A DNA stretch of 64,000 nucleotides from positions 183,178 through 247,177 of the forward strand of contig CAZQZS010000001.1 of NCBI GenBank assembly GCA_964597895.1, read 5' to 3'. This DNA comes from an uncultured Candidatus Saccharibacteria bacterium (GTDB taxonomy: Bacteria > Patescibacteriota > Doudnabacteria > UBA920). The notes below the pieces were generated by a model that saw nothing but the letters and a program-made list of their open reading frames with translations, was not told where the DNA came from and made no database searches. Shown piece after piece: positions 1 through 64,000 of the stretch; the first letter of the stretch is position 1; each line of letters begins with the position of its first letter. Position numbers and translations under genes: made by a program.

Positions 1-131
1 CCAGCGGCGAGGATACCTCCGGAAAGGGGAGGCAGACCGCGAAGCGGTCGTTGGAAAGGGTCCGGGTTAAGTCCAAACTTGGTTTGGACTGCTAACCGGT
101 GAAAACCCTTTCCGGGTTTCCCCCTCCAAGA
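1..131 (+). repeat. Family-A structured intergenic repeat, long variant, 5' end truncated by window edge; ends 6 nt before rplP ATG
   Basis: Near-identical to 4607-4756 (shares ggaaaggggaggcagaccgcgaagcggtcgttggaa plus 48-nt insert with gtccaaacttggtttggac hairpin and gaaaaccc/gggttt 3' hairpin ending cccctccaag). Confidence 0.8.
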
Positions 132-136
132 ACATT

Positions 137-541
137 ATGTTAATTCCAAAAAAGGTCAAACACCGCAAGCATCACCGCGGTCATAACAAGGGTAAAGCTA
201 CTTCCGGTAACACAATTGCTTTCGGCTCCTACGCTTTGAAGGCAATGGAAGGCCGCTTTGTTACTGCCCGCCAGATTGAAGCTGCTCGTCGCGCCATGAC
301 TCGTTCTGTACAGCGCGGTGGCAAAATCTGGATTCGTATTTTCCCAGACAAGCCGATTACCGATCACGGTAACGAATCTGTGATGGGTAGCGGTAAGGGT
401 GCGGTATCCCATTTCGTGGCTGTCGTAAAGAAAGGCCGTATTCTGTTTGAGATGGACGGTGTGAGCGAAGAAGCTGCTCGCGAAGCTATGCGCCTCGCAG
501 CGCACAAGTTGCCAGTAAAGTCCAAATTCCTAATTAAGTAA
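137..541 (+). CDS. rplP: 50S ribosomal protein L16
   Basis: 134 aa, [15 protein letters not shown]...; classic L16 N-terminus and operon position. Confidence 0.95.
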
Positions 542-542
542 T

Positions 543-725
543 ATGAAGTATTCATCATTATCCAAAAAGAAAGCCGAAGACATTCGTAAAGAATTGATTC
601 AGCTGCAAGAAAAGCGCGAGAACCTCAGAATGAAAGTGAAGCTGGGCCAGGTTAAGAATGCCCACGAACTTTCTGCGGTGCGCAAGGATATTGCTCGAAT
701 TCTAACTTACTTAAGAGCTAACTAA
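543..725 (+). CDS. rpmC: 50S ribosomal protein L29
   Basis: 60 aa, operon position between L16 and S17, K/E/R-rich helical protein. Confidence 0.85.
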   Translation: MKYSSLSKKKAEDIRKELIQLQEKRENLRMKVKLGQVKNAHELSAVRKDIARILTYLRAN

Positions 726-729
726 ACAT

Positions 730-972
730 ATGACTACAGCAACTAAGCAACAAATGACCGGCACTGTTATTTCCAACAAGATGGATAAAACAGTTGTGGT
801 AAAAGTAGATTTGGTAAAGCGTCACCCAAAGTATCACAAGAGCTATACCAAGTCCTACCGCTACAAAGCGCATGACGCAGACAACAGCTGTGAAATCGGA
901 GACAAAGTGGTAATTGAATCCATTCGTCCGATGAGCCGCGACAAGCGTTTCGCTGTTATTAAGAAAGTTTAA
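730..972 (+). CDS. rpsQ: 30S ribosomal protein S17
   Basis: 80 aa; GTVISNKMDKTVVVKV motif typical of S17. Confidence 0.9.
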   Translation: MTTATKQQMTGTVISNKMDKTVVVKVDLVKRHPKYHKSYTKSYRYKAHDADNSCEIGDKVVIESIRPMSRDKRFAVIKKV

Positions 973-984
973 TTAATTTATTCT

Positions 985-1093
985 CCGAGTCGTCTGGTCT
1001 TGCCAGCGACGAGGAAACCTCCGGAAAGGGGAGGCAGACCGCGAAGCGGTCGTTGGAAGGGGAAAACCCCTTCTGGGTTGTCCCCTCCAAAGA
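985..1093 (+). repeat. Family-A structured intergenic repeat, short variant, ends 8 nt before rplN ATG
   Basis: ccgagtcgtctggtcttgccagcgacgaggaaacctccggaaaggggaggcagaccgcgaagcggtcgttggaaggggaaaaccccttctgggttgtcccctccaaaga; three conserved hairpins. Confidence 0.8.
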
Positions 1094-1101
1094 ATACACC
1101 T

Positions 1102-1473
1102 ATGTTACAAATTCGTTCTTACATTAAAATTGCAGACAATACCGGCGCCAAGGTCGTCAACGTGTTTAGCGTGAACGGAAAGAATAACCGTCGCTTTGCT
1201 CGCGTTGGGGATGTTGTCGCGGGGTCTGTTCGCCAGGCTGCACCAAACGGTTCAGTTAAGAAAGGCGATAAGATTTACGCTGTGATTGTTCGGACCCGCA
1301 AGGAAATCCGCCGCAAGGACGGATCTTACATCCGCTTTGATGAGAACGCAGGTGTATTAGTAGATAAAGAAAAGGGCGAGCCAAAAGGCACCCGTATCTT
1401 TGGTCCAATCCCTCGCGAAGTTCGCGACGCAGGATTTACCAAGATTGCCTCTCTGGCGCCGGAAGTAATATAA
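1102..1473 (+). CDS. rplN: 50S ribosomal protein L14 (track ORF starts at 1000 inside the repeat; true start ATG at 1102)
   Basis: MLQIRSYIKIADNTGAK... canonical L14 N-terminus. Confidence 0.93.
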   Translation: MLQIRSYIKIADNTGAKVVNVFSVNGKNNRRFARVGDVVAGSVRQAAPNGSVKKGDKIYAVIVRTRKEIRRKDGSYIRFDENAGVLVDKEKGEPKGTRIFGPIPREVRDAGFTKIASLAPEVI

Positions 1474-1477
1474 ATCT

Positions 1478-1804
1478 ATGACTCAAGTAAAGCTCAAAAT
1501 TAAGAAAGGCGACACCGTAAAGGTATTGTCTGGCAAGGACAAAGGCAAGACTGGCAAAGTATTGCGCGTGCTTCCTAGTGTCCACAAGGTAGTCGTAGAG
1601 AACGTAAATGTTCACACTAAGTATGAACGTCCTCGTGGCACCCGCCAGCGCACTCCGCAGCAAATTTCCTTTGCAAGCCCAATGCCTGTTTCTAAAGTTA
1701 TGCTGGTTGATTCAAATTCCGGCAAGCCGACCCGCGTTGGATATCAGATTTTAGAAAACGGAACCAAGCAGCGCATCGCCAAGAAGAGCGGAAAAGCAGT
1801 CTAA
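1478..1804 (+). CDS. rplX: 50S ribosomal protein L24
   Basis: KIKKGDTVKVLSGKDKGKTGKV KOW motif. Confidence 0.92.
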   Translation: MTQVKLKIKKGDTVKVLSGKDKGKTGKVLRVLPSVHKVVVENVNVHTKYERPRGTRQRTPQQISFASPMPVSKVMLVDSNSGKPTRVGYQILENGTKQRIAKKSGKAV

Positions 1805-1816
1805 TAATATTTATTT

Positions 1817-2356
1817 ATGAATCGTTTACAAGAACAATATAATAAAGAGATTGCTCCAGCCTTGAAGGAAAAGTTCGGCTATACCAATGTAATGGCTGTG
1901 CCGAAAATCAAGCAGATCAATATCAATATCGGCGTTGGTAAGTACCTCAAAGACAATCGCTTTATGGAATCAATCCGCAAAGACCTGACAGCTTTGTCTG
2001 GTCAGAAGCCGGTTGAAACCAAAGCGCGCAAGTCTATCGCTGGATTCAAGATTCGTGATGGGCAGGTTGTCGGAATGACAGTCACCCTCCGCGGTCAGCG
2101 CATGTATGATTTTCTGGACAAGCTGATCAGTATCGGTCTTCCACGCGTGAAGGACTTCCGTGGTGTATCTAAGAAAGGCTTTGACCGCCGTGGTAATTAC
2201 AACCTCGGACTCAAGGAACATCTTGTTTTCCCGGAAATTTCCCAAGACGCGCTAGAACACATCTTTGGTCTGCAAATCACTATTGTTACTGACGCAGGCA
2301 AAGACGAGCCAGCTTACGAGCTGCTCAAAGCAATGAAGTTTCCATTTAAAGACTAA
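1817..2356 (+). CDS. rplE: 50S ribosomal protein L5
   Basis: 179 aa, NVMAVPKIKQININIGVG, L5 family. Confidence 0.93.
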   Translation: MNRLQEQYNKEIAPALKEKFGYTNVMAVPKIKQININIGVGKYLKDNRFMESIRKDLTALSGQKPVETKARKSIAGFKIRDGQVVGMTVTLRGQRMYDFLDKLISIGLPRVKDFRGVSKKGFDRRGNYNLGLKEHLVFPEISQDALEHIFGLQITIVTDAGKDEPAYELLKAMKFPFKD

Positions 2357-2378
2357 TCATTAAGTAACTAAATTTTCG

Positions 2379-2478
2379 CTTGGGCTAAGCCTGAGCCGAC
2401 CCGACGTAGTGTAACGAGGTGGGTCGCAGCGAAGGCGCCAGTTAAGCGAAAATTTAAGAGGAGTACTTGGCGGAGGGC
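2379..2478 (+). other. Structured element inside an unusually long (175 nt) rplE-rpsZ spacer; closed by perfect 12-bp stem aaattttcgctt/aagcgaaaattt
   Basis: Inverted repeat at 2379-2390 and 2467-2478 enclosing GC-rich inner hairpins (cgaccc...gggtcg). Confidence 0.5.
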
Positions 2479-2531
2479 GATAGGAATTAGCATTAGCTGA
2501 TACCGATAGCCCGGCAGACAAGTACGACGAT

Positions 2532-2726
2532 ATGGCTAAAAAGAGTTTAATCGCAAAAGCAAATCGCAGTTTGAAGAAACCGAAGTTCTCTTCTCGAGTA
2601 ATTCGGCGCTGTTTGAAGTGCGGCCGTAAAGCTGCTTTCATGAGAGATTTCTCTTTGTGCCGTATTTGTTTTAGAGAATTAGCTAGCCGCGGCGAAATCC
2701 CTGGCGTAGTAAAGGCCTCCTGGTAA
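2532..2726 (+). CDS. rpsZ: 30S ribosomal protein S14 type Z (zinc-binding, 4 Cys)
   Basis: 64 aa with CLKCGRK...CRICFRE. Confidence 0.9.
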
Positions 2727-2730
2727 AACT

Positions 2731-3123
2731 ATGTATACAGATCCAATTTCCGACATGTTAACAAGAATCCGCAATGGGCTTGCAGCAGGCAAGCAGGATT
2801 TGGTAATGCCTTACTCTAAGTACAAGCACAGCTTGGCTAAAGTATTGTTAGAAGAAGGCTTTCTCTCTGGCGTCAATGAGTTGCCTGGCCGCATCAAAAT
2901 GCTCCAGATCAATTTGAAGTATGATAACGGCGGTAGCCCGGTAATTTCTGGCATCAAGCGCGTTAGCACTCCAGGACAGCGCATTTACATGCCTGTCGGC
3001 AAGATTCCTCGCACTAACGGCGGCTACGGCGTGACAGTTGTTTCCACATCCAAAGGTCTAGTTACAGATAAGCGCGCCCGCAAGGATCGCATCGGCGGAG
3101 AAGTAATTTGCCAAATTTGGTAA
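2731..3123 (+). CDS. rpsH: 30S ribosomal protein S8
   Basis: DPISDMLTRIRNG N-terminus. Confidence 0.93.
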   Translation: MYTDPISDMLTRIRNGLAAGKQDLVMPYSKYKHSLAKVLLEEGFLSGVNELPGRIKMLQINLKYDNGGSPVISGIKRVSTPGQRIYMPVGKIPRTNGGYGVTVVSTSKGLVTDKRARKDRIGGEVICQIW

Positions 3124-3138
3124 AGGTTAATCAAATAT

Positions 3139-3720
3139 ATGAGTAGAGTAGGTAAAAAACCAGTCATTCTTCCAAACGGCATTACCGCCGAATTGAAAGA
3201 CAACACCCTGACCATCAAAGGTGGTAAAGGCAGTTTAACTATGACCGTTCATCCAAAAGTTACAGTTGAAATTAAGGATAACGAAGTCTCTGTTGATGTA
3301 GCAAAGAAAGAAGACAAGCGCGAAAAAGCTCTATGGGGCTTGTCCCGCGCTTTGGTTCAAAATATGGTTGATGGTCTGGAAAAAGGTTACAGCAAGCAGC
3401 TTGATGTAGTCGGTGTTGGTTTTAAAGCTGAAGTCCGCGGCAAAGATCTGGTTCTCAACTTAGGTTTCTCTCACCCAATTGAATTCCCAATTCCAGAAGG
3501 CATTGAAGTGAAGGCCGAAAAGGATCCAGCTAAAGTTACTATTCAGCAATATCAGACTACTATTACATTGACCGGTATTGATAAGCAGTTGGTTGGCCAG
3601 GTCGCAGCCAACATTCGCGAATTAAAGAAGCCAGAACCTTATAAGGGCAAGGGTATTCGTTATAGCGACGAAAACATCCTGCGCAAGGCTGGTAAAGTCG
3701 TTAAGGCGGTAGGTAAATAA
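3139..3720 (+). CDS. rplF: 50S ribosomal protein L6
   Basis: [15 protein letters not shown]... two-domain L6. Confidence 0.93.
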
Positions 3721-3721
3721 T

Positions 3722-4075
3722 ATGAACAAGATTCAGCATAAACAACTCAAGCATCAGCTCCGCAAGGGACGCGTGCGCAGCGTAGTTTCTGGGACCACTA
3801 GCCGGCCACGCCTGTCAGTGTTCCGCTCTAATGCTCACATCTCAGCCCAGATTATTGATGACGAAACCGGCAAGACCTTAGCATCCTCTTCTACTTCTAT
3901 TTTGAAAGCTTCTGGTAATAAAGTAGAGCAAGCAGTAGCAGTTGGTAAGGATATCGCTGCTAAAGCACAAGCTGCTGGCGTAAAGGCTGTCGTATTTGAC
4001 CGCGGCGGCTATAAGTATCATGGCCGCGTTAAAGCAATCGCTGATGGCGCTCGCGAAGCTGGCCTGCAATTTTAA
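3722..4075 (+). CDS. rplR: 50S ribosomal protein L18
   Basis: [20 protein letters not shown] motif. Confidence 0.92.
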
Positions 4076-4093
4076 TTCTAATTCTCAATAACT

Positions 4094-4594
4094 ATGGAAA
4101 AGAGATCTCGCAAACCGAATAATCGCACTCCGCAGCAGCCTCGTGAATTTGATCAGAAGGTTGTGGAAGTTAAGCGCGTCACCCGCGTAGTTGCTGGTGG
4201 TAAGCGCATGCGTTTCCGCGCTTTGGTGGTAATTGGTGACCACAAAGGCAAAGTTGGTATTGGTTTGAAAAAGGGGATGGACGTTACTGAGAGCGTCAAC
4301 AAAGCCGTGAATGCTGCAAAGAAGAACATGATTACTGTACCGATTGTTAACGATACGATTCCTCACGAAGTTAAAGTAAAGTACAAGTCCAGCAAACTCT
4401 TGATGATGCCTGCTCGTCCTGGTACTGGTGTAATTGCCGGTGGCGCTGTCCGTAGCGTTTTGGACATGGCTGGTATTAAGAACGTAATCAGCAAAATGGT
4501 TGGGTCTAACAATAAGACTAACAACGTTCGCGCTGCTTACGAAGCGTTCAAGATGATGCGCAGTAAAGAAGATATCTTGGCAGCCCGCAAATAA
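4094..4594 (+). CDS. rpsE: 30S ribosomal protein S5
   Basis: VTRVVAGGKRMRFRALVVIGD...; S5 dsRBD and C-terminal domain. Confidence 0.93.
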   Translation: MEKRSRKPNNRTPQQPREFDQKVVEVKRVTRVVAGGKRMRFRALVVIGDHKGKVGIGLKKGMDVTESVNKAVNAAKKNMITVPIVNDTIPHEVKVKYKSSKLLMMPARPGTGVIAGGAVRSVLDMAGIKNVISKMVGSNNKTNNVRAAYEAFKMMRSKEDILAARK

Positions 4595-4606
4595 CTAATT
4601 TAAACC

Positions 4607-4756
4607 CCGAGTCGTCTGGGTCTCCCAGCGACGAGGAAACTTAAGGAAAGGGGAGGCAGACCGCGAAGCGGTCGTTGGAAAGGGTCCGGGTTAAGTCCAA
4701 ACTTGATTTGGACTGCTAACCGGTGAAAACCCCTTCTGGGTTTTCCCCTCCAAAGA
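4607..4756 (+). repeat. Family-A structured intergenic repeat, long variant, occupying the position where rpmD (L30) normally sits; ends 5 nt before rplO ATG
   Basis: Near-identical to 1-131 over ~130 nt. Confidence 0.8.
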
Positions 4757-4761
4757 GATAT

Positions 4762-5196
4762 ATGATCAAGCTACACGATTTAAAACGTCATCCAAAATCA
4801 ACCAAGCGCCGCAAAGTTGTCGGTCGCGGTGTTGGTAGTGGACACGGTACCTATTCCACCCGCGGTGCCAAAGGTCAAAAGTCCCGCACCGGGCACTCCA
4901 AAACCCCAGCTCGCTTTGAAGGTGGCCGTCAACCGTTGATTCGCCAAGTGCCAAAGAGCCGCGGTTTTAAGAGCTTGCATGAAAGCGCGATGGCAGTGAG
5001 CGTTACTGCTCTCAATAAATTCGCCGACGGCGATGTTGTAACCATCGCAACCCTAAAGAAGGCAGGACTTATCCCAAGCACGGTTAATAGAGTCAAATTG
5101 CTCAAGGGTGATCTTAAGCGCAAGCTTACAGTCGGCGTCCCTGCGTCTGCGACAGCAAAAGAAGCTATCGAAAAAGCAGGCGGCAGCATTAAATAA
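4762..5196 (+). CDS. rplO: 50S ribosomal protein L15 (track ORF 4723 starts inside the repeat; true start 4762)
   Basis: MIKLHDLKRHPKSTKRRKVVGRGVGSGHG. Confidence 0.92.
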   Translation: MIKLHDLKRHPKSTKRRKVVGRGVGSGHGTYSTRGAKGQKSRTGHSKTPARFEGGRQPLIRQVPKSRGFKSLHESAMAVSVTALNKFADGDVVTIATLKKAGLIPSTVNRVKLLKGDLKRKLTVGVPASATAKEAIEKAGGSIK

Positions 5197-5241
5197 TAAA
5201 TTTTAAGATGCCATCTTTGCCTGTGACTAAGATGGCATCTA

Positions 5242-6534
5242 TTGTATAATACCAATATGAATAAACTCAGTTTAATTTGGAAAACTAAGGATTTGCGCTG
5301 GAAAATCACCATGGTGCTGATTCTCTTGCTGATGACCCGCGTTTTGGCGCACATCCCAATCCCTGGGGTTAGCGTAGAAGGTTTGCGGACTTTCTTTGAA
5401 AGCAACCAATTCTTGAATTTGTTGAATATTTTCTCTGGTGGTGGGCTGAGCAATTTTTCTATTGCTTTACTTGGTGTCGGTCCTTACATTACCGCATCTA
5501 TCATCATGCAACTCTTGGCCATGATCGTACCTTCACTGCAGGAATTGCAAAAGGAAAGCGGAGAAGCTGGTCGTACAAAAATCAACCAGTACACAAGATT
5601 CCTAACTATCCCATTAGCGATTTTGTCCGGATTCGGTACTATTCGCTTGCTGCAAAGCCAGGGCGGAGCAGAACTGCTCGGCGTGTTCACTCCTTTCCAG
5701 TGGTTTTTGACTTTGCTCGCGGTTACAGCCGGAACCATGCTAGTCATGTGGATCGGTGAAATTATTTCTGAGTACGGCATTGGTAATGGTATCTCTTTGG
5801 TAATTTTCGCAGGTATCGTTGCGCAGCTGCCAGCCAGCGCAGGCTCTTTGATTGAACTGTATGATCCAACTCAATTGCCGACAATTTTAGGTTTTGCTGC
5901 TGTCTCACTGCTGGTTATTGCTGGAGTGGTCTATGTAACTGAAGCTCAGCGGAATATTCCTGTATCTTATGCTAAACGCATGCAGGGTGAACGCCAGGTC
6001 GGCGGAGTCAGTTCTCATCTGCCTTTGCGTTTAAACCAAGCCGGTGTAATTCCAATCATCTTTGCCATTTCCTTGTTGCTGTTCCCAGCGATTATCGCCC
6101 AGTTCTTTGTGAACGCCAAAACTCCTTTGGTTGCAGAATGGGCGCAGAAAGCTATTGACTTCACTAATAATCAAGGGCTGTGGTACGGCGTGGCTTACTT
6201 CGTATTAGTGGTATTGTTCACCTATTTCTACACCAATATCGTGGTTAATCCTGATGATGTTTCCAAGAATATGCAGCGCAGCGGGGGCTTTATTCCTGGT
6301 ATTCGCCCGGGAAATCAGACAGCTGATTATCTTTATAAAGTGCTAAACCGCATTACCTTGCCTGGTTCGTTATTCCTTGGCACGATTGCTATTCTGCCGT
6401 TCTTGATGCAGACTTGGACAGGCACTCAAGCCTTAACATTCGGCGGTACCGGATTGCTTATTGTTGTATCGGTTGTCATTGAAAGTATCAAACAGGTTGA
6501 GGCACAACTTACAATGCACGATTACCAGAAATAA
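5242..6534 (+). CDS. secY: Preprotein translocase subunit SecY (start may be 5257)
   Basis: 430 aa, 10 TM segments, conserved plug and gate regions, operon position after L15. Confidence 0.93.
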   Translation: MYNTNMNKLSLIWKTKDLRWKITMVLILLLMTRVLAHIPIPGVSVEGLRTFFESNQFLNLLNIFSGGGLSNFSIALLGVGPYITASIIMQLLAMIVPSLQELQKESGEAGRTKINQYTRFLTIPLAILSGFGTIRLLQSQGGAELLGVFTPFQWFLTLLAVTAGTMLVMWIGEIISEYGIGNGISLVIFAGIVAQLPASAGSLIELYDPTQLPTILGFAAVSLLVIAGVVYVTEAQRNIPVSYAKRMQGERQVGGVSSHLPLRLNQAGVIPIIFAISLLLFPAIIAQFFVNAKTPLVAEWAQKAIDFTNNQGLWYGVAYFVLVVLFTYFYTNIVVNPDDVSKNMQRSGGFIPGIRPGNQTADYLYKVLNRITLPGSLFLGTIAILPFLMQTWTGTQALTFGGTGLLIVVSVVIESIKQVEAQLTMHDYQK

Positions 6535-6556
6535 AATTATTTTTGATTGCAAATTT

Positions 6557-6582
6557 AAACCCCCGCTGCGCGGGGGTTTTTG
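6557..6582 (+). terminator. Rho-independent terminator after secY
   Basis: cccccgctgcgcggggg followed by tttttg. Confidence 0.8.
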
Positions 6583-6589
6583 TATGTTC

Positions 6590-6672
6590 GACCGAGCTTG
6601 CCGCTCAAGCCGATGGGCTACGTTTCGCTTTCCGAAACTGGGCCCAGAGCCTTTCGCTTAGCAAGCTCGGTC
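6590..6672 (+). other. 83-nt structured element closed by perfect 12-bp stem gaccgagcttgc/gcaagctcggtc with nested inner hairpins
   Basis: Inverted repeats seen directly; inner gtttcg-ctttc-cgaaac and gggc/gccc pairs. Confidence 0.5.
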
Positions 6673-6705
6673 TCTAAAAGGGAGTTAGTAGATTCATGTG
6701 TTTTA

Positions 6706-6714
6706 TGGTATAAT
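6706..6714 (+). promoter_or_regulatory. Extended -10 promoter TGgTATAAT; ATG 9 nt downstream (leaderless transcript predicted)
   Basis: tggtataat at 6706-6714, ATG at 6724. Confidence 0.55.
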
Positions 6715-6723
6715 TTGGTCACT

Positions 6724-7047
6724 ATGGAACAAGAAAATAAAGAATTTCCTCAACATTTGGAACAACCCAATCATGAGTTTGCCGCACCAGAAAACTCTCC
6801 CATGCAAGAAACCGAAGGGTTCATTGTTGAGCTGCAGGTCACTGAAGCGGAAAAGCAAGAAATAGCCGAACAGCTGGCAGAACAGCAGCCGGTTGCTCCT
6901 ACCATACAGGAAGTAAAGGCAGCTGCAGTAGAACGCGCCCAGCAACAGGAAGAAATTGATAAAGCTCACGAGCATTTGCAAAAAGATAATGACATAGAAA
7001 CCAGCGGCGATGCCTATGAAATGATCAACGACTTAATGAATAACTAA
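6724..7047 (+). CDS. Small acidic hypothetical protein (108 aa; track ORF 6580 is an upstream extension)
   Basis: Start placed after the promoter; E/Q-rich, low complexity. Confidence 0.5.
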   Translation: MEQENKEFPQHLEQPNHEFAAPENSPMQETEGFIVELQVTEAEKQEIAEQLAEQQPVAPTIQEVKAAAVERAQQQEEIDKAHEHLQKDNDIETSGDAYEMINDLMNN

Positions 7048-7091
7048 GCTTCAGTCCGCAAATTACTTAAAACAAAAAGCAAAATTACCAA

Positions 7092-9650
7092 ATGTTATTT
7101 GGATTTGATATCAGCACGATACTTATAGCCACACTACTACTAGCGGTTTTAGTAGTAGTCTTTGTATTGGCGGCAATGTATTACATTCACAGATTTTGGT
7201 ATTACAAGCATGTGATTTTGCCTCGCACCAAAAATTGGGTGTTCTTGGAAATTCAAATGCCCAAAGACAATAGCGACGACAAAGAACGAACCTTGCGCGA
7301 TGAGGAAAAGAAAAAACTGATTGCTGTTGCAGAGCAGCTCTACACAACTTTGTCTGGCATAAGCCATGAGAACTGGTTTTGGCAGCCCAAGGATTACATC
7401 AGTTTTGAGATTGCCTGTTCGGCAAAAAAGATTTCCTTTTATATTAACTGTCCGAAGCATCTCCAGGATTTAATCGAAAAGCAGATACAAGCGCAGTATC
7501 CGCACGCATTTATTGAAGAGATTAAAGGCTATAACCCTTTTCCTAAAGCCGGCGAGCTGGCAGCCGCAGAGCTGCAGCTTAACAAGCCGTATGTTTACCC
7601 TTTGCGAACTTACGAAGACATGGAGTCTGATCCGCTTAATGCGCTGACTAACGCCATGTCAAAGTTATCAGAACAAGATGGCGCAGCTATTCAGATGATT
7701 TTGTATCCAGCCGGAACTCACTGGCAGCTCAAACCTCGTCACATGGCCTTGGAAATTCAGCAAGGCAAAAATCCAAATACCGTAGCGCAAAGCGCTAGCG
7801 GCCGGTTTGCGCGTGAGGTCGGCACTGGACTTAAGACCAGCGTTATGGGCAGCAGCAAGCCCAGCGCCGATCAAGCTCAGATGCGCACTGATTTAAGTGG
7901 CACTTATTCCGCTATCAACTTAACCCCGATGCAGCAGGAAATGGTAAAGCGCTTTGAAGAGAAAGCCAGCCGCCCAGGGTTCTTTACGAATATTAGAATT
8001 GTGACAGCTTCAGAAGTGCCGGGTCAGGCGCGCTTGCATCTGCAAAACATTACGGCGTCATTTTTGGAATACAATATGGCTCCGTTTAATGGTTTTCGCA
8101 TTAAGTCGCGCAAGAAGAAACGGATCGTCAAAGATTATATTTTCCGCATTTACCGCCGCTACGGGCGTAAAATGATTCTGAATACCGAAGAGTTGGCCAG
8201 TATCTGGCATTTACCAACTCCATACCTGGAAACGCCAAATATCAAATGGCTGTTGTCTAAAAAGGCTCCGGCACCAGTGAATTTAGCCGAAGAAGGCTTA
8301 CTGCTCGGCCGCAACGTTTACCGCGGGGTGGAAACGAAGATTCATATCGCCAAAGAAGATCGCCGGCGCCACATGTATATTCTGGGCCGAACCGGTGTTG
8401 GTAAAACCGAAATCATGAAGTATATGGCCGTTCAAGATATCGCCAACGGAGAAGGACTTTGTATTATTGATCCGCACGGCGATTTTATAGAAGACGTTTT
8501 GCCTCATATTCCTAAGCACCGTGCCGAGGATGTAATTTTATTTGACCCTTCAGATACGGAGCGACCACTGGGACTGAACATGCTTGAGGTGAATAGGGAA
8601 GAGCAAAAGGATTTTGCGGTTCAGGAGATGATTTCTATTTTTTACAAGCTGGTAACCGACCCGGCCATGCTTGGTCCAATGTTTGAGCATAACATGCGTA
8701 ACGCAATGCTCACGCTCATGGCCGACAAGGAGCATCCGGGCACGATTGTAGAGATTCCTAGAATCTTTACAGACATGGAATTTCAAAAGTACAAAGTTTC
8801 CAAAGTTGCCGATCCAGTCGTTCGCGCGTTTTGGGAAAAAGAAATGGCTAAAACTTCTGACTTCCATAAATCAGAAATGCTCGGTTACTTGATTTCTAAA
8901 GTTGGCAGGTTCGTAGAGAATAGCATGATGCGCAATATTGTCGGGCAGGCGAAAAGTTCGTTCAACTTCCGCGACATCATGGATAGCCAAAAAATCTTGC
9001 TCGTGAATCTGGCTAAGGGCAAGATTGGGGAGATGAATGCCAAGCTGCTAGGTTTGATTATTGTCTCTAAGATTCAAATGGCGGCATTGAGCAGAGCTGA
9101 TCAGCCCGAAGATCAGCGCCGAGATTTTTACTTGTACGTTGATGAGTTTCAGAATTTCATCACTGATGCTTTTTCGTCAATCTTAAGCGAAGCGCGCAAA
9201 TACAAACTCAACTTAATTATTGCCCATCAATTTTTGGCGCAGCTTCAGCAAGCAGCAGGCGCGCAGGGCGCGGCCAGCCAAGACTTGCGCGATGCGGTAT
9301 TCGGCAATACTGGCTCCATGTTAAGTTTTCGCATCGGTGTTGAGGATGCCGAAGTAATGGCCAAAGAGTTTGCGCCAACTTTTAACGAGTTTGATTTGCT
9401 CAACATAGAACGCTATAACGCGTTTGTGAAGCTGATGGTGAATGGTTCTGCTTCTAAGCCGTTCAATATGTCGACTTATCCTTTACCCAAAGCCATAGCC
9501 GAACAAAAGCAGACGGCTGAGGCAATCAGACAGCTTTCTAGGCTAAAATATGGACGAGCTCAAGCCGAGGTAGAAGCGGGGATTTTACGGGCTAGTCAGA
9601 TTGCAGATATGATGGCAGCCGGGACAGCCACTACCGAAAAAACCTTATAA
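7092..9650 (+). CDS. Membrane-anchored P-loop ATPase, type IV coupling protein-like (VirD4/TraG family), with unusually long 400-aa pre-Walker-A region
   Basis: N-terminal TM helix; Walker A LGRTGVGKTE; DPHGDF; Walker B YLYVDEFQNF; SEARKYKLNLIIAHQFLAQL resembles T4CP RKYG/Q..QL C-terminal motif. Confidence 0.65.
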   Translation: MLFGFDISTILIATLLLAVLVVVFVLAAMYYIHRFWYYKHVILPRTKNWVFLEIQMPKDNSDDKERTLRDEEKKKLIAVAEQLYTTLSGISHENWFWQPKDYISFEIACSAKKISFYINCPKHLQDLIEKQIQAQYPHAFIEEIKGYNPFPKAGELAAAELQLNKPYVYPLRTYEDMESDPLNALTNAMSKLSEQDGAAIQMILYPAGTHWQLKPRHMALEIQQGKNPNTVAQSASGRFAREVGTGLKTSVMGSSKPSADQAQMRTDLSGTYSAINLTPMQQEMVKRFEEKASRPGFFTNIRIVTASEVPGQARLHLQNITASFLEYNMAPFNGFRIKSRKKKRIVKDYIFRIYRRYGRKMILNTEELASIWHLPTPYLETPNIKWLLSKKAPAPVNLAEEGLLLGRNVYRGVETKIHIAKEDRRRHMYILGRTGVGKTEIMKYMAVQDIANGEGLCIIDPHGDFIEDVLPHIPKHRAEDVILFDPSDTERPLGLNMLEVNREEQKDFAVQEMISIFYKLVTDPAMLGPMFEHNMRNAMLTLMADKEHPGTIVEIPRIFTDMEFQKYKVSKVADPVVRAFWEKEMAKTSDFHKSEMLGYLISKVGRFVENSMMRNIVGQAKSSFNFRDIMDSQKILLVNLAKGKIGEMNAKLLGLIIVSKIQMAALSRADQPEDQRRDFYLYVDEFQNFITDAFSSILSEARKYKLNLIIAHQFLAQLQQAAGAQGAASQDLRDAVFGNTGSMLSFRIGVEDAEVMAKEFAPTFNEFDLLNIERYNAFVKLMVNGSASKPFNMSTYPLPKAIAEQKQTAEAIRQLSRLKYGRAQAEVEAGILRASQIADMMAAGTATTEKTL

Positions 9651-9662
9651 ATTCGCTTAATT

Positions 9663-9692
9663 AACCGGACTTTTTTAAAGCCCGGTTTTTTA
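9663..9692 (+). terminator. Putative terminator after the ATPase gene
   Basis: aaccgg...ccggtt stem with large loop then tttttt; moderate. Confidence 0.4.
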
Positions 9693-9698
9693 TTTGCA

Positions 9699-9727
9699 TT
9701 GACAAAAGCTTCAAAAAGTGCTATAAT
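9699..9727 (+). promoter_or_regulatory. Perfect sigma70 consensus promoter TTGACA-17-TATAAT followed by ~140-nt structured leader
   Basis: ttgaca 9699-9704, tataat 9722-9727. Confidence 0.7.
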
Positions 9728-9867
9728 TTGCTTTAATCTGCGCAAGTGGTATTCCTTGCGAAACTGTTATGTATTATGATGGTTTCGCTGGGAAGGCGAC
9801 TTCCCTGCAAGCTAAATGCTTGTATTAGTTCTTTTACAATACAATATCTATCTTATGGAGGTGAAAG

Positions 9868-11211
9868 ATGAAATGGTTGAAAGAGTGGTTGATTTGGCTG
9901 GGCGCGTTGTTTAAGCGTTTGTTTAGCCGAAGACAACCTGAACAGAGTTCGGTAGTGCCGCCGTACAATTCGACTGGCGACTTAACGGTGCCTAAGCAAT
10001 TAGGCGCGGGTAATCCGCCGGCATCGGAGCAACTACTTAGGGAAATGTCGGAAGATATTTCTTACAGGGAAGCTGCGCTAGATGCTAAATTGGTTGATGC
10101 AAAAATCGAGCAGATGTCCGCGGAACAAAAACTCCGCGAGCGCGAGCTTGATGCGAAGGCTGCCAATGAAAAAGCTCGTTTAGAGTTTGAACAAAAGCAG
10201 TTTGAGTTAGAAGCAGAAGAACGGCGAGCTAAGCAAGCTCGGATGGACCGAGAGCATGAGCAAAAGCTTGCTCTTGTTCAGTTCAAAACTGAACAAGAAG
10301 AATTTCGTAAGAACAACGAGCAAGCTGAAACTTCGAGGCAGAAACGCCGTGAAGAGAAGCAGCAGGATCAGGCTAAGCGAGCCGAGCGAAGAGCGCAAAG
10401 ATGGCAGGCATTCAAAACGAGTGCTAGTCATATTCTTTCCAAATTGGGGAGCGGGATTCAATTCTCGTTTCGCAAAGCTTGGGAACAGCTCAACAAGAAA
10501 TGGGTAAAACCGATTCTCGGTGCTTTGCTAATCGTCGGATTCGGCTTCTGGTTTTTCCAGACGGAAACCGGACAGCTTTGGCTGTTTGGCTTTCTGGGCT
10601 GGTTAGAACAAAATCAGCAGTATGTGATCACCACACTTGGCGTTGCCTTGCTGTTAGTGCTGGCTTACAGACTGGTTCGTTCTGATCACTGGCCTGCCGT
10701 GAAAGCCTCGCTGTCTGCTTTGGTTAAGCGCAAGTCCTTTTGGGTTAGCGTCTTAACCGTCGCTTTAATTGGCGGAGTTGTTTGGCTTTACCAATCCGGA
10801 TATTTATCAGTTTGGATTGCCAACCTATTGGTATTTTTATCAGAAGTGTGGGTCTACAAGTGGTATTTATTCGTCGCGATTGCCGTGGCTGCGGTTTTGG
10901 CTGTTAGTTTTCTGCCCAGATTTGTCGGCATCAGAAGCAGGCTTGGCGTAAGCAAAGACCATCTCGTGGAGAAGGCTAGCGCCATCGCTAGAGCTTTGTC
11001 CATTGCTACCGGTGTTACCGCGGCAGTGGTTTTGCTCTTTGTCGCGGTTATCGGCATTTTGAGCCATTCAGTGTTAATCACAGTTTCGGCTCTGGGTTTA
11101 TTGCCGCTTTGCGCAGGACTGAAACCGAGCTTCGGTTTTACCGTTCGGCTGCTGGTGGTGATTCTTTTCCAAGGTTTGGCTTTAACGCTGAGCCTGGTCA
11201 GACTGAACTGA
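9868..11211 (+). CDS. Membrane protein: N-terminal E/R/K-rich coiled-coil (single-alpha-helix-like) domain plus C-terminal polytopic TM domain; hypothetical, possibly VirB6-like
   Basis: Charge-periodic segment residues ~60-190; >=6 hydrophobic helices residues 210-447. Confidence 0.55.
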   Translation: MKWLKEWLIWLGALFKRLFSRRQPEQSSVVPPYNSTGDLTVPKQLGAGNPPASEQLLREMSEDISYREAALDAKLVDAKIEQMSAEQKLRERELDAKAANEKARLEFEQKQFELEAEERRAKQARMDREHEQKLALVQFKTEQEEFRKNNEQAETSRQKRREEKQQDQAKRAERRAQRWQAFKTSASHILSKLGSGIQFSFRKAWEQLNKKWVKPILGALLIVGFGFWFFQTETGQLWLFGFLGWLEQNQQYVITTLGVALLLVLAYRLVRSDHWPAVKASLSALVKRKSFWVSVLTVALIGGVVWLYQSGYLSVWIANLLVFLSEVWVYKWYLFVAIAVAAVLAVSFLPRFVGIRSRLGVSKDHLVEKASAIARALSIATGVTAAVVLLFVAVIGILSHSVLITVSALGLLPLCAGLKPSFGFTVRLLVVILFQGLALTLSLVRLN

Positions 11212-11222
11212 GGTGAAATAAT

Positions 11223-11873
11223 ATGGCAACACGCGTAGCAAAAAGCAAAGGGCCGTTGCCTTTTGCATTAGTTGAGCTTGCTGTAAATTCTTATGTTATT
11301 GCAGGTTCTGAGGGCACTTATGAGGTTACCGTTCAGGTAATCTCATTGGCTGATCCCGAAAAGGAATCGTTCACTGTTGTTCCGTTCGTAAATGGTGTTC
11401 AGCAGCCTGGTGCAGAAATGCTATCCGGAGACCGGCTGTATACCTTTCGAGCTGTAAAGCCGGAAGAAAACAAAGACGTGGTTCTAGGTTTGGCAGAGAT
11501 TGCAGACTTGAGCAATAGAATTGAGCTCACTATCAACGCGAGCAAATTTCAAAAGCCTGCTGTAGTAGCTGCCGTAACTGCTCTAAAAGAGCTGCTAGTT
11601 ACCGCATCTTACCGTGCTCCTGACGGCAATCATCAAGTGAGAATTCTGCTGTTAGATGAAAACGGCAAGTCCAGAAATGGGCAAGTTGAAATCCTTGCTG
11701 GGCAGAATTTTGAACTGAACGGAGCTATGTGCGACGGTTCTACTATCATTGAGGTCAACGATGACAAAGGCGTATCGGTAAAAATCAAGCCTTTGTCATT
11801 TGACGAAGGCTTCTTATTTACTGATCTGGACACAAGGCTTTTTGTAAAGAAAACCTTGTTGGCAAAAAAATAA
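11223..11873 (+). CDS. Hypothetical protein (216 aa)
   Basis: ORF with good context, follows previous gene by 11 nt. Confidence 0.5.
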   Translation: MATRVAKSKGPLPFALVELAVNSYVIAGSEGTYEVTVQVISLADPEKESFTVVPFVNGVQQPGAEMLSGDRLYTFRAVKPEENKDVVLGLAEIADLSNRIELTINASKFQKPAVVAAVTALKELLVTASYRAPDGNHQVRILLLDENGKSRNGQVEILAGQNFELNGAMCDGSTIIEVNDDKGVSVKIKPLSFDEGFLFTDLDTRLFVKKTLLAKK

Positions 11874-11888
11874 GGAGAAAAGAAAAAA

Positions 11889-13988
11889 ATGATCGTAAAA
11901 GGAACTTTGCTAAAATGGTTGATCGGAGATTTTTTGTTTGATCAGTTGATGGGGCCGGTGTTCGCCGGGCTGCGCCGAATCTTTTCGCCGCTAATCGAAG
12001 CTTTCAGTAAGAAGGCTGGCGGCAAGATTGCGGAGCGGGCAGCGCAAAAATTCGCCGACGAGTTCTTCACGTTGTTGGGTGAGACCGACATCGACGAAGA
12101 ACGGCTCGCCGATGCTTTTCTTGAGCGGGACGATTATAACGAGCTTGAAGCGTTTTCGAACAAGCTCGAGATGATTGGGAATTGGTTTGCACCACACGAT
12201 TCTAAGCGCGCCGATGAAATGCGGGAGTATTTTAGAAGGTTGGTCATTCAGAAAGATGTCGAGCAGACTGGCAGAATGATAAGTTTCTTTGCGGCTATGC
12301 CGGAAGACACTTTTAAGAAGTATCTCCGGTCGATTGACATTGAACACAAAGACTTGCGCAGCAAGTATAAGTTCTTGGTCGGTTTGCAGGAGAGCTTTAA
12401 GAAAGGCGGTAAGTATGGCTTCAAGTATTTCCGTCGAGCAACTCGTCGTTACTGGCATGGCTTGTTTATGCCGATTTGGACCATGCTCAAAGCTCGCGTC
12501 CAAAAAGTCGTAATCGCCGTGCTGGCAGTTTTCACTGTATTGATCATCATGGCAGTGGCAGCTTATGCAGCCAGATGGCCTGGCGCGTTGGTAGCCTTTT
12601 TGCTGGCGATGAGTGCGGCTTTGGCTTTTCTTGAGTCGGTTTGGCTGAAGGTTTACTGGTTTGTGATTTCACTGCCGGCGAGGCTGAGCACGCAAGAAAC
12701 TGTTGATGATCTGCCGGATTTGAACGAGCTGATGGCTCGGAACGAGTATCCGCCATTGGTGCGCGGATTTCGGTTGGTCTTTATGCTGATTGCCCATTTT
12801 TTGGTCATAGTATTACTCAGACCGGATTGGGCTTGGACGTATGTGTTCTGGGGATATCTCACACTATTTCTAGTATTAAGCTCGATGTGGATTAAGGCTT
12901 ACCCTTCTCCGCAGTTTATGGCTGCGAAGGTGATTTTTACCATGACATTTCTGTTCGTCGGTTTTGTTGGTTCGGTCAGGGTTTTCCCAGCTCAAGCTAA
13001 ATCCGCCGAGCTGAGCTATCAGCGCTACATGAGCACCTGGAACCAGCAAAATATTGTTGATGAACTCAATAATAATCCGGAGTTGGTTGCTACAGAGTCC
13101 GCTCTGGGTTGGCAGTTTGATCGCGATGAATTTGGCACCCCAGTTCTGGATGCAAGCGGTTTCGTTGCTGTTCAGCCATGCATGGTGAATATCAAGGGCG
13201 AGCAGGTGCAGTTTAGGTTGTCTAAAGGGGATCGGTTTAAGATTCTTGGCGACGGCGTTACTGTAAATGCTGGCGAGCCTTTAGTTCAGGTTTATGTTCC
13301 TAATCAGGACGGATCCTGGATCCAAGGTCCCTCTAGTCCTAAGTGCTGGGTTCCAGTAGCGAAGACTGGCCTGGCTATTCCGAAATCGCAATCGCAGAAT
13401 CCGTCGGCGCTAGTTTGGGTTAAACCAGATTCTGCGCCGCAGCCTGCTCCCACGCAAGAAACCGCGCCGACTCCCAAAACCGATGACATCAAAGCTATTC
13501 AGGCTTCGGTGGAATCTGTTACTGGCACGCAGCCGAGCGCTGCCAAGAAGCAATTCTTGGTCAACGCCACGGCTGTTTATGCCAGCGGCATTTGGGTAAC
13601 TAAAGGTCAAACCATTGTAGTCAAAGCTTCCGGGAAAGTGAACTCTTTGCCTGAAGCCAAGAACTACGACGCAACTTACCGCTGGGTCGGTCCGGATGGC
13701 TGGGGACAGAAAAGCCCTGGTTATATTACCGAGGGTGGAAAGTCCTTGGCCGGACCGCTTCCAGCTGGTTCTTCCTACTTGGCGCTTGCTGCTCGTGTTG
13801 CTACCAGTCAGCCGTCACTTGTTGATGGCAAATGGCTGATGGTGGGCAGCAGCAAGACCTTTACTGCGGAACAAGATGGGTATTTGTATTTTGTGCTCAA
13901 CGAGGTACTTCAGGAGAATGGCTATTCTCGGTTGGAATACCTCACTAACAATCAAGGAGGATTTCAGGTTGAGGTGAAAGTGCAATGA
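11889..13988 (+). CDS. Large membrane protein (699 aa): soluble N-domain, ~6 TM helices, PT-rich linker, C-terminal probable beta-sandwich extracytoplasmic domain
   Basis: Hydrophobic stretches residues ~200-370; linker PAPTQETAPTPKTDD; C-terminal GYLYFVLNE...NQGGFQVEVKV. Confidence 0.55.
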   Translation: MIVKGTLLKWLIGDFLFDQLMGPVFAGLRRIFSPLIEAFSKKAGGKIAERAAQKFADEFFTLLGETDIDEERLADAFLERDDYNELEAFSNKLEMIGNWFAPHDSKRADEMREYFRRLVIQKDVEQTGRMISFFAAMPEDTFKKYLRSIDIEHKDLRSKYKFLVGLQESFKKGGKYGFKYFRRATRRYWHGLFMPIWTMLKARVQKVVIAVLAVFTVLIIMAVAAYAARWPGALVAFLLAMSAALAFLESVWLKVYWFVISLPARLSTQETVDDLPDLNELMARNEYPPLVRGFRLVFMLIAHFLVIVLLRPDWAWTYVFWGYLTLFLVLSSMWIKAYPSPQFMAAKVIFTMTFLFVGFVGSVRVFPAQAKSAELSYQRYMSTWNQQNIVDELNNNPELVATESALGWQFDRDEFGTPVLDASGFVAVQPCMVNIKGEQVQFRLSKGDRFKILGDGVTVNAGEPLVQVYVPNQDGSWIQGPSSPKCWVPVAKTGLAIPKSQSQNPSALVWVKPDSAPQPAPTQETAPTPKTDDIKAIQASVESVTGTQPSAAKKQFLVNATAVYASGIWVTKGQTIVVKASGKVNSLPEAKNYDATYRWVGPDGWGQKSPGYITEGGKSLAGPLPAGSSYLALAARVATSQPSLVDGKWLMVGSSKTFTAEQDGYLYFVLNEVLQENGYSRLEYLTNNQGGFQVEVKVQ

Positions 13989-14023
13989 ATTATCAAAAAA
14001 TTCAGTGCAAATCACCTCCATAA

Positions 14024-14053
14024 AGAGACGTTGCAAAAACGTCTCTTTTAATT
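14024..14053 (+). terminator. Rho-independent terminator
   Basis: agagacgtt-gcaaa-aacgtctct then tttt. Confidence 0.8.
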
Positions 14054-14151
14054 TGCCAAAAAAAGGACTTGTGTTATAATAATTTAAAGTATTCTAGTTT
14101 GAAACCCAAACAAAAGTTCGCAAGAATACAAACAAAAATTCAACTAAAGTT

Positions 14152-14781
14152 ATGGATAAACACGCAAATTTGGCATTAATCGTGCAGATGATTGAAGCGG
14201 CTGAAAAAAACATTCAGTCTGCTAAGCATTTGTTGCGAGAAATGGCGGGCGGAGCACCAGTCAGAGGCAGCAGCAATATTGCCGAAAAAGTAACTGGTTT
14301 GGCGGTTTTAGATGGCGGCAAGATTATTGAAGGCGTGTTTGACGGCCAAAATATGATTGGTCCGGACAACAAGCAGTACCCAGTTCCAGCTAACTATGCT
14401 TCAAAATCTAAACTCGTAGAAGGAGACGTGCTTAAACTCACGATTGCTGATGATGGCTCCTTTATTTACAAACAAATTGGTCCGGTTGATCGCAAGAAGA
14501 TGATTGGTATGCTCCTGCAAGATGAAAACGGCGATTATAAAGTAATTGCTGATGGGAAAACTTTCCGAGTCCTTTTGGCTTCTTTAACTTATTTTAAAGC
14601 GTCAGCTGGCGATGAAGTCACGATTGTGGTTCCGCAAGAAGGCGATAGCCAATGGGCAGCCGTAGAGAATGTCATCAAGCACGGTGCAAATGCAGATTCA
14701 GAATTCAGTGCCGCTAGTGGGGAAGTTGATCCGGATGTAGAAGCGGATTCTTTAGCGCAACCAGAAACCGAAGAGTTTTAA
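14152..14781 (+). CDS. Hypothetical soluble protein (209 aa), acidic C-terminus
   Basis: ORF preceded by TTGCCA-16-TGTTATAAT promoter at 14053-14083. Confidence 0.55.
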   Translation: MDKHANLALIVQMIEAAEKNIQSAKHLLREMAGGAPVRGSSNIAEKVTGLAVLDGGKIIEGVFDGQNMIGPDNKQYPVPANYASKSKLVEGDVLKLTIADDGSFIYKQIGPVDRKKMIGMLLQDENGDYKVIADGKTFRVLLASLTYFKASAGDEVTIVVPQEGDSQWAAVENVIKHGANADSEFSAASGEVDPDVEADSLAQPETEEF

Positions 14782-14798
14782 ATTAAAATTTTTAATTC

Positions 14799-14934
14799 TT
14801 TGGCCAATTTCTTTGTCGTCAGCTCCGCTACTCGTTCACCGTAACTTTCATTACGACTCACTCGTTGCTCGCTGACTCCTGGCTCGCGATGGTCGGGCTT
14901 TGCCCGACCAAGCTCGTGTCGAACTTGACTCAAA
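14799..14934 (+). repeat. Family-C structured intergenic repeat, copy 1, with extra ggtcgggc-ttt-gcccgacc hairpin
   Basis: Shares ttggccaatttctttgtc...ctcgttcaccgtaacttNcattacgRctcactcgKtgctc...gaacttgRctcaaa with 17303-17400. Confidence 0.8.
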
Positions 14935-14975
14935 TAATTAAAAATTAAGAATTTAATTAGAAATTAAGAATTTCG

Positions 14976-15647
14976 ATGCAAAATACAGCCCAGCTCAGTT
15001 TAAATCAGAAAGTTGCCAACTTTTTGGCAGCTAAGCCAGTAATCTTGCAAATCTTGCGCTTTGGTGCCATTGGCACCCTTAACACGGCGCTGGATTTTAT
15101 TATACTTAACTACGTAACCGAAACTTTCGGAGTAGTAAGTGGTGTGCCTTTAGGACTTTTGAACGTAATTAGTTTTAGCGCGGCAGTAATTCAGAGTTAT
15201 TTATGGAACCGGGCTTGGACTTTTGCCAGCTTCAACCTTTCGCCATTCGCAAATGCGTTTAGATTGGTCGTAGTAGGCACTTTGGGTTTCGTTGCGTTTT
15301 TGCTTGTAATTTTTGGTGGTTTGCAAAATGCGGCAGAAAATTATTACTTATTTATTTTAATTGTCTTTATCGTTGTAGAAATCGTGATTTGGTATGCCTT
15401 TGGGCTTAAGTTAACTAGCAAGGACGATCGCGGCGTTGGCCAGCAGTTTGCCGTATTTATGTCTATTAGCCTAATTGGCCTGCTGATCAATAGCGGTATT
15501 GTTGCTTTAGCTTCTATTGCCTTGGCACCTTCTCTTTCCAGCCTTATCAATGAAGCTAGTATCAAGAATGCAGCCAAGATTTTGGCAACTGGTGTATCGC
15601 TCATCTGGAACTTCCTGGGCTACAAGCTTGTAGTGTTTAAGAAGTAG
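14976..15647 (+). CDS. GtrA-family membrane protein
   Basis: RFGAIGTLNTALDF ... NRAWTF motifs typical of GtrA; multiple TM helices. Confidence 0.6.
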   Translation: MQNTAQLSLNQKVANFLAAKPVILQILRFGAIGTLNTALDFIILNYVTETFGVVSGVPLGLLNVISFSAAVIQSYLWNRAWTFASFNLSPFANAFRLVVVGTLGFVAFLLVIFGGLQNAAENYYLFILIVFIVVEIVIWYAFGLKLTSKDDRGVGQQFAVFMSISLIGLLINSGIVALASIALAPSLSSLINEASIKNAAKILATGVSLIWNFLGYKLVVFKK

Positions 15648-15706
15648 AAATCCACGGCTTTAGGCGTTATTCTTCTCGCTTATCCATACTTGACTTTTTT
15701 CACCCA

Positions 15707-15735
15707 AAACCGCTCAATTAAGAGCGGTTTTGTTA
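15707..15735 (+). terminator. Terminator hairpin abutting dnaX promoter
   Basis: aaaccgctc-aatta-gagcggttt then tgtt. Confidence 0.6.
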
Positions 15736-15744
15736 TGGTATAAT
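15736..15744 (+). promoter_or_regulatory. Extended -10 promoter TGgTATAAT; dnaX ATG 8 nt downstream (leaderless)
   Basis: tggtataat 15736-15744; ATG 15753. Confidence 0.55.
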
Positions 15745-15752
15745 GATTATAT

Positions 15753-17288
15753 ATGGCAGTTTACTACCAGACTTATAGACCCCAGAATTTTAGCGAGGTT
15801 GTTGGTCAAGAACCAATCGTCAAAGCGCTTCTTTCAGCTTCAAAACTTGGCAAAATTGGCCATGCTTATTTATTTTGCGGAAGCCGGGGAGTGGGCAAGA
15901 CAACTTTGGCCAGAATTCTTGCCAAAGCTGCGAACTGCCCAAATTTAAAAGATGGTGATCCTTGCGGTGTTTGCGAAGTTTGTACTGCGATAGCGCGCGG
16001 CGCTTTTTTGGATGTTGTAGAAATTGATGCCGCCTCTCATACGGGAGTAGATAACATCCGCGAGCTTATAGAGCGCATCAATTTTGGCCCGACTCAAGGC
16101 AAAACCAAAGTTTTTATTATTGATGAAGTCCACATGCTTTCTAAGGCAGCCTTTAACGCTTTGTTAAAGACTTTAGAGGAACCGCCTTCTCATGCCTTAT
16201 TTATTTTAGCGACTACCGATTTAGACAAAGTGCCAGATACGATAGTTTCGCGCACTCAGCGGTTTGATTTTAGAAAGATTACAGCACCACAGATTTTAGA
16301 AACTTTAAAACGTATTGTAAAAAAGGAAAAATTAAAGCTGGAAGAATCAGCTTTACAAATTATCGTAGATAACAGCGAAGGCGGTTTGCGCGATGCGCTC
16401 TCGCAGTTATCCATGATTGCTGTGTTGGATAAAACTTCCAGCGAAGCGGACATTCACTTGCTGCTCGGAACTACTTCTCGGGCTACGGTAGTTTCGCTTT
16501 TGGATTTCGTTGCATCTGGTACGACCTCAGCTATGCCGGAATTTTTTGCCAAACAAACGGAATTGAATTTTGACCCGAGTAGCTTTACCAGAAAAGTCTT
16601 GCAAGTTCTTCAGGAACTCTTGGAAGACAGCTTGGCGAAAACCGGCGGCGACCATGAACTAGCCGGCAAGTTTTTGTTACCACAGCTGCTTCACGTAATG
16701 CGCCTGTATTTGCGCGCCTATAAAGAAATAGAGCGGGCTTTAAGCCCAGAACTTCCTTTATTACTGGCTAGTATAGAGGCGGCCTTATACATGTCGGGAG
16801 GTCGCGGCGCTTCCCAGAACGGCAACCAGGCAACCAAGCCCGCTGCAGAGTCTGCTGCTTCTCCAGTTAATCAAGTTCAAATTCAGCAACCTGTTGAACC
16901 TGTTGTTATTGATGCAGTTGTCGCCAGCGAGGCAACTGGCAAACCACCGGTATTAGAAACAGCCCAGGTTAAGAGCTGGTGGCCTAGCTTAGTGGATGAG
17001 ATGCGCAAAGTAAATGGACCATTGGCAACGTTGCTCCGCAATTGTCCGATTGCTTCGGTGGAGGGCAATAAGGTTGTGGTGGCAGTAAAATATTTATTTC
17101 ATAAAGAACAGCTTGAAAGCACAAAAATCCGGTCGTTTATTAATGAGCACTTAAGCAGCCAGGCCGGTGGCCCAGTTATGTTTTCGGCTACTATTGATAA
17201 GCGTTTAACCGTGACCGAGCAAATCGGCGACACCGCAACTGCAGTGTCGGATGCATTGCGGATCTTTGGCGGGGAAGTCATAGAGTAG
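15753..17288 (+). CDS. dnaX: DNA polymerase III subunit gamma/tau
   Basis: AAA+ clamp-loader motifs GSRGVGKTT, DEVHML, SRTQRFDF; zinc module CGVCEVC. Confidence 0.93.
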   Translation: MAVYYQTYRPQNFSEVVGQEPIVKALLSASKLGKIGHAYLFCGSRGVGKTTLARILAKAANCPNLKDGDPCGVCEVCTAIARGAFLDVVEIDAASHTGVDNIRELIERINFGPTQGKTKVFIIDEVHMLSKAAFNALLKTLEEPPSHALFILATTDLDKVPDTIVSRTQRFDFRKITAPQILETLKRIVKKEKLKLEESALQIIVDNSEGGLRDALSQLSMIAVLDKTSSEADIHLLLGTTSRATVVSLLDFVASGTTSAMPEFFAKQTELNFDPSSFTRKVLQVLQELLEDSLAKTGGDHELAGKFLLPQLLHVMRLYLRAYKEIERALSPELPLLLASIEAALYMSGGRGASQNGNQATKPAAESAASPVNQVQIQQPVEPVVIDAVVASEATGKPPVLETAQVKSWWPSLVDEMRKVNGPLATLLRNCPIASVEGNKVVVAVKYLFHKEQLESTKIRSFINEHLSSQAGGPVMFSATIDKRLTVTEQIGDTATAVSDALRIFGGEVIE

Positions 17289-17302
17289 ACTATGTTGTAA
17301 AT

Positions 17303-17400
17303 TTTGGCCAATTTCTTTGTCACCAGTTCCGCTCCTCGTTCACCGTAACTTTTATTACGGCTCACTCGGTGCTCACTGGTTTCGCGAACTTGGCTCAAAA
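17303..17400 (+). repeat. Family-C structured intergenic repeat, copy 2
   Basis: See 14799-14934; conserved hairpin cgtaa-cttttat-ttacg at 17344-17359. Confidence 0.8.
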
Positions 17401-17450
17401 TTTCCAACATTAATTCCAATGAATTTTAAATAAAAAATTAATTAAAACTT

Positions 17451-19094
17451 ATGGAAGACAAAAATAAAAAAATCATGTCCGCAGTGATTGGAATAGCGGT
17501 CTTGGCTTTGGTCGTTGTGACAGTTTGGGAACCGGGCTCCCTGAGTTTCCGAGACCCGACCGATTATGACGAACAGGCACGCCTAGCTCAAGAAGAGTTA
17601 GAACAATACCGGGAATTACTTGCCTCAATTGAGCCGAACGTTGCCGCTAGTCAGCAGTTCCTGCAAAAAGTTGCCACAGAAGAGCTGGTGCGCGAAGAAG
17701 TGGAAGCTGCTTTGCAAACCAACCAGCGCGTAACCATTCCACAAGTCGCTAATTCAGAAATCAACTTGGCTAGCCGGAATGACCGAGACTTCGTGGTAAA
17801 TTATCTCAACGACACGCGCTCTATGATGGCTAATTATTCAGAGTCAATCAAGGGGAGTGTGGATGACCTGTTTTCACCGACTGGTAGTGCAGCTGAATTA
17901 GCCCGCGCCGAAGCGCTTACTAATGATTTTGTAAATAATTGGAAGACAGTCAGTGTGCCGCCTTCAGCGGCAGAACTGCACAAAGCAAGTATGACTGCTT
18001 TGGATCAGTACGGTGATGTGTTTGCCGTAGCTAAGGATTATTCCGGCATTCAAACCAATGAGCCGTGGCCGACAGTGTATAACAAGTATGCGGTGATAGA
18101 CAACCGCTTAGCGAGCGTCAAAACTGAGCTAGAAAAACTTAATGCCACATTTGCTTTCGCACCAGAGGAAGTAGAATTGCCAGATTTTAGCTTAGTAAAA
18201 ACAGCTCACGCCCAATTTGGATTTGGAACTATCGTTACTATAGACTGGCAAATGATTTTATACGAAGGGATTCGCACTGGATTAGCTCGGTCTTTTGCGC
18301 AGTTTAGCATTAACATGATTGATAAGCTGGTTGGCCATATTGAAAAGAACTTTGCCATTGCCAGTCAGCTCTACTATTCTAACGAGCTTGGGCGCTTCTA
18401 TTCGGTAGAGTACATGCAAAAATTCGTGTCTGATCCATTGGACCGTGACATTATTTCTAAATTTATTCCAGAGTATTTCTGTATCAATCCGGACGGCCGG
18501 CAATTGCGAGATATTTTTGTAGCCAAGGCCAGAGAAAATGTCGGCAACGATTTGGTGATTAATCCGGCCGACCCAGACTTCTTACAAAAATTAGCGCGCC
18601 TTGGCGCAGACGAAAAGAACTATCCGCTATGGTGGGAAGGTTATTACCAGTCATTGGCTGCCCAGACTAAAGCCGAGGCCGACAAGGCCGCTACAAAAGA
18701 AGTTGTTAGCCCTGGTGTTAAGAGCGGGCGCGACATTGTAAACAGTCAAATCCAGAAAACCGTTTCTTCTATTTTGGGCGTTCAGGAATCTGCTATTAAT
18801 GGCGCTATGGAGCTTGGTTCTAATAATGCCGAGAATATAGCCAGCCAGTTAGTTGCTGGTATCGTCCAGAATTTAGTTAATAAGTTTATTTTCACTCCGC
18901 TAGCTGGCGGCTCAACATCTGGCCCTGGTGGTATCGGCATCATCGCCGAGCGCAATGTTTGTTTGGCCAGTGCTCAGATAAAACCGCTTATTCCGCTTCC
19001 AGAAGGCGGATATCAGAGTCCGCAGCAGCCCACTGTGCCGCCTCAAACAGAAAACCCGGGCAATTATCCTGGCACGGGACTGCCACCCCGTTAA
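17451..19094 (+). CDS. Hypothetical secreted/membrane-anchored protein (547 aa) with Pro-rich C-terminus
   Basis: N-terminal TM/signal anchor; no recognisable catalytic motifs. Confidence 0.5.
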   Translation: MEDKNKKIMSAVIGIAVLALVVVTVWEPGSLSFRDPTDYDEQARLAQEELEQYRELLASIEPNVAASQQFLQKVATEELVREEVEAALQTNQRVTIPQVANSEINLASRNDRDFVVNYLNDTRSMMANYSESIKGSVDDLFSPTGSAAELARAEALTNDFVNNWKTVSVPPSAAELHKASMTALDQYGDVFAVAKDYSGIQTNEPWPTVYNKYAVIDNRLASVKTELEKLNATFAFAPEEVELPDFSLVKTAHAQFGFGTIVTIDWQMILYEGIRTGLARSFAQFSINMIDKLVGHIEKNFAIASQLYYSNELGRFYSVEYMQKFVSDPLDRDIISKFIPEYFCINPDGRQLRDIFVAKARENVGNDLVINPADPDFLQKLARLGADEKNYPLWWEGYYQSLAAQTKAEADKAATKEVVSPGVKSGRDIVNSQIQKTVSSILGVQESAINGAMELGSNNAENIASQLVAGIVQNLVNKFIFTPLAGGSTSGPGGIGIIAERNVCLASAQIKPLIPLPEGGYQSPQQPTVPPQTENPGNYPGTGLPPR

Positions 19095-19100
19095 AACCCT

Positions 19101-20342
19101 ATGACTGATTTAGATAAACCAACAATTGAATCCGGCAACCACATCCCGACAGCTCCAGCCGTAGAACCATCTCCACCCCAAGCGCCTTATTGGGTTGTGG
19201 TTTTGGCTTTACTGGCCGGCATAGTTGGCGGAATGTATGGGGCGCTAGATTTATCACAGCGGCCGTTCTTTCAAAACTTGTTTGGCCAGGGACCGCAAGA
19301 CTCCAGTCTTAGTCAGACAGTTCAGGTGACAGAGGATTCTGCGGTGACGAATGTTGTCAGCGAAGCTGGCCCTGCTGTGGTATCAATTGTGATTTCTCGC
19401 GATGTTAGTCAAGATTTTATATTTGATCCGTTCGGGTTTTTTGGCAGTCAACCACAGGCTCAAAGTGAGCCCAATGTGCAAGAGGTCGGAGCAGGTAGCG
19501 GGTTCTTTGTGAGTCCCGATGGCTGGATCATGACCAACAAGCATGTAGTCTTAGATGAGACTGCTACTTATACAGTAGTGACAAAGGATGGCGAGTCATA
19601 CGAGGCAAAGGTTATGGCGCGCGACCCGAGCAATGACTTAGCCTTAATGAAGATTGAAATTAGCAATGCGCCGTACTTGCGCTTTGCCGACTCTGATAAT
19701 CTACAGCTCGGGCAAAGTGTCGTGGCTATCGGTAATTCTCTTGGCCAGTATCAAAATACTGTTACCTTTGGAATTATTTCCGGAGTCGGCCGAAGCATTC
19801 GCGCTGGCGGCGGCGGAATCTCAGAACTGTTGGAGGGTGTGATTCAGACTGATGCGGCGATTAATCAGGGCAATTCTGGTGGTCCATTGCTCAATTTAGC
19901 TGGTTCTGTGGTAGGGATTAACACGGCAGTTGATTTTAGTGGTCAATCCATCGGTTTTGCCATTCCCGCTAACGATGCCAAAATCGCTTTTGAAAGCTAT
20001 CAGAGAAACGGAAAAATTTTGCGGCCTTATCTTGGCGTACGGTATACGATGATCACTCCGGCCATGGCTGAAGCCAACGATCTACCCAAGGATTACGGCG
20101 CTTTGATTGTCCGCGGCAGTGGTTTAACCGACTTTGGCGTGTTGCCTGGTAGCCCTGGTGATCGAGCTGGCCTGCGCGAGAATGATATAATTTTAGAGTT
20201 AGGTGGACAACGATTGGATGAAGATAATTCGTTGGCAAGAGCTTTGCGCAAGTTTTCTCCGGGAGAGCGCGTGGAAGCTAAGATTTACCGCGATGGCGGC
20301 GAACAAAATATTACTATAGAAATAGGAGAGCGGACGCAATGA
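19101..20342 (+). CDS. HtrA/DegP-family serine protease (trypsin-like + PDZ), membrane-anchored
   Basis: Catalytic triad contexts TNKHVV, DLALMKI, GNSGGPL; C-terminal PDZ-like region. Confidence 0.9.
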   Translation: MTDLDKPTIESGNHIPTAPAVEPSPPQAPYWVVVLALLAGIVGGMYGALDLSQRPFFQNLFGQGPQDSSLSQTVQVTEDSAVTNVVSEAGPAVVSIVISRDVSQDFIFDPFGFFGSQPQAQSEPNVQEVGAGSGFFVSPDGWIMTNKHVVLDETATYTVVTKDGESYEAKVMARDPSNDLALMKIEISNAPYLRFADSDNLQLGQSVVAIGNSLGQYQNTVTFGIISGVGRSIRAGGGGISELLEGVIQTDAAINQGNSGGPLLNLAGSVVGINTAVDFSGQSIGFAIPANDAKIAFESYQRNGKILRPYLGVRYTMITPAMAEANDLPKDYGALIVRGSGLTDFGVLPGSPGDRAGLRENDIILELGGQRLDEDNSLARALRKFSPGERVEAKIYRDGGEQNITIEIGERTQ

Positions 20343-20716
20343 AAATTTTAGGAATTGATTTTGGTGAAAAGCGCATCGGTCTTGCTATCAGCGATGAAAC
20401 TCAAACATTAGCCCGTGAGCTAGATATTTGGTCGCCGGCAAAATTTTGGTTAGAAATTGCGGATCTGGTTTCCAAGCAGGCTGTAGAAAAGGTAGTGGTT
20501 GGCTTGCCACTGAATATGTCCGGAGAACAAACCGAAAAATCAGTCGAAGTTCAAACATTTGTTGACCAGTTGAGTAAGCTCATCAGCCAGCCAATAGAAT
20601 TAACAGATGAACGATTGTCCAGCGTGATGGCTGCCCAGGTAGCAGGACAAGACAGAAATATTGATAGTCTCGCAGCCCAAATATTCTTGCAAGAGTACTT
20701 AAATAGTAAAAAGTAA
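20339..20716 (+). CDS. ruvX: Putative pre-16S rRNA nuclease / Holliday junction resolvase-like YqgF
   Basis: ILGIDFGEKRIGLAISD N-terminus. Confidence 0.88.
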   Translation: MKILGIDFGEKRIGLAISDETQTLARELDIWSPAKFWLEIADLVSKQAVEKVVVGLPLNMSGEQTEKSVEVQTFVDQLSKLISQPIELTDERLSSVMAAQVAGQDRNIDSLAAQIFLQEYLNSKK

Positions 20717-20729
20717 AGAGTAAAATGTA

Positions 20730-21086
20730 ATGAAAGATAGTAATTATCAACATTGGCCAGTATGGCAAAAGTCTATGGAATTAGTACTCAAAGTTTATAA
20801 GTTAACTAATAATTTTCCAAAGTCTGAAATGTTTGGCCTCACTTCACAAATGCGCAGATGTGTAACCTCTATTCCTGCTAATATTGCCGAAGGTAGTAGA
20901 AGGAATTCAAAAAAAGAATTGCACAGATTTTTATCTATAGCTTTTGGTTCTGGGGCAGAGCTAGAAACTTTTTTACAGATTGCTTTATCTCTAAAATTTA
21001 TCAAATCATCTGAATTTAATGATTCATATCCGCTTTTACAGGAAGTGATGAAGATGTTAAACGTAATGACCAAAAATACCAGGTAA
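20730..21086 (+). CDS. Four-helix-bundle protein (23S rRNA intervening-sequence protein family), AT-rich gene
   Basis: W..S..L...VYKLT..FPK.E.FGLTSQMRR...SIPANIAEG family signature. Confidence 0.8.
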   Translation: MKDSNYQHWPVWQKSMELVLKVYKLTNNFPKSEMFGLTSQMRRCVTSIPANIAEGSRRNSKKELHRFLSIAFGSGAELETFLQIALSLKFIKSSEFNDSYPLLQEVMKMLNVMTKNTR

Positions 21087-21122
21087 AGCAGATTACTTCT
21101 TACTATTTACTTTTTAATTTTT

Positions 21123-22127
21123 ATGTCCCAATTTCGCCAAAATCCAGTTAATAAACAATGGGTTCTGATTGCGCCAAGCCGCAGCAAGCGCCCCGAAGAC
21201 TTCCGTACTTATAGCGTTGGTTTTGGCTTGCCAGAACTTGATCCTGCGTGCGTTTTTTGCCCTGGTAATGAACACAAAAATCCGGATCTATGCGAAGACG
21301 TCTGCCGTTTGCCGAACGATAATAATTGGCAGCTACGAGTAATCTCTAATAAATATTCTGCCCTAGAAGAAGCTCGGATTTATCGCAACCGAGATTTTTA
21401 TCATTCCCAGGCAGGATATGGAGAGCATGAAGTGATTATCACGCGCAAGCACAACGAACCGCCGGCTTTGCAATCGGCTGTCTTGGTTCAGCAGACTTTA
21501 AAGATGTTCCAGGACCGCATTAAGTTCATCCATCAAGATCCAAAGATTAATTACGTACAAATCTTTCATAACCACGGCCGCGACGCTGGCGCTTCACTGA
21601 TTCATCCCCACTATCAGATTTTGGCAACGCCAATGGTGCCACCTCATGTTCACGACGAAATCCGCGGCTGCTATCACCATTACCAGCTTACTGGCCACTG
21701 CATATATTGCGATATTATCAAAGAAGAAACCAAGCTGCGCGATCGCATTGTCTACGAAGACGATTATTTTATTGTGATGTCTGCATACGCGTCCCGCAGT
21801 CCGTTTGAAACTTGGGTTTTACCAAAGCGACACCACGCGCGTTTTGAGGCGACCTCTGACGTTGAATTGCTGCATTTATCGCATGTGCTCAAAAAGGTGC
21901 TTGGCTCTTTGTATGTAAAGCTCTCGGACCCGCCACTGAATTTTTATTTCCACTCCATGCCGAAATCAACTGACAAACACATTATTCAGGAAGAAAAGAG
22001 CTATCATTGGCACCTTACAATATTCCCACGCTTGACCATTTGGGCCGGCTTTGAGTACGGTACTGGCATTCCAGTGAACCCAATGGCCCCAGAAATGACG
22101 GCGCAATTTTTAAGAGGGGAGTTATGA
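21123..22127 (+). CDS. galT: Galactose-1-phosphate uridylyltransferase family (HIT-like)
   Basis: CVFCPGNEH zinc motif and HPHYQ active-site motif. Confidence 0.8.
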   Translation: MSQFRQNPVNKQWVLIAPSRSKRPEDFRTYSVGFGLPELDPACVFCPGNEHKNPDLCEDVCRLPNDNNWQLRVISNKYSALEEARIYRNRDFYHSQAGYGEHEVIITRKHNEPPALQSAVLVQQTLKMFQDRIKFIHQDPKINYVQIFHNHGRDAGASLIHPHYQILATPMVPPHVHDEIRGCYHHYQLTGHCIYCDIIKEETKLRDRIVYEDDYFIVMSAYASRSPFETWVLPKRHHARFEATSDVELLHLSHVLKKVLGSLYVKLSDPPLNFYFHSMPKSTDKHIIQEEKSYHWHLTIFPRLTIWAGFEYGTGIPVNPMAPEMTAQFLRGEL

Positions 22128-22810
22128 TGGGCAAGTTAATCGTCGCTAACTGGAAACTTAATCCGCTCACCGAACGTGAAGCCATCTCTTTGTCTGAGCG
22201 CATCAAGCAGGTTAGCCCGTATGAAGTTGTTCTTTGTCCGCCATTGGCTTTTTTGAATTCGGTAAAGTATCTTCATCTGGGAGCACAGGATGTCTCCCCT
22301 CAAATTAAGGGACCATATACAGGACAGGTGTCAGCGAGCCATCTTGCCAGTTTGGACGTTAAGTATTGCATCGTAGGACACAGCGAGCGCAGAGCGATGG
22401 GTGAGAGGGACGATTTGATTAACCAAAAATTGCAGGCTTTAGTTCATTACAAAATTACTCCAATCCTTTGCGTAGGCTACGGTACTACGGTTAGTCAGGA
22501 TGAGTTAGAGGTCACTGATGTGCTAGGCTCTCAATTGAACCAGGATTTGGACGGCATAGATCCAAAAAAGATAATCGTTGCTTATGAGCCGGTCTGGGCG
22601 ATCGGCAGCGGCCGGGCAGCTACACCTGAACATGCCGAGCAAATAGCTTTGTACATTCAAACTAAGTTCGGAGTCAAGAAAGTTTTGTATGGAGGTAGCG
22701 TTAACAGTACCAACAGCGAAGCATTTTTGTCGCAGCATCATATTGATGGTTTGCTGGTCGGGGGAGCCTCTCTATTGCCAGATGACTTTAATAAGATAAT
22801 AAGAGCATGA
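22124..22810 (+). CDS. tpiA: Triose-phosphate isomerase
   Basis: ANWKLN, VGHSERR, AYEPVWAIG motifs. Confidence 0.9.
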   Translation: MMGKLIVANWKLNPLTEREAISLSERIKQVSPYEVVLCPPLAFLNSVKYLHLGAQDVSPQIKGPYTGQVSASHLASLDVKYCIVGHSERRAMGERDDLINQKLQALVHYKITPILCVGYGTTVSQDELEVTDVLGSQLNQDLDGIDPKKIIVAYEPVWAIGSGRAATPEHAEQIALYIQTKFGVKKVLYGGSVNSTNSEAFLSQHHIDGLLVGGASLLPDDFNKIIRA

Positions 22811-22817
22811 ATCAATT

Positions 22818-22978
22818 TCGCTCATTTGGCTTCAGTCGGAAGTAAATTCCAACCTTCAGCCAAATATCGCCCCTTTGGGGTTTAACCAATTGCTTCGTTA
22901 TTTTCCTCGGAACCCTGTCATCGTAGCTTTACTACGACTCCAGAGTTCCTCGGAAAATGCCTCGCACTTGGCTAAACG
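22818..22978 (+). repeat. Family-B structured intergenic repeat, copy 1 (contains terminator-like gcccctttggggttt and conserved hairpin cgtag-cttta-ctacg)
   Basis: Shares ~80 nt near-identity with 33974-34040 and a core related to family C. Confidence 0.8.
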
Positions 22979-23008
22979 AAAACGATTCATGTAAAAAGTA
23001 AGCATATA

Positions 23009-23458
23009 ATGATTTATATTGCAGCCGACCACGGCGGATTTAAACTTAAACAGCATCTAGTGAAGTTTTTGCAAAAGCAAAAGCTTGAGTTTAAAGATCT
23101 CGGTCCGGCAAAATTTAAAGACGGCGATGACTATCCTGAGTACGGCTCCAAGGTCGCGAGGCAGGTTTCCAAAAATCCTGTCAGCAATCTTGGCATATTG
23201 ATTTGCCGCAGTGGGCAAGGCATGTGCATCGTTGCCAACAAGTTTATTGGCGTGAGAGCAGCTTTGGCCTGGAATACAGCTTCCGCAAAACAGAGCCGCA
23301 ATGATGATATGGCTAATGTATTGTGTTTACCTAGTGATTTTCTTAACAGCCAGCAGGCCGAAGATATACTGAAAGCATGGCTGAATACACCTTATTCTAG
23401 CGACGCTCGCCATATGAGAAGAATTAAAAAAATAAGCAAATTAGAGGAGTCCTTGTGA
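23009..23458 (+). CDS. rpiB: Ribose-5-phosphate isomerase B
   Basis: MIYIAADHGG...ICRSGQGM RpiB/LacAB signature. Confidence 0.88.
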   Translation: MIYIAADHGGFKLKQHLVKFLQKQKLEFKDLGPAKFKDGDDYPEYGSKVARQVSKNPVSNLGILICRSGQGMCIVANKFIGVRAALAWNTASAKQSRNDDMANVLCLPSDFLNSQQAEDILKAWLNTPYSSDARHMRRIKKISKLEESL

Positions 23459-24102
23459 TTATACCGGCAATTTTAGAAACGAATGCAAAACAATTTCAGG
23501 CAAAATTAAAAGAAGTTTTAGTTTTAAAGAATGGCATTAAAACCATTCAGGTTGATTTTGCGGATGGTGAGTTTGTGGCAACCAAAACCGTTGAGGTTGG
23601 GGAAATCAAACTCCCAAAAAATAAAATTGAGTTTGAAGCTCACCTCATGGTTAGGCGTCCTGATAACTTTACAGATTACAAAAAGGCCGGCTTTGATAAG
23701 ATCATTCTTCACTATGAGTCATTTGATAATGAAACAGAATTGGAAGATGCTTTGGAGGAAATTCGCAAGCTAAAGATGAAACCAGCGTTGGCAATTTCGC
23801 CGACCACGGCTGTTTCAGTATTGCGTTATTTTTCTGATAACATTTTGAATTTTACATTATTAGCCGTAGTGCCAGGCAAGCAAGGTCAGAAAATGCTTCC
23901 TGATACGCTTGAGAGGTTGATGGAACTCCGTGACCATGCCAAGGCAGGCACGGTAATTGAGGTTGACGGTGGAGTCAACGAAGCAAATATTGCCGGCTTA
24001 ATCGACGCGGGTGCGACCGATTGCGTAGTCGGCTCGGCTTTGGTCTCGGGTGATATAAAAGAAAATTATCAAACATTATTAGCAGCGATTACCAATGGCT
24101 AA
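23455..24102 (+). CDS. rpe: Ribulose-phosphate 3-epimerase
   Basis: IIPAIL N-terminus, VDGGVN, TIM-barrel Rpe pattern. Confidence 0.85.
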   Translation: MIIPAILETNAKQFQAKLKEVLVLKNGIKTIQVDFADGEFVATKTVEVGEIKLPKNKIEFEAHLMVRRPDNFTDYKKAGFDKIILHYESFDNETELEDALEEIRKLKMKPALAISPTTAVSVLRYFSDNILNFTLLAVVPGKQGQKMLPDTLERLMELRDHAKAGTVIEVDGGVNEANIAGLIDAGATDCVVGSALVSGDIKENYQTLLAAITNG

Positions 24103-24946
24103 ACTTTCTTCAGTAGAATTACAACTCACAGCGAACAGCATTCGCCAAAATATTATTGAAATGTTAGTGGAAGCGGGAAGCGGGCATAGCGCAGGACCGT
24201 TAGGCATGTCTGACGTGTTTACGGCGCTGTATTTTGAGCTGATGAACATTGATCCAAAAAAGCCAGATTGGGATGAGCGCGATTGGCTAGTACTATCCTG
24301 CGGTCACATCTGCCCGGTACTTTACGCAACTTTATCGGAGCGCGGCTTTTTTCCAAAGTCAGAGTTAAAGACTTTGCGTAAACTTGGCACTCGCTTGCAA
24401 GGTCATCCGCATAACCTGTCTCTCCCTGGAATAGAAACTACCAGCGGTCCCTTAGCGCAGGGCTCATCACAGGCTGTCGGAATTGCGCTAGCTTTTCGCA
24501 TGAATAAGCAAAGAAATCGGGTTTATTTAGTTATGAGCGATGGTGAGCAGCAGGAGGGTCAGACTTGGGAAGCGGTAATGCTTGCCGGTAAAGAAAAGCT
24601 CCACAACCTTACTGCAGTTATTGACCGCAATAATATTCAAATTGATGGTTACACCGAAGACGTAATGCCCCTTGATGATTTAAAGGCTAAGTACGAAGCC
24701 TTTAATTGGCATGTCATTGAGGTTGATGGTCATAATATTCAGGCGGTGATTAACGCCTATCGTGAAGCCGAAGCCATTTACGAAAAACCCACAGTCATTA
24801 TTGCGCATACAATTCCCGGTAAAGGCGTTGATTTTATGGAAGGTAAGTATGAGTGGCACGGCAAACCACCAAAGCCAGAGGAAGCCAAAGTTGCGTTGCA
24901 AGAACTGCGAACTCTTCAAGGAAAAATCAAGAGCGAACATGAATAA
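24095..24946 (+). CDS. Transketolase, N-terminal (TPP-binding) subunit of a split transketolase
   Basis: GSGHSAGPLGMSDV, GHPH motif regions. Confidence 0.88.
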   Translation: MAKLSSVELQLTANSIRQNIIEMLVEAGSGHSAGPLGMSDVFTALYFELMNIDPKKPDWDERDWLVLSCGHICPVLYATLSERGFFPKSELKTLRKLGTRLQGHPHNLSLPGIETTSGPLAQGSSQAVGIALAFRMNKQRNRVYLVMSDGEQQEGQTWEAVMLAGKEKLHNLTAVIDRNNIQIDGYTEDVMPLDDLKAKYEAFNWHVIEVDGHNIQAVINAYREAEAIYEKPTVIIAHTIPGKGVDFMEGKYEWHGKPPKPEEAKVALQELRTLQGKIKSEHE

Positions 24947-25051
24947 AGGATATAATCGTGGTTATGCACTTGTCACTAGTCCTCGACCAGCAACTGGTCT
25001 GCGGAATAGTTCCAAGCGCATAACCACCATTTAGAAGGTTGTAATAAAAGT

Positions 25052-26041
25052 ATGTTAAATCCAAAACAAAAATTAAATCCTGATTTAGGAAAAAGTACCA
25101 TTGAGCAAAAGGCCACTCGCGACGGTTTTGGCGACGCTCTTTTGGAACTGGGTGAAAAAGATGACCGCATTGTGGCGCTCACGGGAGACTTGGCAGAATC
25201 CACGCGCGTGCTGCCTTTTGCAGAAAAATTTCCAGAGCGGTTTATTGAATGCGGTGTGGCTGAGCAAAACATGATGGGCGTGGCGGCGGGTTTGGCTCTG
25301 GCGGGTAAGATTCCTTTCGCGGCAAGTTATGCAACGTTCAGTCCAGGTCGGAATTGGGATCAGTTGCGCGTGTCGGTTTGTTATAGCCAAGCCAACGTAA
25401 AAATTATCGGAGCGCATACAGGTGTTTCGGTCGGTCCGGATGGCGCAACTCACCAAGCTTTAGAGGATATTGCGATTACCAGAGTCTTACCGAATCTTAC
25501 AGTGATTCAGCCATGTGATGCACATGAGGCGCTCAAGGCAACTTCTGCAATAGCTCATGCCACTGGTCCGCATTATCTTCGTCTTACTCGCGAAAAAACC
25601 CCGCTGATTACTACTGAGGATTCGCCGTTTCAAATCGGCAAAGCCAATATCATCAAAGAAGGAAAGGATGTTGCCTTAATCGGCTGTGGCCCTGTCCTGT
25701 ATAATGGTATTAAGGCCGCCCTAGAGCTAGAGCCGGGAAATATTAATGTTTTAGTGATGAATTTGCACACTATCAAACCGTTAGATGATTCAGCTTTAAT
25801 TTGGGCTGCGAAATTAACTGGTGCGGTAGTAACTTTAGAAGAACATCAGGTTAACGGCGGGATGGGAAGTGCAGTAGCAGAATTTTATGCAAAGAATTAT
25901 CCGATTCCAATTGAAATGGTTGGTATGCAAGATAGTTTTGGAGAAAGCGGCAGACCAGAAGAATTGTGGGAAAAGTATGGCATGGGGGTTGAAGCAATTA
26001 AACAAGCAATACACAAAGTCATTAAGAGAAAGGTTAAATAA
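25052..26041 (+). CDS. Transketolase, C-terminal (pyrimidine-binding) subunit
   Basis: Tkt central and C-terminal domain similarity. Confidence 0.88.
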   Translation: MLNPKQKLNPDLGKSTIEQKATRDGFGDALLELGEKDDRIVALTGDLAESTRVLPFAEKFPERFIECGVAEQNMMGVAAGLALAGKIPFAASYATFSPGRNWDQLRVSVCYSQANVKIIGAHTGVSVGPDGATHQALEDIAITRVLPNLTVIQPCDAHEALKATSAIAHATGPHYLRLTREKTPLITTEDSPFQIGKANIIKEGKDVALIGCGPVLYNGIKAALELEPGNINVLVMNLHTIKPLDDSALIWAAKLTGAVVTLEEHQVNGGMGSAVAEFYAKNYPIPIEMVGMQDSFGESGRPEELWEKYGMGVEAIKQAIHKVIKRKVK

Positions 26042-26048
26042 TTTAGTC

Positions 26049-27074
26049 ATGCCAAAACCAAAATACGACATGATTGCCATCGGTGATCCAACTATAGATA
26101 CGTTCTTGTTTGTTGACGACATAGAAGTAAAGAAAATTAACGGCCAGCTCAAAGCTATTATCAGCTGGGGCGACAAGCTTCCAGTCAAAAAATTTGCGCG
26201 CACAGTTGCCGGAAACGCTGCTAATGCCGCGGTTGGTTCACGCCGTCTCGGATTAAGGACAGCTTTCTACACCGTACTTGCGCATGATACTGGCGGCCGC
26301 GAAATCGTGCACAAGATGCGCAAAGAAAAAGTTGCTACTGATTACATTGTGATAGATGAGAAGCACCCGACCAATGCTTCAACCGTCTTGAGCCATGACG
26401 GCGAGCGGACGATTTTTGTTTACCACGAGCACCGGCAATATAAACTGCCAAAATTAGCGACTACTTCTTGGGTTTACTTAACGAGTATGGGAGTTGGCTT
26501 TGAAAGAATTTATAAAGATTTAGCCAAGTATTTAGACAAGACGGGAGCCAAACTAGCATTCAATCCAGGAACTTTCCAACTCCGCAAAGGACCAAAGTTT
26601 AACAAGCAGATTTTGGAGCGCACAACTGTACTGTCTATTAATAAAGAAGAAGCCCAGAGCTGGGTGGGGAACAGTGAAGACTTTGAAGTTCTGGCAAAGA
26701 AACTTCTTCAATTAGGTCCGGAAAATGTTGTAATTACCGATGGCCGCAAAGGAGCGTATAGCTACGGCCCAGAAGGCTACTATTATATTCCAGAATTCCC
26801 AGGGCCACGCATTGAAGCAACTGGTGCGGGTGATAGTTTCACTACGGCGTATGTCGGCGCTTTAGCTTCTGGACTCTCACATGCGGAAGCGTTGCGCTGG
26901 GGTCCGGTTAATGCCGGCAGTGTAGTTATGGCTATTGGCCCCCAAGAAGGTTTGCTGACCAAGAAGCAGATTCTATCCAAGCTCTCCCGCCGTAAGAGTT
27001 ATAAACCCGTGGCCATGAAGGACGAAAAAACCAAATCAAAAATTGCCGCGATGGTTGGCAAGATGAAAGATTAG
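26049..27074 (+). CDS. PfkB-family carbohydrate kinase (track ORF 25887 is an upstream extension overlapping tkt)
   Basis: GAGDSFTTAY PfkB signature 2; start chosen at MPKPKYDMIAIGD. Confidence 0.75.
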   Translation: MPKPKYDMIAIGDPTIDTFLFVDDIEVKKINGQLKAIISWGDKLPVKKFARTVAGNAANAAVGSRRLGLRTAFYTVLAHDTGGREIVHKMRKEKVATDYIVIDEKHPTNASTVLSHDGERTIFVYHEHRQYKLPKLATTSWVYLTSMGVGFERIYKDLAKYLDKTGAKLAFNPGTFQLRKGPKFNKQILERTTVLSINKEEAQSWVGNSEDFEVLAKKLLQLGPENVVITDGRKGAYSYGPEGYYYIPEFPGPRIEATGAGDSFTTAYVGALASGLSHAEALRWGPVNAGSVVMAIGPQEGLLTKKQILSKLSRRKSYKPVAMKDEKTKSKIAAMVGKMKD

Positions 27075-27075
27075 C

Positions 27076-27942
27076 ATGCTTGTTCACATCAAAGAACTAT
27101 TCGAAAAACCAGTCCGGGGTAAGTTCGCTTATCCGGCCTTTAATACTATCAACTTTGAGACCACTCGGGGCATTATTGATGCTGCCGAAGAAATGGGAAC
27201 TCCGGTAATAATTGAAACGACTGAATCCACTGTGAAGTATGCAGGCTTAGAAACCATTTTTGAAACTGTGGCTAGTTTGGCTATCAAGTCAACGGTGCCG
27301 ATTGTACTTCATTATGATCACGGTAAAGAGGCGGATCATCTAAAGAGGGCTATCCAATTAGGATACTCGTCAGTTATGATTGACCATTCTGCCCTGGATC
27401 TCGATCAGAATATCAAAGATACTAAAGAAATGGTTGAGTTCGCTCATAAGGAGGGTGCTTGGGTTCAAGGCGAGGTTGGTAAGATTCGAGGTAATGAAGA
27501 TTGGGTTTCCGTGTCCGAAACGGAAGCGTTACTGACCGAACCAGAGGAGGCGGAGAAGTTTTGGCAAGCTACTGGAGTCGACACCTTGGCTAGTGCAGTC
27601 GGGACTATTCACGGTATAATAAAAATGACCGGAAACGCTAAAGCCCATGTTGATATTGAAAGGATAGAGCAGATTGCAAGCCGGGTTCCTGTACCTTTGG
27701 TCCTTCATGGAGCAAGTGGGGTTCCAGATGATATAATATTGAAAGCGATAAGTGCTGGTATATCGATAATCAATATTGATACGGAAATTAGAATCGGATT
27801 TTCTTCTGAACTTCGCAAAGCTTTAGCAGACCATCCCGATGAGATTGATCCGCGCAAATATCTCACCCCAGCGATTGAAGGCGTGAAAAACGCCGCTATA
27901 AGGAAGTTAAAAGCTTTTAAAACTATTAATCAAGTATTTTAA
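27076..27942 (+). CDS. fba: Class II fructose-bisphosphate aldolase
   Basis: Class II aldolase fold motifs (HYDHG, GEVG). Confidence 0.85.
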   Translation: MLVHIKELFEKPVRGKFAYPAFNTINFETTRGIIDAAEEMGTPVIIETTESTVKYAGLETIFETVASLAIKSTVPIVLHYDHGKEADHLKRAIQLGYSSVMIDHSALDLDQNIKDTKEMVEFAHKEGAWVQGEVGKIRGNEDWVSVSETEALLTEPEEAEKFWQATGVDTLASAVGTIHGIIKMTGNAKAHVDIERIEQIASRVPVPLVLHGASGVPDDIILKAISAGISIINIDTEIRIGFSSELRKALADHPDEIDPRKYLTPAIEGVKNAAIRKLKAFKTINQVF

Positions 27943-27946
27943 ATTT

Positions 27947-28183
27947 ATGATTCAAGGAAGTGGCTTGCAGGATAAAAATGTGAGATTGCGCTTTTTGATG
28001 TATATTTTCTTGGGCGTGATCGCATTTGGCTCTTTACTCTATTGGAGGACAGCTGCCTTAGATTCAGCTGAGTATGTTGAATTTGCGACTCCCCAAAAAA
28101 GCAAAGCTGATAGATTAGAGAATAATTTGCGCTCTAACCGCTACCAGATTGAAACCTTCGATAGTTCGCCGACTATCAATTAA
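27947..28183 (+). CDS. Small hypothetical membrane protein (78 aa)
   Basis: One TM helix; tight spacing in operon. Confidence 0.4.
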   Translation: MIQGSGLQDKNVRLRFLMYIFLGVIAFGSLLYWRTAALDSAEYVEFATPQKSKADRLENNLRSNRYQIETFDSSPTIN

Positions 28184-28198
28184 TTTGTAGGAAACAAA

Positions 28199-29230
28199 AT
28201 GTTAAAAACCAAACTCGCGATAAATGGCTTCGGCCGCATTGGTCGCCAAGCTTTTAAAATCGCCTTAGAAAAACCAGAATTGGAAATTGTCGCGATAAAT
28301 GATTTAACCAGCCCCGAAGCTTTGGCTGGTTTATTGAAATATGATTCCAATTACGGCAAGTATGCAGAAAGCGTGGATTTTGACGAGAAACATGTCATTG
28401 TCGGAGGTAAAAAATTCCCAGTGTATGCCGAAAAGGATCCTAGTCTTTTGCCTTGGAAAGATTTGGAAGTTGATGTGGTGATAGAGAGCACAGGCCGCTT
28501 TACGGATAGCGAAAAAGCCGGTGCGCATCTGACTGCTGGTGCAAAACGGGTAATTATTTCTGCTCCAGCCAAAGACGAAGGTATGACCAAGACTTTTGTG
28601 CTGGGCGTAAACGATGACAAGTATTCTGACGAGGCGATTATCAGCAATGCCTCATGCACCACCAACTGTATTGCGCCAGTGGCGCATGTTTTGCACACCA
28701 AGTTCGGGATTCAAAAGGCAATGATGACAACCATTCATAGCTACACTGCAGAGCAGAATTTGGTGGATGGACCGCCTCCTGGCGGGCATGCTAATGATAT
28801 GCGCCGCGCCCGCGCTGCCGCCGTGAATATTGTACCGACTACCACAGGGGCTGCTATTTCGGCCACCGAAACCATCCCTGCTCTTAAAGGTTTGTTTGAC
28901 GGCATGGCTATCCGCGTACCGACCCCTGTCGGCAGCTTGTCTGACTTTACAGTGCTTCTGTCTAAAGATGTGACAGCCGAAGAAGTGAATAAAGCTTTCG
29001 AAGAAGCTGCGAACCATCCATTATATAAAGATCGCATTTCGGTAACTTATGATCCTATCGTATCTACCGATATCGTCGGCAACCCTTCTTCCGCTATTGT
29101 TGATTTGGCTCTGACTAAAGTTGTAGGCGGCAACATGGTTAAAGTTATTGCTTGGTATGACAATGAATTTGGTTACTCTAATCGTTTAGTAGAGCAGTGT
29201 GTGTTGGTTGGCCAGACTTTGCACAAATAG
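28199..29230 (+). CDS. gap: Glyceraldehyde-3-phosphate dehydrogenase
   Basis: INGFGRIGR, SNASCTTNC active site. Confidence 0.95.
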   Translation: MLKTKLAINGFGRIGRQAFKIALEKPELEIVAINDLTSPEALAGLLKYDSNYGKYAESVDFDEKHVIVGGKKFPVYAEKDPSLLPWKDLEVDVVIESTGRFTDSEKAGAHLTAGAKRVIISAPAKDEGMTKTFVLGVNDDKYSDEAIISNASCTTNCIAPVAHVLHTKFGIQKAMMTTIHSYTAEQNLVDGPPPGGHANDMRRARAAAVNIVPTTTGAAISATETIPALKGLFDGMAIRVPTPVGSLSDFTVLLSKDVTAEEVNKAFEEAANHPLYKDRISVTYDPIVSTDIVGNPSSAIVDLALTKVVGGNMVKVIAWYDNEFGYSNRLVEQCVLVGQTLHK

Positions 29231-29349
29231 AAAACCGACCTCTTTACAAGGCCGGTTGGTTGGTTACATCAACACGTAGAAGATGTAAACTATGATCAGC
29301 GCGCCAACAACATTGAAGGCGACTAAAAATCTGAGAGGAGATATGCGTG

Positions 29350-29469
29350 CTAACCGTTCCATATCAACACAATACCTCCTATGATGAGCATCACAATGAT
29401 GATAGTCACCGTTACGCTGTCGGGAATTTGCAGCTTATCTTCGTCCGCGATTTTAGGATTCAGATTCAT
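29350..29469 (-). CDS. Candidate small membrane protein (39 aa) antisense to the gap-pgk spacer
   Basis: GAGGAGG 11 nt upstream of ATG; one TM helix; followed on minus strand by hairpin aaccggcct/aggtcggtt plus tttt at 29231-29262. Confidence 0.35.
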   Translation of the reverse strand: MNLNPKIADEDKLQIPDSVTVTIIIVMLIIGGIVLIWNG

Positions 29470-29532
29470 TTCATGTTAGTCCTCCTCAGGCATGGGAATT
29501 CAGCATCAATATTAAACCATAATTTAATATAA

Positions 29533-30765
29533 TTGTCAATTAAGCAAATTTCAGCCGAAAAAAACCTCAGAGATAAGCGTATAATATTACGTTTAGATTT
29601 AAACGAGCCTATTGATGATGCAGGTAAACTCCTGGATGATTTTAGGATTTTAGCCGCTCTACCAACCATCAAAGAGTTCTGGAAGAATGGCAATAAGCTG
29701 ATTTTAGTTTCTCATTTGGGCAGGCCTGAAGGCCGAGCTGTCGGTAAGCTTTCGCTTCGTCCAGTTGCTATGCGTTTAGCAGAATTACTACAAGCTAAAT
29801 TTGTGGAAACCAGTAACCAACTGCCGGATTACGCTGTGCGGCACTTGATATTTTATACGGGTAATGTGGCTGATAATCAGACTCGAGATATTTTATCTAA
29901 GCAGTTACCTAAAGATATTGTTTTACTAGAAAATATTCGCTTTGATTACGGTGAGGAGTCTTCTGATGAGAGTTTTGCAAAACACTTGGCCGCGTTAGGG
30001 GACGTGTTCGTTAATGAGGCGTTTAGCGTATCCCATCGCAATGCAGCTTCAATTACGGCTTTACCAGAATTGTTGCCTGGCTACGCCGGTCCATTGCTTG
30101 CCAAAGAAACCTCAGCACTAGATGTTTTATTGTCAGGCCGATATAAAAAACCGTTTATCTTGATGATGGGCGGTATCAAAATCACCGATAAGTCCCAAAC
30201 TTTGATGAATTTAGGAAAGTTCGCGGATAAAATTTTGATCGGCGGGGGGTTGGCCAATTTATTTTTGGCGGCGCAGGGTTACGATGTGGATGTGCAGGAT
30301 GACAAAGCCAGCATCTCCATTGCCAAACAAATTCTGTTGAACTACAAGTCTAAAATTGTATTACCGGTTGATGCGACTTGTTATTCTGCCAACAAGCGAA
30401 CTGGCAGCAAGGTGGTTGTAAAGAAGATTCCTGATATTACCAAATTAGATAAAGTTTATGATATTGGTCCAGCCACGATACTGGAATTTACCAAAATCTT
30501 GCAAACTGCCGGGACGATTTGCTGGAACGGACCAATGGGCTACTTTGAAGAAAAGCCTTATCGGGCCGGGACTTTAAGCATGGCTAAAGTGGTCGGCGGA
30601 CTTGGCAAGCGCAAAGCTTATGTTGTTGCTGGCGGCGGCGAAACTGTGGCGGCGATTAGGCAATCTGGACAACTTGATCATCTGGACCATGTTTCTACTG
30701 GCGGCGGCGCCATGCTAGAATATTTAGCCGGCAGTAAACTTCCAGGCATAGAAGTATTAAAATAA
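29533..30765 (+). CDS. pgk: Phosphoglycerate kinase (TTG start per track)
   Basis: RLDLNEP, GGGA...; PGK fold. Confidence 0.9.
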   Translation: MSIKQISAEKNLRDKRIILRLDLNEPIDDAGKLLDDFRILAALPTIKEFWKNGNKLILVSHLGRPEGRAVGKLSLRPVAMRLAELLQAKFVETSNQLPDYAVRHLIFYTGNVADNQTRDILSKQLPKDIVLLENIRFDYGEESSDESFAKHLAALGDVFVNEAFSVSHRNAASITALPELLPGYAGPLLAKETSALDVLLSGRYKKPFILMMGGIKITDKSQTLMNLGKFADKILIGGGLANLFLAAQGYDVDVQDDKASISIAKQILLNYKSKIVLPVDATCYSANKRTGSKVVVKKIPDITKLDKVYDIGPATILEFTKILQTAGTICWNGPMGYFEEKPYRAGTLSMAKVVGGLGKRKAYVVAGGGETVAAIRQSGQLDHLDHVSTGGGAMLEYLAGSKLPGIEVLK

Positions 30766-30787
30766 CGCCTCGGGCGTTTTTTTATTT
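30764..30787 (+). terminator. Rho-independent terminator after pgk
   Basis: aacgcc-tcg-ggcgtt then ttttttattt. Confidence 0.75.
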
Positions 30788-30797
30788 CGCGCAAAAA

Positions 30798-30806
30798 TGG
30801 TATAAT
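30798..30806 (+). promoter_or_regulatory. Extended -10 promoter TGgTATAAT upstream of eno
   Basis: tggtataat motif. Confidence 0.5.
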
Positions 30807-30853
30807 TAATTTGAAACCCGACTTAAGAAATAAAAACTGCAAAAAGAAAATTC

Positions 30854-32101
30854 ATGCCTAAGCTCACAAAATTAACAGCTCGACAGATTTTGGATAGCCG
30901 TGGAAATCCTACCGTTGAGGTAAGGGCTTTTTCTGGGAAGGATTTTGCAGTCGCCAGCGTGCCGAGCGGTGCTTCTACTGGCAGTCATGAGGCTATTGAG
31001 CTGCGCGATCACGGTAAAACTTTTTCTGGAGCCAGCGTGGCAAAGGCAGTCCGAAACATTGAGACTAAAATTGCCAGGAAGCTAAAAGGTTTGGATGTTT
31101 ATGATCAGGAAGTTATTGATTTAGCTATGGTTGAACTAGACGGCTCCGAGCAAAAAGGGCGCTTGGGCGGCAATAGTATTTTGGGAGTTTCATTGGCCAT
31201 TGCCAGACTGAGCAGTCAATTAAGCGGTCAGCCGCTGTATTTATATTTGGCTAAAACTTACGGATATCGCAAACCCAGTAAATTGCCAACTCCATTGTTT
31301 AATGTGATTAACGGTGGGCTACATGCAGACAGTGGTACTGATGTGCAGGAGTTTTTTCTAATTCCCAAAAAGGGCAATTATTGGAACCGGCTTGATGCTG
31401 CGCACAAAGTTATCTCTGCTCTTAAGCTGGAGCTTGCCAAAAAGAAACTGTCTGTTGGAGTCGGCGATGAGGGTGGCTTTGCGCCCAAATTAAATTCTAA
31501 TGAAAAGGCTTTGCGCTTGCTTCATTCGGCTGTACATCATGCAGGATTAAGACTCGGCCGTGACATAGCTTTAGGAATAGACGCAGCGGCTACGGTATTC
31601 TTTGATTCTGACAAAGAAATTTATCGTTTCAAAGCCGATAAGCGAAATTTTAAGCCCGCTAGCGTTTATCAGTTATACGCGCGGTGGATTAAAAAGTATC
31701 ATTTGGAAGTAATAGAGGATGGCTGTAGCGAGGATGACCTTTTAGGTTGGCAAAAGCTTACTGTTCAGCTTGGAAAAAAGATTTGCCTAGTTGGCGATGA
31801 TTTGTTCGTCACGAATCCTTATCGTCTGCAAGCAGGGATTATCGCGGGCGTTGCCAACGCGGTTCTGATTAAACCTAATCAAATAGGCACTCTGACCGAA
31901 ACCATGGCCACAATCTCTTTGGCCCAGCGGTACGGTTATAAGGTCGTAGTTTCTCATCGGAGCGGTGAAACCGTTGATGATTTTATTGCTGACTTGGCTG
32001 TGGCAGTCGGCGCCGATTACATCAAGGCTGGCAGCTTGGCTCGCGGTGAGCGCGTCGCCAAGTATAATCGGCTGTTAGCGATAGAAGAGGAGCTTTCTTA
32101 G
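30854..32101 (+). CDS. eno: Enolase
   Basis: ARQILDSRGNPTVEV N-terminus. Confidence 0.95.
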   Translation: MPKLTKLTARQILDSRGNPTVEVRAFSGKDFAVASVPSGASTGSHEAIELRDHGKTFSGASVAKAVRNIETKIARKLKGLDVYDQEVIDLAMVELDGSEQKGRLGGNSILGVSLAIARLSSQLSGQPLYLYLAKTYGYRKPSKLPTPLFNVINGGLHADSGTDVQEFFLIPKKGNYWNRLDAAHKVISALKLELAKKKLSVGVGDEGGFAPKLNSNEKALRLLHSAVHHAGLRLGRDIALGIDAAATVFFDSDKEIYRFKADKRNFKPASVYQLYARWIKKYHLEVIEDGCSEDDLLGWQKLTVQLGKKICLVGDDLFVTNPYRLQAGIIAGVANAVLIKPNQIGTLTETMATISLAQRYGYKVVVSHRSGETVDDFIADLAVAVGADYIKAGSLARGERVAKYNRLLAIEEELS

Positions 32102-32102
32102 C

Positions 32103-32333
32103 ATGGTCCAACCCGGTATTTGGGAGCATTATAAAGGTGGTCGCTACGAAGTTGTTTTGAATGCGCTACTGGAAAATGATGAACGGCCTGCTGTAGTATA
32201 CCGAGCTTTGTATAGCAACGATAAATCGGAATATTGGATACGCACCGAACAGGATTTTTTGGCAGAGGTTGAAGTAAATGGACAGAGTATGCCTAGATTT
32301 AAATTAGTGGAGGCGCATGATCAAGACTTATAA
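32103..32333 (+). CDS. DUF1653-like small protein
   Basis: G.WEHYKGGRYEV...VVYRALY pattern. Confidence 0.6.
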   Translation: MVQPGIWEHYKGGRYEVVLNALLENDERPAVVYRALYSNDKSEYWIRTEQDFLAEVEVNGQSMPRFKLVEAHDQDL

Positions 32334-33933
32334 AAAAATTGTACTAATAGTATTGGATGGTTTTGGGGTCGCAACTTACAGTCATGGGAATGCGATTGCT
32401 ATGGCAAATCCGGAAGCTTTGAACGACATGATCGCTAACTATCCATCCCTCACATTACTAGCTTCAGGTCCAGTGGTTGGTTTGCCTTGGGGGGAAATGG
32501 GCAACTCCGAAGTTGGTCACTTAAACATGGGAGCGGGCCGTATAGTGGGCCAGGATTTACCTCGTATAAACACGGCGATTTCTAACCGCTCATTTTTTAG
32601 CAACCAGATTTTGCTGGACTCTATTGAGCATGTTAAAAAGAATAGCTCTAAGCTGCATTTGATCGGTCTTGTTAGCGAGGGTGGCGTGCACGGCAGCAGC
32701 GAGCATCTATATGCGTTACTGGCATTGGCTGCTGAGCAGGGTATTAAAGATGTCTTTATTCATATGATTACTGATGGGCGCGACACTGGTCCGAAAGTTG
32801 CCTTAGATGCTTTGCGCAAATTGCGAACTAAAATTGAAGAAATTGGCGTAGGGAAAGTCGCAACCATAACTGGAAGATTTTATGCCATGGACCGTGGTGG
32901 CCATTGGGAACAAACTATGGCAGCTTACCGGGCAATGGTTTTTGGAAGTGGTTCAGCTGCGGAGACTGCCGAAGATGCTGTGCTTAACAATTACAATCAG
33001 AATGTTTTTGATGAAATGATCCCTCCAACCGTTATCGTAGACCGGTCTGATAGTAGCCAAATAAAGCCAACAGCAGTAATCGGTTCAAATGACTCAGTTA
33101 TTTTTTATAATTTTCGCTCTGACCGAGCCTTACAGTTAACTGAAGCATTTATGAAGCCAGAAGCGGTGCCAGCAGAACCTGGTCCGGCGCATCTGGATAA
33201 TTTGTTTTTCGTGACCATGACCGAGTATTTTGAAGATTTGCCCGTACACGTAGCCTTTCCGCCAACGAATTTGCAGAACAATCTGGCAGAAGTTTTGGCT
33301 GCTAACGGTCTTAAACAGTATCATATTGCAGAAACAGAAAAGTACGCCCATGTTACTTCATTCTTTAACGGCGGCGCCAGCGAGTCTTTGATTGGAGAAC
33401 AGCGGACAATTGTGCAAAGCCCGGTGAATGATAAGAATTACGTTGACCGTCCGGAGATGTCTGGGTTGGAAATCACCACTAAGCTGATAGAAAAGATTAC
33501 TAACGAAGACTTTTCCTTTTATTTAGCCAACTTTGCCAACGCCGATATGGTTGGCCATACAGGTAGTATTGATTCTGCCACCAAGGCTATTCAGTATTTG
33601 GACAGATTTTTGGAGCAAATTCGCCGAGCTGCTTTGGATGCCGGTGCTTTACTCCTGATCACTGCTGATCATGGCAACGCAGAGTATATGATTGAATCTA
33701 AAACCGGTGATATCAATAAAGAGCACACTACCAGCCCAGTGCCATTTGTAGTTGTGGCTAAAGAGCTGGCCTTTCACAAGCCCAAGCAGCGCAATTATTT
33801 ATCCCTTTCCGGGATGGTTCCTTCGGGGGTAATTTCGGATATTGCGCCTACTATTTTAGAATTTTTTGGCATAGACAAGCCAAAAGAAATGACTGCCGTG
33901 AGTTTGGTGGAGCAGATTGAATCGCAATTGTGA
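32317..33933 (+). CDS. gpmI: 2,3-bisphosphoglycerate-independent phosphoglycerate mutase
   Basis: LIVLDGFG, SEVGHLNMGAGR metal-site motifs. Confidence 0.93.
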   Translation: MIKTYKKIVLIVLDGFGVATYSHGNAIAMANPEALNDMIANYPSLTLLASGPVVGLPWGEMGNSEVGHLNMGAGRIVGQDLPRINTAISNRSFFSNQILLDSIEHVKKNSSKLHLIGLVSEGGVHGSSEHLYALLALAAEQGIKDVFIHMITDGRDTGPKVALDALRKLRTKIEEIGVGKVATITGRFYAMDRGGHWEQTMAAYRAMVFGSGSAAETAEDAVLNNYNQNVFDEMIPPTVIVDRSDSSQIKPTAVIGSNDSVIFYNFRSDRALQLTEAFMKPEAVPAEPGPAHLDNLFFVTMTEYFEDLPVHVAFPPTNLQNNLAEVLAANGLKQYHIAETEKYAHVTSFFNGGASESLIGEQRTIVQSPVNDKNYVDRPEMSGLEITTKLIEKITNEDFSFYLANFANADMVGHTGSIDSATKAIQYLDRFLEQIRRAALDAGALLLITADHGNAEYMIESKTGDINKEHTTSPVPFVVVAKELAFHKPKQRNYLSLSGMVPSGVISDIAPTILEFFGIDKPKEMTAVSLVEQIESQL

Positions 33934-33973
33934 TCAGATTTGGTTATGCTATGATGGAAAGGTTAGAACTCTG

Positions 33974-34136
33974 TCGCTCATTTGGCTTAAGTTGTAAGTA
34001 AATTCCAACTTTCAGCCAAATATCGCCCCTTCGGGGTTTAGTCAATTTCATTGTCATCGGCTTCCGTTACTCATTCATCGTACTATTAAGTACGACTCAT
34101 TCGTTACTCAGCCGATTCCTCGAGCTTGACTAAACG
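33974..34136 (+). repeat. Family-B structured intergenic repeat, copy 2 (gccccttcggggttt; hairpin cgtac-tattaa-gtacg)
   Basis: See 22818-22978. Confidence 0.8.
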
Positions 34137-34163
34137 CCAGTGTTCTAGGTATTTAAGTAGATT

Positions 34164-35966
34164 ATGGCGAAACACTGGCAGCTCAAAAATTCAGTTCCTG
34201 CAAATATTGTGGAGCAATTCCCCGAATTATCTAGTTTGCAGGTCCAATTACTCTATAATTTAGGTTTGTCCGATCCTGATCGGGTAGACTGGTTTTTAAA
34301 TCCGGATTACCACAATTTGTATGATCCGTTTTTATTTAGCCAAATGCAGGCAGCCGTTGACCGCACCTGGGAAGCAATCGCTAAAAACCAAAAAATTCTT
34401 ATTTATGGCGACTATGATGCTGATGCTGTGACTGCGAATGCTCTCTTGACGCAAACATTCCGGTATTTAGGCGTTCAGGTGGAAAGCTATATTCCAGACC
34501 GATTTAGTGAAGGATACGGACTCAATTTAGAGGCCTTTCAAAAAATCAAAGACCAGGGCGTTGAGGTGGTAATTACGGTTGATTGCGGTACTAACTCGGT
34601 TGCCGAAGCTGAATTCTGCAAGCAGAACGGCATTGATTTGATTATTACGGACCACCATGAAATAACCGGTAGTATCCCCGATGCATTTGCTTTGGTTAAT
34701 CCAAAAAATCCCGAGGAGCTTTATCCGGACAAGCAGATTACGGGAGTCGGGGTAGCTTACAAGTTTGCCAAAGCTTTACTGAGCGATCATGATAAGGTTA
34801 TCACCCAGCGCGGCATAGACCCTGCTGAGCATATCCCAGAATGGGATAAGTGGCTACTAGATTTAGTTGCCATTGGTACCGTAGCTGACTGCCATTCCTT
34901 ACTGGGCGAAAACCGTATCTTAGTAAAATTTGGTTTAAAAGTATTACAGAAAACTAAGTGGCTTGGTTTGCGGTTGCTTATGGAAAACGCAGGTATTGAT
35001 GTGAATAAGAAAGTTCCCGATACAGTTACTCTTGGGTTCACTATTGCGCCTCGGATTAATGCTGCCGGACGCTTGGAGCATGCCAATGTCGCCTTGGATT
35101 TATTGACTACATCCGATTATGCCCAGGCAATTGATTTGGCAAATCGTATTGAGGAAATCAATCGTCGCCGGCAAGATATCACGGCGCGCATGGTTTCGGA
35201 AGCCAAAGAAAAAGCCGAGAACATTGCCGACCGAAAGATTTTAGTCTTGTCGGACTCTGCTTGGCCAAAGGGCGTGGTTGGTATAGTTGCTGGAAAGCTG
35301 GCTGATTTTTATCAAAAACCGGTGATTGTTTTGGAGCGAGGCGAAACCGAGAGTACCGGCAGCGCCCGCAGCGCCCGCGGTTTTGATATCGTGGCAGCGC
35401 TTAAAGCTGTCAGTGAACACTTATCCCGTTTTGGCGGTCATAAGGAAGCTGCTGGCTTAACTTTGGCCAATGAGAAGTTTGATGAATTTTACCTTAGCTT
35501 ATTGAAGTATGCCGAGACGCATTGGCCCGAAGAATTGCCCGAAGCGGTGTTGGAGGTTGACGCTGAGCTGGGGGAGGCCGATTTATCCTTTGACCGCTAC
35601 GAGGAGATTGAATCGCTTGAACCTCACGGCGCGGGCAACCCTAAGCCCAAGTTTTTGATTTCCGAATTAACCTTAGCCGGTTTTCGCACTGTTGGCGCCA
35701 CGCAAAGCCATTTGCAGATGCAGCTGATGTGCGGCGAAAAATTGGTGGAGACCATAGGGTTTGGCCTGGGCTTTTGGGCTGGTCAGCTAGAAGTTGGGCA
35801 AAATTTAAACTTAGTGGCCGAACTGATAGTGGATTCATGGAATGGCACCAAAAAATTGAAATTAAGAATTATTGATTTAAAAATCCTCCCCGTAGTAGCG
35901 GCGAGCGAAGAAAGTACGATAGAAGATGAATCAACCAAACAAGTCGAGCAGACGCCTGTTTCTTAG
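34164..35966 (+). CDS. recJ: Single-stranded-DNA-specific exonuclease RecJ
   Basis: DHH motifs (GDYDADAV, DHH) and DHHA1. Confidence 0.9.
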   Translation: MAKHWQLKNSVPANIVEQFPELSSLQVQLLYNLGLSDPDRVDWFLNPDYHNLYDPFLFSQMQAAVDRTWEAIAKNQKILIYGDYDADAVTANALLTQTFRYLGVQVESYIPDRFSEGYGLNLEAFQKIKDQGVEVVITVDCGTNSVAEAEFCKQNGIDLIITDHHEITGSIPDAFALVNPKNPEELYPDKQITGVGVAYKFAKALLSDHDKVITQRGIDPAEHIPEWDKWLLDLVAIGTVADCHSLLGENRILVKFGLKVLQKTKWLGLRLLMENAGIDVNKKVPDTVTLGFTIAPRINAAGRLEHANVALDLLTTSDYAQAIDLANRIEEINRRRQDITARMVSEAKEKAENIADRKILVLSDSAWPKGVVGIVAGKLADFYQKPVIVLERGETESTGSARSARGFDIVAALKAVSEHLSRFGGHKEAAGLTLANEKFDEFYLSLLKYAETHWPEELPEAVLEVDAELGEADLSFDRYEEIESLEPHGAGNPKPKFLISELTLAGFRTVGATQSHLQMQLMCGEKLVETIGFGLGFWAGQLEVGQNLNLVAELIVDSWNGTKKLKLRIIDLKILPVVAASEESTIEDESTKQVEQTPVS

Positions 35967-36360
35967 CACCGACGGCGGCGCGCGTGGAAATCCCGGACCA
36001 TCAGCAGCAGGTTATGTGCTGTATAACGAAGCTGGTGAGATTCAGTTTGCCGCAGGAAAGTACCTAGGCGAAAACACGAATAATTTTGCAGAGTATTCAG
36101 CCTTAATTTTGGGTTTAGAAAAAGCGCTTGAGTTAGGGGCAGATGAAGTGGTTATTAAGATGGATTCGGAATTAATTGTTAAGCAAATGAGCGGGGAGTA
36201 TAAAATTAAACAGCCGCACTTGCAGGAGCTGGCGGCTGAAGTTCAAGCTTTACTGGCAAAGTTCAGTCATTATGAATTCAATCATGTCCTAAGGCATTTA
36301 AACAAAGCTGCAGACGAGCAGGTAAACAAAGCCATAGACCAAGCGCTGGGCTTCAAATAA
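35926..36360 (+). CDS. rnhA: Ribonuclease HI (overlaps recJ 3' end by 41 nt)
   Basis: TDGGARGNPGPSAAG and NNFAEYSAL RNase H motifs. Confidence 0.85.
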   Translation: MNQPNKSSRRLFLSTDGGARGNPGPSAAGYVLYNEAGEIQFAAGKYLGENTNNFAEYSALILGLEKALELGADEVVIKMDSELIVKQMSGEYKIKQPHLQELAAEVQALLAKFSHYEFNHVLRHLNKAADEQVNKAIDQALGFK

Positions 36361-36380
36361 ATCACGCTAAGCGTGATTTA

Positions 36381-37721
36381 TTATTTTTGAATCAGAACTG
36401 AGTAGAGATTGTTTTCTGATCTAATCACCACTGCTTTTTGATTTGCAGTGATGAATATTTGCTGGCTGGGATTAGAAAATAAGTTGTAGCGATTTTGATT
36501 ACCACGGGAGTCAATTTCTACAGCTTCGGTTCCGCTTGGTCCGGCGAGAAAGCCATAACCAAATGACGGGATAACACTGGCGGAGCTGAGGCCTTCAGTG
36601 CTGCGTGCCAACAGTTCGCTGCGGTTTGAACTAAAGTTGTAAAAGTAAATTTCTGTTGGTGTGACATAGCTTAAGCGCTGATTAGCAGGGTCAAAGTCAA
36701 CATACCTGGTAAAGCTATTAAGCAGCTCTAAATTTTGATTGACCCGATAGAAATTTTCTCCAGCCAGCATGAATAACTCTTTTTGGTTAGTGAGATAGAA
36801 TTTGACTGACTGGTTTAATGGTATCCCCTCAGAGATGATGACAAGTTGTTGATTGAGCGCTGTACCAGTCCAATTGTATGTGGCAATTTGTGATACTGTT
36901 TGGTTTTGCGATGCGATATAGAAAAGACCATCCTTGATTGTGTAACCCAAAACTCCAGTGAGTAAAGTTTCTGTTTGAGTATTGCCAAATTTGCCAATAA
37001 TCAGGTTATTGTTCACCAACCCAGACACGGTATTGTTATCTACCAAGGAGAGTTCGGTAGCATCATTAAAAGCACTTGGCAGTAGGGAAGTTTCCCAATT
37101 GGAGGAGTTTAGCAAGTAGCGCTGGTTTGTGTCAGTGTTGACAAACCATAAATTTTTATTGTTTGTCTCTTCAAGTCGGGTGATTGTGAAGGGTAGTGTA
37201 GTCTGCCTGGAAGTTGTATTATCAATTACGTCGTAGAGTAAGATTTGACGACCTTTAGTGTATAGAATCTGATTGTCTACAATGGTGAAAGTTTCGACTC
37301 CGGAGTCTATGGCCATCGGCTCCGTTTCTGGCAGTAACCTAATCGCATCGTTAATGTTGCCTGCATATGTAACTTCACCTGCTTCAATAAACAGCTGTTT
37401 TTGCCAAGGCCGAAAGCCTTCCAGACGAACTTGCACCTGATGCCAACCTTGTTTTACAAATCTGACTGTGGCTGGAGTAGAGCCAATTTCTTCGCCATCT
37501 AACAGCACAGTGGCTCCGTTTGGTTCCGACTGGACGTCAATAATCCCGGTATTAGTTGGTAGGGGATCAAAAAAAGGCAGTGTTCGGCCGGTGACGTACA
37601 TCAAAATCAGGGGTGATAAAATCACAAACACGGCGACTAATAACGCAATGATTAAATATCTGGTAGTTGAATCCAAGTTGAAAAGGGTTAATAGTTGAAA
37701 TGAAGCTCCACAGAGCTCCAA
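36381..37721 (-). CDS. Membrane-anchored PEGA-domain protein with beta-rich C-terminal region (TTG start)
   Basis: TM helix then IDVQSEPNGATVLLDGEEIGSTP (PEGA). Confidence 0.65.
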   Translation of the reverse strand: MELCGASFQLLTLFNLDSTTRYLIIALLVAVFVILSPLILMYVTGRTLPFFDPLPTNTGIIDVQSEPNGATVLLDGEEIGSTPATVRFVKQGWHQVQVRLEGFRPWQKQLFIEAGEVTYAGNINDAIRLLPETEPMAIDSGVETFTIVDNQILYTKGRQILLYDVIDNTTSRQTTLPFTITRLEETNNKNLWFVNTDTNQRYLLNSSNWETSLLPSAFNDATELSLVDNNTVSGLVNNNLIIGKFGNTQTETLLTGVLGYTIKDGLFYIASQNQTVSQIATYNWTGTALNQQLVIISEGIPLNQSVKFYLTNQKELFMLAGENFYRVNQNLELLNSFTRYVDFDPANQRLSYVTPTEIYFYNFSSNRSELLARSTEGLSSASVIPSFGYGFLAGPSGTEAVEIDSRGNQNRYNLFSNPSQQIFITANQKAVVIRSENNLYSVLIQK

Positions 37722-37800
37722 ACATATACATTATATCAGAATTTGTCGAGTGTCGAGACCTAGACTGCAGTCTTAAGAATGGCTACAATTGGGAGGTCAT

Positions 37801-39078
37801 ATGCACTCCAAAGAAGATAAATTTTTAATAACTGGCAACCAGCCTCTGGGTGGTGAAATCAAGGTGGTGGGGGCAAAAAATGCGAGCCTTAAAGCTTTGG
37901 CTGCCAGCTTGATATTGGACGGCCCAAGCGTCATTAAAAATGTTCCTCACATTGAAGACATCCAAAGGCTTTTGGATATTATTGTTGATCTGGGTGTGCA
38001 AATTCGGCAAGAAGGTCATCAGATTACTATCACCAATCCAATTATTGCCAAATCCACGCTAGATCCGACTTTGCACCAGCGAACACGTTCTTCCATTCTT
38101 CTGGCTGTGCCAACCTTGCTCCAGCATGGCGAAGTAGAGTTTGCCTATCCAGGCGGCTGTGTGATTGGTAAGCGCCCGATTGATTTTTTTCTAAATGGCT
38201 ACAGGCAATTTGGGATCAACATAGAAGAACGGGGTGATGGCTTTTTGCTGCGAGCCAACAAACTCAATCCTGCCCGAGTGGTGTTTACACGCGTAAGCGT
38301 TACTGGTACCGAAGCCATGATGATGCTGGCTGCCAGAGTGCCAGGCCAGAGCGTAATTGTTAACGCAGCAATGGAGCCCGAAGTAGTGGCGTTAGGGGAA
38401 TTTCTAAATAACTGCGGCGCCAACATTTCTGGCCTCGGTACACCCCGTATCATTATTGAAGGAGTAGACCGGCTTGAGGGCGGAATTTTTATCACCCCGC
38501 CGGATAGAATCGAGGCTGGCACGTTTAGCATTCTCGCTGCTGCGGCCAATGCGGAACTGCTGGTAAGTAATATTGAACCCAATCATTTAGAAGTGTTTTG
38601 GCAGCTGCTGCGGCAGGCTGGTGTTGAGTTTGAACTAGGCGCTAATAATGTTAAGATAAGTCCATCGCGCCATCGGCTTAAAGCCATTCCTAAAGACATA
38701 ATCACGCATGAATATCCAGGTTTTCCTACAGATTTACAGGCGCCGATGGCGGTATTGATGACTCAGGCGAAAGGTCAGTCTTTAATTTTTGAGACGATTT
38801 ATGAAGGTCGGTTGTTTTATGTTGATTTGCTTAATAGTATGGGCGCAAACATCTTTATGGCCGACCCCCATCGAGTGATGATTAATGGTCCAAGTCAATT
38901 GACTGGCGCAAAACTTACTTCGCCAGACATACGCGCTGGTATTGCGATGGTTATCGCCGGACTTATTGCCGAAGGTCAGACTGAGATTGATAATATCTAC
39001 CAAATCGATCGTGGTTATGAAAACATTGAAAATCGCTTGAAAGCTATTGGCGCCCAGATAGAACGCATAAAAAATTAA
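37801..39078 (+). CDS. murA: UDP-N-acetylglucosamine 1-carboxyvinyltransferase (alt. TTG start 37789)
   Basis: EPT fold; GGGAGG SD before ATG at 37801. Confidence 0.9.
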   Translation: MHSKEDKFLITGNQPLGGEIKVVGAKNASLKALAASLILDGPSVIKNVPHIEDIQRLLDIIVDLGVQIRQEGHQITITNPIIAKSTLDPTLHQRTRSSILLAVPTLLQHGEVEFAYPGGCVIGKRPIDFFLNGYRQFGINIEERGDGFLLRANKLNPARVVFTRVSVTGTEAMMMLAARVPGQSVIVNAAMEPEVVALGEFLNNCGANISGLGTPRIIIEGVDRLEGGIFITPPDRIEAGTFSILAAAANAELLVSNIEPNHLEVFWQLLRQAGVEFELGANNVKISPSRHRLKAIPKDIITHEYPGFPTDLQAPMAVLMTQAKGQSLIFETIYEGRLFYVDLLNSMGANIFMADPHRVMINGPSQLTGAKLTSPDIRAGIAMVIAGLIAEGQTEIDNIYQIDRGYENIENRLKAIGAQIERIKN

Positions 39079-39099
39079 ATGATCGTATTCCATTTACCA

Positions 39100-39200
39100 C
39101 TACCCACTTCGGAGGTAGTAAGCTAGCGCCAGACCGCCAAAGCCTAACGTGAGTTAGGCGAAAGGCGGGCGAGAGCGCTGCCGAAGAAGTGGGTGGCTAA
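39100..39200 (+). other. ~100-nt rod-like structured leader ending ~8 nt before the mreB ATG
   Basis: cccacttcgg/ccgaag(aag)tggg outer stem; gcgc/gcgc, ccgcc/ggcgg inner stems; apical gcctaac-GTGA-gttaggc. Confidence 0.5.
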
Positions 39201-39207
39201 AAGAATT

Positions 39208-40215
39208 ATGTTACAGAACAAAATTGGAATTGATTTAGGAACAGCTAATGTATTAGTGCACGTGCCCAAGCGCGGCATTATTATCAACGAACCAACAGTG
39301 GTGGCCATCTCGGTAGATGACAACCGCGTTTTGGCCGTTGGTCAGGAAGCCAAAGAAATGCTGGGGCGCACCCCCGAAACTATTGTGGCGCACCGGCCTA
39401 TGAAGGACGGGGTGATCGCTGATTACAGGGTCACCGAAGCTATGATTCGCTACTTTATTAATAAAGCCTTGGGGAAAGTCCGCTTTTTTCGTCCGGAAGT
39501 CATGATTAGCGTGCCGGGAGGAATTACTTCTACCGAGCGTCGCGCTGTGATTGACGCCGCGCAAAGTGCTGGTGCTAAAACCGCTTTTGTTATTAAAGAA
39601 ACCGTTGCGGCTGCTATTGGTGCTGGGATTCCGATTTCTTCGGCCAGCGGGAATTTGATTATAGACATGGGCGGGGGCACTACTGATGTAGCCGTGCTGT
39701 CGCTCGGTGGCATAGTAAATTCAACTTCTGTGCGCGTGGCTGGTAACCGTATCGACCAAGCCATCATTGAATATGTTCGCAAAAAGCACGGTCTGGCAAT
39801 CGGAGATCGCACGGCAGAAGAAATTAAAATTTCCATTGGTAGCGCTATGGCTTTACCGGAAGAAGAAGTCGCGGAAATCAAAGGACGCGACAATATTACT
39901 GGTCTTCCTAAAACCGTGACGATTTCTACTAACGAAGTTGTAGAAGCCATTCAGGAAGAATTAAAAGCTATTGTTCGTGCTGTGAAAACTGTACTTCAGG
40001 AAACGCCGCCGGAACTCGCCAGCGATATTATCGATAAAGGTATGATTATGACCGGTGGTACTGCCCAGCTTCGCAACTTGGATCAGTACATTGCAAAAGC
40101 CATTGGCGTGCCATGTTACGTGGCCGAAGAGCCGCTGCTTTGCGTAGCTAAAGGTACAGCGATTGCGCTGGATCACTTGGACAGTTATAAGAAGAGCATA
40201 CTTAGTATCAAATAA
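39208..40215 (+). CDS. mreB: Rod-shape-determining protein MreB (track GTG 39193 start lies inside the structured leader)
   Basis: IGIDLGTANVLV actin-fold phosphate-1 motif. Confidence 0.9.
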   Translation: MLQNKIGIDLGTANVLVHVPKRGIIINEPTVVAISVDDNRVLAVGQEAKEMLGRTPETIVAHRPMKDGVIADYRVTEAMIRYFINKALGKVRFFRPEVMISVPGGITSTERRAVIDAAQSAGAKTAFVIKETVAAAIGAGIPISSASGNLIIDMGGGTTDVAVLSLGGIVNSTSVRVAGNRIDQAIIEYVRKKHGLAIGDRTAEEIKISIGSAMALPEEEVAEIKGRDNITGLPKTVTISTNEVVEAIQEELKAIVRAVKTVLQETPPELASDIIDKGMIMTGGTAQLRNLDQYIAKAIGVPCYVAEEPLLCVAKGTAIALDHLDSYKKSILSIK

Positions 40216-40218
40216 AAA

Positions 40219-40245
40219 CAGACGACCCGAGGGTCGTCTTTTGAT
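40219..40245 (+). terminator. Bidirectional rho-independent terminator between convergent mreB and minus-strand gene
   Basis: agacgaccc-ga-gggtcgtct then tttt. Confidence 0.8.
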
Positions 40246-40716
40246 TCAGAAACAGCCTTGTCGCTGGGACAGCAGTTCTGTGGCTAGTGTGTCGTAGATT
40301 TTGCTGAACAACTGTTCTGGCTCACTGAGTAAAGTCTCGTCGATTGCGCCTAGACCCCGATCGCTGGAATGAACAAATTGCTGTTTAGCTTTTTTGATTT
40401 GGGCGTGGTACGCGCCGATACGATCAGAGAATCCTTTCTGGTAGATTTCGAATGGTTTGAACCAGTCAAGTTCGACCATCGCTTTCTGACAAAGCTCAAG
40501 CTGTGATCGGGTATCTCGGTCGGAAACCAAGTACTGCTTGGTCGCTTGGTGAACTTTACCGAGAAAGTCTAGGGCATTATCCAACGCGTCTAGATTGCGC
40601 TGGAACCGTTCTTTGTCGTCCCAGGCTTTTCGGGAGAAGGCAAAGTTAACACTAGCGATCAGGGCTTGTTGCGCGGAATTGCGCAAGTTATCAACTCCAC
40701 CACTGCAACTAATCAT
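40246..40716 (-). CDS. Hypothetical protein (156 aa)
   Basis: ORF ending at terminator. Confidence 0.5.
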   Translation of the reverse strand: MISCSGGVDNLRNSAQQALIASVNFAFSRKAWDDKERFQRNLDALDNALDFLGKVHQATKQYLVSDRDTRSQLELCQKAMVELDWFKPFEIYQKGFSDRIGAYHAQIKKAKQQFVHSSDRGLGAIDETLLSEPEQLFSKIYDTLATELLSQRQGCF

Positions 40717-40841
40717 TGAATTGTTCCTCCTATATTAGGCTCAGTTTAACACTTAGCTTTCTGGTGTACAAATTTGGTGGTTTGGCCGAAATAGGGTATA
40801 ATGTATTTAATATAAGTCAGTTAGAAATAAACACCAAATCA

Positions 40842-41408
40842 ATGGAGATTACGCGCAGAAAAGCGCTTTACTTATTCTTGAGTTCATTGCTCGGAATGAT
40901 CCTGGTGCTGATGTTTCATCGCTCGGTTTTTGTGATTTACGAGATTCTTGGCGACTTCTTTCCACGGCAGCAATGGCTCAATTTGCCCTATTACCACATT
41001 GCTGTTGCAGATTTTTTGACTATGCTGTTAGCCATGTTTATCGGTGGCTGGTATGGAATTTGGTTGGGACTTCACTGGTATAAGTTGGTGTACGAAGATC
41101 GGCGGGTTCGGTCTTGGTTTCATGGTTTTGTGCCTCATACTTGGCGTTCTCATAAAGTAAAGGATAATCCTAGCCAAACCGCTGCGACTGGCATGCCACG
41201 CAAGATTGTGGCCACTTCTAATTCTGATTCAGATGATGTGTTTCAAACTATGCGCGCGACTGGCATTAAACCTGTGTGGAGTTTTGAAGATTTCAAAAAG
41301 GTTGAAACAAACGAGACTCCCAAAAAGCGCGTAGCGAGAAAGCGTACTGTCAAAAAGCGTGTAGTTAAAAAGACTGCTAAGAAAACCGCTGAGCCAGAAG
41401 CTGAGTAA
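40842..41408 (+). CDS. Membrane protein with K/R-rich DNA-binding-like tail (KKRVARKRTVKKRVVKKTAKK)
   Basis: Start after TATAAT at 40799; track ORF 40716 is an extension. Confidence 0.5.
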   Translation: MEITRRKALYLFLSSLLGMILVLMFHRSVFVIYEILGDFFPRQQWLNLPYYHIAVADFLTMLLAMFIGGWYGIWLGLHWYKLVYEDRRVRSWFHGFVPHTWRSHKVKDNPSQTAATGMPRKIVATSNSDSDDVFQTMRATGIKPVWSFEDFKKVETNETPKKRVARKRTVKKRVVKKTAKKTAEPEAE

Positions 41409-41511
41409 TTATGATCTATTCGCGGATCTGGTTTTCCCAGGCCGAGAATCTCCAAGGAAGGGTGAGCTGTTGAGAGAAACACTTTTCAGGTCTCTTTCTT
41501 AATATTTTTTT

Positions 41512-41883
41512 ATGACTCCTGGTCAACTCATTTCCAAAACAGTACTCATGCAGCTATTTTTGGTGATCATCAAGATCATCTTTTTTGGTTTCTTAAACAT
41601 TGAGTTGTTATCAATTCTTATAGTCTATTATCTGCTTTTGGCAGCTTGTGCCATCGCTTTGGTTCGTCGCTTCGGCCCGCTTAATTACTTTGAGGCATTT
41701 CTGGCCATGGGGTTATGGTTAATACTCAGTTTAGTAATGGATTACTTAATTACAGCTTCCATTATCGGCAGGGAAGTGTTCAGTGATTATCATTTTTGGA
41801 TTTCATACGCCGTAGTACTCTTGGCTATACTGATCTTTCACAAAAAACAGCATGTGGAAATGCGCAAAGCTTTAAAGAAGTGA
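41512..41883 (+). CDS. Hypothetical polytopic membrane protein (123 aa)
   Basis: 4 hydrophobic helices. Confidence 0.5.
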   Translation: MTPGQLISKTVLMQLFLVIIKIIFFGFLNIELLSILIVYYLLLAACAIALVRRFGPLNYFEAFLAMGLWLILSLVMDYLITASIIGREVFSDYHFWISYAVVLLAILIFHKKQHVEMRKALKK

Positions 41884-41890
41884 TTAGATA

Positions 41891-41917
41891 AAACCGCTGA
41901 CTAAAGCGGTTTTTTTA
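41891..41917 (+). terminator. Rho-independent terminator
   Basis: aaaccgct-gactaa-agcggttt then ttttt. Confidence 0.85.
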
Positions 41918-41957
41918 AATAATTGCATTTAGGTGAACAATCGTATACCATAATGGT

Positions 41958-43292
41958 ATGCAACCTATAATTGCGCATATAGATATGAATTCGTATTTTG
42001 CCACGTGCGAACAGCAGGATAATCCGTCGTGGCGTGGCAAGCCGATCGGGGTGTGTGAACATCTTGGCGGGATTATTATTGCAGCCAGTATAGAGGCAAA
42101 ACGTTGGGGAATTAAGACCGGCACGCCGGTTTGGGAAGCGCGCAAGTTGTATCCGCAGGTTATTCTGACTAAAACTAATCCAGACCGTTATCGGTTCTAT
42201 ACTGCGCGGTTTTTAAAAGTGTTCGCAGATTATACCGACCGTATAGAAAAGTACAGCATAGACGAGGCGTTTTTGGATTTAAGCAAGGCTTGCAATATTC
42301 GTGTACCTGTTTATAGAAATTCCTCCCCCTCAAGAGGGGGAGGAGTCACTTATGAATATGTAGATCCGTGGGAAGAAGCACGGCGCATAATTTTAGAGAT
42401 CAAGCAGCGCATGATTACCGAGGTCGGGGATTGGATTACCTGCAGTGCCGGTATATCTTACAGCAAGCTGGTGGCTAAGATTGCTTCAGATTTGCAAAAA
42501 CCAAACGGGCTGGTGATTGTCAGGCCCGAAGACAAAGATGTGTTATATGGTCGGCTGTCGTTAATAGACATTCCTGGAATCGGCAAGCGTCAAGAACGCA
42601 ATTTAAACAAGCTCGGTATCTTTACTCTAAAGGAGCTGCGCGATTATCCGCTCAGCAAGTTAGTGACGCATTTCGGCATTGGCGGTTATCATTTGTATAG
42701 CATGGGCCAGTTGGAAGGAAGCTGGAAGGAAAGTTTTGACGAAGAGGTGGTGGCGTCGCCCGTGAAGTCTATGGGACACATGTACACAGTGCCAATTGAG
42801 TATCGCAAAAAGAATGTGATGCGGCCTGTGCTGTATAAGCTGTCGGAGATGGTGGCTGCGCGTTTGCGCGTGAATGGTTTGATGGGTAATCAAATTTATG
42901 CGCATGCTTACAATGGTAATGAGGTTCATGTTGGTCGTGGTGCTAAGATTGGCTATTATGTACAGGACGGCCGTGATATTTATCTGGAAGCGCTGACTTT
43001 ACTACGTAGTACCGCGAGTTTGCAAGAGTTAGAGACCAATACTTATTTTGTTGGGGTAACAGTGGGCGGGTTGATGCCGTACTCCCCGCAAGCCAGCTTG
43101 TTTGAAGATAAGCCTCGGCGTGAACGCTTGGCGGCAGCTTTGGACAAGATTAATCAAAAGTATACTGACTTTACCATCGCACGGGTCCCGGCGTTTTTGG
43201 CTCGCGATATTATTCGCGATAGCGTGGGCTTTGGTCGGATGAAGGAATTCAAAACAACTTTCATGCGTGGTGGTCGGGGGCGGTTTCAGTAA
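41958..43292 (+). CDS. dinB: DNA polymerase IV (Y-family)
   Basis: IAHIDMNSYFATCEQ, SIDEAFLD motifs. Confidence 0.88.
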   Translation: MQPIIAHIDMNSYFATCEQQDNPSWRGKPIGVCEHLGGIIIAASIEAKRWGIKTGTPVWEARKLYPQVILTKTNPDRYRFYTARFLKVFADYTDRIEKYSIDEAFLDLSKACNIRVPVYRNSSPSRGGGVTYEYVDPWEEARRIILEIKQRMITEVGDWITCSAGISYSKLVAKIASDLQKPNGLVIVRPEDKDVLYGRLSLIDIPGIGKRQERNLNKLGIFTLKELRDYPLSKLVTHFGIGGYHLYSMGQLEGSWKESFDEEVVASPVKSMGHMYTVPIEYRKKNVMRPVLYKLSEMVAARLRVNGLMGNQIYAHAYNGNEVHVGRGAKIGYYVQDGRDIYLEALTLLRSTASLQELETNTYFVGVTVGGLMPYSPQASLFEDKPRRERLAAALDKINQKYTDFTIARVPAFLARDIIRDSVGFGRMKEFKTTFMRGGRGRFQ

Positions 43293-43326
43293 ATATGGTA
43301 TGATTAAGCCAAAGGGGGAAAATAAT

Positions 43327-43524
43327 ATGGAGGTCAGACCAAAATTTAGTTTAGAAGAGTTGGATGGAATGATGCACGATGCTCAGAAGATGAGCATAGA
43401 CGAATTCAGAGAAAAGTATCAGGATAAGATAGAGTTAATTCCAGACGACACATTGGCAACTATTGATCTAAAAGTAAAGAAAGGGTCTAAAAAGGTTGCA
43501 TTGAATTTAGTGGGTCAAAGCTAA
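43327..43524 (+). CDS. Small protein, paralogue 1 of cassette (65 aa)
   Basis: SD aaggggg; LEELDGMMHDAQKMSIDEFREKY paralogous to next ORF. Confidence 0.6.
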   Translation: MEVRPKFSLEELDGMMHDAQKMSIDEFREKYQDKIELIPDDTLATIDLKVKKGSKKVALNLVGQS

Positions 43525-43536
43525 AAGGAGGCTATT

Positions 43537-43854
43537 ATGTTGTTTAAAGAAGATGGTTCTACAGTGAATCTTTCAAGTCTCAAATCGAAAGTGACTCGTG
43601 AAGAGCTAAAGCAATTGTTTGCTGACGCTGATGTTATGAGCAGGGAAGAGTTTGCGGCAAAGTATAACTCGTGGATTGAATCGGGTAAGTTGGATCTGGG
43701 AGAAGCAGTTCGAATAATGATGGGTGAATTAAGTGATAATTACTTATTTTCAACCCCCGATAGTGAATTAACACCTTTTCAACAGCGAATCAAGCAAATC
43801 AGGTCAACCGAAAGACTGACTAGCAAAGATTTAAATTTGACTATCAATTGTTAG
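43537..43854 (+). CDS. Small protein, paralogue 2 of cassette (105 aa)
   Basis: SD aaaggagg; REELKQLFADADVMSREEFAAKY. Confidence 0.6.
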   Translation: MLFKEDGSTVNLSSLKSKVTREELKQLFADADVMSREEFAAKYNSWIESGKLDLGEAVRIMMGELSDNYLFSTPDSELTPFQQRIKQIRSTERLTSKDLNLTINC

Positions 43855-43934
43855 TTTAGGCAATTTAGAGTTCATTGGAGGTTTTCTAAAAAGTCTATCG
43901 TGCTTTTGCGAAGTGGTGAACAAAGGAGGATGTA

Positions 43935-44129
43935 ATGAGAGAAGAACAGAAGTCCGAACGCAAGTCTATTCAAGTTAATGGCGACTTAACACCAGAAGCG
44001 GCAGCAATCGCCAATCCGCAATTCGCGGCCGCTCAAAAAGCAGCACAACCGATGTATAAACGCATCGAAGAATCTCGTCGTCTCAGCGGAGAAGACATGG
44101 CTTGGACCGCGAATACTTTGCCGGATTAG
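43935..44129 (+). CDS. Small hypothetical protein (64 aa)
   Basis: SD aaaggagg. Confidence 0.5.
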   Translation: MREEQKSERKSIQVNGDLTPEAAAIANPQFAAAQKAAQPMYKRIEESRRLSGEDMAWTANTLPD

Positions 44130-44146
44130 AAAATTAGGGGGGTAGC

Positions 44147-44389
44147 ATGCAAGAAAAAGAACCTGCAGAAATCATTTGCGAAATGATTCGCAAAGGAGAA
44201 TTGTCTTGTACAATCAATCCTGACGGAACATTTACAAAAGCTGCTGAAGAACGAATAAGCCGGAAAATTGATGCATCTGAAAATGTTTTTAGTAGTAATA
44301 TAAAAACATTAAAAGATATGCGGACATTCTCAGCAGAAGATTTGAATTCTTACATCGGTCCTACGAAAGAAAATTCCTATGACCGATAG
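44147..44389 (+). CDS. Small hypothetical protein (80 aa)
   Basis: SD gggggg. Confidence 0.5.
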   Translation: MQEKEPAEIICEMIRKGELSCTINPDGTFTKAAEERISRKIDASENVFSSNIKTLKDMRTFSAEDLNSYIGPTKENSYDR

Positions 44390-44395
44390 TCACAA

Positions 44396-44431
44396 AAGAC
44401 GCATCACCCATGGCGCGTCTTTTTTATTTTT
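44396..44431 (+). terminator. Rho-independent terminator after small-protein cassette
   Basis: aagacgc...gcgtctt then ttttttatttt. Confidence 0.8.
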
Positions 44432-44476
44432 GTGGTATAATTAATGTAAGTTTTTAGCAGTACGAAACCAAAACCA

Positions 44477-44809
44477 ATGGCGAATTTGCCAAAATACAAA
44501 CAATTTATCAGCGAGTTTGTTCGCCAACAGATTAACGTGCTTGGGCCGCAAATTGCTGTCAGTACCGCCAATCGCACAGCGGGCCTGCAGGTAGATTATA
44601 AAGGGTCCGTAATTGTGATTGAAGGGGATGCAACTTTGGTTCTGAAAGGGTTACTCTCAGAATTTAGCAAACTGATCCCGCAATTGACTTCATATTTTGT
44701 TGAAGGCTTTTTTGCTAAATACCCTGATATTGCAGAGGAGTACGGTGAGTCACCGGCAAAAAGCAATTTTCATTGTGCCTTGAAGCAATCCAAAAATTCT
44801 GCCAAATAA
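44477..44809 (+). CDS. Hypothetical protein (110 aa)
   Basis: Follows TGTGGTATAAT promoter at 44431-44441. Confidence 0.5.
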   Translation: MANLPKYKQFISEFVRQQINVLGPQIAVSTANRTAGLQVDYKGSVIVIEGDATLVLKGLLSEFSKLIPQLTSYFVEGFFAKYPDIAEEYGESPAKSNFHCALKQSKNSAK

Positions 44810-46476
44810 TGACCGTTGTAGTTTTATTACTCATAGATTTTTTCCTGCTTTCTCTTGTGTTGGCGTTTTATTTGCGCAAGATTTATAAAGAGCGCCAAGA
44901 GTTGCTTGGGCACGCGAACGAATCTTACCAGCTACAGCAGCAGATGTATCAAGTGGAAGTGCTGCAAGAAATTAGTGAGCGCTTGGGGTATTCGCTAGAG
45001 GGAAGTAAGGTTATTGAAATCATTACGAATAGTATCGGTAACTTATTAGAGTATGAGACCGTATCATTCATGCTTTATAACCAGCCAGAAAAAGTCGTCT
45101 TTAAGTGTCACGTTCACCAAAGCGTTAACCATAGATTTATCACTGAAGTTAAAGAGCATATGATTACTGCTACAGAGTTGCTCTGCGGTGGTTTGGATAA
45201 AAATATTAAATTTGATGATACAATTGGCGGCTCTTTGCTTCAAGACCACTTGGACGTTGATGTAAAATCTTATGTTAATATCCCTGTTATCATTGGTAAC
45301 GAGCTGTTAGGATTAATTAATATTTCTTCCTCAAAGCCTAATCTGTTTAAGTACGATCAGGCGGCTATTTTGTTTAACATTACTAATCAGGCTGCCAAGG
45401 CTGTGAGTCAGCTACAGACTTTACTAGAAAGCGAAAAGGGTAAGTTGATCGGCATTATCGCTGCTATGACCGATGGTGTAATGATGGTTGATTTGGATAA
45501 TAAATTGGAAATTTATAATCCTGCAGTGGTTGATTTGCTGGAGTTACCAGTAGGCCGCGAAATTACTATGTTTGATATTGTTGACTCCCTTGCCGGTAAA
45601 GTGGATTTGCGAACGAAGATTGACGAAGCCTTGGCCAAGAGCGCACCGGTGACGATTAATGATTTGGTGTTGCGTGATAAAGCTTTTGAAATCACTATTA
45701 CGCCAGTGCGCGACCATGCCGGTAATCAGCGAGGTGCGGCAGTGATTTTGCATGATGTCACTTCAGAAAAATCTTTAGAGAAGCTGCGTCAAGAATTTAC
45801 CGCTATGATGGTGCACGAGCTGCGCGCGCCGCTTACAGCAGTGCGTTGGAGCGCGGAAAGCTTGCTCAAAAATTTAACAGACGCCAAAGCGCAACTAGAA
45901 GCTGCCAAACTTAAAGAAAGCATTTCTAATATTGATATCTCTGCCACTAACATGCTTGATTTGGTTAATGATTTGCTGGATGTAGCTAAAATTGAAGCTG
46001 GTAAGTTTGATTTGAATATCCAAGAGTACGATTTGTCTGGAATTATCAGCGATGAAGTTTCTACATTCAAGGCTTTGGCCGAGAGCAAGCATTTAACTTT
46101 GAACTTTATAACGCCTGGAGTGATCAAGGTTAAGTGTGACAAGATTCGTATTGGCCAGGTCATCAGTAATTTATTGAGCAATGCCATCAAGTATACCGAT
46201 AGCGGTCAAGTAGACATTCACTTATCTACAGATCCCGCCAAGCAGCAAGTTGTGGTGGCAGTTAAAGATAGCGGCCTAGGGGTAAGCCGGGAAGATTTGG
46301 CTGTACTGTTCTCCAAGTTTAAGCAGCTGAAGAGTTTTGATCGCACTAAAAAAGGCACTGGTTTGGGTTTGGTGGTTAGCAGAGGGATTATAGAGGCCCA
46401 CCAAGGTAAAATCTGGGCGGAAAGCGCTGGGGAAAACCTGGGTTCTACTTTCTCTTTCAGTTTGCCCCTAAATTAA
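44808..46476 (+). CDS. Sensor histidine kinase (TM, GAF/PAS-like sensor, HisKA, HATPase_c)
   Basis: H-box MMVHELRAPLTAV; G2 box GTGLGLVVSRGIIEAHQGKIWAES. Confidence 0.85.
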
Positions 46477-46517
46477 CAGAATAGTATAATTAAGTCACTT
46501 AATTAAGGAGTTAAAAA

Positions 46518-46898
46518 ATGCCCAAAATTGTGTGTGCTGAAGATGACCAGATGATTGCCGCCTCGTTAGTAGAGGGTTTTAAAGGTGCTGGTTTTGAGGT
46601 TATTTCTGCATATGATGGCGAGGAGGCTTTGACCAAAATCAAAGACACTAAGCCGGATGTGGTTTTATTGGATATCATGATGCCTAAACTAGATGGCATT
46701 GGTGTTGTGTGGGAGCTAAAAGCCGATGCTGATCTGGCTAAGACCCCGGTCGTAATGTTAACTAATCTGAGCGACCCAGCTACTGTTAGCAAGATTTTGG
46801 AAGCAGGTGTTACTGATTATCTGCTTAAAAGCGAACAGACGATTGATGAAATCGTCCACAAAGTAACCGAAGTAATGAACCGTGGTAAAGGCGCCTAA
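46518..46898 (+). CDS. Stand-alone response-regulator receiver domain (CheY-like)
   Basis: DD...D(LLDIMMP)...K pattern, no output domain. Confidence 0.85.
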   Translation: MPKIVCAEDDQMIAASLVEGFKGAGFEVISAYDGEEALTKIKDTKPDVVLLDIMMPKLDGIGVVWELKADADLAKTPVVMLTNLSDPATVSKILEAGVTDYLLKSEQTIDEIVHKVTEVMNRGKGA

Positions 46899-47364
46899 TT
46901 CTCAGCAACTTTACTTAATAGCACACAATATTCGCTCCTTACATAACGTGGGAGCGATTTTTCGCACTGCTGATAGTTTTGGCGTAGACAAGATTTATCT
47001 GACTGGTTATACTGGCACGCCAATTGGTAAGAACGCTGATAAAATTTCTAAAGTTGCTTTAGGCGCGGAACAGTTTGTTCCTTGGGAGAAAGTAAAAAAC
47101 TTGGGACCGCTCTTAAAAAAGTTGAAAGCCAGTGGTGTTCGCATTGCGGTTTTGGAGAATAATGTGAAATATAAAACCACGCCTTTGCCAAAGTTTAAGG
47201 CGAAGTTTCCCATTGCTTTGGTGCTTGGCGAAGAAACTAAAGGCAATACCAAGAAAATTCTGGACCTAGCTGATGATATTTTAGAAATTCCTATGCATGG
47301 CCAAAAAGAAAGCTTGAACGTTTCCGTGGCTTGCGGCGTTGCCCTGTATCAGATTGCAAAATAA
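46882..47364 (+). CDS. SpoU/TrmH-family RNA 2'-O-methyltransferase
   Basis: HNVGAIFRTA, LGEETKG, IPMHGQKESLNVSVACGVALY SPOUT motifs. Confidence 0.8.
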   Translation: MVKAPNSQQLYLIAHNIRSLHNVGAIFRTADSFGVDKIYLTGYTGTPIGKNADKISKVALGAEQFVPWEKVKNLGPLLKKLKASGVRIAVLENNVKYKTTPLPKFKAKFPIALVLGEETKGNTKKILDLADDILEIPMHGQKESLNVSVACGVALYQIAK

Positions 47365-47365
47365 A

Positions 47366-47388
47366 AAGGAACCCGAAGGTTCCATAAG
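47366..47388 (+). terminator. Bidirectional terminator hairpin between convergent genes
   Basis: ggaacc-cgaa-ggttcc. Confidence 0.55.
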
Positions 47389-47389
47389 T

Positions 47390-48169
47390 TTAGGCCATGG
47401 CCGGAGCAAGATGTCTCTTGTAGGCCGTAATTAAATTGCGGGATTTTTCCGAGTCCAGCTGGTCTCGTTCATCCCGAATATTAGTTTCCGCATCAACGCA
47501 GAGCGGATAGTATTTGCGAAGCAGCGGTGCTACATATGGGACTGCTTCTGCATATAGCCCGCCGGCTATGCCGAATCTCAGAGAATTTTGTAGTCCTCTG
47601 GCGTAGAGTTCAGTCAAGTAGCCATCCATCACATCAACTTTGATGCCTTTGCCTGTTCCGCCCGAAGGATCGAGCAGTACATAGTCCACCAAGTCAGCGT
47701 ATTCTTTCTGGACTTTATCGGCAAGAATTTTTGGGTTCTTGTCGATTCTCTCGTAGGCGCCTGGCCCGATTTGCAGGACAATCAGGTGAGGGTAGTACAG
47801 ATTGCGAAATCTTTCGATTTCTTTCGGGTTAGGCCAAACCATGTTTAGCTGAAAACCGTGAAGGTTATGCCAGCCTTTGTCTCCAAGTCGCTGCAGTTCT
47901 GTGGTGAAATTATCGCTGCTGCTGTTATAGTGAATCATATTCAGCAGCCGTGGTGCTTCTAGCAGCAGAGAGGGGACTTCGCTGAGTTTAGGGTAGCGAT
48001 TGGGGTTACTAGCTGGCTCGCCGTTCAAAGTTTTGCGGCTGACCAGAATTCCTAACATCAGATAATAATCGGGGTTAGGGAGAATGGATGTATCGAACAT
48101 ATCCGAGCCAATCACATCGTATGCTTGTTCAGCGGTCGTTATTCCCGTAATTCCATAATAGGGATACAT
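47390..48169 (-). CDS. TIM-barrel protein with phosphoribosylanthranilate-isomerase-like (TrpF-family) motifs
   Basis: VLLDPSGGTGKGIKVD and GIAGGL resemble PRAI phosphate-binding motifs; low-confidence family assignment. Confidence 0.4.
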   Translation of the reverse strand: MYPYYGITGITTAEQAYDVIGSDMFDTSILPNPDYYLMLGILVSRKTLNGEPASNPNRYPKLSEVPSLLLEAPRLLNMIHYNSSSDNFTTELQRLGDKGWHNLHGFQLNMVWPNPKEIERFRNLYYPHLIVLQIGPGAYERIDKNPKILADKVQKEYADLVDYVLLDPSGGTGKGIKVDVMDGYLTELYARGLQNSLRFGIAGGLYAEAVPYVAPLLRKYYPLCVDAETNIRDERDQLDSEKSRNLITAYKRHLAPAMA

Positions 48170-48191
48170 AATCAGCCTCCTGTGGCAGTGT

Positions 48192-48437
48192 TTATTCGGC
48201 AGTTGCGTATTCGAATTTGAATTCGCTGGGGTAGCCTTCGCTCATCCATTTGTTAAGTGATTCTTCGGTTGGCGTACGTTGGCATTCACATGAACACTTG
48301 GCTGTTGGTCGGCCTGGGATTTCGATGTCCCTAAAACATTTATGTTCATGAACGCCTAATGCGCGGCACTCTGGGCAAGTCAACTTGCCATCCTCCTCTA
48401 GGATGGGGTTTCCCGCCCTGTCTTCAATTAGTCCCAT
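48192..48437 (-). CDS. Small Cys-rich (putative Zn-binding) protein; start moved to internal ATG preceded by AAGGAGG
   Basis: CPEC...C..C.C pattern; strong SD 8 nt upstream of internal ATG. Confidence 0.5.
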   Translation of the reverse strand: MGLIEDRAGNPILEEDGKLTCPECRALGVHEHKCFRDIEIPGRPTAKCSCECQRTPTEESLNKWMSEGYPSEFKFEYATAE

Positions 48438-48579
48438 TATTAGTTCCTCCTTTGCGGTAAATTGTGCCATAAAGGGTTAAAAAAAGCTACCCCAGCGGTT
48501 AAGCCCGACTATTCCCTCACAGCAAGTAGGCGCGGGAAATCCTGTTGATAAACCCCTCACTGGAAAGGGGGTGGTTTAG

Positions 48580-49089
48580 ATGTATACTCACCAATCTAAA
48601 AGGAGTAAAATAAGAGATATGTGGAAAAGAAGAAGACTTTTACTTTTATTGAAACATCTTGAAGGGTATATTGGTTCTGTTGCTCACAATCAGGGTGTTG
48701 GAATTTGGACTGACGAGGTTGGGGTGGATTCTATTCGTTTCCAAATATTTTATGAGTATCACAATAAGTTGAGATATTTTATTCAATTTGCCTTTAGGGT
48801 AAATAGAGAGTTTTCTCAAGATGAGGAAATACCTAAACCCAAAAAGAAAAGGTTTAATTTAGCTGAGTTTAATGAACTACTTAATGTTTTAGAAAAAGAA
48901 GGGTTAGTTAAAATAACTAAACTAGCTGTCCACGAAAATATAAGAATTACCCTTGAGGGCGAAGAATATATCAAGCCGGCTTATTTTTACACAGCCATCT
49001 TGGAGAAGTTTAAAATTTGGTATGTATTCTTCGCAGGCTTGCCAATAGGGTTTGTTATAGGAGTAATATACGAATATATTGGTAAATAG
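48580..49089 (+). CDS. Hypothetical protein in AT-rich islet (169 aa), C-terminal TM helix
   Basis: Markedly lower GC than surroundings. Confidence 0.45.
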   Translation: MYTHQSKRSKIRDMWKRRRLLLLLKHLEGYIGSVAHNQGVGIWTDEVGVDSIRFQIFYEYHNKLRYFIQFAFRVNREFSQDEEIPKPKKKRFNLAEFNELLNVLEKEGLVKITKLAVHENIRITLEGEEYIKPAYFYTAILEKFKIWYVFFAGLPIGFVIGVIYEYIGK

Positions 49090-49326
49090 GTGTGGATAAG
49101 ATACATACCAAAATGTATTTAATTGATATACAATAGATATATCAGAACTGTTCTTTCAAAATGAAAGAAAAATATAAGGAAAACATATAAAAGAAAAACC
49201 CGCTTGTTTAGAACAAACAGGTTGACTTTTATTGATTTCTAGTTATAATAAGGTTTCTTCGACTTTATTGCCTAGACGCGGGGCATATACTTGGGAGCAA
49301 CTATATCTGAATTTCAGGTAGTGCTG

Positions 49327-49431
49327 TGGAGAGGGCGCCGGGATTTGAACCCGGACCTTGGCCTAAGTTGGCCTGCCTCTGGGGAGGTACAGTTTTCAAG
49401 ACTGTTGCTTTTTCCATTAAGCTACGCCCCC
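49327..49431 (-). tRNA. tRNA-Ser(UGA)-like, 105 nt, with abnormal 34-nt variable region
   Basis: Acceptor GGGGGCG/CGCCCTC, D arm GCTT-AATGGAAA-AAGC, anticodon arm ACAGT-CTTGAAA-ACTGT, T arm CCGGG-TTCAAAT-CCCGG, encoded CCA. Confidence 0.7.
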
Positions 49432-49534
49432 AAGAGTATACACCCCGCGTCTGAGCAATAATAAAAACGCTCAGTAAATTATTCTCTCAGAAATATTTTC
49501 GAAGGGGATGATTAAGAACTAAGTTTCTAGAAAG

Positions 49535-49681
49535 CTACGTTTTCACTGACGTAGTTTTCTGCTTTTTAGGGCGAGCGGGAAACTTATACCACTTGCCTTT
49601 TGCAAGACGAAGCTTGCCTTTGATGTAGATTCCGTTGCAGAATATATAACCATCTTTTTCAAAGCATTGTTGACTAACCAT
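49535..49681 (-). CDS. Candidate small Lys-rich protein (48 aa, CxxxxxxxC)
   Basis: AGGAGG 11 nt upstream of ATG; not in track (short). Confidence 0.3.
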   Translation of the reverse strand: MVSQQCFEKDGYIFCNGIYIKGKLRLAKGKWYKFPARPKKQKTTSVKT

Positions 49682-49743
49682 AGATAGAAGAGCCTCCTTT
49701 CTCTTCAAAAGCACATCTGAAAGAACAATAGGTAGGTATCAAA

Positions 49744-49854
49744 AAAACTTGTACCCGATTCATAATGCAAGGCGCAGAACCCTTTCGGGAATACGCTTTG
49801 TAGCGCATGGACTTTTTAGTTTCCTTGCACTATGAATCCGACACAAGTTTAGTG
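49744..49854. repeat. Palindromic element: ~28-nt near-perfect inverted repeat (aaacttgtacccgattcataatgcaagg / ccttgcactatgaatccgacacaagttt) flanking 50-nt core with two small hairpins
   Basis: Seen directly; adjacent to IS1595 transposase 3' side. Confidence 0.55.
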
Positions 49855-50012
49855 TCATGGCTCTGCCTATCTTGAGGGGGTCCAACCCTGTTTGTAAAAG
49901 TACTGAAATAAATATAGCATATTCAAAAAGCCAAGCAAATAGCTTGGCTGTGGAAAACTGATTATGAATCAAGAACCAGAAAAACAAGACTTCTTTGACC
50001 TCCTCGACGAAG

Positions 50013-50855
50013 CTATTGGTGAACCAGCCGATTTAAAAGCACCAAGAAAATCGGAACAGGAGAGCGAGAGTGAGTCAGACGAAAGCTAAACTCGTTTAAG
50101 TAGTCCTGCAAATATTTGGGCGAGACTCTATGATACGTGCCATCGATAGACCGCTTGATTTGGCTAAAGAAGCCCTCAACGCTGTTGGTGTGAGTCCAGC
50201 CATTAACATACTGCTTACTAGAGTGGTTCACAGAGCTATGACCATAACCCTTTAGGCTCTTGCGGTTATACACCGAAGCACCGTCAGTCATAATCGCACT
50301 GCCGGCCTCAACCTCGTTATGGATTAACGGAATGGTATTGAACTGCTTTATTTTCTGCATTACCACAGCTTTAGCACTACCGCCACGCTGAACCAAACCT
50401 AAAACCTTTGGAACACCCGCCCTAGAGCGTGGTGTTTTCATTTTCTCCAAGTAGGCTTCATCCACCTCAACCACTCCGCTTAGTTTTAAGTCGCTCAAAT
50501 CCATAAGGGAGCGGATTTGTTTAGCGATACGCCAAGCAGTTTTGTAGGTTACACCCAAGTCTCTTTCCAACTCTTTGCCGGAAACTCCATTACGAGAGTT
50601 GGCGAACTTGTAAATGGCGAAGAACCACAAGACTAAATCTGTTTCTGATTTATGGAAGATAGTCCCAGCAGTGGGGTGAATTTGATAAGCACAGCTAGCG
50701 CAAGCCCACGCTTTGCGTTTCTTAATCCTGTGCCAACTAGACTTCCCACAGTTAGGGCAAGGGAACTGATAGCCATAACGATACTTAAAGATATACTCCA
50801 AGCAAGCGTCATTATCTGGGAAGTCTTTTTTGAAGTCTTTTATTGTGTATTTCAT
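50013..50855 (-). mobile_element. IS1595-family (ISXO2-like) transposase gene; IS boundaries not determined
   Basis: N-terminal Zn-ribbon CPNCG...CASC; DDE region with DEAY, TDGASVY, HSSVNHS..YVNG.HTNSVEGFFSQIKR. Confidence 0.85.
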
Positions 50856-51148
50856 ACATTAAAGTTAATTATATTTTGAGAGTAACTCCATACTTACTTG
50901 TTGTCAAGGGATAGTCGGGCGGTTAAGTGTGCATAACTAGGGAGCTATTTCGGAGAATCATCAAAACCTTTTTAATTAAGAGGGTTTTTTTAGTTTTGAG
51001 GTGAGGTATATAAATTGAAAAATGGGTCAGAGTGGGGTATACTGACTTCAAGTGGAATGGAGTGGGGAAAAGTGGGGATAAGTGGGTGGATAAGTGGACA
51101 ACTCAAATCATTCAGATTTCTGAAACTAACAGTAATAGACGCGAAGAC

Positions 51149-51246
51149 ATCTGGCTTTGCCAGGGTCTGAGCACCCAAGGAAAGGGGAGGCAGGAGCGAA
51201 GCGACGTTGGAAGGAGAAAACCCTTCCCGGGTTTTCTCCTCCAAAC
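51149..51246 (+). repeat. Family-A structured repeat, divergent copy, ending at the mraZ ATG
   Basis: tctggctttgccag...ggaaaggggaggcag...ttggaaggagaaaaccc...gggttttctcctccaaa; compensatory changes in hairpins. Confidence 0.7.
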
Positions 51247-51684
51247 TGTCTTATGTTTATCGGTGAATTTCAAGCATCAATTGATGATAAGGCCCGCGTG
51301 GCAATCCCAGCCAAGTTCCGCAGTTCTTTGAAATCAAAGGTCGTAGTAACCAGAGGGTTGGATAACTCCTTGGTTCTGTACACATTAGACGAATGGAAGA
51401 AGCTTGCCGAGAAGGTGGCTAGTCTCCCAATTTCTACTGCCAACACGCGCGCTTTTTCTCGTCTGATGCTTGCAGGAGCAATGGATTGCGATATTGATAA
51501 GCAGGGTCGCATTGTCATTCCAGGCTACCTCAAGGAATTTGCCAAGATTTCCAAAAAGCTTGTTTTCGCCGGTCTTTATAACCGCGTGGAAATTTGGAGC
51601 GACGAAGCTTGGCAAAAATACAAAACACAAACAGAAAAACAAAGCAATCAAATTGCCGAACAATTGGGTGATCTAGGAGTATAA
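51247..51684 (+). CDS. mraZ: Transcriptional regulator MraZ (track ORF 51157 starts inside repeat)
   Basis: MFIGEFQASIDDKARVAIPAKFR and second SpoVT/AbrB-like repeat. Confidence 0.9.
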   Translation, partial: CLMFIGEFQASIDDKARVAIPAKFRSSLKSKVVVTRGLDNSLVLYTLDEWKKLAEKVASLPISTANTRAFSRLMLAGAMDCDIDKQGRIVIPGYLKEFAKISKKLVFAGLYNRVEIWSDEAWQKYKTQTEKQSNQIAEQLGDLGV

Positions 51685-51685
51685 A

Positions 51686-52615
51686 ATGTTTGCTCATACT
51701 CCCGTATTACTCAAGGAAGTTTTGGAACTGCTGGGGCCCGAGGCGAACACGAATTTTGTGGATGCAACCTTGGGCGGCGGTGGTTACACCAAAGCATTAC
51801 TCTCGCGCACTGCACCGAACGGAAAAGTCTTGGCTATTGATTTGGACCACAAAGCGCTAGACAATGCCCGTCAGAATTTGCCAAAAGACCGACTCATTTT
51901 GGTCCATGGCAACTTTCGAGAGATCGGCCATCATGTCACTGCTCACGACTTTACCGATATTGCCGGAATTGTTGCCGACATCGGCCTATCCAGTTTCCAG
52001 CTGGATCAATCCGGCAGGGGAATCAGCTTTCAGAAAGATGAGCCTCTGGATATGCGCTTTGATGAAAGTTCGGATCAGCCTGACGCTCGATTCATTCTCA
52101 ATCATCATGACACTGCTCAGATTGCCGCCATCTTCCAGGATTACGGCGAAGAGAAGTACAGCCATAAGATTGCTGACCGGATTACAAAGAGTCGTGAACA
52201 GCAGCCAATCAAGACTACTTTCCAGCTTAACGAGTTGATTAAGGACGCCCTGCCAAAGCCTGTGCAGCATAAATGGCAGGATACTGCGCGCCGGATATAC
52301 CAAGCGCTGCGCATCGCGGTCAATCATGAACTGGCAAATCTAGAACGTTTTCTTCCTGAAGCTTTTAACATCCTGGCGCCGGGCGGCACGTTGGTGCTGG
52401 TAACCTTTCACTCTCTTGAAGACCGCATCGTAAAAAACTATTTTAAGTCGCTGGCTGCTGGCTGTATCTGTCCTCCAGAATTCCCGGTCTGCCGCTGCGG
52501 CCGCAGTCCGCAAGCAGAAATCCTCACCAAAAAAGCAGTCATGGCCTCCGAAGAAGAACTAGAGCAAAATTCGCGCGCCAAACCAGCCAAACTGCGCGCC
52601 GTAAAAAAATTATAA
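51686..52615 (+). CDS. rsmH: 16S rRNA (cytosine1402-N4)-methyltransferase RsmH
   Basis: HTPVLLKEVLELL, DATLGGGGY SAM motif. Confidence 0.92.
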   Translation: MFAHTPVLLKEVLELLGPEANTNFVDATLGGGGYTKALLSRTAPNGKVLAIDLDHKALDNARQNLPKDRLILVHGNFREIGHHVTAHDFTDIAGIVADIGLSSFQLDQSGRGISFQKDEPLDMRFDESSDQPDARFILNHHDTAQIAAIFQDYGEEKYSHKIADRITKSREQQPIKTTFQLNELIKDALPKPVQHKWQDTARRIYQALRIAVNHELANLERFLPEAFNILAPGGTLVLVTFHSLEDRIVKNYFKSLAAGCICPPEFPVCRCGRSPQAEILTKKAVMASEEELEQNSRAKPAKLRAVKKL

Positions 52616-52621
52616 ATCTCA

Positions 52622-53023
52622 ATGACAAAAACCAATTCACTCAAATTTTTATCACCTTTTGTAAGTTCCCAGACTAATGGCCGTGGCCAGTCCGCGGTTT
52701 CATGGAGCGGGCGCAATGAATCTCCTGCGCGCGTGGCAATGAACAGTAATTTTGTTGCCAAAGCGTCTTTGCTTGGCGTGGTTGCTATCGCAGCCATGCT
52801 GGCACTGCATTTATACTGGGTCAACACGTATTCCGATAAAGGCTTTGCTTTGAGTGAGGTTCAAGATTCCATCAAAGAACAAACAGAACTTCAGAAAAAA
52901 CTCTTAGTTCAACAGTCGCTATTAAATGCAACCACTGGTTTAACTGAGTCTGCCCAAACTGGGTTAGTAGCCATTACCGACCAGGAGTACTTAGTCAACA
53001 ATAATTTTGCAGCTGCAGAATAA
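52622..53023 (+). CDS. ftsL: FtsL-like cell-division protein (single TM + coiled coil)
   Basis: Position between rsmH and ftsI; TM helix VVAIAAMLALHLYWV. Confidence 0.55.
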   Translation: MTKTNSLKFLSPFVSSQTNGRGQSAVSWSGRNESPARVAMNSNFVAKASLLGVVAIAAMLALHLYWVNTYSDKGFALSEVQDSIKEQTELQKKLLVQQSLLNATTGLTESAQTGLVAITDQEYLVNNNFAAAE

Positions 53024-53032
53024 TCTCTCGTT

Positions 53033-54763
53033 ATGGTGAGTCGTCCTTCATTTGAACACACCTTCAAGCAAAGAATAGTCGTTTTGACTGTTCTTTTCGT
53101 ATTGTGCATGTTAATAATCATACTGCGCTTGGCCAGTATGCAGATTTGGAATAGCGATAAATATAAAGTCTTGGCCGAAAACCAGCGTACAGGCCAGCAG
53201 CAGTTGGAACCTGAGCGTGGCGAGATTCAGATTTGGGACAGTTTTAATAATTTGCCCTACACAGTGGCGACTTCAAACGAAAAAGTGATGGTTTATGTTA
53301 ATCCTAGCCAAGTTCAAAATATCGAAGAGGTTGCTGCTAAGTTGTCCGAAATTACCAGTGTGGATCCGAAAGAGATTATAGCCAAGATTTCCGATAACAC
53401 CAAAAAATATGTAGTGATCAAAAAGGACCTTTCGGAAGATGAGCAGAGCAGAATCAAGGAAGCGGCCATTACTGGGGTTAGTTTTGATCGCGAGACATCT
53501 AGACTTTATCCAGAAAAATCCATGCTGGCGCAGCTGCTCGGTTTTGTGGGCTATGTCGGCGACGTTAAGCAGGGCGCTTATGGCTTAGAATTAGCATATA
53601 ATAACGAGTTGTCCGGTACTCCGGGATTACTACTGGAAGAAACTGATAACGCCGGACGGTGGATTTTTGGCGGGAAGCGCGACCGTGTTCCGGCGAAAGA
53701 CGGCGATTCAATCATGCTGACGATAGATAAAACCGTGCAGCTTAAAGTGGAAGCAGTGCTTAAGGAAACAGTTGAGAAGCACAGCGCTGATAGCGGCAGC
53801 GTAGTCGTGATGGATCCGAAGACTGGAGCTATCATTGCTATGGCAACGTATCCGACTTTTGACTTAAACAACTATTCTAAAGTAGAAGACCCGGAGATTT
53901 ATCTCAACCAGGTGACTGTCGGCGCTTATGAGCCAGGATCAATTTTTAAACCGCTCACTATGGCAGCGGCAATTAATGAGGGGAAGATTACACCCACTAC
54001 ACCTTTCAATGACATTGGTGAAGTCAAGGTGGACGAATACACGATTAAAAATTCTGATGACAAGGCCTATGGGATGCAGTCTATGACGCAAGTTCTGGAA
54101 CAGTCGCTCAATACCGGAACTATCTTCGCCAAGGATTCCATTGGCAACGCAAAATTTTTGGAGTATGTGAACCGATTTGGCTTTGGTCAAAAAACCGGCT
54201 TTGAAGTGGTGGAGAGCGCCGGCAATCTAGCAAACTTAAAAGGCAATATTAAAGTCAATTATCATACGGCTAGTTTCGGTCAGGGGATTAGCGTTACGCC
54301 ATTACAGATGGTGCAGGCGTTTTCGGCAATTGCTAACGAAGGCAAAATGCGCGCCCCGTATGTAGTCAATAAAATCATCCGCTCGTCAGGGGAGTTAGAA
54401 GAAATCGCTCCACCTGAGGCGAGGCAAGTGATCTCCAGTAAAACAGCTACCGAGGTCGCGGCGATGATGGTGAATGTGGTAGAGAACGGTCACGGCACCA
54501 AAGCTGCTGTACCAGGTTATTACATTGCAGGCAAAACCGGAACTGCGCAGGTGCCGCGCAAGGACGGCCGCGGCTATGAAGAAAACAACAATATAGGTTC
54601 GTTCATTGGCTTTGGACCGGTGGAAGATCCTAAGTTTGTGATGCTGGTGAGGGTTAACCATCCTCGCACCGTCAAATTTGCCGAAAGCACAGCAGCCCCA
54701 GCCTTTGGAGAAATAGCTCGTTTTTTGGTTCAGCACTATAATATTCCTCCTAGCCGCAAGTGA
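53033..54763 (+). CDS. ftsI: Penicillin-binding protein 2/3 class (FtsI-like transpeptidase)
   Basis: SxxK-containing transpeptidase (KTGTAQ) and dimerisation domain. Confidence 0.88.
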   Translation: MVSRPSFEHTFKQRIVVLTVLFVLCMLIIILRLASMQIWNSDKYKVLAENQRTGQQQLEPERGEIQIWDSFNNLPYTVATSNEKVMVYVNPSQVQNIEEVAAKLSEITSVDPKEIIAKISDNTKKYVVIKKDLSEDEQSRIKEAAITGVSFDRETSRLYPEKSMLAQLLGFVGYVGDVKQGAYGLELAYNNELSGTPGLLLEETDNAGRWIFGGKRDRVPAKDGDSIMLTIDKTVQLKVEAVLKETVEKHSADSGSVVVMDPKTGAIIAMATYPTFDLNNYSKVEDPEIYLNQVTVGAYEPGSIFKPLTMAAAINEGKITPTTPFNDIGEVKVDEYTIKNSDDKAYGMQSMTQVLEQSLNTGTIFAKDSIGNAKFLEYVNRFGFGQKTGFEVVESAGNLANLKGNIKVNYHTASFGQGISVTPLQMVQAFSAIANEGKMRAPYVVNKIIRSSGELEEIAPPEARQVISSKTATEVAAMMVNVVENGHGTKAAVPGYYIAGKTGTAQVPRKDGRGYEENNNIGSFIGFGPVEDPKFVMLVRVNHPRTVKFAESTAAPAFGEIARFLVQHYNIPPSRK

Positions 54764-54846
54764 TTTTCCAGCTTGACATTTTGGAATGATAGGCTATGCT
54801 TAGCTCACATAGCCAGTTTAAATTTGGCTTAACTAAGGAGGTAATT

Positions 54847-55185
54847 ATGGGTAGTAGCCATAAACGCAGATCAGGCCGCGAGATCAGGCGAGCTCGTCCA
54901 TTATTTGGGGAGTCGCTAATTCGCCACCGTCCGCTCATGATGGAAGTTAAAGAGAATCTACCCATGGCAAGAGAAATTACAGCTAAGGGGTTAGAGATCT
55001 CGGTCCTTCCAAAGGGGCATTACGAAGTGAGAATTCAATCTCACCCCAGGCCCGAGATGAGAGGCCGTCAAACCAAATGGGTTGTTGCAGATTGCAACGG
55101 CCATCAGGTAGGATTGGCTAAAAACTTCATTCGGAAAAATTTGGAGCCACATGGCTTAGTAAGATTTTATCTCTTGGGTTCATAG
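54847..55185 (+). CDS. Basic hypothetical protein (113 aa; start after AAGGAGG)
   Basis: TTGACA-16-TATGCT promoter 54770-54797; SD ctaaggagg. Confidence 0.5.
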   Translation: MGSSHKRRSGREIRRARPLFGESLIRHRPLMMEVKENLPMAREITAKGLEISVLPKGHYEVRIQSHPRPEMRGRQTKWVVADCNGHQVGLAKNFIRKNLEPHGLVRFYLLGS

Positions 55186-55270
55186 CGCGAGCACGTCAAC
55201 GACATGCTCGCCATTTTATTTACAAAAAACTATTCCCACAGAAAATTATTTACTCTATAATGAAGACAAC

Positions 55271-57577
55271 ATGATCATCGTTCGCGCTATAAATTTTGTT
55301 GCCAAGTCACTTGGCTTGCTGATCGTCACTGCAGCAACAGGTTTCATGTTCGTGTTTTTTGTTCTCGGAGTAAGCTCGCTGGTTTATTTGTACATGGTTA
55401 ACCAGTCGTTGCCAAGCTATGAGGAGTTAGTGGATCGTGATGTGCCGGAATCCAGCAAGCTGTATGCCCGTGATGGCACTTTAATTTATGAATTCTACGG
55501 TGAATATAAGCGTTCGCGAATTCCTCTTGAGCGGGTTTCTCCTTATCTAGTCAATGCCACCCTGGCTATTGAAGATAAAGACTTTTATAACCATGGCGCG
55601 ATTTCATTGCCCGCAATTGCGCGTGCTGTAATTGCCAACTATGAAACTGGCGCGCCGGTACAGGGGGGCAGCACTATTACGCAGCAGTTCGTTAAAAATG
55701 CTCTACTGGACCGTAAAAAACTGTACAGCCGCAAGGTGCGCGAAATTTTGCTGGCCTATAAGGTTGAGTCGCACTTCACCAAACAAGAAATTTTAGAACT
55801 CTACTTAAACGAAATTCCTTACGGCCGCAACAGTTACGGAGCCGAAGCCGCGGCAAAAATTTATTTTGGCAAGTCTGCCTCAGAGCTTAACTTGGCTGAA
55901 AGCGCTTATTTGGCAGCTTTGCCTCAAGCCCCAAGCTATTACAGTCCGACTGGCAAAAATCGCCAAGCTTTAGATGCACGCAAGGATTTAGTGTTGCAGA
56001 ACATGCTAGAGCAGGGGTATATCACCGAGAATGAGATGTATCAGGCACGTACCGTGCCTGTGGCATTCTTAAACAATACCAATAAGTTAGTGGCGCCATA
56101 TTTTGTGGCTTATGTTCAGACTTATCTCACCGAAAAATACGGCGAAGCTTTTCTTAAGGAAGGCGGTTTAAAAGTTTACAGCGCGCTGGATATGAACTTG
56201 CAAACTTTAGCAGAACAAGTTGTTAAAGAGGGTGCGGAAGAAAATCGCATCAAGAATCGCGCTCATAACGCCGCTTTAGTCGCAGTTGACCCATCTAATA
56301 ATAAAGTTGTCGCTATGGCCGGAGGTAAGGATTTTTGGGCCGAGCCTGAACCGGCAGGGTGTATCGTAGGCAAGAACTGCAAGTTTGAGCCAAACGTGAA
56401 TGTTGCTACTAGCTTGCGCCAGCCTGGCAGCAGCTTTAAACCATATGCTTATTTGACGGCGTTTAAGCCTGAACATGGCTATACACCGCTATCGCGCGTG
56501 CTGGATGCGCCGATCACTTTCGGTGTTGTCGGTAGTAGACCATACTCCCCACAAAATTATGACGGCAGTTTCCGGGGTTCAATGACGATCCGCAAAGCCT
56601 TGGCTGGCAGCTTGAATGTGCCTGCTGTGCGCACCCTAAATGCTGTAGGCGTAGAAAACGTGGTTCAAACCGCTAAGGATTTAGGGATAACTTCTCCGAT
56701 GAAGAACTGCGGTTTGTCTTTGGTGCTCGGTGGCTGCGAAGTTAGGCTAATGGATCACACTATTGCCATGTCGGTAATCGCTAATGGCGGCAAGGCCAAT
56801 TTGAGCAGTCCGTTTATTCGTATAGAAGATAAGCATGGAGAAATTTTAGAAGATTCTACGGCGCCACCCGAGCAAGTCGTTAACCCCGAAGCTATCTATT
56901 CTCTTATCAGCATTATGAGCGACGACCAATCGCGGCAATATATTTTTGGTCCCAAGAATCCGCTGACTTTGCCGGATGGCCGGCCGGTAGCAGCCAAGAC
57001 TGGCACCACTCAAAACTGGAAGGACGGATGGACTATGGGCTTTACACCACAGTTGGCCGTGGGCGTTTGGACCGGCAACAACGACAGCACTGTCATGCGT
57101 GCCGGTGCTGACGGCGTGTTTACGGCCGCGCCGATTTGGCAAAAGTTTATGATTGAAGCGCACAAGAATTTGCCGGCCAAAGATTTTGAGGTTCCCGAAG
57201 GCATTATTCAAGTTGCTTACGACATTTACTCAAACAGGCCGGTAACCCGTGATTCCAAAAACGTACGCATGGAGCCAATCGCTTGGTATGCATTGCCGAA
57301 AGACATTCAAGTGAGCGCCGCGCCGCGCAATATGCCAAAGTCGCTGATTGGTCCGATTGATAACCAACCAATTTCCACGGACGGGCAGGGAACAGTGGGT
57401 GGGATTTCTACCGAAATTCCTTCTACCGAGCCTGAGCCTGTTCCAGTCGTTCCTTACGAACAAGCTTTCCCGCAGGGTTTTAGTCCGTATTTTGACTCGG
57501 GAGGAGTACCCGATACTGAGCAAGAATCTTTGACGGATATTCCTGCTTTGCGCCGACCCGGTTTATGGGCAAATTAA
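55271..57577 (+). CDS. Class A penicillin-binding protein (glycosyltransferase GT51 + transpeptidase)
   Basis: GT51 motifs EDKDFYNHGAIS, GGSTITQQ; TP SxxK/KTG. Confidence 0.9.
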   Translation: MIIVRAINFVAKSLGLLIVTAATGFMFVFFVLGVSSLVYLYMVNQSLPSYEELVDRDVPESSKLYARDGTLIYEFYGEYKRSRIPLERVSPYLVNATLAIEDKDFYNHGAISLPAIARAVIANYETGAPVQGGSTITQQFVKNALLDRKKLYSRKVREILLAYKVESHFTKQEILELYLNEIPYGRNSYGAEAAAKIYFGKSASELNLAESAYLAALPQAPSYYSPTGKNRQALDARKDLVLQNMLEQGYITENEMYQARTVPVAFLNNTNKLVAPYFVAYVQTYLTEKYGEAFLKEGGLKVYSALDMNLQTLAEQVVKEGAEENRIKNRAHNAALVAVDPSNNKVVAMAGGKDFWAEPEPAGCIVGKNCKFEPNVNVATSLRQPGSSFKPYAYLTAFKPEHGYTPLSRVLDAPITFGVVGSRPYSPQNYDGSFRGSMTIRKALAGSLNVPAVRTLNAVGVENVVQTAKDLGITSPMKNCGLSLVLGGCEVRLMDHTIAMSVIANGGKANLSSPFIRIEDKHGEILEDSTAPPEQVVNPEAIYSLISIMSDDQSRQYIFGPKNPLTLPDGRPVAAKTGTTQNWKDGWTMGFTPQLAVGVWTGNNDSTVMRAGADGVFTAAPIWQKFMIEAHKNLPAKDFEVPEGIIQVAYDIYSNRPVTRDSKNVRMEPIAWYALPKDIQVSAAPRNMPKSLIGPIDNQPISTDGQGTVGGISTEIPSTEPEPVPVVPYEQAFPQGFSPYFDSGGVPDTEQESLTDIPALRRPGLWAN

Positions 57578-57602
57578 AACAGCACTGTCCGTGCTGTTTT
57601 TT
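57578..57602 (+). terminator. Bidirectional rho-independent terminator
   Basis: aacagcac-tgtcc-gtgctgtt then tttt. Confidence 0.8.
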
Positions 57603-57825
57603 AGTTGGTGATGATCTCAAAAACCTTCTGTTTGCTTTTCTGTCCAGAGATGAATTGAATTTTGCTTTTGGCTACACTGAAATGTTCAGCCAAAGCTTTG
57701 ATTACAGCTAGATTCGCTTTGCTTTCTAAAGGTGGCTCAGATACATAAATATGTAAGCCGCCAAACAAATCAGTTTCGATTCTCGGTTTGCGAGAGTTGG
57801 GGTGAGCTGTGACAGTTATTCTCAC
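57601..57825 (-). CDS. DUF167 (YggU-like) protein
   Basis: 74 aa; pattern ...VSEPPLESKANLAVIKALAEHF.V.KS...SGQKSKQKV. Confidence 0.6.
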   Translation of the reverse strand: MRITVTAHPNSRKPRIETDLFGGLHIYVSEPPLESKANLAVIKALAEHFSVAKSKIQFISGQKSKQKVFEIITN

Positions 57826-57835
57826 AAAATTAAAC

Positions 57836-58483
57836 CTATTGTTTAATACTGCTCAAGCACTGACTTTTGGCAGGTTCAGAAAGTGAGTTACAAATTGCGG
57901 CTGGATCAAGCTGCATTTGGGTTTGCCCGCTGGTGCTGGAGGAAGCAGCTGGTAAAGCTGGGATATTAAATTCCTGGAAGTCGATGTTGCTTGGCGGTTC
58001 AAAGAATGAACTGTCTGCGTCCCATGATTTGCAGGAGTAATCATAGTTCTCATTTGGATCCATGCCTTGCGAGCTGCTGGTCTCGGCTTCGGTGGTGTTC
58101 TCAAATGACATTTTGAAACCTTTGTCTTCACCGTCCATCCAGACATAACTGGTGTTGATGCTACCAGCCATAAAGATCATATGACCAGTGCGGGTTTGAC
58201 CTTCGTCTGTGGAGGTAAAGTTAGCGCGGCCTTTATCTTTGGTTACGTAGATCGTGCCAGAGCTTTGGTTGTTGGCGTCGGTGCTGTTCCAGGAGCACTC
58301 AATGTCTCGGCCCCGAGTCATCAACTCTTTTAGGGAAGTGCTCTCCATGGCGAGCTCTGATTCTGTCTCTGTGGTGGTAGAATCATTTTGCACTTCGCTA
58401 GGGTTTTGGTTTTGAGTGAAGTACCACACTCCAGCTCCAACCACGACGATAGCGGCAATTATGCCAATAATTTTCGCGTTCAT
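57836..58483 (-). CDS. Secreted/membrane-anchored S/T-rich hypothetical protein
   Basis: N-terminal signal anchor, low-complexity acidic S/T region. Confidence 0.5.
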   Translation of the reverse strand: MNAKIIGIIAAIVVVGAGVWYFTQNQNPSEVQNDSTTTETESELAMESTSLKELMTRGRDIECSWNSTDANNQSSGTIYVTKDKGRANFTSTDEGQTRTGHMIFMAGSINTSYVWMDGEDKGFKMSFENTTEAETSSSQGMDPNENYDYSCKSWDADSSFFEPPSNIDFQEFNIPALPAASSSTSGQTQMQLDPAAICNSLSEPAKSQCLSSIKQ

Positions 58484-58545
58484 ATTGTTTAGTTAATAAT
58501 CTTGGCTCCAGTATAACAAAAAATCGCCCCAAGGGCGATTTGTTT

Positions 58546-58620
58546 TGGCTGGGGTACCAGGATTCGAACCTGGGAATGAGCGGACCAAAACCGCTTGCCT
58601 TACCACTTGGCTATACCCCA
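58546..58620 (-). tRNA. tRNA-Gln(UUG)
   Basis: Cloverleaf: acceptor TGGGGTA/TACCCCA, anticodon arm AGCGG-TTTTGGT-CCGCT, T arm CCAGG-TTCGAAT-CCTGG, G73+CCA. Confidence 0.85.
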
Positions 58621-58696
58621 ATATATAATTTTCTGATTCGTTTGCCTGTGTCCGCTCTGAGCGGACCTCTATAATATAACGGCTACTGGCGTAAGC

Positions 58697-58731
58697 CTAT
58701 GGCGCTTGCCTTACCACTTGGCTATACCCCA
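58697..58731 (-). pseudogene. Duplicated 5' half of tRNA-Gln (~30 nt identical to 58593-58620)
   Basis: gcttgccttaccacttggctatacccca repeated 104 nt downstream. Confidence 0.6.
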
Positions 58732-58832
58732 ATAATTTTCAATTAGCCTTGATATGATACCGAAAATAGTGGTTTTTGGCAAGAATGCGCGCGTTTTTGT
58801 ATGGTATAATTTACCTATATTTAACAAGATTT

Positions 58833-59693
58833 ATGCCTATCTCAACCCCAAAACGGAGTAGTAACTGGAACTACGGCGGTAATAATTGGAAATTGTCGCG
58901 CTCAAAAATTGAATTATTCCAGCAGTGCCCGCGCTGTTTTTATTTAGACAATAAACTCGGTATTCGTCGGCCATCCATGCCTGCTTTTTTGCTTAACTCA
59001 GCGGTAGACTCACAGCTCAAAAAAGAATTTGATGTTCATCGTGCCCAAGGTACCAAGCATCCCTTTCAGGACGAGTACGGTATAGATGCTATCCCAGCGC
59101 AGCACGACAAAATTAATACCTGGCGAGAAAACTTTGAAGGCGTGCAGTATTTTCATGCGCCAACCGGTTTGCTCGTCAGTGGCGCTATAGATGACCTCTG
59201 GCTTAACAGCCAGGGCGAATATATAGTGGTGGATTACAAAGCCACTGCCAAAGATGCGCCTGTAAAAGAACTTAGTGGCGTCTGGCATGAAGGCTATAAG
59301 CGGCAGATGGAAATCTATCAATGGCTGCTCAGGCGAAACGATCTGAAAGTTTCCGATACAGGCTACTTTGTTTACTGTACTGGCAAGGCCGATCAAGAAG
59401 CTTTTGATAAAACCATTGAGTTTGATGTCGTGCTGATTCCTTACACCGGTAAAGACGACTGGGTTGAGGGCGTGCTGTATAAAATTAAAGATTGTTTGGA
59501 AGGTTCCAGCATCCCCGAAGCCGGAGAGGGCTGCGAGTACTGCGGCTGGTATTACGCACGTGCTTCAGAAGAGGGAGGCGTGCCAGCTTCATCGCCACCT
59601 GCTAAAAAAAAGCCTGAATTGCGCACCCACATCGCTCGCAGAACCTCAAAACCAAAACCGCTAGCCAAAGATGACTCGGCAACGCTATTTTGA
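58833..59693 (+). CDS. PD-(D/E)XK nuclease, Cas4/RecB-like with 4-Cys cluster (track ORF 58776 extension excluded)
   Basis: N-terminal CPRC, core D..IVVDYK, C-terminal CEYCGWY; TGGTATAAT promoter at 58802-58810. Confidence 0.6.
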   Translation: MPISTPKRSSNWNYGGNNWKLSRSKIELFQQCPRCFYLDNKLGIRRPSMPAFLLNSAVDSQLKKEFDVHRAQGTKHPFQDEYGIDAIPAQHDKINTWRENFEGVQYFHAPTGLLVSGAIDDLWLNSQGEYIVVDYKATAKDAPVKELSGVWHEGYKRQMEIYQWLLRRNDLKVSDTGYFVYCTGKADQEAFDKTIEFDVVLIPYTGKDDWVEGVLYKIKDCLEGSSIPEAGEGCEYCGWYYARASEEGGVPASSPPAKKKPELRTHIARRTSKPKPLAKDDSATLF

Positions 59694-59747
59694 TTGAGTT
59701 TGCCTAAAGATAGGAATATAATATAGAAGAGCATTAAGAAAGCAATT

Positions 59748-60944
59748 ATGAAAAAATATGCACGCATTTTAGGGGGCATTGGTGCGGGGATCGTGGCTTT
59801 GACCATGGTTTTGGCGCCAGGTGCGCAAGTTTCAGCGGCAGAGTTTTTGGTGCCAGACGAGAGTGGTAACATCACTATTTCTGCTGACAGCGTGCACCGA
59901 AATCTTTATACCGCTGGCGGCACGGTTCTGCTCAACAACGCCACTTTGGGTGATGCAGTAGTCGTGGGCGGCAATGTGACCATTGAGGGCAACGTTGAAA
60001 GCGACTTAACCGTAGCTGGCGGCAATGTTTATATTAACGGAACTGTCGGCGGTGACGTGCGCGTGGCAGGCGGTGACGTAACCATTAATAACGCGGTAAG
60101 CGGCGATGTGGTCGGTGTTGGCGGCAGCATCCGTTTGACCGATCGTGCGGCGGTTGCTGGCGATGTTATGATTGCCGGCGGACAGATTGAATTACTCGGG
60201 CCAGTAACAGGAAAGCTCACTGCTCACGCCGATCTGATAACTATTAACAGTGCCGTTACAGGGGCAGTAGTCATTACAGCTGGTCAAAAGTTGAGTCTTG
60301 GGGCAAAAACTAATTTTGCTGGCGAAGCAAAATACAAGTCGTGGCAGGAAGCCGAGATTGCAGACGGTGCCCAGACGGGTAATTTGCAGTACGAACAAAT
60401 TCCTCGTAAACAGAACGAAGGCGGTAAAGCATTGGCCGGTGTTTTGACTTTAGGGTTTGTATTCAAGCTCTTGGCCATGATTTTGGCAAGCTTGGTACTG
60501 CTCAAGCTGTTCCCAAAGACCAGCACCGAGCTGGTTACTCATCTTAAAGAAAACGTATGGGCTAATTTGGGTATCGGCTTCGTTGCATTTATTGCCATGC
60601 CAATTATGGCGCTACTGTTGCTGTTCACCTTTGTTGGGTTTTACGCGGCTTTGATTGTGTTCGTTCTCTGGCTGCTATGGTGCATGGTCGGCGCATTGGT
60701 GGGTATGGTCTTTGTCGGAGCTTGGATTAATCAGAAGTTTATCAAGAAGGAACAACTGACTATTGATTGGCAAGCAGTCGTGCTGGGTGTTGTTATTGTT
60801 TCTATCTTGGCGTTGATCCCAGCCATCGGCTGGCTAATCAGCTTATTGATTGTTTGGGTAGGTTTTGGTACAATCATTCGGCATATTACTGCGATCAGTC
60901 GCGGTCAACAAGCAACACCAACAATTAATAACGAAACTGTCTAA
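59748..60944 (+). CDS. Membrane protein with signal peptide, beta-helical G-x-V repeat domain (bactofilin/LiaF-like) and C-terminal polytopic TM domain
   Basis: Repeats VGGNVTIEGNV...VAGGNVYINGTVGGDVRVAGGDVTINNAVSGDV. Confidence 0.55.
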   Translation: MKKYARILGGIGAGIVALTMVLAPGAQVSAAEFLVPDESGNITISADSVHRNLYTAGGTVLLNNATLGDAVVVGGNVTIEGNVESDLTVAGGNVYINGTVGGDVRVAGGDVTINNAVSGDVVGVGGSIRLTDRAAVAGDVMIAGGQIELLGPVTGKLTAHADLITINSAVTGAVVITAGQKLSLGAKTNFAGEAKYKSWQEAEIADGAQTGNLQYEQIPRKQNEGGKALAGVLTLGFVFKLLAMILASLVLLKLFPKTSTELVTHLKENVWANLGIGFVAFIAMPIMALLLLFTFVGFYAALIVFVLWLLWCMVGALVGMVFVGAWINQKFIKKEQLTIDWQAVVLGVVIVSILALIPAIGWLISLLIVWVGFGTIIRHITAISRGQQATPTINNETV

Positions 60945-61222
60945 TGGGATTATTTGATAAGCTTAAAGATGTAAACGAAATGCGTAAGCAGGCTAAGCAG
61001 ATTGAAATGATGCTTGGCCAAGAAGAAGTTACCGGCAAATCTTCTGGCTCCAAAATTGAAATTACTATTGATGGCAATCAAACTGTAAAGAGTGTAAAAG
61101 TAGATGATTCAATAGTTGGGGATAGGGGAGATATTGCGCGCAACATTCGCGAGGCAATGGAAGACCTTAACAAGAAGCATAAAAAAATGCTGCAGCAAAA
61201 ATTTGGCAGCATGATGCAATAA
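60944..61222 (+). CDS. ybaB: Nucleoid-associated protein YbaB/EbfC family
   Basis: 92 aa; ...KIEITIDGNQTVKSVKVDDSIV... Confidence 0.7.
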   Translation: MGLFDKLKDVNEMRKQAKQIEMMLGQEEVTGKSSGSKIEITIDGNQTVKSVKVDDSIVGDRGDIARNIREAMEDLNKKHKKMLQQKFGSMMQ

Positions 61223-61320
61223 GTTTATATTCGAACATACTCACTCTTCACTAGGCTTCGCCGCTACGTGGCTGCAGAATTGTTCAGAGTAAGTATGTTC
61301 TCCTGAAGGGGAGTGGGAAA

Positions 61321-61364
61321 ATAAAAAAAGAAGCGGTGAGAGGAATAAATTCCTTCTCACCGCT
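61321..61364 (-). terminator. Rho-independent terminator for minus-strand membrane protein gene
   Basis: agcggtgagaagga...tcctctcaccgct 12-bp stem followed on minus strand by cttctttttttat. Confidence 0.75.
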
Positions 61365-61368
61365 TTCG

Positions 61369-61779
61369 CTAGTCTTCGTCTGTGATGATTCCCGGTCGTT
61401 TTCGGACCGGAGGTAAACACTCAGGAGCAAGCAGGCAGATGCTGATTAACAGCATCGTGGCATAAGTAGCCACGATGGCGGTCCATGTTTCACTAGGTTT
61501 CAACAACGCAGAGGCTATGATAAAGATAGCAAATGTGAAGTTGAAGCCGATAGTTGCCGCAATCCATCCCGCGTTGCGATCTTGTCGCAATTTTCGGACC
61601 GCCGCCGCAGCCAAACCTGGCGCCGCCACAGCCAAGACAAAGAGAAAGATGAACGCCTTGGCAGGGTCGGTGGGTGTGTGAGACTCTGCCGTGATCAGGA
61701 TGACTCCTACTGGGAGTATCACTCCCATGGCCATCCCAATGATCATCGTTAGTATGCTACTAATGATTTCGTTTACCAT
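61369..61779 (-). CDS. Hypothetical polytopic membrane protein (start at MVNEI..., 137 aa)
   Basis: Start placed after consensus promoter and GGGGGA SD. Confidence 0.55.
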   Translation of the reverse strand: MVNEIISSILTMIIGMAMGVILPVGVILITAESHTPTDPAKAFIFLFVLAVAAPGLAAAAVRKLRQDRNAGWIAATIGFNFTFAIFIIASALLKPSETWTAIVATYATMLLISICLLAPECLPPVRKRPGIITDED

Positions 61780-61819
61780 ACATAGATCCCCCAAAAAATT
61801 TTGTATTTCTAAATTACAT

Positions 61820-61848
61820 ATTATAGCATAAATTCGTATATTTGTCAA
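61820..61848 (-). promoter_or_regulatory. Perfect consensus promoter TTGACA-17-TATAAT on minus strand
   Basis: tgtcaa 61843-61848 and attata 61820-61825 on plus strand. Confidence 0.7.
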
Positions 61849-61851
61849 TAA

Positions 61852-62946
61852 ATGAAACAGGGAAGTAAGACAACTAAAAAGCGCGTACTTATGGCACTTT
61901 CTGGCGGAATTGATTCTGCTGTTTCGGCGTATTTGCTACAAAAAGCCGGTTACCAAGTTGAAGCCGCATTTATGAAAAACTGGTCTTCAACTGCTGGTTT
62001 AAAATATTCAGATTGTCCTTGGCTGATTGATCGCCAAGATGCGTTGCGCGTGGCTGCTCATTTGGGTATCCCTATGCACACAGTGAACTACGAAAAAGAA
62101 TATAAAAAGAACGTCATGGATTATTTCTTTAAGGAATATAAAGCTGGCCGCACCCCAAACCCTGATGTAATGTGTAACAAAGAAATCAAATTCAAAGTTT
62201 TATACAACTGGGCTATGAAGAATGGTTTTGATTATGTCGCTACCGGCCATTACGCACAAGTCAAAAAAATAAAAAATAAGGCAGGGGAGAACTACCAGCT
62301 TGTTCGCAGCAAGGATGAATTCAAGGACCAGACTTACTTCATTTACAATATTAAGCAATTACAACTCCCCCATTTGCTCTTCCCTATCGGCTCAAAGAAA
62401 AAATCCGAAGTTCGGGCTATGGCCAAGAAGCTTAAACTGCCGAATGCAGATAAAAAAGAAAGCATGGGGCTCTGTTTTGTAGGTCAGATTCGCTTAAAGG
62501 ATTTTTTGTCGCAAAAAATTAAACCAAAAATCGGGCCGGTTGTTACCCAAGATGGACAAAAAATTGGCGAGCACCAAGGTTTGCCGTATTACACTATTGG
62601 CCAGCGCCAGGGAATTAACATTGGCAAGGGTGGTCCATGGTATGTTGTCAGTAAGAATCTTAAGACCAACACTTTGGTTGTCACTAATGATGCAAATGAC
62701 AAGGCTTTACTAACCCAAGAAGTTGAAATTCACAGTGTGAATTGGATTACCAAACCAAAAAGTTTTCCAGCTAAGCTGGAGGGACGTTATCGTCATCAAG
62801 GAAAACTCGAAAAGCTCACAATTCAACTCAAAAGCCGCGATCATTATCTGGTTAAGTTCGCCAAGCCGCAATCAGCCGTCGCTAGCGGTCAAAGTTTGGT
62901 ACTATACGACAAAAAAGTCTGCGTGGGCGGCGGAGTAATTGCCTAA
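61852..62946 (+). CDS. mnmA: tRNA-specific 2-thiouridylase MnmA
   Basis: PP-loop ALSGGIDSAV. Confidence 0.92.
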   Translation: MKQGSKTTKKRVLMALSGGIDSAVSAYLLQKAGYQVEAAFMKNWSSTAGLKYSDCPWLIDRQDALRVAAHLGIPMHTVNYEKEYKKNVMDYFFKEYKAGRTPNPDVMCNKEIKFKVLYNWAMKNGFDYVATGHYAQVKKIKNKAGENYQLVRSKDEFKDQTYFIYNIKQLQLPHLLFPIGSKKKSEVRAMAKKLKLPNADKKESMGLCFVGQIRLKDFLSQKIKPKIGPVVTQDGQKIGEHQGLPYYTIGQRQGINIGKGGPWYVVSKNLKTNTLVVTNDANDKALLTQEVEIHSVNWITKPKSFPAKLEGRYRHQGKLEKLTIQLKSRDHYLVKFAKPQSAVASGQSLVLYDKKVCVGGGVIA

Positions 62947-62949
62947 ATA

Positions 62950-62976
62950 TAAACGCCAGCTTATAGGCTGGCGTTG
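62950..62976 (+). terminator. Bidirectional terminator hairpin
   Basis: aacgccagc-ttatag-gctggcgtt. Confidence 0.65.
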
Positions 62977-63094
62977 GTAGTACTATACTCGGGATCGTTC
63001 GCAGTTGGTTAAGCTTGCATATGTTATTCCTCCTCAATAGATTTGTTTGTAGGTATGGGATATTAATAGCCTAGATTTTTTTAGTAATTTTAGT

Positions 63095-63646
63095 TTAATC
63101 CAATCGCACAGAATTTACCAGTCCTGCGAGTTCTGGTAAATATTCGCCAGCATCGGTGCCATCAAAGACGTAATAATACTCACCCACTTTGGTTTGGTAG
63201 ATAAGGTTATTAAAATTTGTGGTTAGGTAACCGTTGGCAGTAGTATAATTGGCTTGGGATAATGTTTGCGGTGCAGCTGGGGCGATTTTGCTTAGATAGA
63301 TTTTGATTTGCGCTCTAGGATTGGAGCGGGTCACGGACACAACGTATAGATCAGGGACATCGTCGTTCCAGGTAACGTTCCATCCTTGAGGTCGCAAGAA
63401 AGTCAGTGGGTAGTCTTGGTCTTTAAATTCGTTCCATCTCGTAGTATCTGCAGCTTCTACCTGCCTAAAACTTGTTTGGGTTGGTTGATTGTCAGGTTGT
63501 GCTTGGATGGGTTGAGTGGCCGCCGGAGCTTCTACATATAAGCGGTTGATGCGGCTCAATACCAAAGCGGCATACACTGTGCAGAGTACGATAATGGTCA
63601 GAAGCACAAAGCTTCTACTGGGGGTTGAGTGATGAGTCAACTTCAT
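63095..63646 (-). CDS. Hypothetical membrane-anchored protein (183 aa)
   Basis: N-terminal TM anchor. Confidence 0.5.
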   Translation of the reverse strand: MKLTHHSTPSRSFVLLTIIVLCTVYAALVLSRINRLYVEAPAATQPIQAQPDNQPTQTSFRQVEAADTTRWNEFKDQDYPLTFLRPQGWNVTWNDDVPDLYVVSVTRSNPRAQIKIYLSKIAPAAPQTLSQANYTTANGYLTTNFNNLIYQTKVGEYYYVFDGTDAGEYLPELAGLVNSVRLD

Positions 63647-63878
63647 CGTAAGTTTGTTTGGCTTGTTCTAGTTTTTCTTTGGCATCTATGGTGTTGCCGT
63701 AAACATCTGCTATATTGCTTTCGTTGCCGCAGTAGTAAAGATTATTGGTTAAGGCAACGCAGTAGCCAGGATTCTTTTGGACGTAAGAGTATTTAGGTAA
63801 AAACCAAACCAAAAATATTACTAATGCAATTACAACTAGGTAAAATACGTATTTGGCAATATGGAACATGTGCGGCAT
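63615..63878 (-). CDS. Hypothetical membrane-anchored small protein (87 aa)
   Basis: N-terminal TM helix; overlaps downstream gene by 32 nt. Confidence 0.45.
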   Translation of the reverse strand: MPHMFHIAKYVFYLVVIALVIFLVWFLPKYSYVQKNPGYCVALTNNLYYCGNESNIADVYGNTIDAKEKLEQAKQTYDEVDSSLNPQ

Positions 63879-63983
63879 TGGTTTGGTTTCAGGTGTCGGA
63901 CTTTTATTTATTATAGCACAAACAAGGGCTAGGTTGAAAATTGTCAGGATTTGAATTATAATATTGTGGAATTTTGAAATCGA

Positions 63984-64000
63984 TGGGGTATAGCCAAGTG
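63984..64000 (+). tRNA. 5' start of a second tRNA-Gln-like gene, truncated by window end
   Basis: tggggtatagccaagtg identical to the 5' end of the 58546-58620 tRNA. Confidence 0.5.

Follow-up and report, generated by a model that had tools for sequence, protein, structure and literature searches.

The IS1595-family element and its cargo

The window, by which we mean the whole 64-kb stretch of DNA that was analysed, comes from a bacterial host, whose tRNA-Gln is of the bacterial type and which has a dcw cluster. The genetic code of the host is standard, with all three stop codons in use. Within this DNA an IS1595-family element is delimited by terminal inverted repeats and a target-site duplication, and it encloses a tRNA gene, two further open reading frames and the transposase:

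48496..48503, no strand: left copy of the target-site duplication, CGGTTAAG (exact octamer count)
48504..50919, no strand: IS1595-family element with cargo (transporter IS), 2,416 bp (empty site in L242; junctions read)
48504..48528, plus strand: left terminal inverted repeat, CCCGACTATTCCCTCACAGCAAGTA (junction reading, related elements)
48580..49089, plus strand: ORF169, a 169-aa ORF convergent with the tRNA gene (orphan)
49327..49431, minus strand: tRNA gene, 105 nt with encoded CCA (Rfam RF00005, 62.1 bits; MFE fold; direct reading)
49535..49681, minus strand: ORF48, a basic 48-aa ORF with the ribosome-binding site AAGGAGG, directly upstream of the tRNA leader (reading)
49745..49850, minus strand: second long hairpin, a 28-bp stem around 50 nt, then a U-run (repeat search, reading)
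50013..50855, minus strand: IS1595-family transposase, 280 aa (Pfam domains)
50895..50919, minus strand: right terminal inverted repeat, CCCGACTATCCCTTGACAACAAGTA (junction reading)
50920..50927, no strand: right copy of the target-site duplication, CGGTTAAG (exact octamer count)

The transposase comprises the Pfam domains DDE_Tnp_IS1595 (PF12762, 1.1e-33) and Zn_ribbon_IS1595 (PF12760, 6.4e-11), and its relatives carry the names Candidatus Doudnabacteria or Patescibacteria. The two 25-nt terminal inverted repeats match each other at 21 of 25 positions, and the left one is conserved in related elements of L245 and L248. The octamer CGGTTAAG occurs exactly twice in the 64 kb, both times at the flanks of the element, and an 8-bp target duplication is typical of the IS1595 family. 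The strain contig L242, with 99.3% identity across the flanks, lacks the element, and its empty site contains a single copy of the octamer. The GC content of the element is 40.1% compared with 45.0% for the window. The tRNA gene is located inside this element as cargo and is not a normal gene of the host. The first-pass annotation had placed it at the border of an AT-rich islet, beside an IS1595 transposase; this position has to be corrected from beside the element to within it.

Related elements contain different cargo between the same terminal repeats, and in one of them this cargo is another structured RNA, LOOT. The insertions in L245 and L298 are independent and flanked by different duplications; this IS1595 lineage has inserted repeatedly in one intergenic spacer. 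At the syntenic loci of related Doudnabacteria no tRNA is present at this place. The presence/absence polymorphism and the independent insertions suggest that the element is active in transposition. The copies of the tRNA in the window, L240 and L241 are all identical and therefore the window tRNA provides no independent evidence of selection.

Both cargo proteins are orphans. ORF48 gave no Pfam or PADLOC match and has no homologue besides itself among 5.8 billion proteins. ORF169 shows a hydrophobic C-terminus and a weak winged-helix-like signal; it also has no homologue besides itself, and its sole PADLOC match is a weak one to the CARF3 model (E = 0.005). The second long hairpin is located between the transposase terminator and ORF48.

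The tRNA gene and its variable region

The tRNA gene is encoded on the minus strand and is read from 49431 to 49327. Its 5' part has the sequence GGGGGCG UA GCUU AAUGGAAA AAGC A ACAGU CUUGAAA ACUGU; it is followed by the variable region [A CCUC-CCCA-GAGG CA GGCC-AACUUA-GGCC AAGGU] and by the 3' part CCGGG UUCAAAU CCCGG CGCCCUC U CCA. The following parts are relevant here:

49396..49398, minus strand: anticodon 5'-UGA-3' in the loop CUUGAAA (direct reading, Rfam alignment, ARAGORN on insert-deleted versions)
49376..49387, minus strand: extra hairpin 1, CCUC-CCCA-GAGG (MFE fold; paired counterpart in L294 and L289)
49360..49373, minus strand: extra hairpin 2, GGCC-AACUUA-GGCC (MFE fold; counterparts in L294 and L289)
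49355..49388, minus strand: variable region of 34 nt, consisting of a 29-nt expansion (49360-49388) and then the 5-nt loop AAGGU (49355-49359) (deletion test, shuffle test)

The core consists of a 7-bp acceptor stem, a 4-bp D-stem, a 5-bp anticodon stem and a 5-bp T-stem (7/5 acceptor/T), and the D-arm (GCUU/AAGC, a 4-bp stem with an 8-nt loop) is of the class-I type. All six helices are fully paired, with 0 broken base pairs. U8, A14, G18G19, U33, the T-loop UUCAAAU with A58, U73 and the encoded CCA can be read directly from the gene. Using the Rfam model RF00005 a score of 62.1 bits was obtained (E = 4.8e-11, whole 64-kb window), which exceeds the curated threshold of 29 bits, and the model positions 1-71 were all matched. 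The MFE structure of the 105-nt tRNA corresponds exactly to the cloverleaf plus two hairpins (-40.9 kcal/mol, z = -2.6). ARAGORN did not call the gene in default mode, but it calls it as (tga) upon deletion of either hairpin; the default miss is therefore due to the length limit, exceeded by the 34-nt variable region, and not to a defect. The tRNA gene is structurally real and intact.

Deletion of the 29 nt containing both hairpins results in a perfect 76-nt class-I cloverleaf with the variable loop AAGGU, which is accepted by ARAGORN. A loop of 5 nt is what the majority of tRNAs possess at this place. The two-hairpin fold of the 34-nt region alone beats 97.8% of shuffles, and two hairpins of at least 4 bp arise in just 1.6% of the shuffles of this region. 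Both extra hairpins are separate, plain 4-bp stems, bulge-free in the MFE fold, and hairpin 1 begins 1 nt past position 43. We propose that a 29-nt two-hairpin module was inserted between the anticodon stem and position 44 of an ordinary class-I core; in this model the resulting RNA has six helices, i.e. it is a five-armed tRNA. The hairpins would be retained in the mature tRNA and would project on the side of the class-II variable arms. Much of the first-pass annotation is borne out by these data: a real tRNA with anticodon UGA, with U8, G18G19, U33, the T-loop, a U discriminator and an encoded CCA at 49327-49431, and a 34-nt variable region with two hairpins, for which "mini-insertion" is a fair description. 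That annotation gave no strand for the gene, and the 27-nt inverted repeat on both sides of it had been overlooked.

The surroundings of the gene contain the following elements:

49435..49461, minus strand: 5' leader arm of a 27-nt inverted repeat (repeat search; duplex -43.3 kcal/mol; unique in the window)
49265..49298, minus strand: 3' trailer arm (49265-49291) with a 9-nt extension (49290-49298) (repeat search, folding)
49197..49223, minus strand: terminator-like hairpin and T-run on the 3' side of the tRNA trailer (consensus scan, pattern match only)
49222..49249, plus strand: sigma-70-like site TTGACT-16-TATAAT, 11/12, antisense into the tRNA gene (consensus scan)
49528-49561, plus strand: terminator-like hairpin (consensus scan)

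On the tRNA strand the 27-bp leader/trailer stem contains 23 Watson-Crick pairs, 3 G·U pairs and 1 mismatch; four positions are imperfect, and of these three are G·U on this strand compared with one on the opposite strand. The host tRNA-Gln is without such a stem. The trailer extension can pair with 49426-49434, which comprises the last 3 leader and the first 6 acceptor bases. This "anti-acceptor" pairing is used in the free MFE structure of the 221-nt precursor (-91.2 kcal/mol, z = -6.7), whereas the precursor folded as cloverleaf plus 27-bp stem reaches -88.3 kcal/mol. The inverted repeat was also considered as the ends of a nested MITE and this was rejected: the window contains no further copies, and the ends lack a target duplication. 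An Rfam search over 48400-51000 gave no match at E ≤ 5 to the second hairpin or, beyond the tRNA, to the stem-tRNA unit.

For the tRNA strand the consensus scan revealed no convincing promoter, and of the consensus promoters nearby the best one is directed antisense; including this site at 49222..49249, five sites on both strands of the window score at least 11/12 to the sigma-70 consensus. Judged by its sequence, the terminator-like hairpin at 49197..49223 may be bidirectional and may also serve ORF169. The tRNA gene would thus form its own small expression unit, consisting of a leader/trailer duplex around the tRNA and then a terminator-like hairpin. The 27-bp duplex is probably a processing or insulating stem.

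Related genes and amino acid identity

The five-armed architecture was found in three genes, the window gene and two metagenomic tRNA(GGU) genes, L294 (JACXTT010434480.1) and L289 (Ga0137829_11124800), which are located on short contigs. In L294 and L289, as in the window gene, the variable region begins with 1 nt and hairpin 1; after a spacer of 1-2 nt come GGCC-N6-GGCC and a tail of 5 nt. Hairpin 2 of L294 (GGCC-AACUAA-GGCC) is identical to that of the window gene at 13 of 14 positions; the counterpart in L289 is GGCC-UUCGAA-GGCC. Hairpin 1 has a different sequence in both relatives with the pairing kept, and its length is 8 bp compared with 4 bp in the window tRNA. As MAFFT misplaced the length difference, the three genes were aligned by hand according to structure, and the base pairs were counted on this alignment. 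Between L294 and L289 this revealed compensatory double changes, two in hairpin 1, five in the acceptor stem and one in the T-stem, and the variable regions of both genes are better folded than their shuffled versions (p = 0.001 and 0.02, respectively). The shared layout and the compensatory changes therefore argue that the two-hairpin expansion is a maintained RNA structure and not noise.

L294 resembles the window tRNA also in the acceptor stem (GGGGGUG compared with GGGGGCG) and in the same D-loop AAUGGAAA. In contrast to the window tRNA, with its U73 and encoded CCA, both relatives have A73, no encoded CCA and the anticodon GGU, which suits a class-I Thr body. A leader/trailer inverted repeat was not found around the two genes, and no IS1595 transposase or element ends were detectable on their short GC-rich contigs. 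A published description of these genes was not found in the literature.

A genome collection was scanned for tRNA(UGA) genes with a long distance between anticodon and T arms (gap floor 28). Among the matches listed there was no orthologue of the window tRNA, and the long ones were only archaeal intron tRNAs or assembly duplications. Scans of viral contigs and a BLAST search of the stem-tRNA unit against phage and plasmid collections gave no match. Several candidates were rejected as members of the family. L251/L264 (UCG) carry their extra sequence in an extended, intron-like anticodon arm (free MFE of -42 compared with -33 kcal/mol for the cloverleaf-constrained fold), and L250/L273/L287 (UCU), judged by fold alone, have an intron-like extended anticodon arm as well. 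The acceptor stem of L268 (UCC) is broken, and the 112-nt array genes of L271 and L276 have a different fold. As a separate observation, the variable-arm loops of phage-array tRNAs repeat the sequence found in the anticodon loop of their cognate isoacceptor.

The anticodon UGA reads UCA, plus UCG by wobble. The window tRNA resembles class-II tRNA-Ser(UGA) in this anticodon, in the loop CUUGAAA and in having extra structure between the anticodon and T arms. However, class-II tRNA-Ser(UGA), including the genes L004 and L006 from CPR bacteria, which are ordinary class II, has a 3-bp D-stem, a GCCGGAGUGGUUGAA-type D-arm, one variable-arm helix of ~22 nt and G73, whereas the window tRNA has a class-I D-arm, two hairpins in 34 nt and U73. 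Thus, neither the single long variable arm (~13-22 nt) after position 44-45 that marks class II nor the Ser-type D-arm (3-bp stem, long D-loop) together with G73 is found in the window tRNA. The closest bodies among 1,570 tRNAs are of the Trp and Gly types and none is Ser. By these sequence features the window tRNA is not a canonical tRNA-Ser, and we abandon the earlier assignment to this family.

Recognition by SerRS is anticodon-independent and depends on the variable arm (PMC7609411). On this ground SerRS is the likeliest charging enzyme of the window tRNA with its long variable region. U73, the 4-bp D-stem and a 4-bp hairpin 1 starting 1 nt after position 43 are unusual for bacterial SerRS substrates, and with U73 and the class-I D-arm as non-Ser features, mischarging or no charging are real possibilities. 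After aminoacylation the RNA would decode UCA and UCG. The codon UCA is hardly used by the element's own genes, is in ordinary use in the host and is enriched in neither. Hence there is no codon-supply rationale for the window tRNA, and this hypothesis was rejected.

Possible functions and comparison with known systems

Our best guess from the sequence is an irregular or accessory tRNA which keeps its extra arms and whose amino acid identity is uncertain. With a probability of about one half we read the locus as an accessory tRNA gene of intact structure that belongs to the cargo of a recently transposed IS1595-family element in a Doudnabacteria-like CPR bacterium.

It is possible, though on balance doubtful, that the gene product is a non-translational tRNA-like RNA which serves the mobile element, for instance as a regulator, a decoy, a toxin-antitoxin-like RNA partner or a ligand of an orphan protein encoded nearby. 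In this case the hairpins would be tags to which proteins bind, and the amount of RNA would be controlled by an antisense transcript or by the leader/trailer stem. The closest precedent is allo-tRNA(UAU), for which five-stem junctions are possible, which is linked to transposons and toxin-antitoxin loci and of which six variants, tested with the anticodon changed to CUA, gave no suppression in E. coli (PMC5389517, PMC7609411). Several properties of the locus point in the same direction: a class-I body, a Ser anticodon and U73 are no bacterial identity set, the ORF immediately upstream on the same strand is strongly basic, a strong antisense promoter-like site and a terminator flank the gene, a codon-supply rationale is absent, and a related element carries the structured RNA LOOT. 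On the other hand, every feature required for translation is kept (U33, the A36A37A38 motif, canonical T-loop and D-loop, encoded CCA), the GGU relatives with the same expansion look like working tRNA-Thr genes, and the cargo proteins are orphans that belong to no recognisable system.

We consider it unlikely that the gene is a hitch-hiker without function, i.e. that a tRNA gene or part of one was taken up into the cargo of the element together with other DNA and is intact only because the element is young. The identity of all copies fits this reading, as intactness then says little; so does the free turnover of cargo in this IS lineage, mostly orphan ORFs, and the consensus scan identified no promoter on the tRNA strand. 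However, the gene is part of a tidy unit, with a 27-bp stem that is G·U-biased to the tRNA strand and a terminator-like hairpin downstream, its six helices contain zero broken pairs, and its architecture is common to genes with compensatory evolution.

A "mis-wired" tRNA, with a class-I (Gly/Trp/Thr-like) U73 body that reads UCA and is charged either with an amino acid other than Ser or by SerRS only via the hairpins, would be a bolder interpretation, and we regard it as improbable. The hairpin module would here be a portable, natural "aptamer tag" by which tRNAs that are otherwise ordinary recruit a protein, be it a synthetase, a modifying enzyme or one of the cargo proteins. If this were true, the module of the GGU genes and the variable-arm loops of the phage arrays would fit the same pattern, and the use of the variable arm as an additional handle for recognition would be an unrecognised general strategy.

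Removal of an intervening sequence, i.e. excision of the 29 nt or of hairpin 2 alone to give a normal 76-nt class-I tRNA, is very unlikely, even if exact deletion of the 29 nt does leave a perfect class-I tRNA whose 5-nt variable loop is canonical. The archaeal intron tRNAs picked up by the same scans (L251/L264, L021/L036) show what true cases look like, and L251/L264 look different from the window gene. The hairpins, two plain 4-bp stems, lack a bulge-helix-bulge motif, the insertion point is after position 43 and not at 37/38, 29 nt is about tenfold below the size of a self-splicing group I intron, and the host is a bacterium (bacterial-type tRNA-Gln, dcw cluster). We know of no bacterial enzyme that would cut and rejoin an RNA at the insert site. 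ARAGORN in intron mode, proposed earlier as a check of an "intron-like" element, returned a contrived "Phe(gaa) with a 15-nt intron" in which a mismatched anticodon stem replaces the perfect one, and this suggestion is no longer upheld.

The idea of a normal tRNA-Ser(UGA) of the host lineage with a clade-specific long variable arm, which the first-pass annotation had raised as a lineage-specific identity feature, can draw on the anticodon UGA, the long variable region and the somewhat long variable arms (22-26 nt) of many bacterial tRNA-Ser(UGA) genes among the matches listed, but it is hardly tenable: the gene is mobile within a transposable element, is absent from the 99.3%-identical strain and from the syntenic loci of related Doudnabacteria, its body is similar to those of class-I Trp/Gly tRNAs, tRNA(GGU) genes, for which Ser identity plays no role, have the same expansion, and the CPR genes L004 and L006 are canonical class II with G73.

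If the favoured accessory tRNA is functional, the variable region of a canonical 7/5 class-I core can be expanded by two hairpins, and this expansion is maintained in at least two lineages. Such a natural architecture would be new among tRNAs and would join class-II arms, tRNA-Sec and allo-tRNAs, and the two-hairpin layout would be a natural template for the engineering of hairpin-tagged tRNAs. An insertion sequence with a tRNA would be a very small vehicle for moving a decoding, mis-decoding or regulatory tRNA among CPR genomes, which have minimal tRNA sets. Furthermore, the length limit of ARAGORN silently drops such genes, and expanded tRNAs may therefore be under-counted in metagenomes.

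The element shares with the IS1595 family the DDE transposase with an N-terminal Zn-ribbon, the terminal repeats, the 8-bp duplication and the presence of genes not involved in transposition. Insertion sequences of this family reportedly can carry passenger genes (Siguier, Gagnevin & Chandler 2009, Res Microbiol 160:232, cited in PMC7986276); the passengers here are a tRNA gene and orphan ORFs. A literature report of a tRNA passenger in an insertion sequence was not found, and to our knowledge this would be the first case of a tRNA gene as passenger of a simple DDE insertion sequence.

Bacterial Y-RNA-like RNAs (YrlA) are marked by a Ro-binding stem and by an incomplete tRNA-like module, which is closed by a long 5'/3' stem, and the window RNA is similar in having a tRNA-shaped domain inside a long duplex of both transcript ends. 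Unlike YrlA it possesses a complete anticodon arm, an acceptor stem and CCA, which makes it a full tRNA and not a mimic. With this complete tRNA module and no Rfam match to such RNAs at E ≤ 5 over 48400-51000, an assignment to the Y-RNA/YrlA group was rejected.

The allo-tRNAs, which come from metagenomes, are irregular bacterial tRNAs whose variable region is enlarged (Mukai et al. 2017, NAR, PMC5389517; PMC7609411). Some of them have possible five-stem-junction folds, and their anticodons mismatch the apparent identity of the body; they are linked to transposon-related genes and toxin-antitoxin loci, and their role in translation is uncertain (PMC5389517, PMC7609411). They are defined by a 12-bp acceptor branch split 8/4 or 9/3 and a long D-stem (PMC5389517, PMC7609411), whereas the window tRNA has a 7/5 split and a normal class-I 4-bp D-stem. 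Its expansion consists of two separate short hairpins in place of one long arm, its host is a CPR bacterium and not a member of the Acidobacteria, Clostridia or Proteobacteria, and, unlike the allo-tRNAs, it lies demonstrably within the terminal repeats of an insertion sequence. With a Ser anticodon on a class-I body and a location inside an IS1595-family element the window gene is nevertheless allo-tRNA-like, and by this comparison the allo-tRNAs are the closest known kind.

An intact five-armed tRNA gene with counterparts elsewhere

The window contains an intact five-armed tRNA gene. A search of the whole window with the Rfam tRNA model placed it on the minus strand at 49327-49431; the match 49431->49330 scored 62.1 bits (E = 4.8e-11 for the whole window) and used 71 of 71 model positions, with a 31-nt insertion assigned to the variable region.

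Parts of the tRNA gene, read 5' to 3'
5' half: GGGGGCG-UA-GCUU-AAUGGAAA-AAGC-A-ACAGU-CUUGAAA-ACUGU
Variable region, after ACUGU: A CCUC CCCA GAGG CA GGCC AACUUA GGCC AAGGU
3' part: CCGGG-UUCAAAU-CCCGG-CGCCCUC-U-CCA

Direct reading confirmed the features listed in the first-pass annotation, namely U8, G18G19 and U33, the anticodon UGA, the T-loop UUCAAAU, the discriminator U73 with an encoded CCA, and a stretch of 34 nt between the anticodon arm and the T-stem. The two hairpins proposed for this stretch (hairpin 1, CCUC-CCCA-GAGG; hairpin 2, GGCC-AACUUA-GGCC) were also recovered: the thermodynamic optimum of the 105-nt RNA (-40.9 kcal/mol, z = -2.6) is exactly the cloverleaf with both hairpins. 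Folded alone, the 34-nt segment beats 97.8% of shuffles, and two hairpins of at least 4 bp occur in only 1.6% of the shuffled segments. If 29 nt (ACCUCCCCAGAGGCAGGCCAACUUAGGCC, window 49360-49388) are taken out, a perfect 76-nt cloverleaf remains, in which the D-stem has 4 bp, the D-loop 8 nt and the variable loop the five bases AAGGU. This core is a class-I body, which bears out the earlier suggestion of a mini-insertion. The intact gene is absent from the ARAGORN output; tRNA(tga) is called after deletion of hairpin 1, hairpin 2 or both, so the miss reflects the length limit of the program and not a defect of the gene.

The expansion has conserved counterparts. A metagenome scan for genes with a class-I D-arm and 32-52 nt from anticodon to T-loop returned 49 loci, most of them class-I tRNAs with a duplicated 3' half downstream, archaeal intron-containing tRNAs or phage-array tRNAs with one variable hairpin. 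Two were true structural relatives, L294 (JACXTT010434480.1) and L289 (Ga0137829_11124800), both with the anticodon GGU and the variable region G-[8-bp hairpin]-U-[GGCC-N6-GGCC]-AUGAU, which brings the known examples of the two-hairpin architecture to three. Hairpin 2 of L294 differs from that of the window in one base (GGCCAACUAAGGCC versus GGCCAACUUAGGCC), and the acceptor stem (GGGGGUG versus GGGGGCG) and the D-loop (AAUGGAAA) hardly differ either. When the three genes were structurally aligned by hand, all six helices proved to be paired in each, except for one C·A in hairpin 1 of L289. Compensatory double substitutions between L294 and L289 (two in hairpin 1, five in the acceptor stem, one in the T-stem) therefore indicate that the expansion is kept as an RNA structure while this tRNA(GGU) lineage, to which serine identity is irrelevant, evolves. 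The variable regions of both fold better than shuffles (p = 0.001 and 0.02); both genes score 64-68 bits with Rfam and are missed by ARAGORN. Viral contigs, phage genomes and plasmids yielded no similar tRNA genes. The L289 contig encodes a NikA-like mobilisation protein (490-708, plus strand; 26.5 bits, cut-off 27 bits), which weakly suggests that this tRNA(GGU) may also sit on a mobile element.

The IS1595-family element and its cargo

Among read-assembly contigs sharing neighbouring proteins with the window, L240 and L241 are identical to it, and in the strain contig L242 (flanks 99.3% identical) window position 48503 is joined directly to 50920. The missing 2,416 bp (48504-50919) end in imperfect 25-nt inverted repeats, CCCGACTATTCCCTCACAGCAAGTA and CCCGACTATCCCTTGACAACAAGTA, and have the octamer CGGTTAAG on both sides; it is found at no other place in the 64 kb and is present as a single copy in L242. 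The segment encodes an IS1595-type transposase (DDE_Tnp_IS1595, 1e-33; Zn_ribbon_IS1595, 6e-11), whose nearest named relatives belong to Candidatus Doudnabacteria and other Patescibacteria, and its GC content is 40.1% compared with 45.0% for the window. It thus has every sequence-level feature of an IS1595-family element with passenger genes, and the tRNA is a passenger of this recently mobile element. Bacterial housekeeping genes flank the element; they encode a histidine kinase, a response regulator and a SpoU methylase, and they include the dcw (cell-division) cluster with rsmH/mraW and a 576-aa ORF matching the FtsI-type transpeptidase of syntenic loci.

Copies of the same lineage (transposases 66-77% identical) were seen in at least five related Doudnabacteria-like genomes, in the spacer that separates mraZ from the SpoU-methylase gene; both orientations occur, and each copy has its own cargo.

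Copies of the IS1595 lineage (further copies from gene tables)
Window 48496-50927
Comparison locus L245, 4926-6843
Comparison locus L298, 2648-4245

The 8-bp duplications are equal within each genome and different between genomes (CGGTTAAG, TTTGCCGC, AAAAAGCT); the copies therefore look like independent insertions and not one inherited copy, with what looks like a strong preference for the region upstream of the dcw cluster.

Besides the transposase, the element carries the tRNA unit and three further features.

Other cargo of the element
48580-49089, plus strand: 169-aa ORF with a hydrophobic C-terminus
49535-49681, minus strand: very basic 48-aa ORF (MVSQQCFEKDGYIFCNGIYIKGKLRLAKGKWYKFPARPKKQKTTSVKT) immediately upstream of the tRNA; strong ribosome-binding site
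49745-49850, minus strand: second long hairpin, a 28-bp stem (86% paired) around some 50 nt that include two small hairpins; a U-run follows

Neither ORF had a family match or, among 5.8 billion proteins, a homologue other than itself. The second long hairpin, placed between the transposase terminator and the 48-aa ORF, matched no Rfam family. A related element in comparison locus L304 (terminal repeats at about 2196-4486, transposase 67% identical) contains a LOOT RNA (Rfam RF03000, 70.6 bits; 3926-4037, minus strand) in its cargo region, where the window element has its tRNA unit. This lineage may carry structured non-coding RNAs repeatedly.

Identity, expression and alternative readings

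The first-pass annotation had assigned the gene to tRNA-Ser. The class-I body with its 4-bp D-stem does not support this, nor do the closest cores: among 1,570 tRNAs predicted by ARAGORN in all retrieved loci, genes for Trp(CCA) and Gly(UCC/GCC) matched best, with no Ser gene among the closest. Like the window core, they have the ACAGU…ACUGU anticodon stem and a GCGCCC-type 3' acceptor strand; the Gly genes also have U73. Since SerRS is anticodon-blind and dependent on the variable arm (PMC7609411), it would be the likeliest charging enzyme, although the D-arm, U73 and the shortness of hairpin 1 do not fit a tRNA-Ser. The tRNA would be able to read UCA/UCG, and its hairpins would be kept in the mature RNA and, by analogy with class-II arms, directed away from the ribosome-contacting faces. 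The genetic code is standard, as all three stop codons are in use. UCA has a frequency of 7.9 per 1000 codons in the host and only two occurrences in the three genes of the element, and a codon-supply role is not supported. Beside a translating tRNA, a tRNA-like RNA that serves the element outside translation is possible, if rather unlikely.

A 27-nt inverted repeat, unique in the window, brackets the tRNA (49435-49461 / 49265-49291). The leader/trailer duplex amounts to -43 kcal/mol and the 221-nt precursor fold has z = -6.7. Cloverleaf and flanking stem can coexist at -88.3 kcal/mol; in the free optimum (-91.2 kcal/mol) a 9-nt trailer segment is paired to the end of the leader and to the first six bases of the acceptor stem. 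At the four imperfect repeat positions a G·U pair forms at three on the tRNA strand and at one on the opposite strand, a slight indication that selection acts on the RNA of the tRNA strand. No comparable stem flanks the host's own tRNA-Gln.

Signals around the tRNA
49223-49197, tRNA strand: terminator-like hairpin downstream of the tRNA
49222-49249, plus strand: near-consensus promoter TTGACT-16-TATAAT, the best nearby, antisense into the tRNA
49528-49561, plus strand: terminator-like hairpin beyond this promoter-like site

The tRNA would be transcribed as its own unit, and the stem may act as a processing or insulating structure. No convincing promoter was found on the tRNA strand. The antisense site is one of five in the window scoring at least 11/12, and a predicted plus-strand transcript of about 300 nt would cover the tRNA and its flanking stem completely in antisense. 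That the gene is a silent hitch-hiker appears improbable beside its six unbroken helices and the G·U bias of its repeat.

Excision of the extra segment as an intervening sequence is very improbable. The intron mode of ARAGORN proposed 'Phe(gaa) with a 15-nt intron', a solution we rejected because it exchanges a perfect anticodon stem for one with a mismatch and a G·U pair. Least credible is a normal lineage tRNA-Ser, and the first-pass idea of a lineage-specific identity feature is likewise not supported: the gene is the passenger of an element with an empty site in L242, and a genome scan showed the tRNA-Ser(UGA) genes of the CPR bacteria L004 (Microgenomates) and L006 (Paceibacterota) to be ordinary class-II molecules with a GCCGGAGUGGUUGAA-type D-arm, one variable helix and G73.

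Other unusual tRNAs and known systems

Other comparison loci contained further irregular tRNAs; of those with UAU or CUA genes, several are large phage-like arrays and others short contigs. tRNA(UAU) genes with a class-I body and a single variable-arm hairpin (L253, L254, L258, L265, L269, L277, L278, L283, L284, L285, L288, L292) have the 7-nt loop C-N-GAU-N-N; the canonical tRNA-Ile(GAU) of the same arrays has N-C-GAUAA. Two tRNA(CUA) genes (L271 3299-3390, L276 4088-4181) have CUCCAAA/C as variable-arm loop, and the tRNA-Trp(CCA) genes of their arrays have CUCCAAA in the anticodon arm as its loop. Judged by these loops, the arms look like natural 'pseudo-anticodon' arms, which in the literature found are known from engineering only (PMC7590224); ARAGORN labels the genes Ile(tat) and Pyl(cta). 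In L261 (3266-3342, plus strand) a tRNA(CUU) has its whole anticodon arm perfectly duplicated in tandem (ACAGGCUCUUAACCUGU, twice); this is an artefact of assembly or else a natural tRNA that has two anticodon arms. Ten loci (L262, L270, L275, L255, L274, L290, L257, L280, L291, L297) show a class-I tRNA followed within 10-40 nt by a second 3'-half copy (T-arm and acceptor strand) or a second T-arm-like hairpin; the loci with a 3'-half copy show the pattern expected of integrative-element attachment sites.

In the literature searched, which is possibly incomplete, neither a 7/5 tRNA with two hairpins in its variable region nor a tRNA as passenger of an insertion sequence is described; the five-armed architecture and its vehicle would surprise specialists in tRNA or mobile elements. 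The nearest described kind are the allo-tRNAs, irregular metagenomic tRNAs, some with possible five-stem junctions, which are associated with transposon-related genes and toxin-antitoxin loci and are sometimes inactive in E. coli (PMC5389517, PMC7609411). Their defining acceptor/T split is 8/4 or 9/3, whereas that of the window tRNA is 7/5; it is therefore not a member of this group, though it resembles it in context.

Follow-up and report, generated by a model that had tools for sequence, protein, structure and literature searches.

The 64-kb stretch of DNA analysed here, called the window in what follows, contains the mraZ coding sequence at 51253-51684 (+), which encodes a protein of 143 amino acids (start MFIGEFQASIDDKARV...) of the Pfam family PF02381, an assignment that is precomputed for every listed MraZ homologue. 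The mraZ promoter is found at 51015-51043 (+) and consists of TTGAAA and TATACT with a 17-nt spacer, the same layout being kept in relatives. Direct AGTGGRR repeats with a period of 10-11 nt are present at 51031-51099 (+) and are conserved in the relatives' loci L007, L008, L011, L023 and L025; by comparison with the GTGGG repeats of E. coli, this array is presumably a MraZ operator. Within the same transcript the array sits 5' of a structured element, which belongs to a repeat designated here as family A. The element is of the short form, has a length of about 109 nt and is placed by the covariance model at 51140-51248 (+) in the mraZ 5' UTR; the coordinates given in the initial annotation (51149-51246) were otherwise right and missed only the first 9 nt of the P1 hairpin. 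No convincing terminator was found between promoter and mraZ, the sole consensus match (51209-51227) lying inside the P4 hairpin at chance level.

The mraZ copy scored 100.7 bits (E ~1e-23) with the covariance model R1, which comprises six copies with the mraZ copy among them, so that this score is reached partly by construction. Independent support for its membership is provided by the exact 15-mer and the hand-traced fold. The P1 hairpin (51141-51172, +) can be read from the sequence and forms in minimum-free-energy folds; it is composed of 2 bp, a tandem G.A/A.G, 4 bp, a one-base bulge and 4-5 bp with the loop CUUUG. The invariant purine 15-mer GGAAAGGGGAGGCAG (51179-51193, +) is exact in all four window copies and contains a Shine-Dalgarno-like GGAGG. 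The P3 mini-hairpin (51194-51205, +), recognised in the alignments, is formed around GCGAAGC and its outer pair covaries; the mraZ copy has the variant GAGC-GAA-GCGA, where a tandem G.A replaces two C-G pairs of the ribosomal-protein copies. The P4 hairpin, UUGGA-A-GGAGAAAACCC / GGGUUUUCUCCUCCAA (51207-51244, +), is supported by the sequence and by predicted folds, bears CCUCC in its 3' strand and has its helix end 8 nt 5' of the ATG. As had been noted at the outset, this 3' hairpin stops just before mraZ, finishing with ...ctcctccaa, then actgtctt and then the ATG at 51253.

Three further copies are found in the window, namely a long-form copy before rplP (1-133, +, cut by the window start; ATG at 137; 127.5 bits), a short-form copy before rplN (983-1094, +; ATG at 1102; 114.1 bits) and a long-form copy with the hairpin P4a before rplO (4605-4757, +; ATG at 4762; 170.7 bits). 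The rplO copy occupies the spacer where other bacteria would have rpmD. A decayed family-A-like copy precedes the open reading frame 41512-41883 (41417-41506, +; 19.8 bits, E 0.004), in which P1 and the 15-mer halves are recognisable and a different hairpin stands in place of P3/P4. Family A is thus represented by four copies and one decayed copy in 64 kb, all of them intergenic. Each of the four copies has the exact 15-mer once, there being no other exact match in the window, and a scan allowing up to 3 mismatches added none. The family has two forms, a short one of about 110 nt and a long one of about 150 nt with the extra hairpin P4a, a 41-nt hairpin which is set into P4 and creates a three-way junction. 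The P4a sequence was not found elsewhere in the window, and its presence varies between orthologous rplP copies, L016 having the short form and both L017 and the window the long one. The model matches, the shared exact 15-mer and the fold bear out the proposal of the initial annotation that the same element class precedes three ribosomal-protein genes and mraZ.

A search of the whole window against Rfam 15 at gathering thresholds returned two tRNAs only, and permissive scans of three copies gave chance-level matches far below threshold. In a full-text literature search neither the motif nor such repeats were found to be described for Saccharibacteria or the candidate phyla radiation. Within the reach of Rfam 15 and of the literature that could be searched, family A has no earlier description.

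Conservation of the fold

The fold was assessed in the alignment A4, which holds 15 copies from the window and other genomes. In this alignment, whose fitting to the covariance model favours the structure, 94.4% of the cells pair in comparison to 37.6-53.1% when the partners are slid. Double changes were seen at 13 of the 46 pairs against 4.8 +/- 1.3 in shuffles, and none of the 500 shuffles reached the observed values. Eight of the ten P1 pairs covary among the 15 copies, and the 15-mer is exact in 13 of the 14 aligned copies which cover that segment. Between the mraZ and the rplN copy, P1 differs on both sides at 5 of 10 pairs. When traced by hand, the middle four pairs G-C/C-G/U-A/G-C of the rplN copy are C-G/A-U/G-C/A-U in the mraZ copy, and one outer pair changes from C-G to G-C. 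In P4, a compensatory change of GGGG/CCCC to GGAG/CUCC is present in the mraZ copy. The double changes in P1 and P4 and the covariation over 15 copies agree with the earlier claim that the mraZ copy has diverged with its fold retained through compensatory changes; on structure-aware alignment with more homologues the pairs were preserved, and the structure was strengthened rather than broken. In a hand count from the alignment, about four lineages had G.U pairs falling on the sense strand, whereas A.C was found once. On its own, the mraZ copy folds modestly better than shuffles (z = -2.5), the corresponding value for the rplN copy being z = -4.1.

RNAalifold first predicted a long-range pairing of the 15-mer with the 3' strand of P4. 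As both of these segments are invariant, this alternative retains some probability; the local P4 helix is the likelier one, given the double change to GGAG/CUCC seen in the mraZ copy. A possible pseudoknot of the pyrimidine-rich P1 or P4 loops with GGAAAG would involve the 15-mer, in which no variation is seen. Resemblances to RNase P P4, SRP domain IV and 16S h45, noticed by eye, were not retained across all copies and were dropped. A two-tier G-quadruplex in the 15-mer was rejected, since it requires a zero-length loop.

Covarying stems with an invariant junction and an optional variable hairpin make up the usual signature of a functional structured RNA. Moreover, most of the downstream genes are translation-related or highly expressed (L14, L15, L16, L29, SecY, RRF, pilin and MraZ). 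Both points would suit a cis-regulatory RNA with a dedicated role, be it a riboswitch or a leader that binds a protein, which would sense a common signal such as growth rate and co-regulate the ribosomal-protein genes and the dcw cluster. Family A also resembles known ribosomal-protein leaders and riboswitches in being a covarying structured RNA directly upstream of ribosomal-protein genes. It differs from them in having no Rfam match, no linkage to orthologous genes and no expression platform at the ribosome-binding site, and the comparison of relatives given below bears directly on this explanation.

Presence and absence of copies among relatives

The promoter-operator block of mraZ is conserved in all relatives examined, whereas the stretch from the operator to the mraZ ATG is not. 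Pairwise alignments of the mraZ leaders show near-identity across the operator and then full divergence up to the ATG. An orthologous family-A copy precedes mraZ in L002 (UBA926), to which L005 and L006 are identical, and the copy of L022 is degenerate. The UTR of L008-L011 is short and plain with no insert, L007 has an unrelated insert, and in L023 and L025-L029 this place is taken by a different repeat of the type gtcatcctgag...ctcaggatgac. MraZ is 95.8% identical between the window and L023, and 98.6% identical between L002 and L025-L029, yet in both comparisons family A in one leader faces the different repeat in the other. Hence the mraZ leader holds family A, another repeat or nothing across genomes whose MraZ proteins are 85-99% identical. 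On these comparisons the mraZ copy appears as a lineage-specific occupant of a hypervariable stretch of the 5' UTR, and the conserved promoter with its putative MraZ-box operator appears to remain the real control element of mraZ.

A similar variability was found in the ribosomal-protein operon. Ten loci encode an L14 protein identical to that of the window, yet their spacers differ; the S17-L14 spacer measures 22, 60 or 66 nt in L14-identical loci in comparison to about 130 nt in the window, where it is filled by family A. The S3-L16 spacer has only 9 nt in L012 and holds family A in L013, L016, L017 and the window. L030 has two copies, preceding rpmC and secY, and both of these sites are empty in the window. 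Taken together, the S17-L14, S3-L16, L16-L29 and L15-secY spacers vary from genome to genome between filled and empty, even among those with an identical L14.

In other metagenome-assembled genomes, family A was found before frr, rpmC, secY, a prepilin gene, rplP, rplO and mraZ, and extended gene calls gave a short-form copy before rplO in another lineage. The exact core pattern matched four loci in three metagenome-assembled genomes (Candidatus Saccharibacteria or Patescibacteria) among the GTDB species genomes, and two loci, identical to L002, among metagenome contigs; in viral contigs it gave no match. This pattern is too strict as a measure of occurrence, further copies having the P3 loops GCA, AUA or GGA. 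Comparison of three-frame translations of the element with called proteins yielded four matches, which added the L29, L15 and prepilin contexts. Loci were fetched through ribosomal-protein and MraZ proteins, a biased sampling, and the window represents 64 kb rather than a whole genome. At least five other, unrelated repeat families also populate the ribosomal-protein spacers, and three of them recur in the window, at 2357-2530, at 22807-22988 together with 33974-34136, and at 14797-14861 together with 17303-17365.

Between the window and L030, third codon positions are 44-60% identical (40-56% differ), which is near saturation. The non-orthologous family-A copies of the same two loci still share 71-85% identity, and their 15-mer, P3 and P4 have hardly changed. 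As non-orthologous copies stay alike despite saturated synonymous sites, individual insertions would turn over fast while the family persists, and such a combination points to an actively propagating repeat or cassette. The movement of family A is inferred here from the patterns of presence and absence.

These patterns weigh heavily on the idea of a dedicated regulator. Family A shows no tie to orthologous genes, being present, absent or replaced among near-identical genomes, and an Rfam-type cis-regulatory RNA was rejected because the mraZ, rplN, rplP, rpmC and secY sites vary in close relatives and no stable gene association is found. Further points against it are that no expression platform was found, P4 overlapping neither a Shine-Dalgarno site nor the AUG, that an intact antisense copy exists, and that mraZ already has a conserved operator of its own. 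A dedicated co-regulating RNA is therefore considered very improbable. The shared regulatory logic and growth-rate coupling suggested earlier for the ribosomal-protein and dcw leaders are not supported in view of the insertion polymorphism at mraZ and in the ribosomal-protein spacers. What is removed is the tempting inference of a riboswitch-like leader common to ribosome synthesis and cell division in Saccharibacteria; in its place stands a documented case in which small structured repeats come and go at a high rate within the most conserved operon of a reduced genome. Family A would stand before both the ribosomal-protein genes and mraZ because the element spread, and not because of a shared control circuit. 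Very probably it is not a dedicated regulator but a repeat that is mobile or insertion-polymorphic.

Orientation, ends and relation to known repeats

Among the known repeats, BOX of Streptococcus pneumoniae, ERIC/IRU and Correia/NEMIS of Neisseria are co-transcribed interspersed repeats, and elements of this type can alter the expression or the RNA processing of neighbouring genes. Family A is similar to them in its size range (about 100-200 nt), in being multi-copy, intergenic and strain-polymorphic with a stable predicted fold of the transcript, and in its occurrence in 5' UTRs and operon spacers. It is also modular like BOX, the optional P4a of family A corresponding to the optional boxB. 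No sequence similarity to these repeats is present, and family A is almost always in sense orientation. Correia and ERIC have terminal inverted repeats and a target duplication, whereas family A has neither. In this comparison, family A alone has a CCUCC helix ending 9-13 nt before the start codon, and it bears an invariant Shine-Dalgarno-like 15-mer beside a freely covarying P1. By analogy, family A can be regarded as a new family of the co-transcribed interspersed-repeat kind to which BOX, ERIC, Correia and REP belong, and Saccharibacteria are, as far as the searches show, a new host phylum for an element resembling BOX, ERIC and Correia.

Nine independent sites have the element in sense orientation, i.e. 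those before rplP, rplN, rplO, rpmC, secY, frr, mraZ and the prepilin gene and a site after ymdB, against one intact antisense copy, a count from a small sample that is biased to ribosomal-protein and mraZ loci. The antisense copy lies in the rpsR-efp spacer of L001 and has the top score of all copies (171.5 bits). The distance from the end of the CCUCC strand of P4 to the ATG is 9-13 nt, with a median of 10, in 10 of the 11 sense copies, and only the prepilin copy (L031) departs from this with 49 nt.

Comparison of filled with empty S17-L14, L15-secY and mraZ sites revealed no terminal inverted repeats and no target-site duplication, and a strict MITE was ruled out on this ground. Both ends have subterminal hairpins, P1 near the 5' end and P4 at the 3' end. 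No conserved target motif was found 5' of the copies, whose AT-rich flanks differ (...ttct, ...aaac, ...taga, ...gata, ...ttaa, ...ataa). Flank pairing is possible at rplN (UAUUC/GAAUA) and at mraZ (AGAC/GUCU) and is not consistent across copies. In the 64-kb window no Y1/HUH, RAYT or other partner transposase was seen, and the only transposase present, of the IS1595 family, has no ends in common with family A.

These features have to be considered along with the REP/BIME elements and the IS200/IS605-derived palindrome-associated elements, which likewise lack terminal inverted repeats and target duplication and are hairpin-based, strand-specific and scattered in operons. A REP consists of a single hairpin of about 35 nt, as a rule lies after a gene and is linked to a RAYT transposase. 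Family A differs in its multi-helix structure of 110-150 nt and its location before start codons, and also in that no RAYT/Y1 gene or target motif was seen. An assignment as IS200/IS605-derived was not made, as no target motif was found and the transposase search was limited to 64 kb.

A purely selfish repeat acting at the DNA level would nevertheless account for much of the above. Its hairpins and motifs would be recognised by a mobilising enzyme on one DNA strand, as in IS200/IS605 or REP elements, the fold of the transcript would be incidental and neutral, and the proximity to start codons would only reflect which sites are tolerated in very short spacers. Rapid gain and loss is expected from such an element, as is the ending of short-read contigs within family A, seen four times (L004, L016, L017 and L032). 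The subterminal hairpins at both ends without inverted repeats or target duplication, the intact antisense copy and the other unrelated repeat families in the same spacers also agree with it, as does the conservation of the 15-mer and P4 in sequence, and not just in pairing, despite saturated synonymous sites. Most window genes moreover lie on one strand, so that the sense bias is inseparable from a replication-strand bias. The missing partner transposase in the window and the lack of a conserved target tetranucleotide 5' of the element speak against it. Two further observations fit it poorly: the distance of about 10 nt to the ATG is held in the long mraZ UTR and in an L030 spacer that already contains another repeat, where space is not limiting, and the free covariation of P1 would be unusual for an end recognised by a transposase. 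Selfish propagation as the whole explanation is thus judged rather unlikely, though by no means negligible.

The purine 15-mer, the CCUCC helix and a possible role in the transcript

A Shine-Dalgarno core is present at -20 to -4 in 14 of the 66 window genes against a background of 7.5%, and none of these 14 is a ribosomal-protein gene. Because of this enrichment, the anti-Shine-Dalgarno sequence of the host is probably functional; loss of the motif has been reported solely for a subgroup of Parcubacteria (PMC9297842). With an assumed standard 16S 3' tail, the 15-mer is predicted to form a duplex of -12.2 kcal/mol, on par with the genome's own Shine-Dalgarno sites. The GGAGG is separated from the AUG by 62-105 nt, which include two helices and at least 13 single-stranded nt, so that it cannot act as an ordinary Shine-Dalgarno site. 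The predicted probability of its being unpaired is inconsistent among the copies, with values between 0.01 and 0.49; a CCUCC located upstream is predicted to pair with it in the rplN and rplP copies. The AUG region is mostly unpaired in the predicted folds. A U-tract after P4 is absent save in L001, where it occurs by chance.

A split Shine-Dalgarno site was also considered. In gene 38 of phage T4, one hairpin brings the Shine-Dalgarno sequence within about 5 nt of the AUG, and family A is similar in having hairpins between a Shine-Dalgarno-like sequence and the start codon. It differs in leaving at least 13 unpaired nt and two helices in between. The possibility was rejected on geometry, as CAG, CG and about 8-11 nt remain unpaired after folding along with two helix junctions.

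In cry3A of Bacillus thuringiensis the STAB-SD motif is GAAAGGAGG, and its counterpart in family A would be GGAAAGGGGAGG. A distant Shine-Dalgarno-like site can stabilise an mRNA by binding 30S subunits (STAB-SD; PMC4113751). Like the cry3A site, family A has a strong purine motif which lies too far upstream to direct initiation and could bind the 16S 3' end. STAB-SD is confined to one processed transcript, at whose 5' end it forms a short linear motif, whereas family A is repeated, probably mobile and multi-hairpin.

The best overall explanation, to which we assign a probability of about 0.5, is that family A is an interspersed structured repeat of one Saccharibacteria lineage which acts as a self-contained leader module. 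Copies would quickly come and go in transcribed spacers, in sense orientation with few exceptions and usually with the last helix about 8 nt before the start codon, and the mraZ copy would be an insertion into the variable part of the 5' UTR, downstream of the promoter and the MraZ-box operator. The element would be co-transcribed, at mraZ from the upstream promoter and in the ribosomal-protein genes as an operon-internal segment, and the transcript may fold as the P1 hairpin, the single-stranded 15-mer and then the P3 and P4 hairpins. The 15-mer could dock 30S subunits as a standby or STAB-SD-type site, and the flanking hairpins P1 and P3/P4 could protect the RNA ends. Docking and protection together would keep the downstream cistron translated and stable though the insertion parts it from the upstream gene, and this would explain how insertions are tolerated before highly expressed genes. 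An RNase Y gene is present in L004, an element-bearing relative, which makes a Firmicute-like decay system plausible. The RNA-level part of this scheme, 30S docking or 5' protection, is put forward only tentatively as a possible model. The sequence conservation of P4 exceeds the need of a mere protective hairpin and counts against the scheme, as do the inconsistent predicted accessibility of the GGAGG and its distance from the AUG; the intact antisense copy of L001 and the prepilin copy 49 nt from its ATG count against a strict leader function.

The layout of the element may also be read as that of an intercistronic processing cassette, in which an endonuclease such as RNase Y would cut in or near the 15-mer. 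P1 would then serve as the 3' hairpin guarding the upstream fragment and P3/P4 as the 5' guard of the downstream one, so that neighbouring cistrons become uncoupled. The arrangement of hairpin, single strand and hairpin with an invariant single-stranded motif agrees with this, as do the sense orientation within long operons and the end of P4, which leaves just enough room for a ribosome before the AUG. RNase Y is encoded beside a family-A copy in L004, and RNase Y-dependent maturation of operon mRNA beside stem-loops reportedly takes place in Firmicutes (cggR-gapA of Bacillus subtilis). The copies in the 5' UTRs of mraZ and the prepilin gene are not intercistronic, however, and the sequence conservation of P4 is left unexplained. 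Besides, RNase Y is not known to have a strict sequence motif. Such a cassette is hence thought improbable.

Two features are of particular note, i.e. the invariant 15-mer beside a freely covarying P1 and the CCUCC helix about 10 nt before start codons, the distance of the latter being nearly fixed in an organism whose ribosomal-protein genes are without Shine-Dalgarno sites. It is conceivable, but we consider it unlikely, that family A is a portable translation-initiation leader which spreads among highly expressed genes lacking Shine-Dalgarno sites and brings its own docking 15-mer. The GGAGG-like/CCUCC helix of P4, about 10 nt before the AUG, would then lie at the usual place of the Shine-Dalgarno/anti-Shine-Dalgarno duplex on the 30S platform and might imitate that duplex in cis or serve as a ruler setting the start codon. 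If true, such a leader would be a mobile genetic element with a ribosome-binding structure as its cargo. If the self-contained leader module modulates translation or mRNA stability, it would show how tightly coupled operons tolerate insertions and could supply those few Saccharibacteria that are genetically tractable with a compact part for expression.

For annotation, family A accounts for contig breaks in the S10-spc operon and for the variation of spacer length from strain to strain. It also accounts for the N-terminal extensions wrongly called in L14, L15, L29, MraZ and a prepilin protein.

Promoter and upstream neighbourhood of mraZ

The promoter of mraZ (TTGAAA and TATACT, separated by a 17-nt spacer) is followed by six direct repeats of AGTGGRR with a period of 10-11 nt, both lying within 51015-51099 of the window. 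This array is MraZ-operator-like. The promoter and the array were found to be kept in all the relatives examined, and the untranslated region on the 3' side of the array is hypervariable among the same relatives.

Directly 5' of the promoter region, the window carries an IS1595-family transposase on the minus strand (50013-50855), having the DDE_Tnp_IS1595 and zinc ribbon domains. In every relative fetched, a SpoU methylase rather than a transposase is the upstream neighbour at this place, and hence the upstream synteny of the window (47390-50900) has been replaced. In the UBA926 locus L002, a tandem repeat is positioned 5' of the family-A mraZ leader (about 5900-6100, minus strand), with about 2.5 copies of a unit of about 58 nt, GTAGCAGTTATCCATCCCGGAAATCCGAGCTTG.GAGGATTATCCGG.ATCCACATGTAG. 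It is absent in L025, a locus with a different repeat before mraZ; the MraZ proteins of the two loci are 98.6% identical.

Modules, decay and further repeats around family A

The orthologous rplP copies differ cleanly in the 41-nt P4a hairpin, which some have and others lack (L016, a short-form copy, 1-66; L017, a long-form copy, 1-82; window, 1-133), so that P4a behaves like a nested insertion/deletion module of family A. The three copies have common flanks and share an A.C mismatch in P4b. A long-form copy also fills the spacer between rpsE and rplO (4595-4761), the usual place of rpmD; this gene, encoding L30, is not present there, and its absence has been reported for all CPR bacteria. A decayed family-A-like copy (41417-41506) lies 5' of an open reading frame without Pfam match (41512-41883); P1 is still recognisable along with a degenerate 15-mer, AAGGAAGGGTGAGC, and a different hairpin, GAGAGAAAC/GUCUCUUUC, stands in place of P3 and P4.

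The rplE-rpsN spacer (2357-2530, 174 nt) is a copy of a repeat that in L012, a different genome, occupies the rplD-rplW spacer (95% identity); it represents a second mobile repeat family in the operon of family A. An intergenic family with two window copies (22807-22988 and 33974-34136) shows 93% identity to the L16-L29 spacer element of relatives' loci L012-L014, and for one with three (14797-14861, 17303-17365 and 34038-34113) the match is to a portion of the spacer between L14 and L24 in L012.

Gene calls and tRNA genes

Since several reading frames of the family-A element are open, the longest ORFs of rplN (1000-1473), rplO (4723-5196) and mraZ (51157-51684) traverse it. In public gene calls, L14, L15, L29 and a prepilin protein have been given spurious N-terminal extensions, e.g. 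...ERGGRPRSGRWKGKTPSGFSPPK....

A 102-nt tRNA on the minus strand (49330-49431), missed by ARAGORN, is detected by Rfam with 62 bits. It has an unusually long variable arm and, by our own reading of its anticodon loop (CUUGAAA), would be Ser-UGA. The 32-nt stretch over the 5' end of tRNA-Gln(UUG) (58592-58623; gene at 58546-58620, minus strand) has an exact second copy about 110 nt off (58703-58734), which could be the remnant of an integration site.
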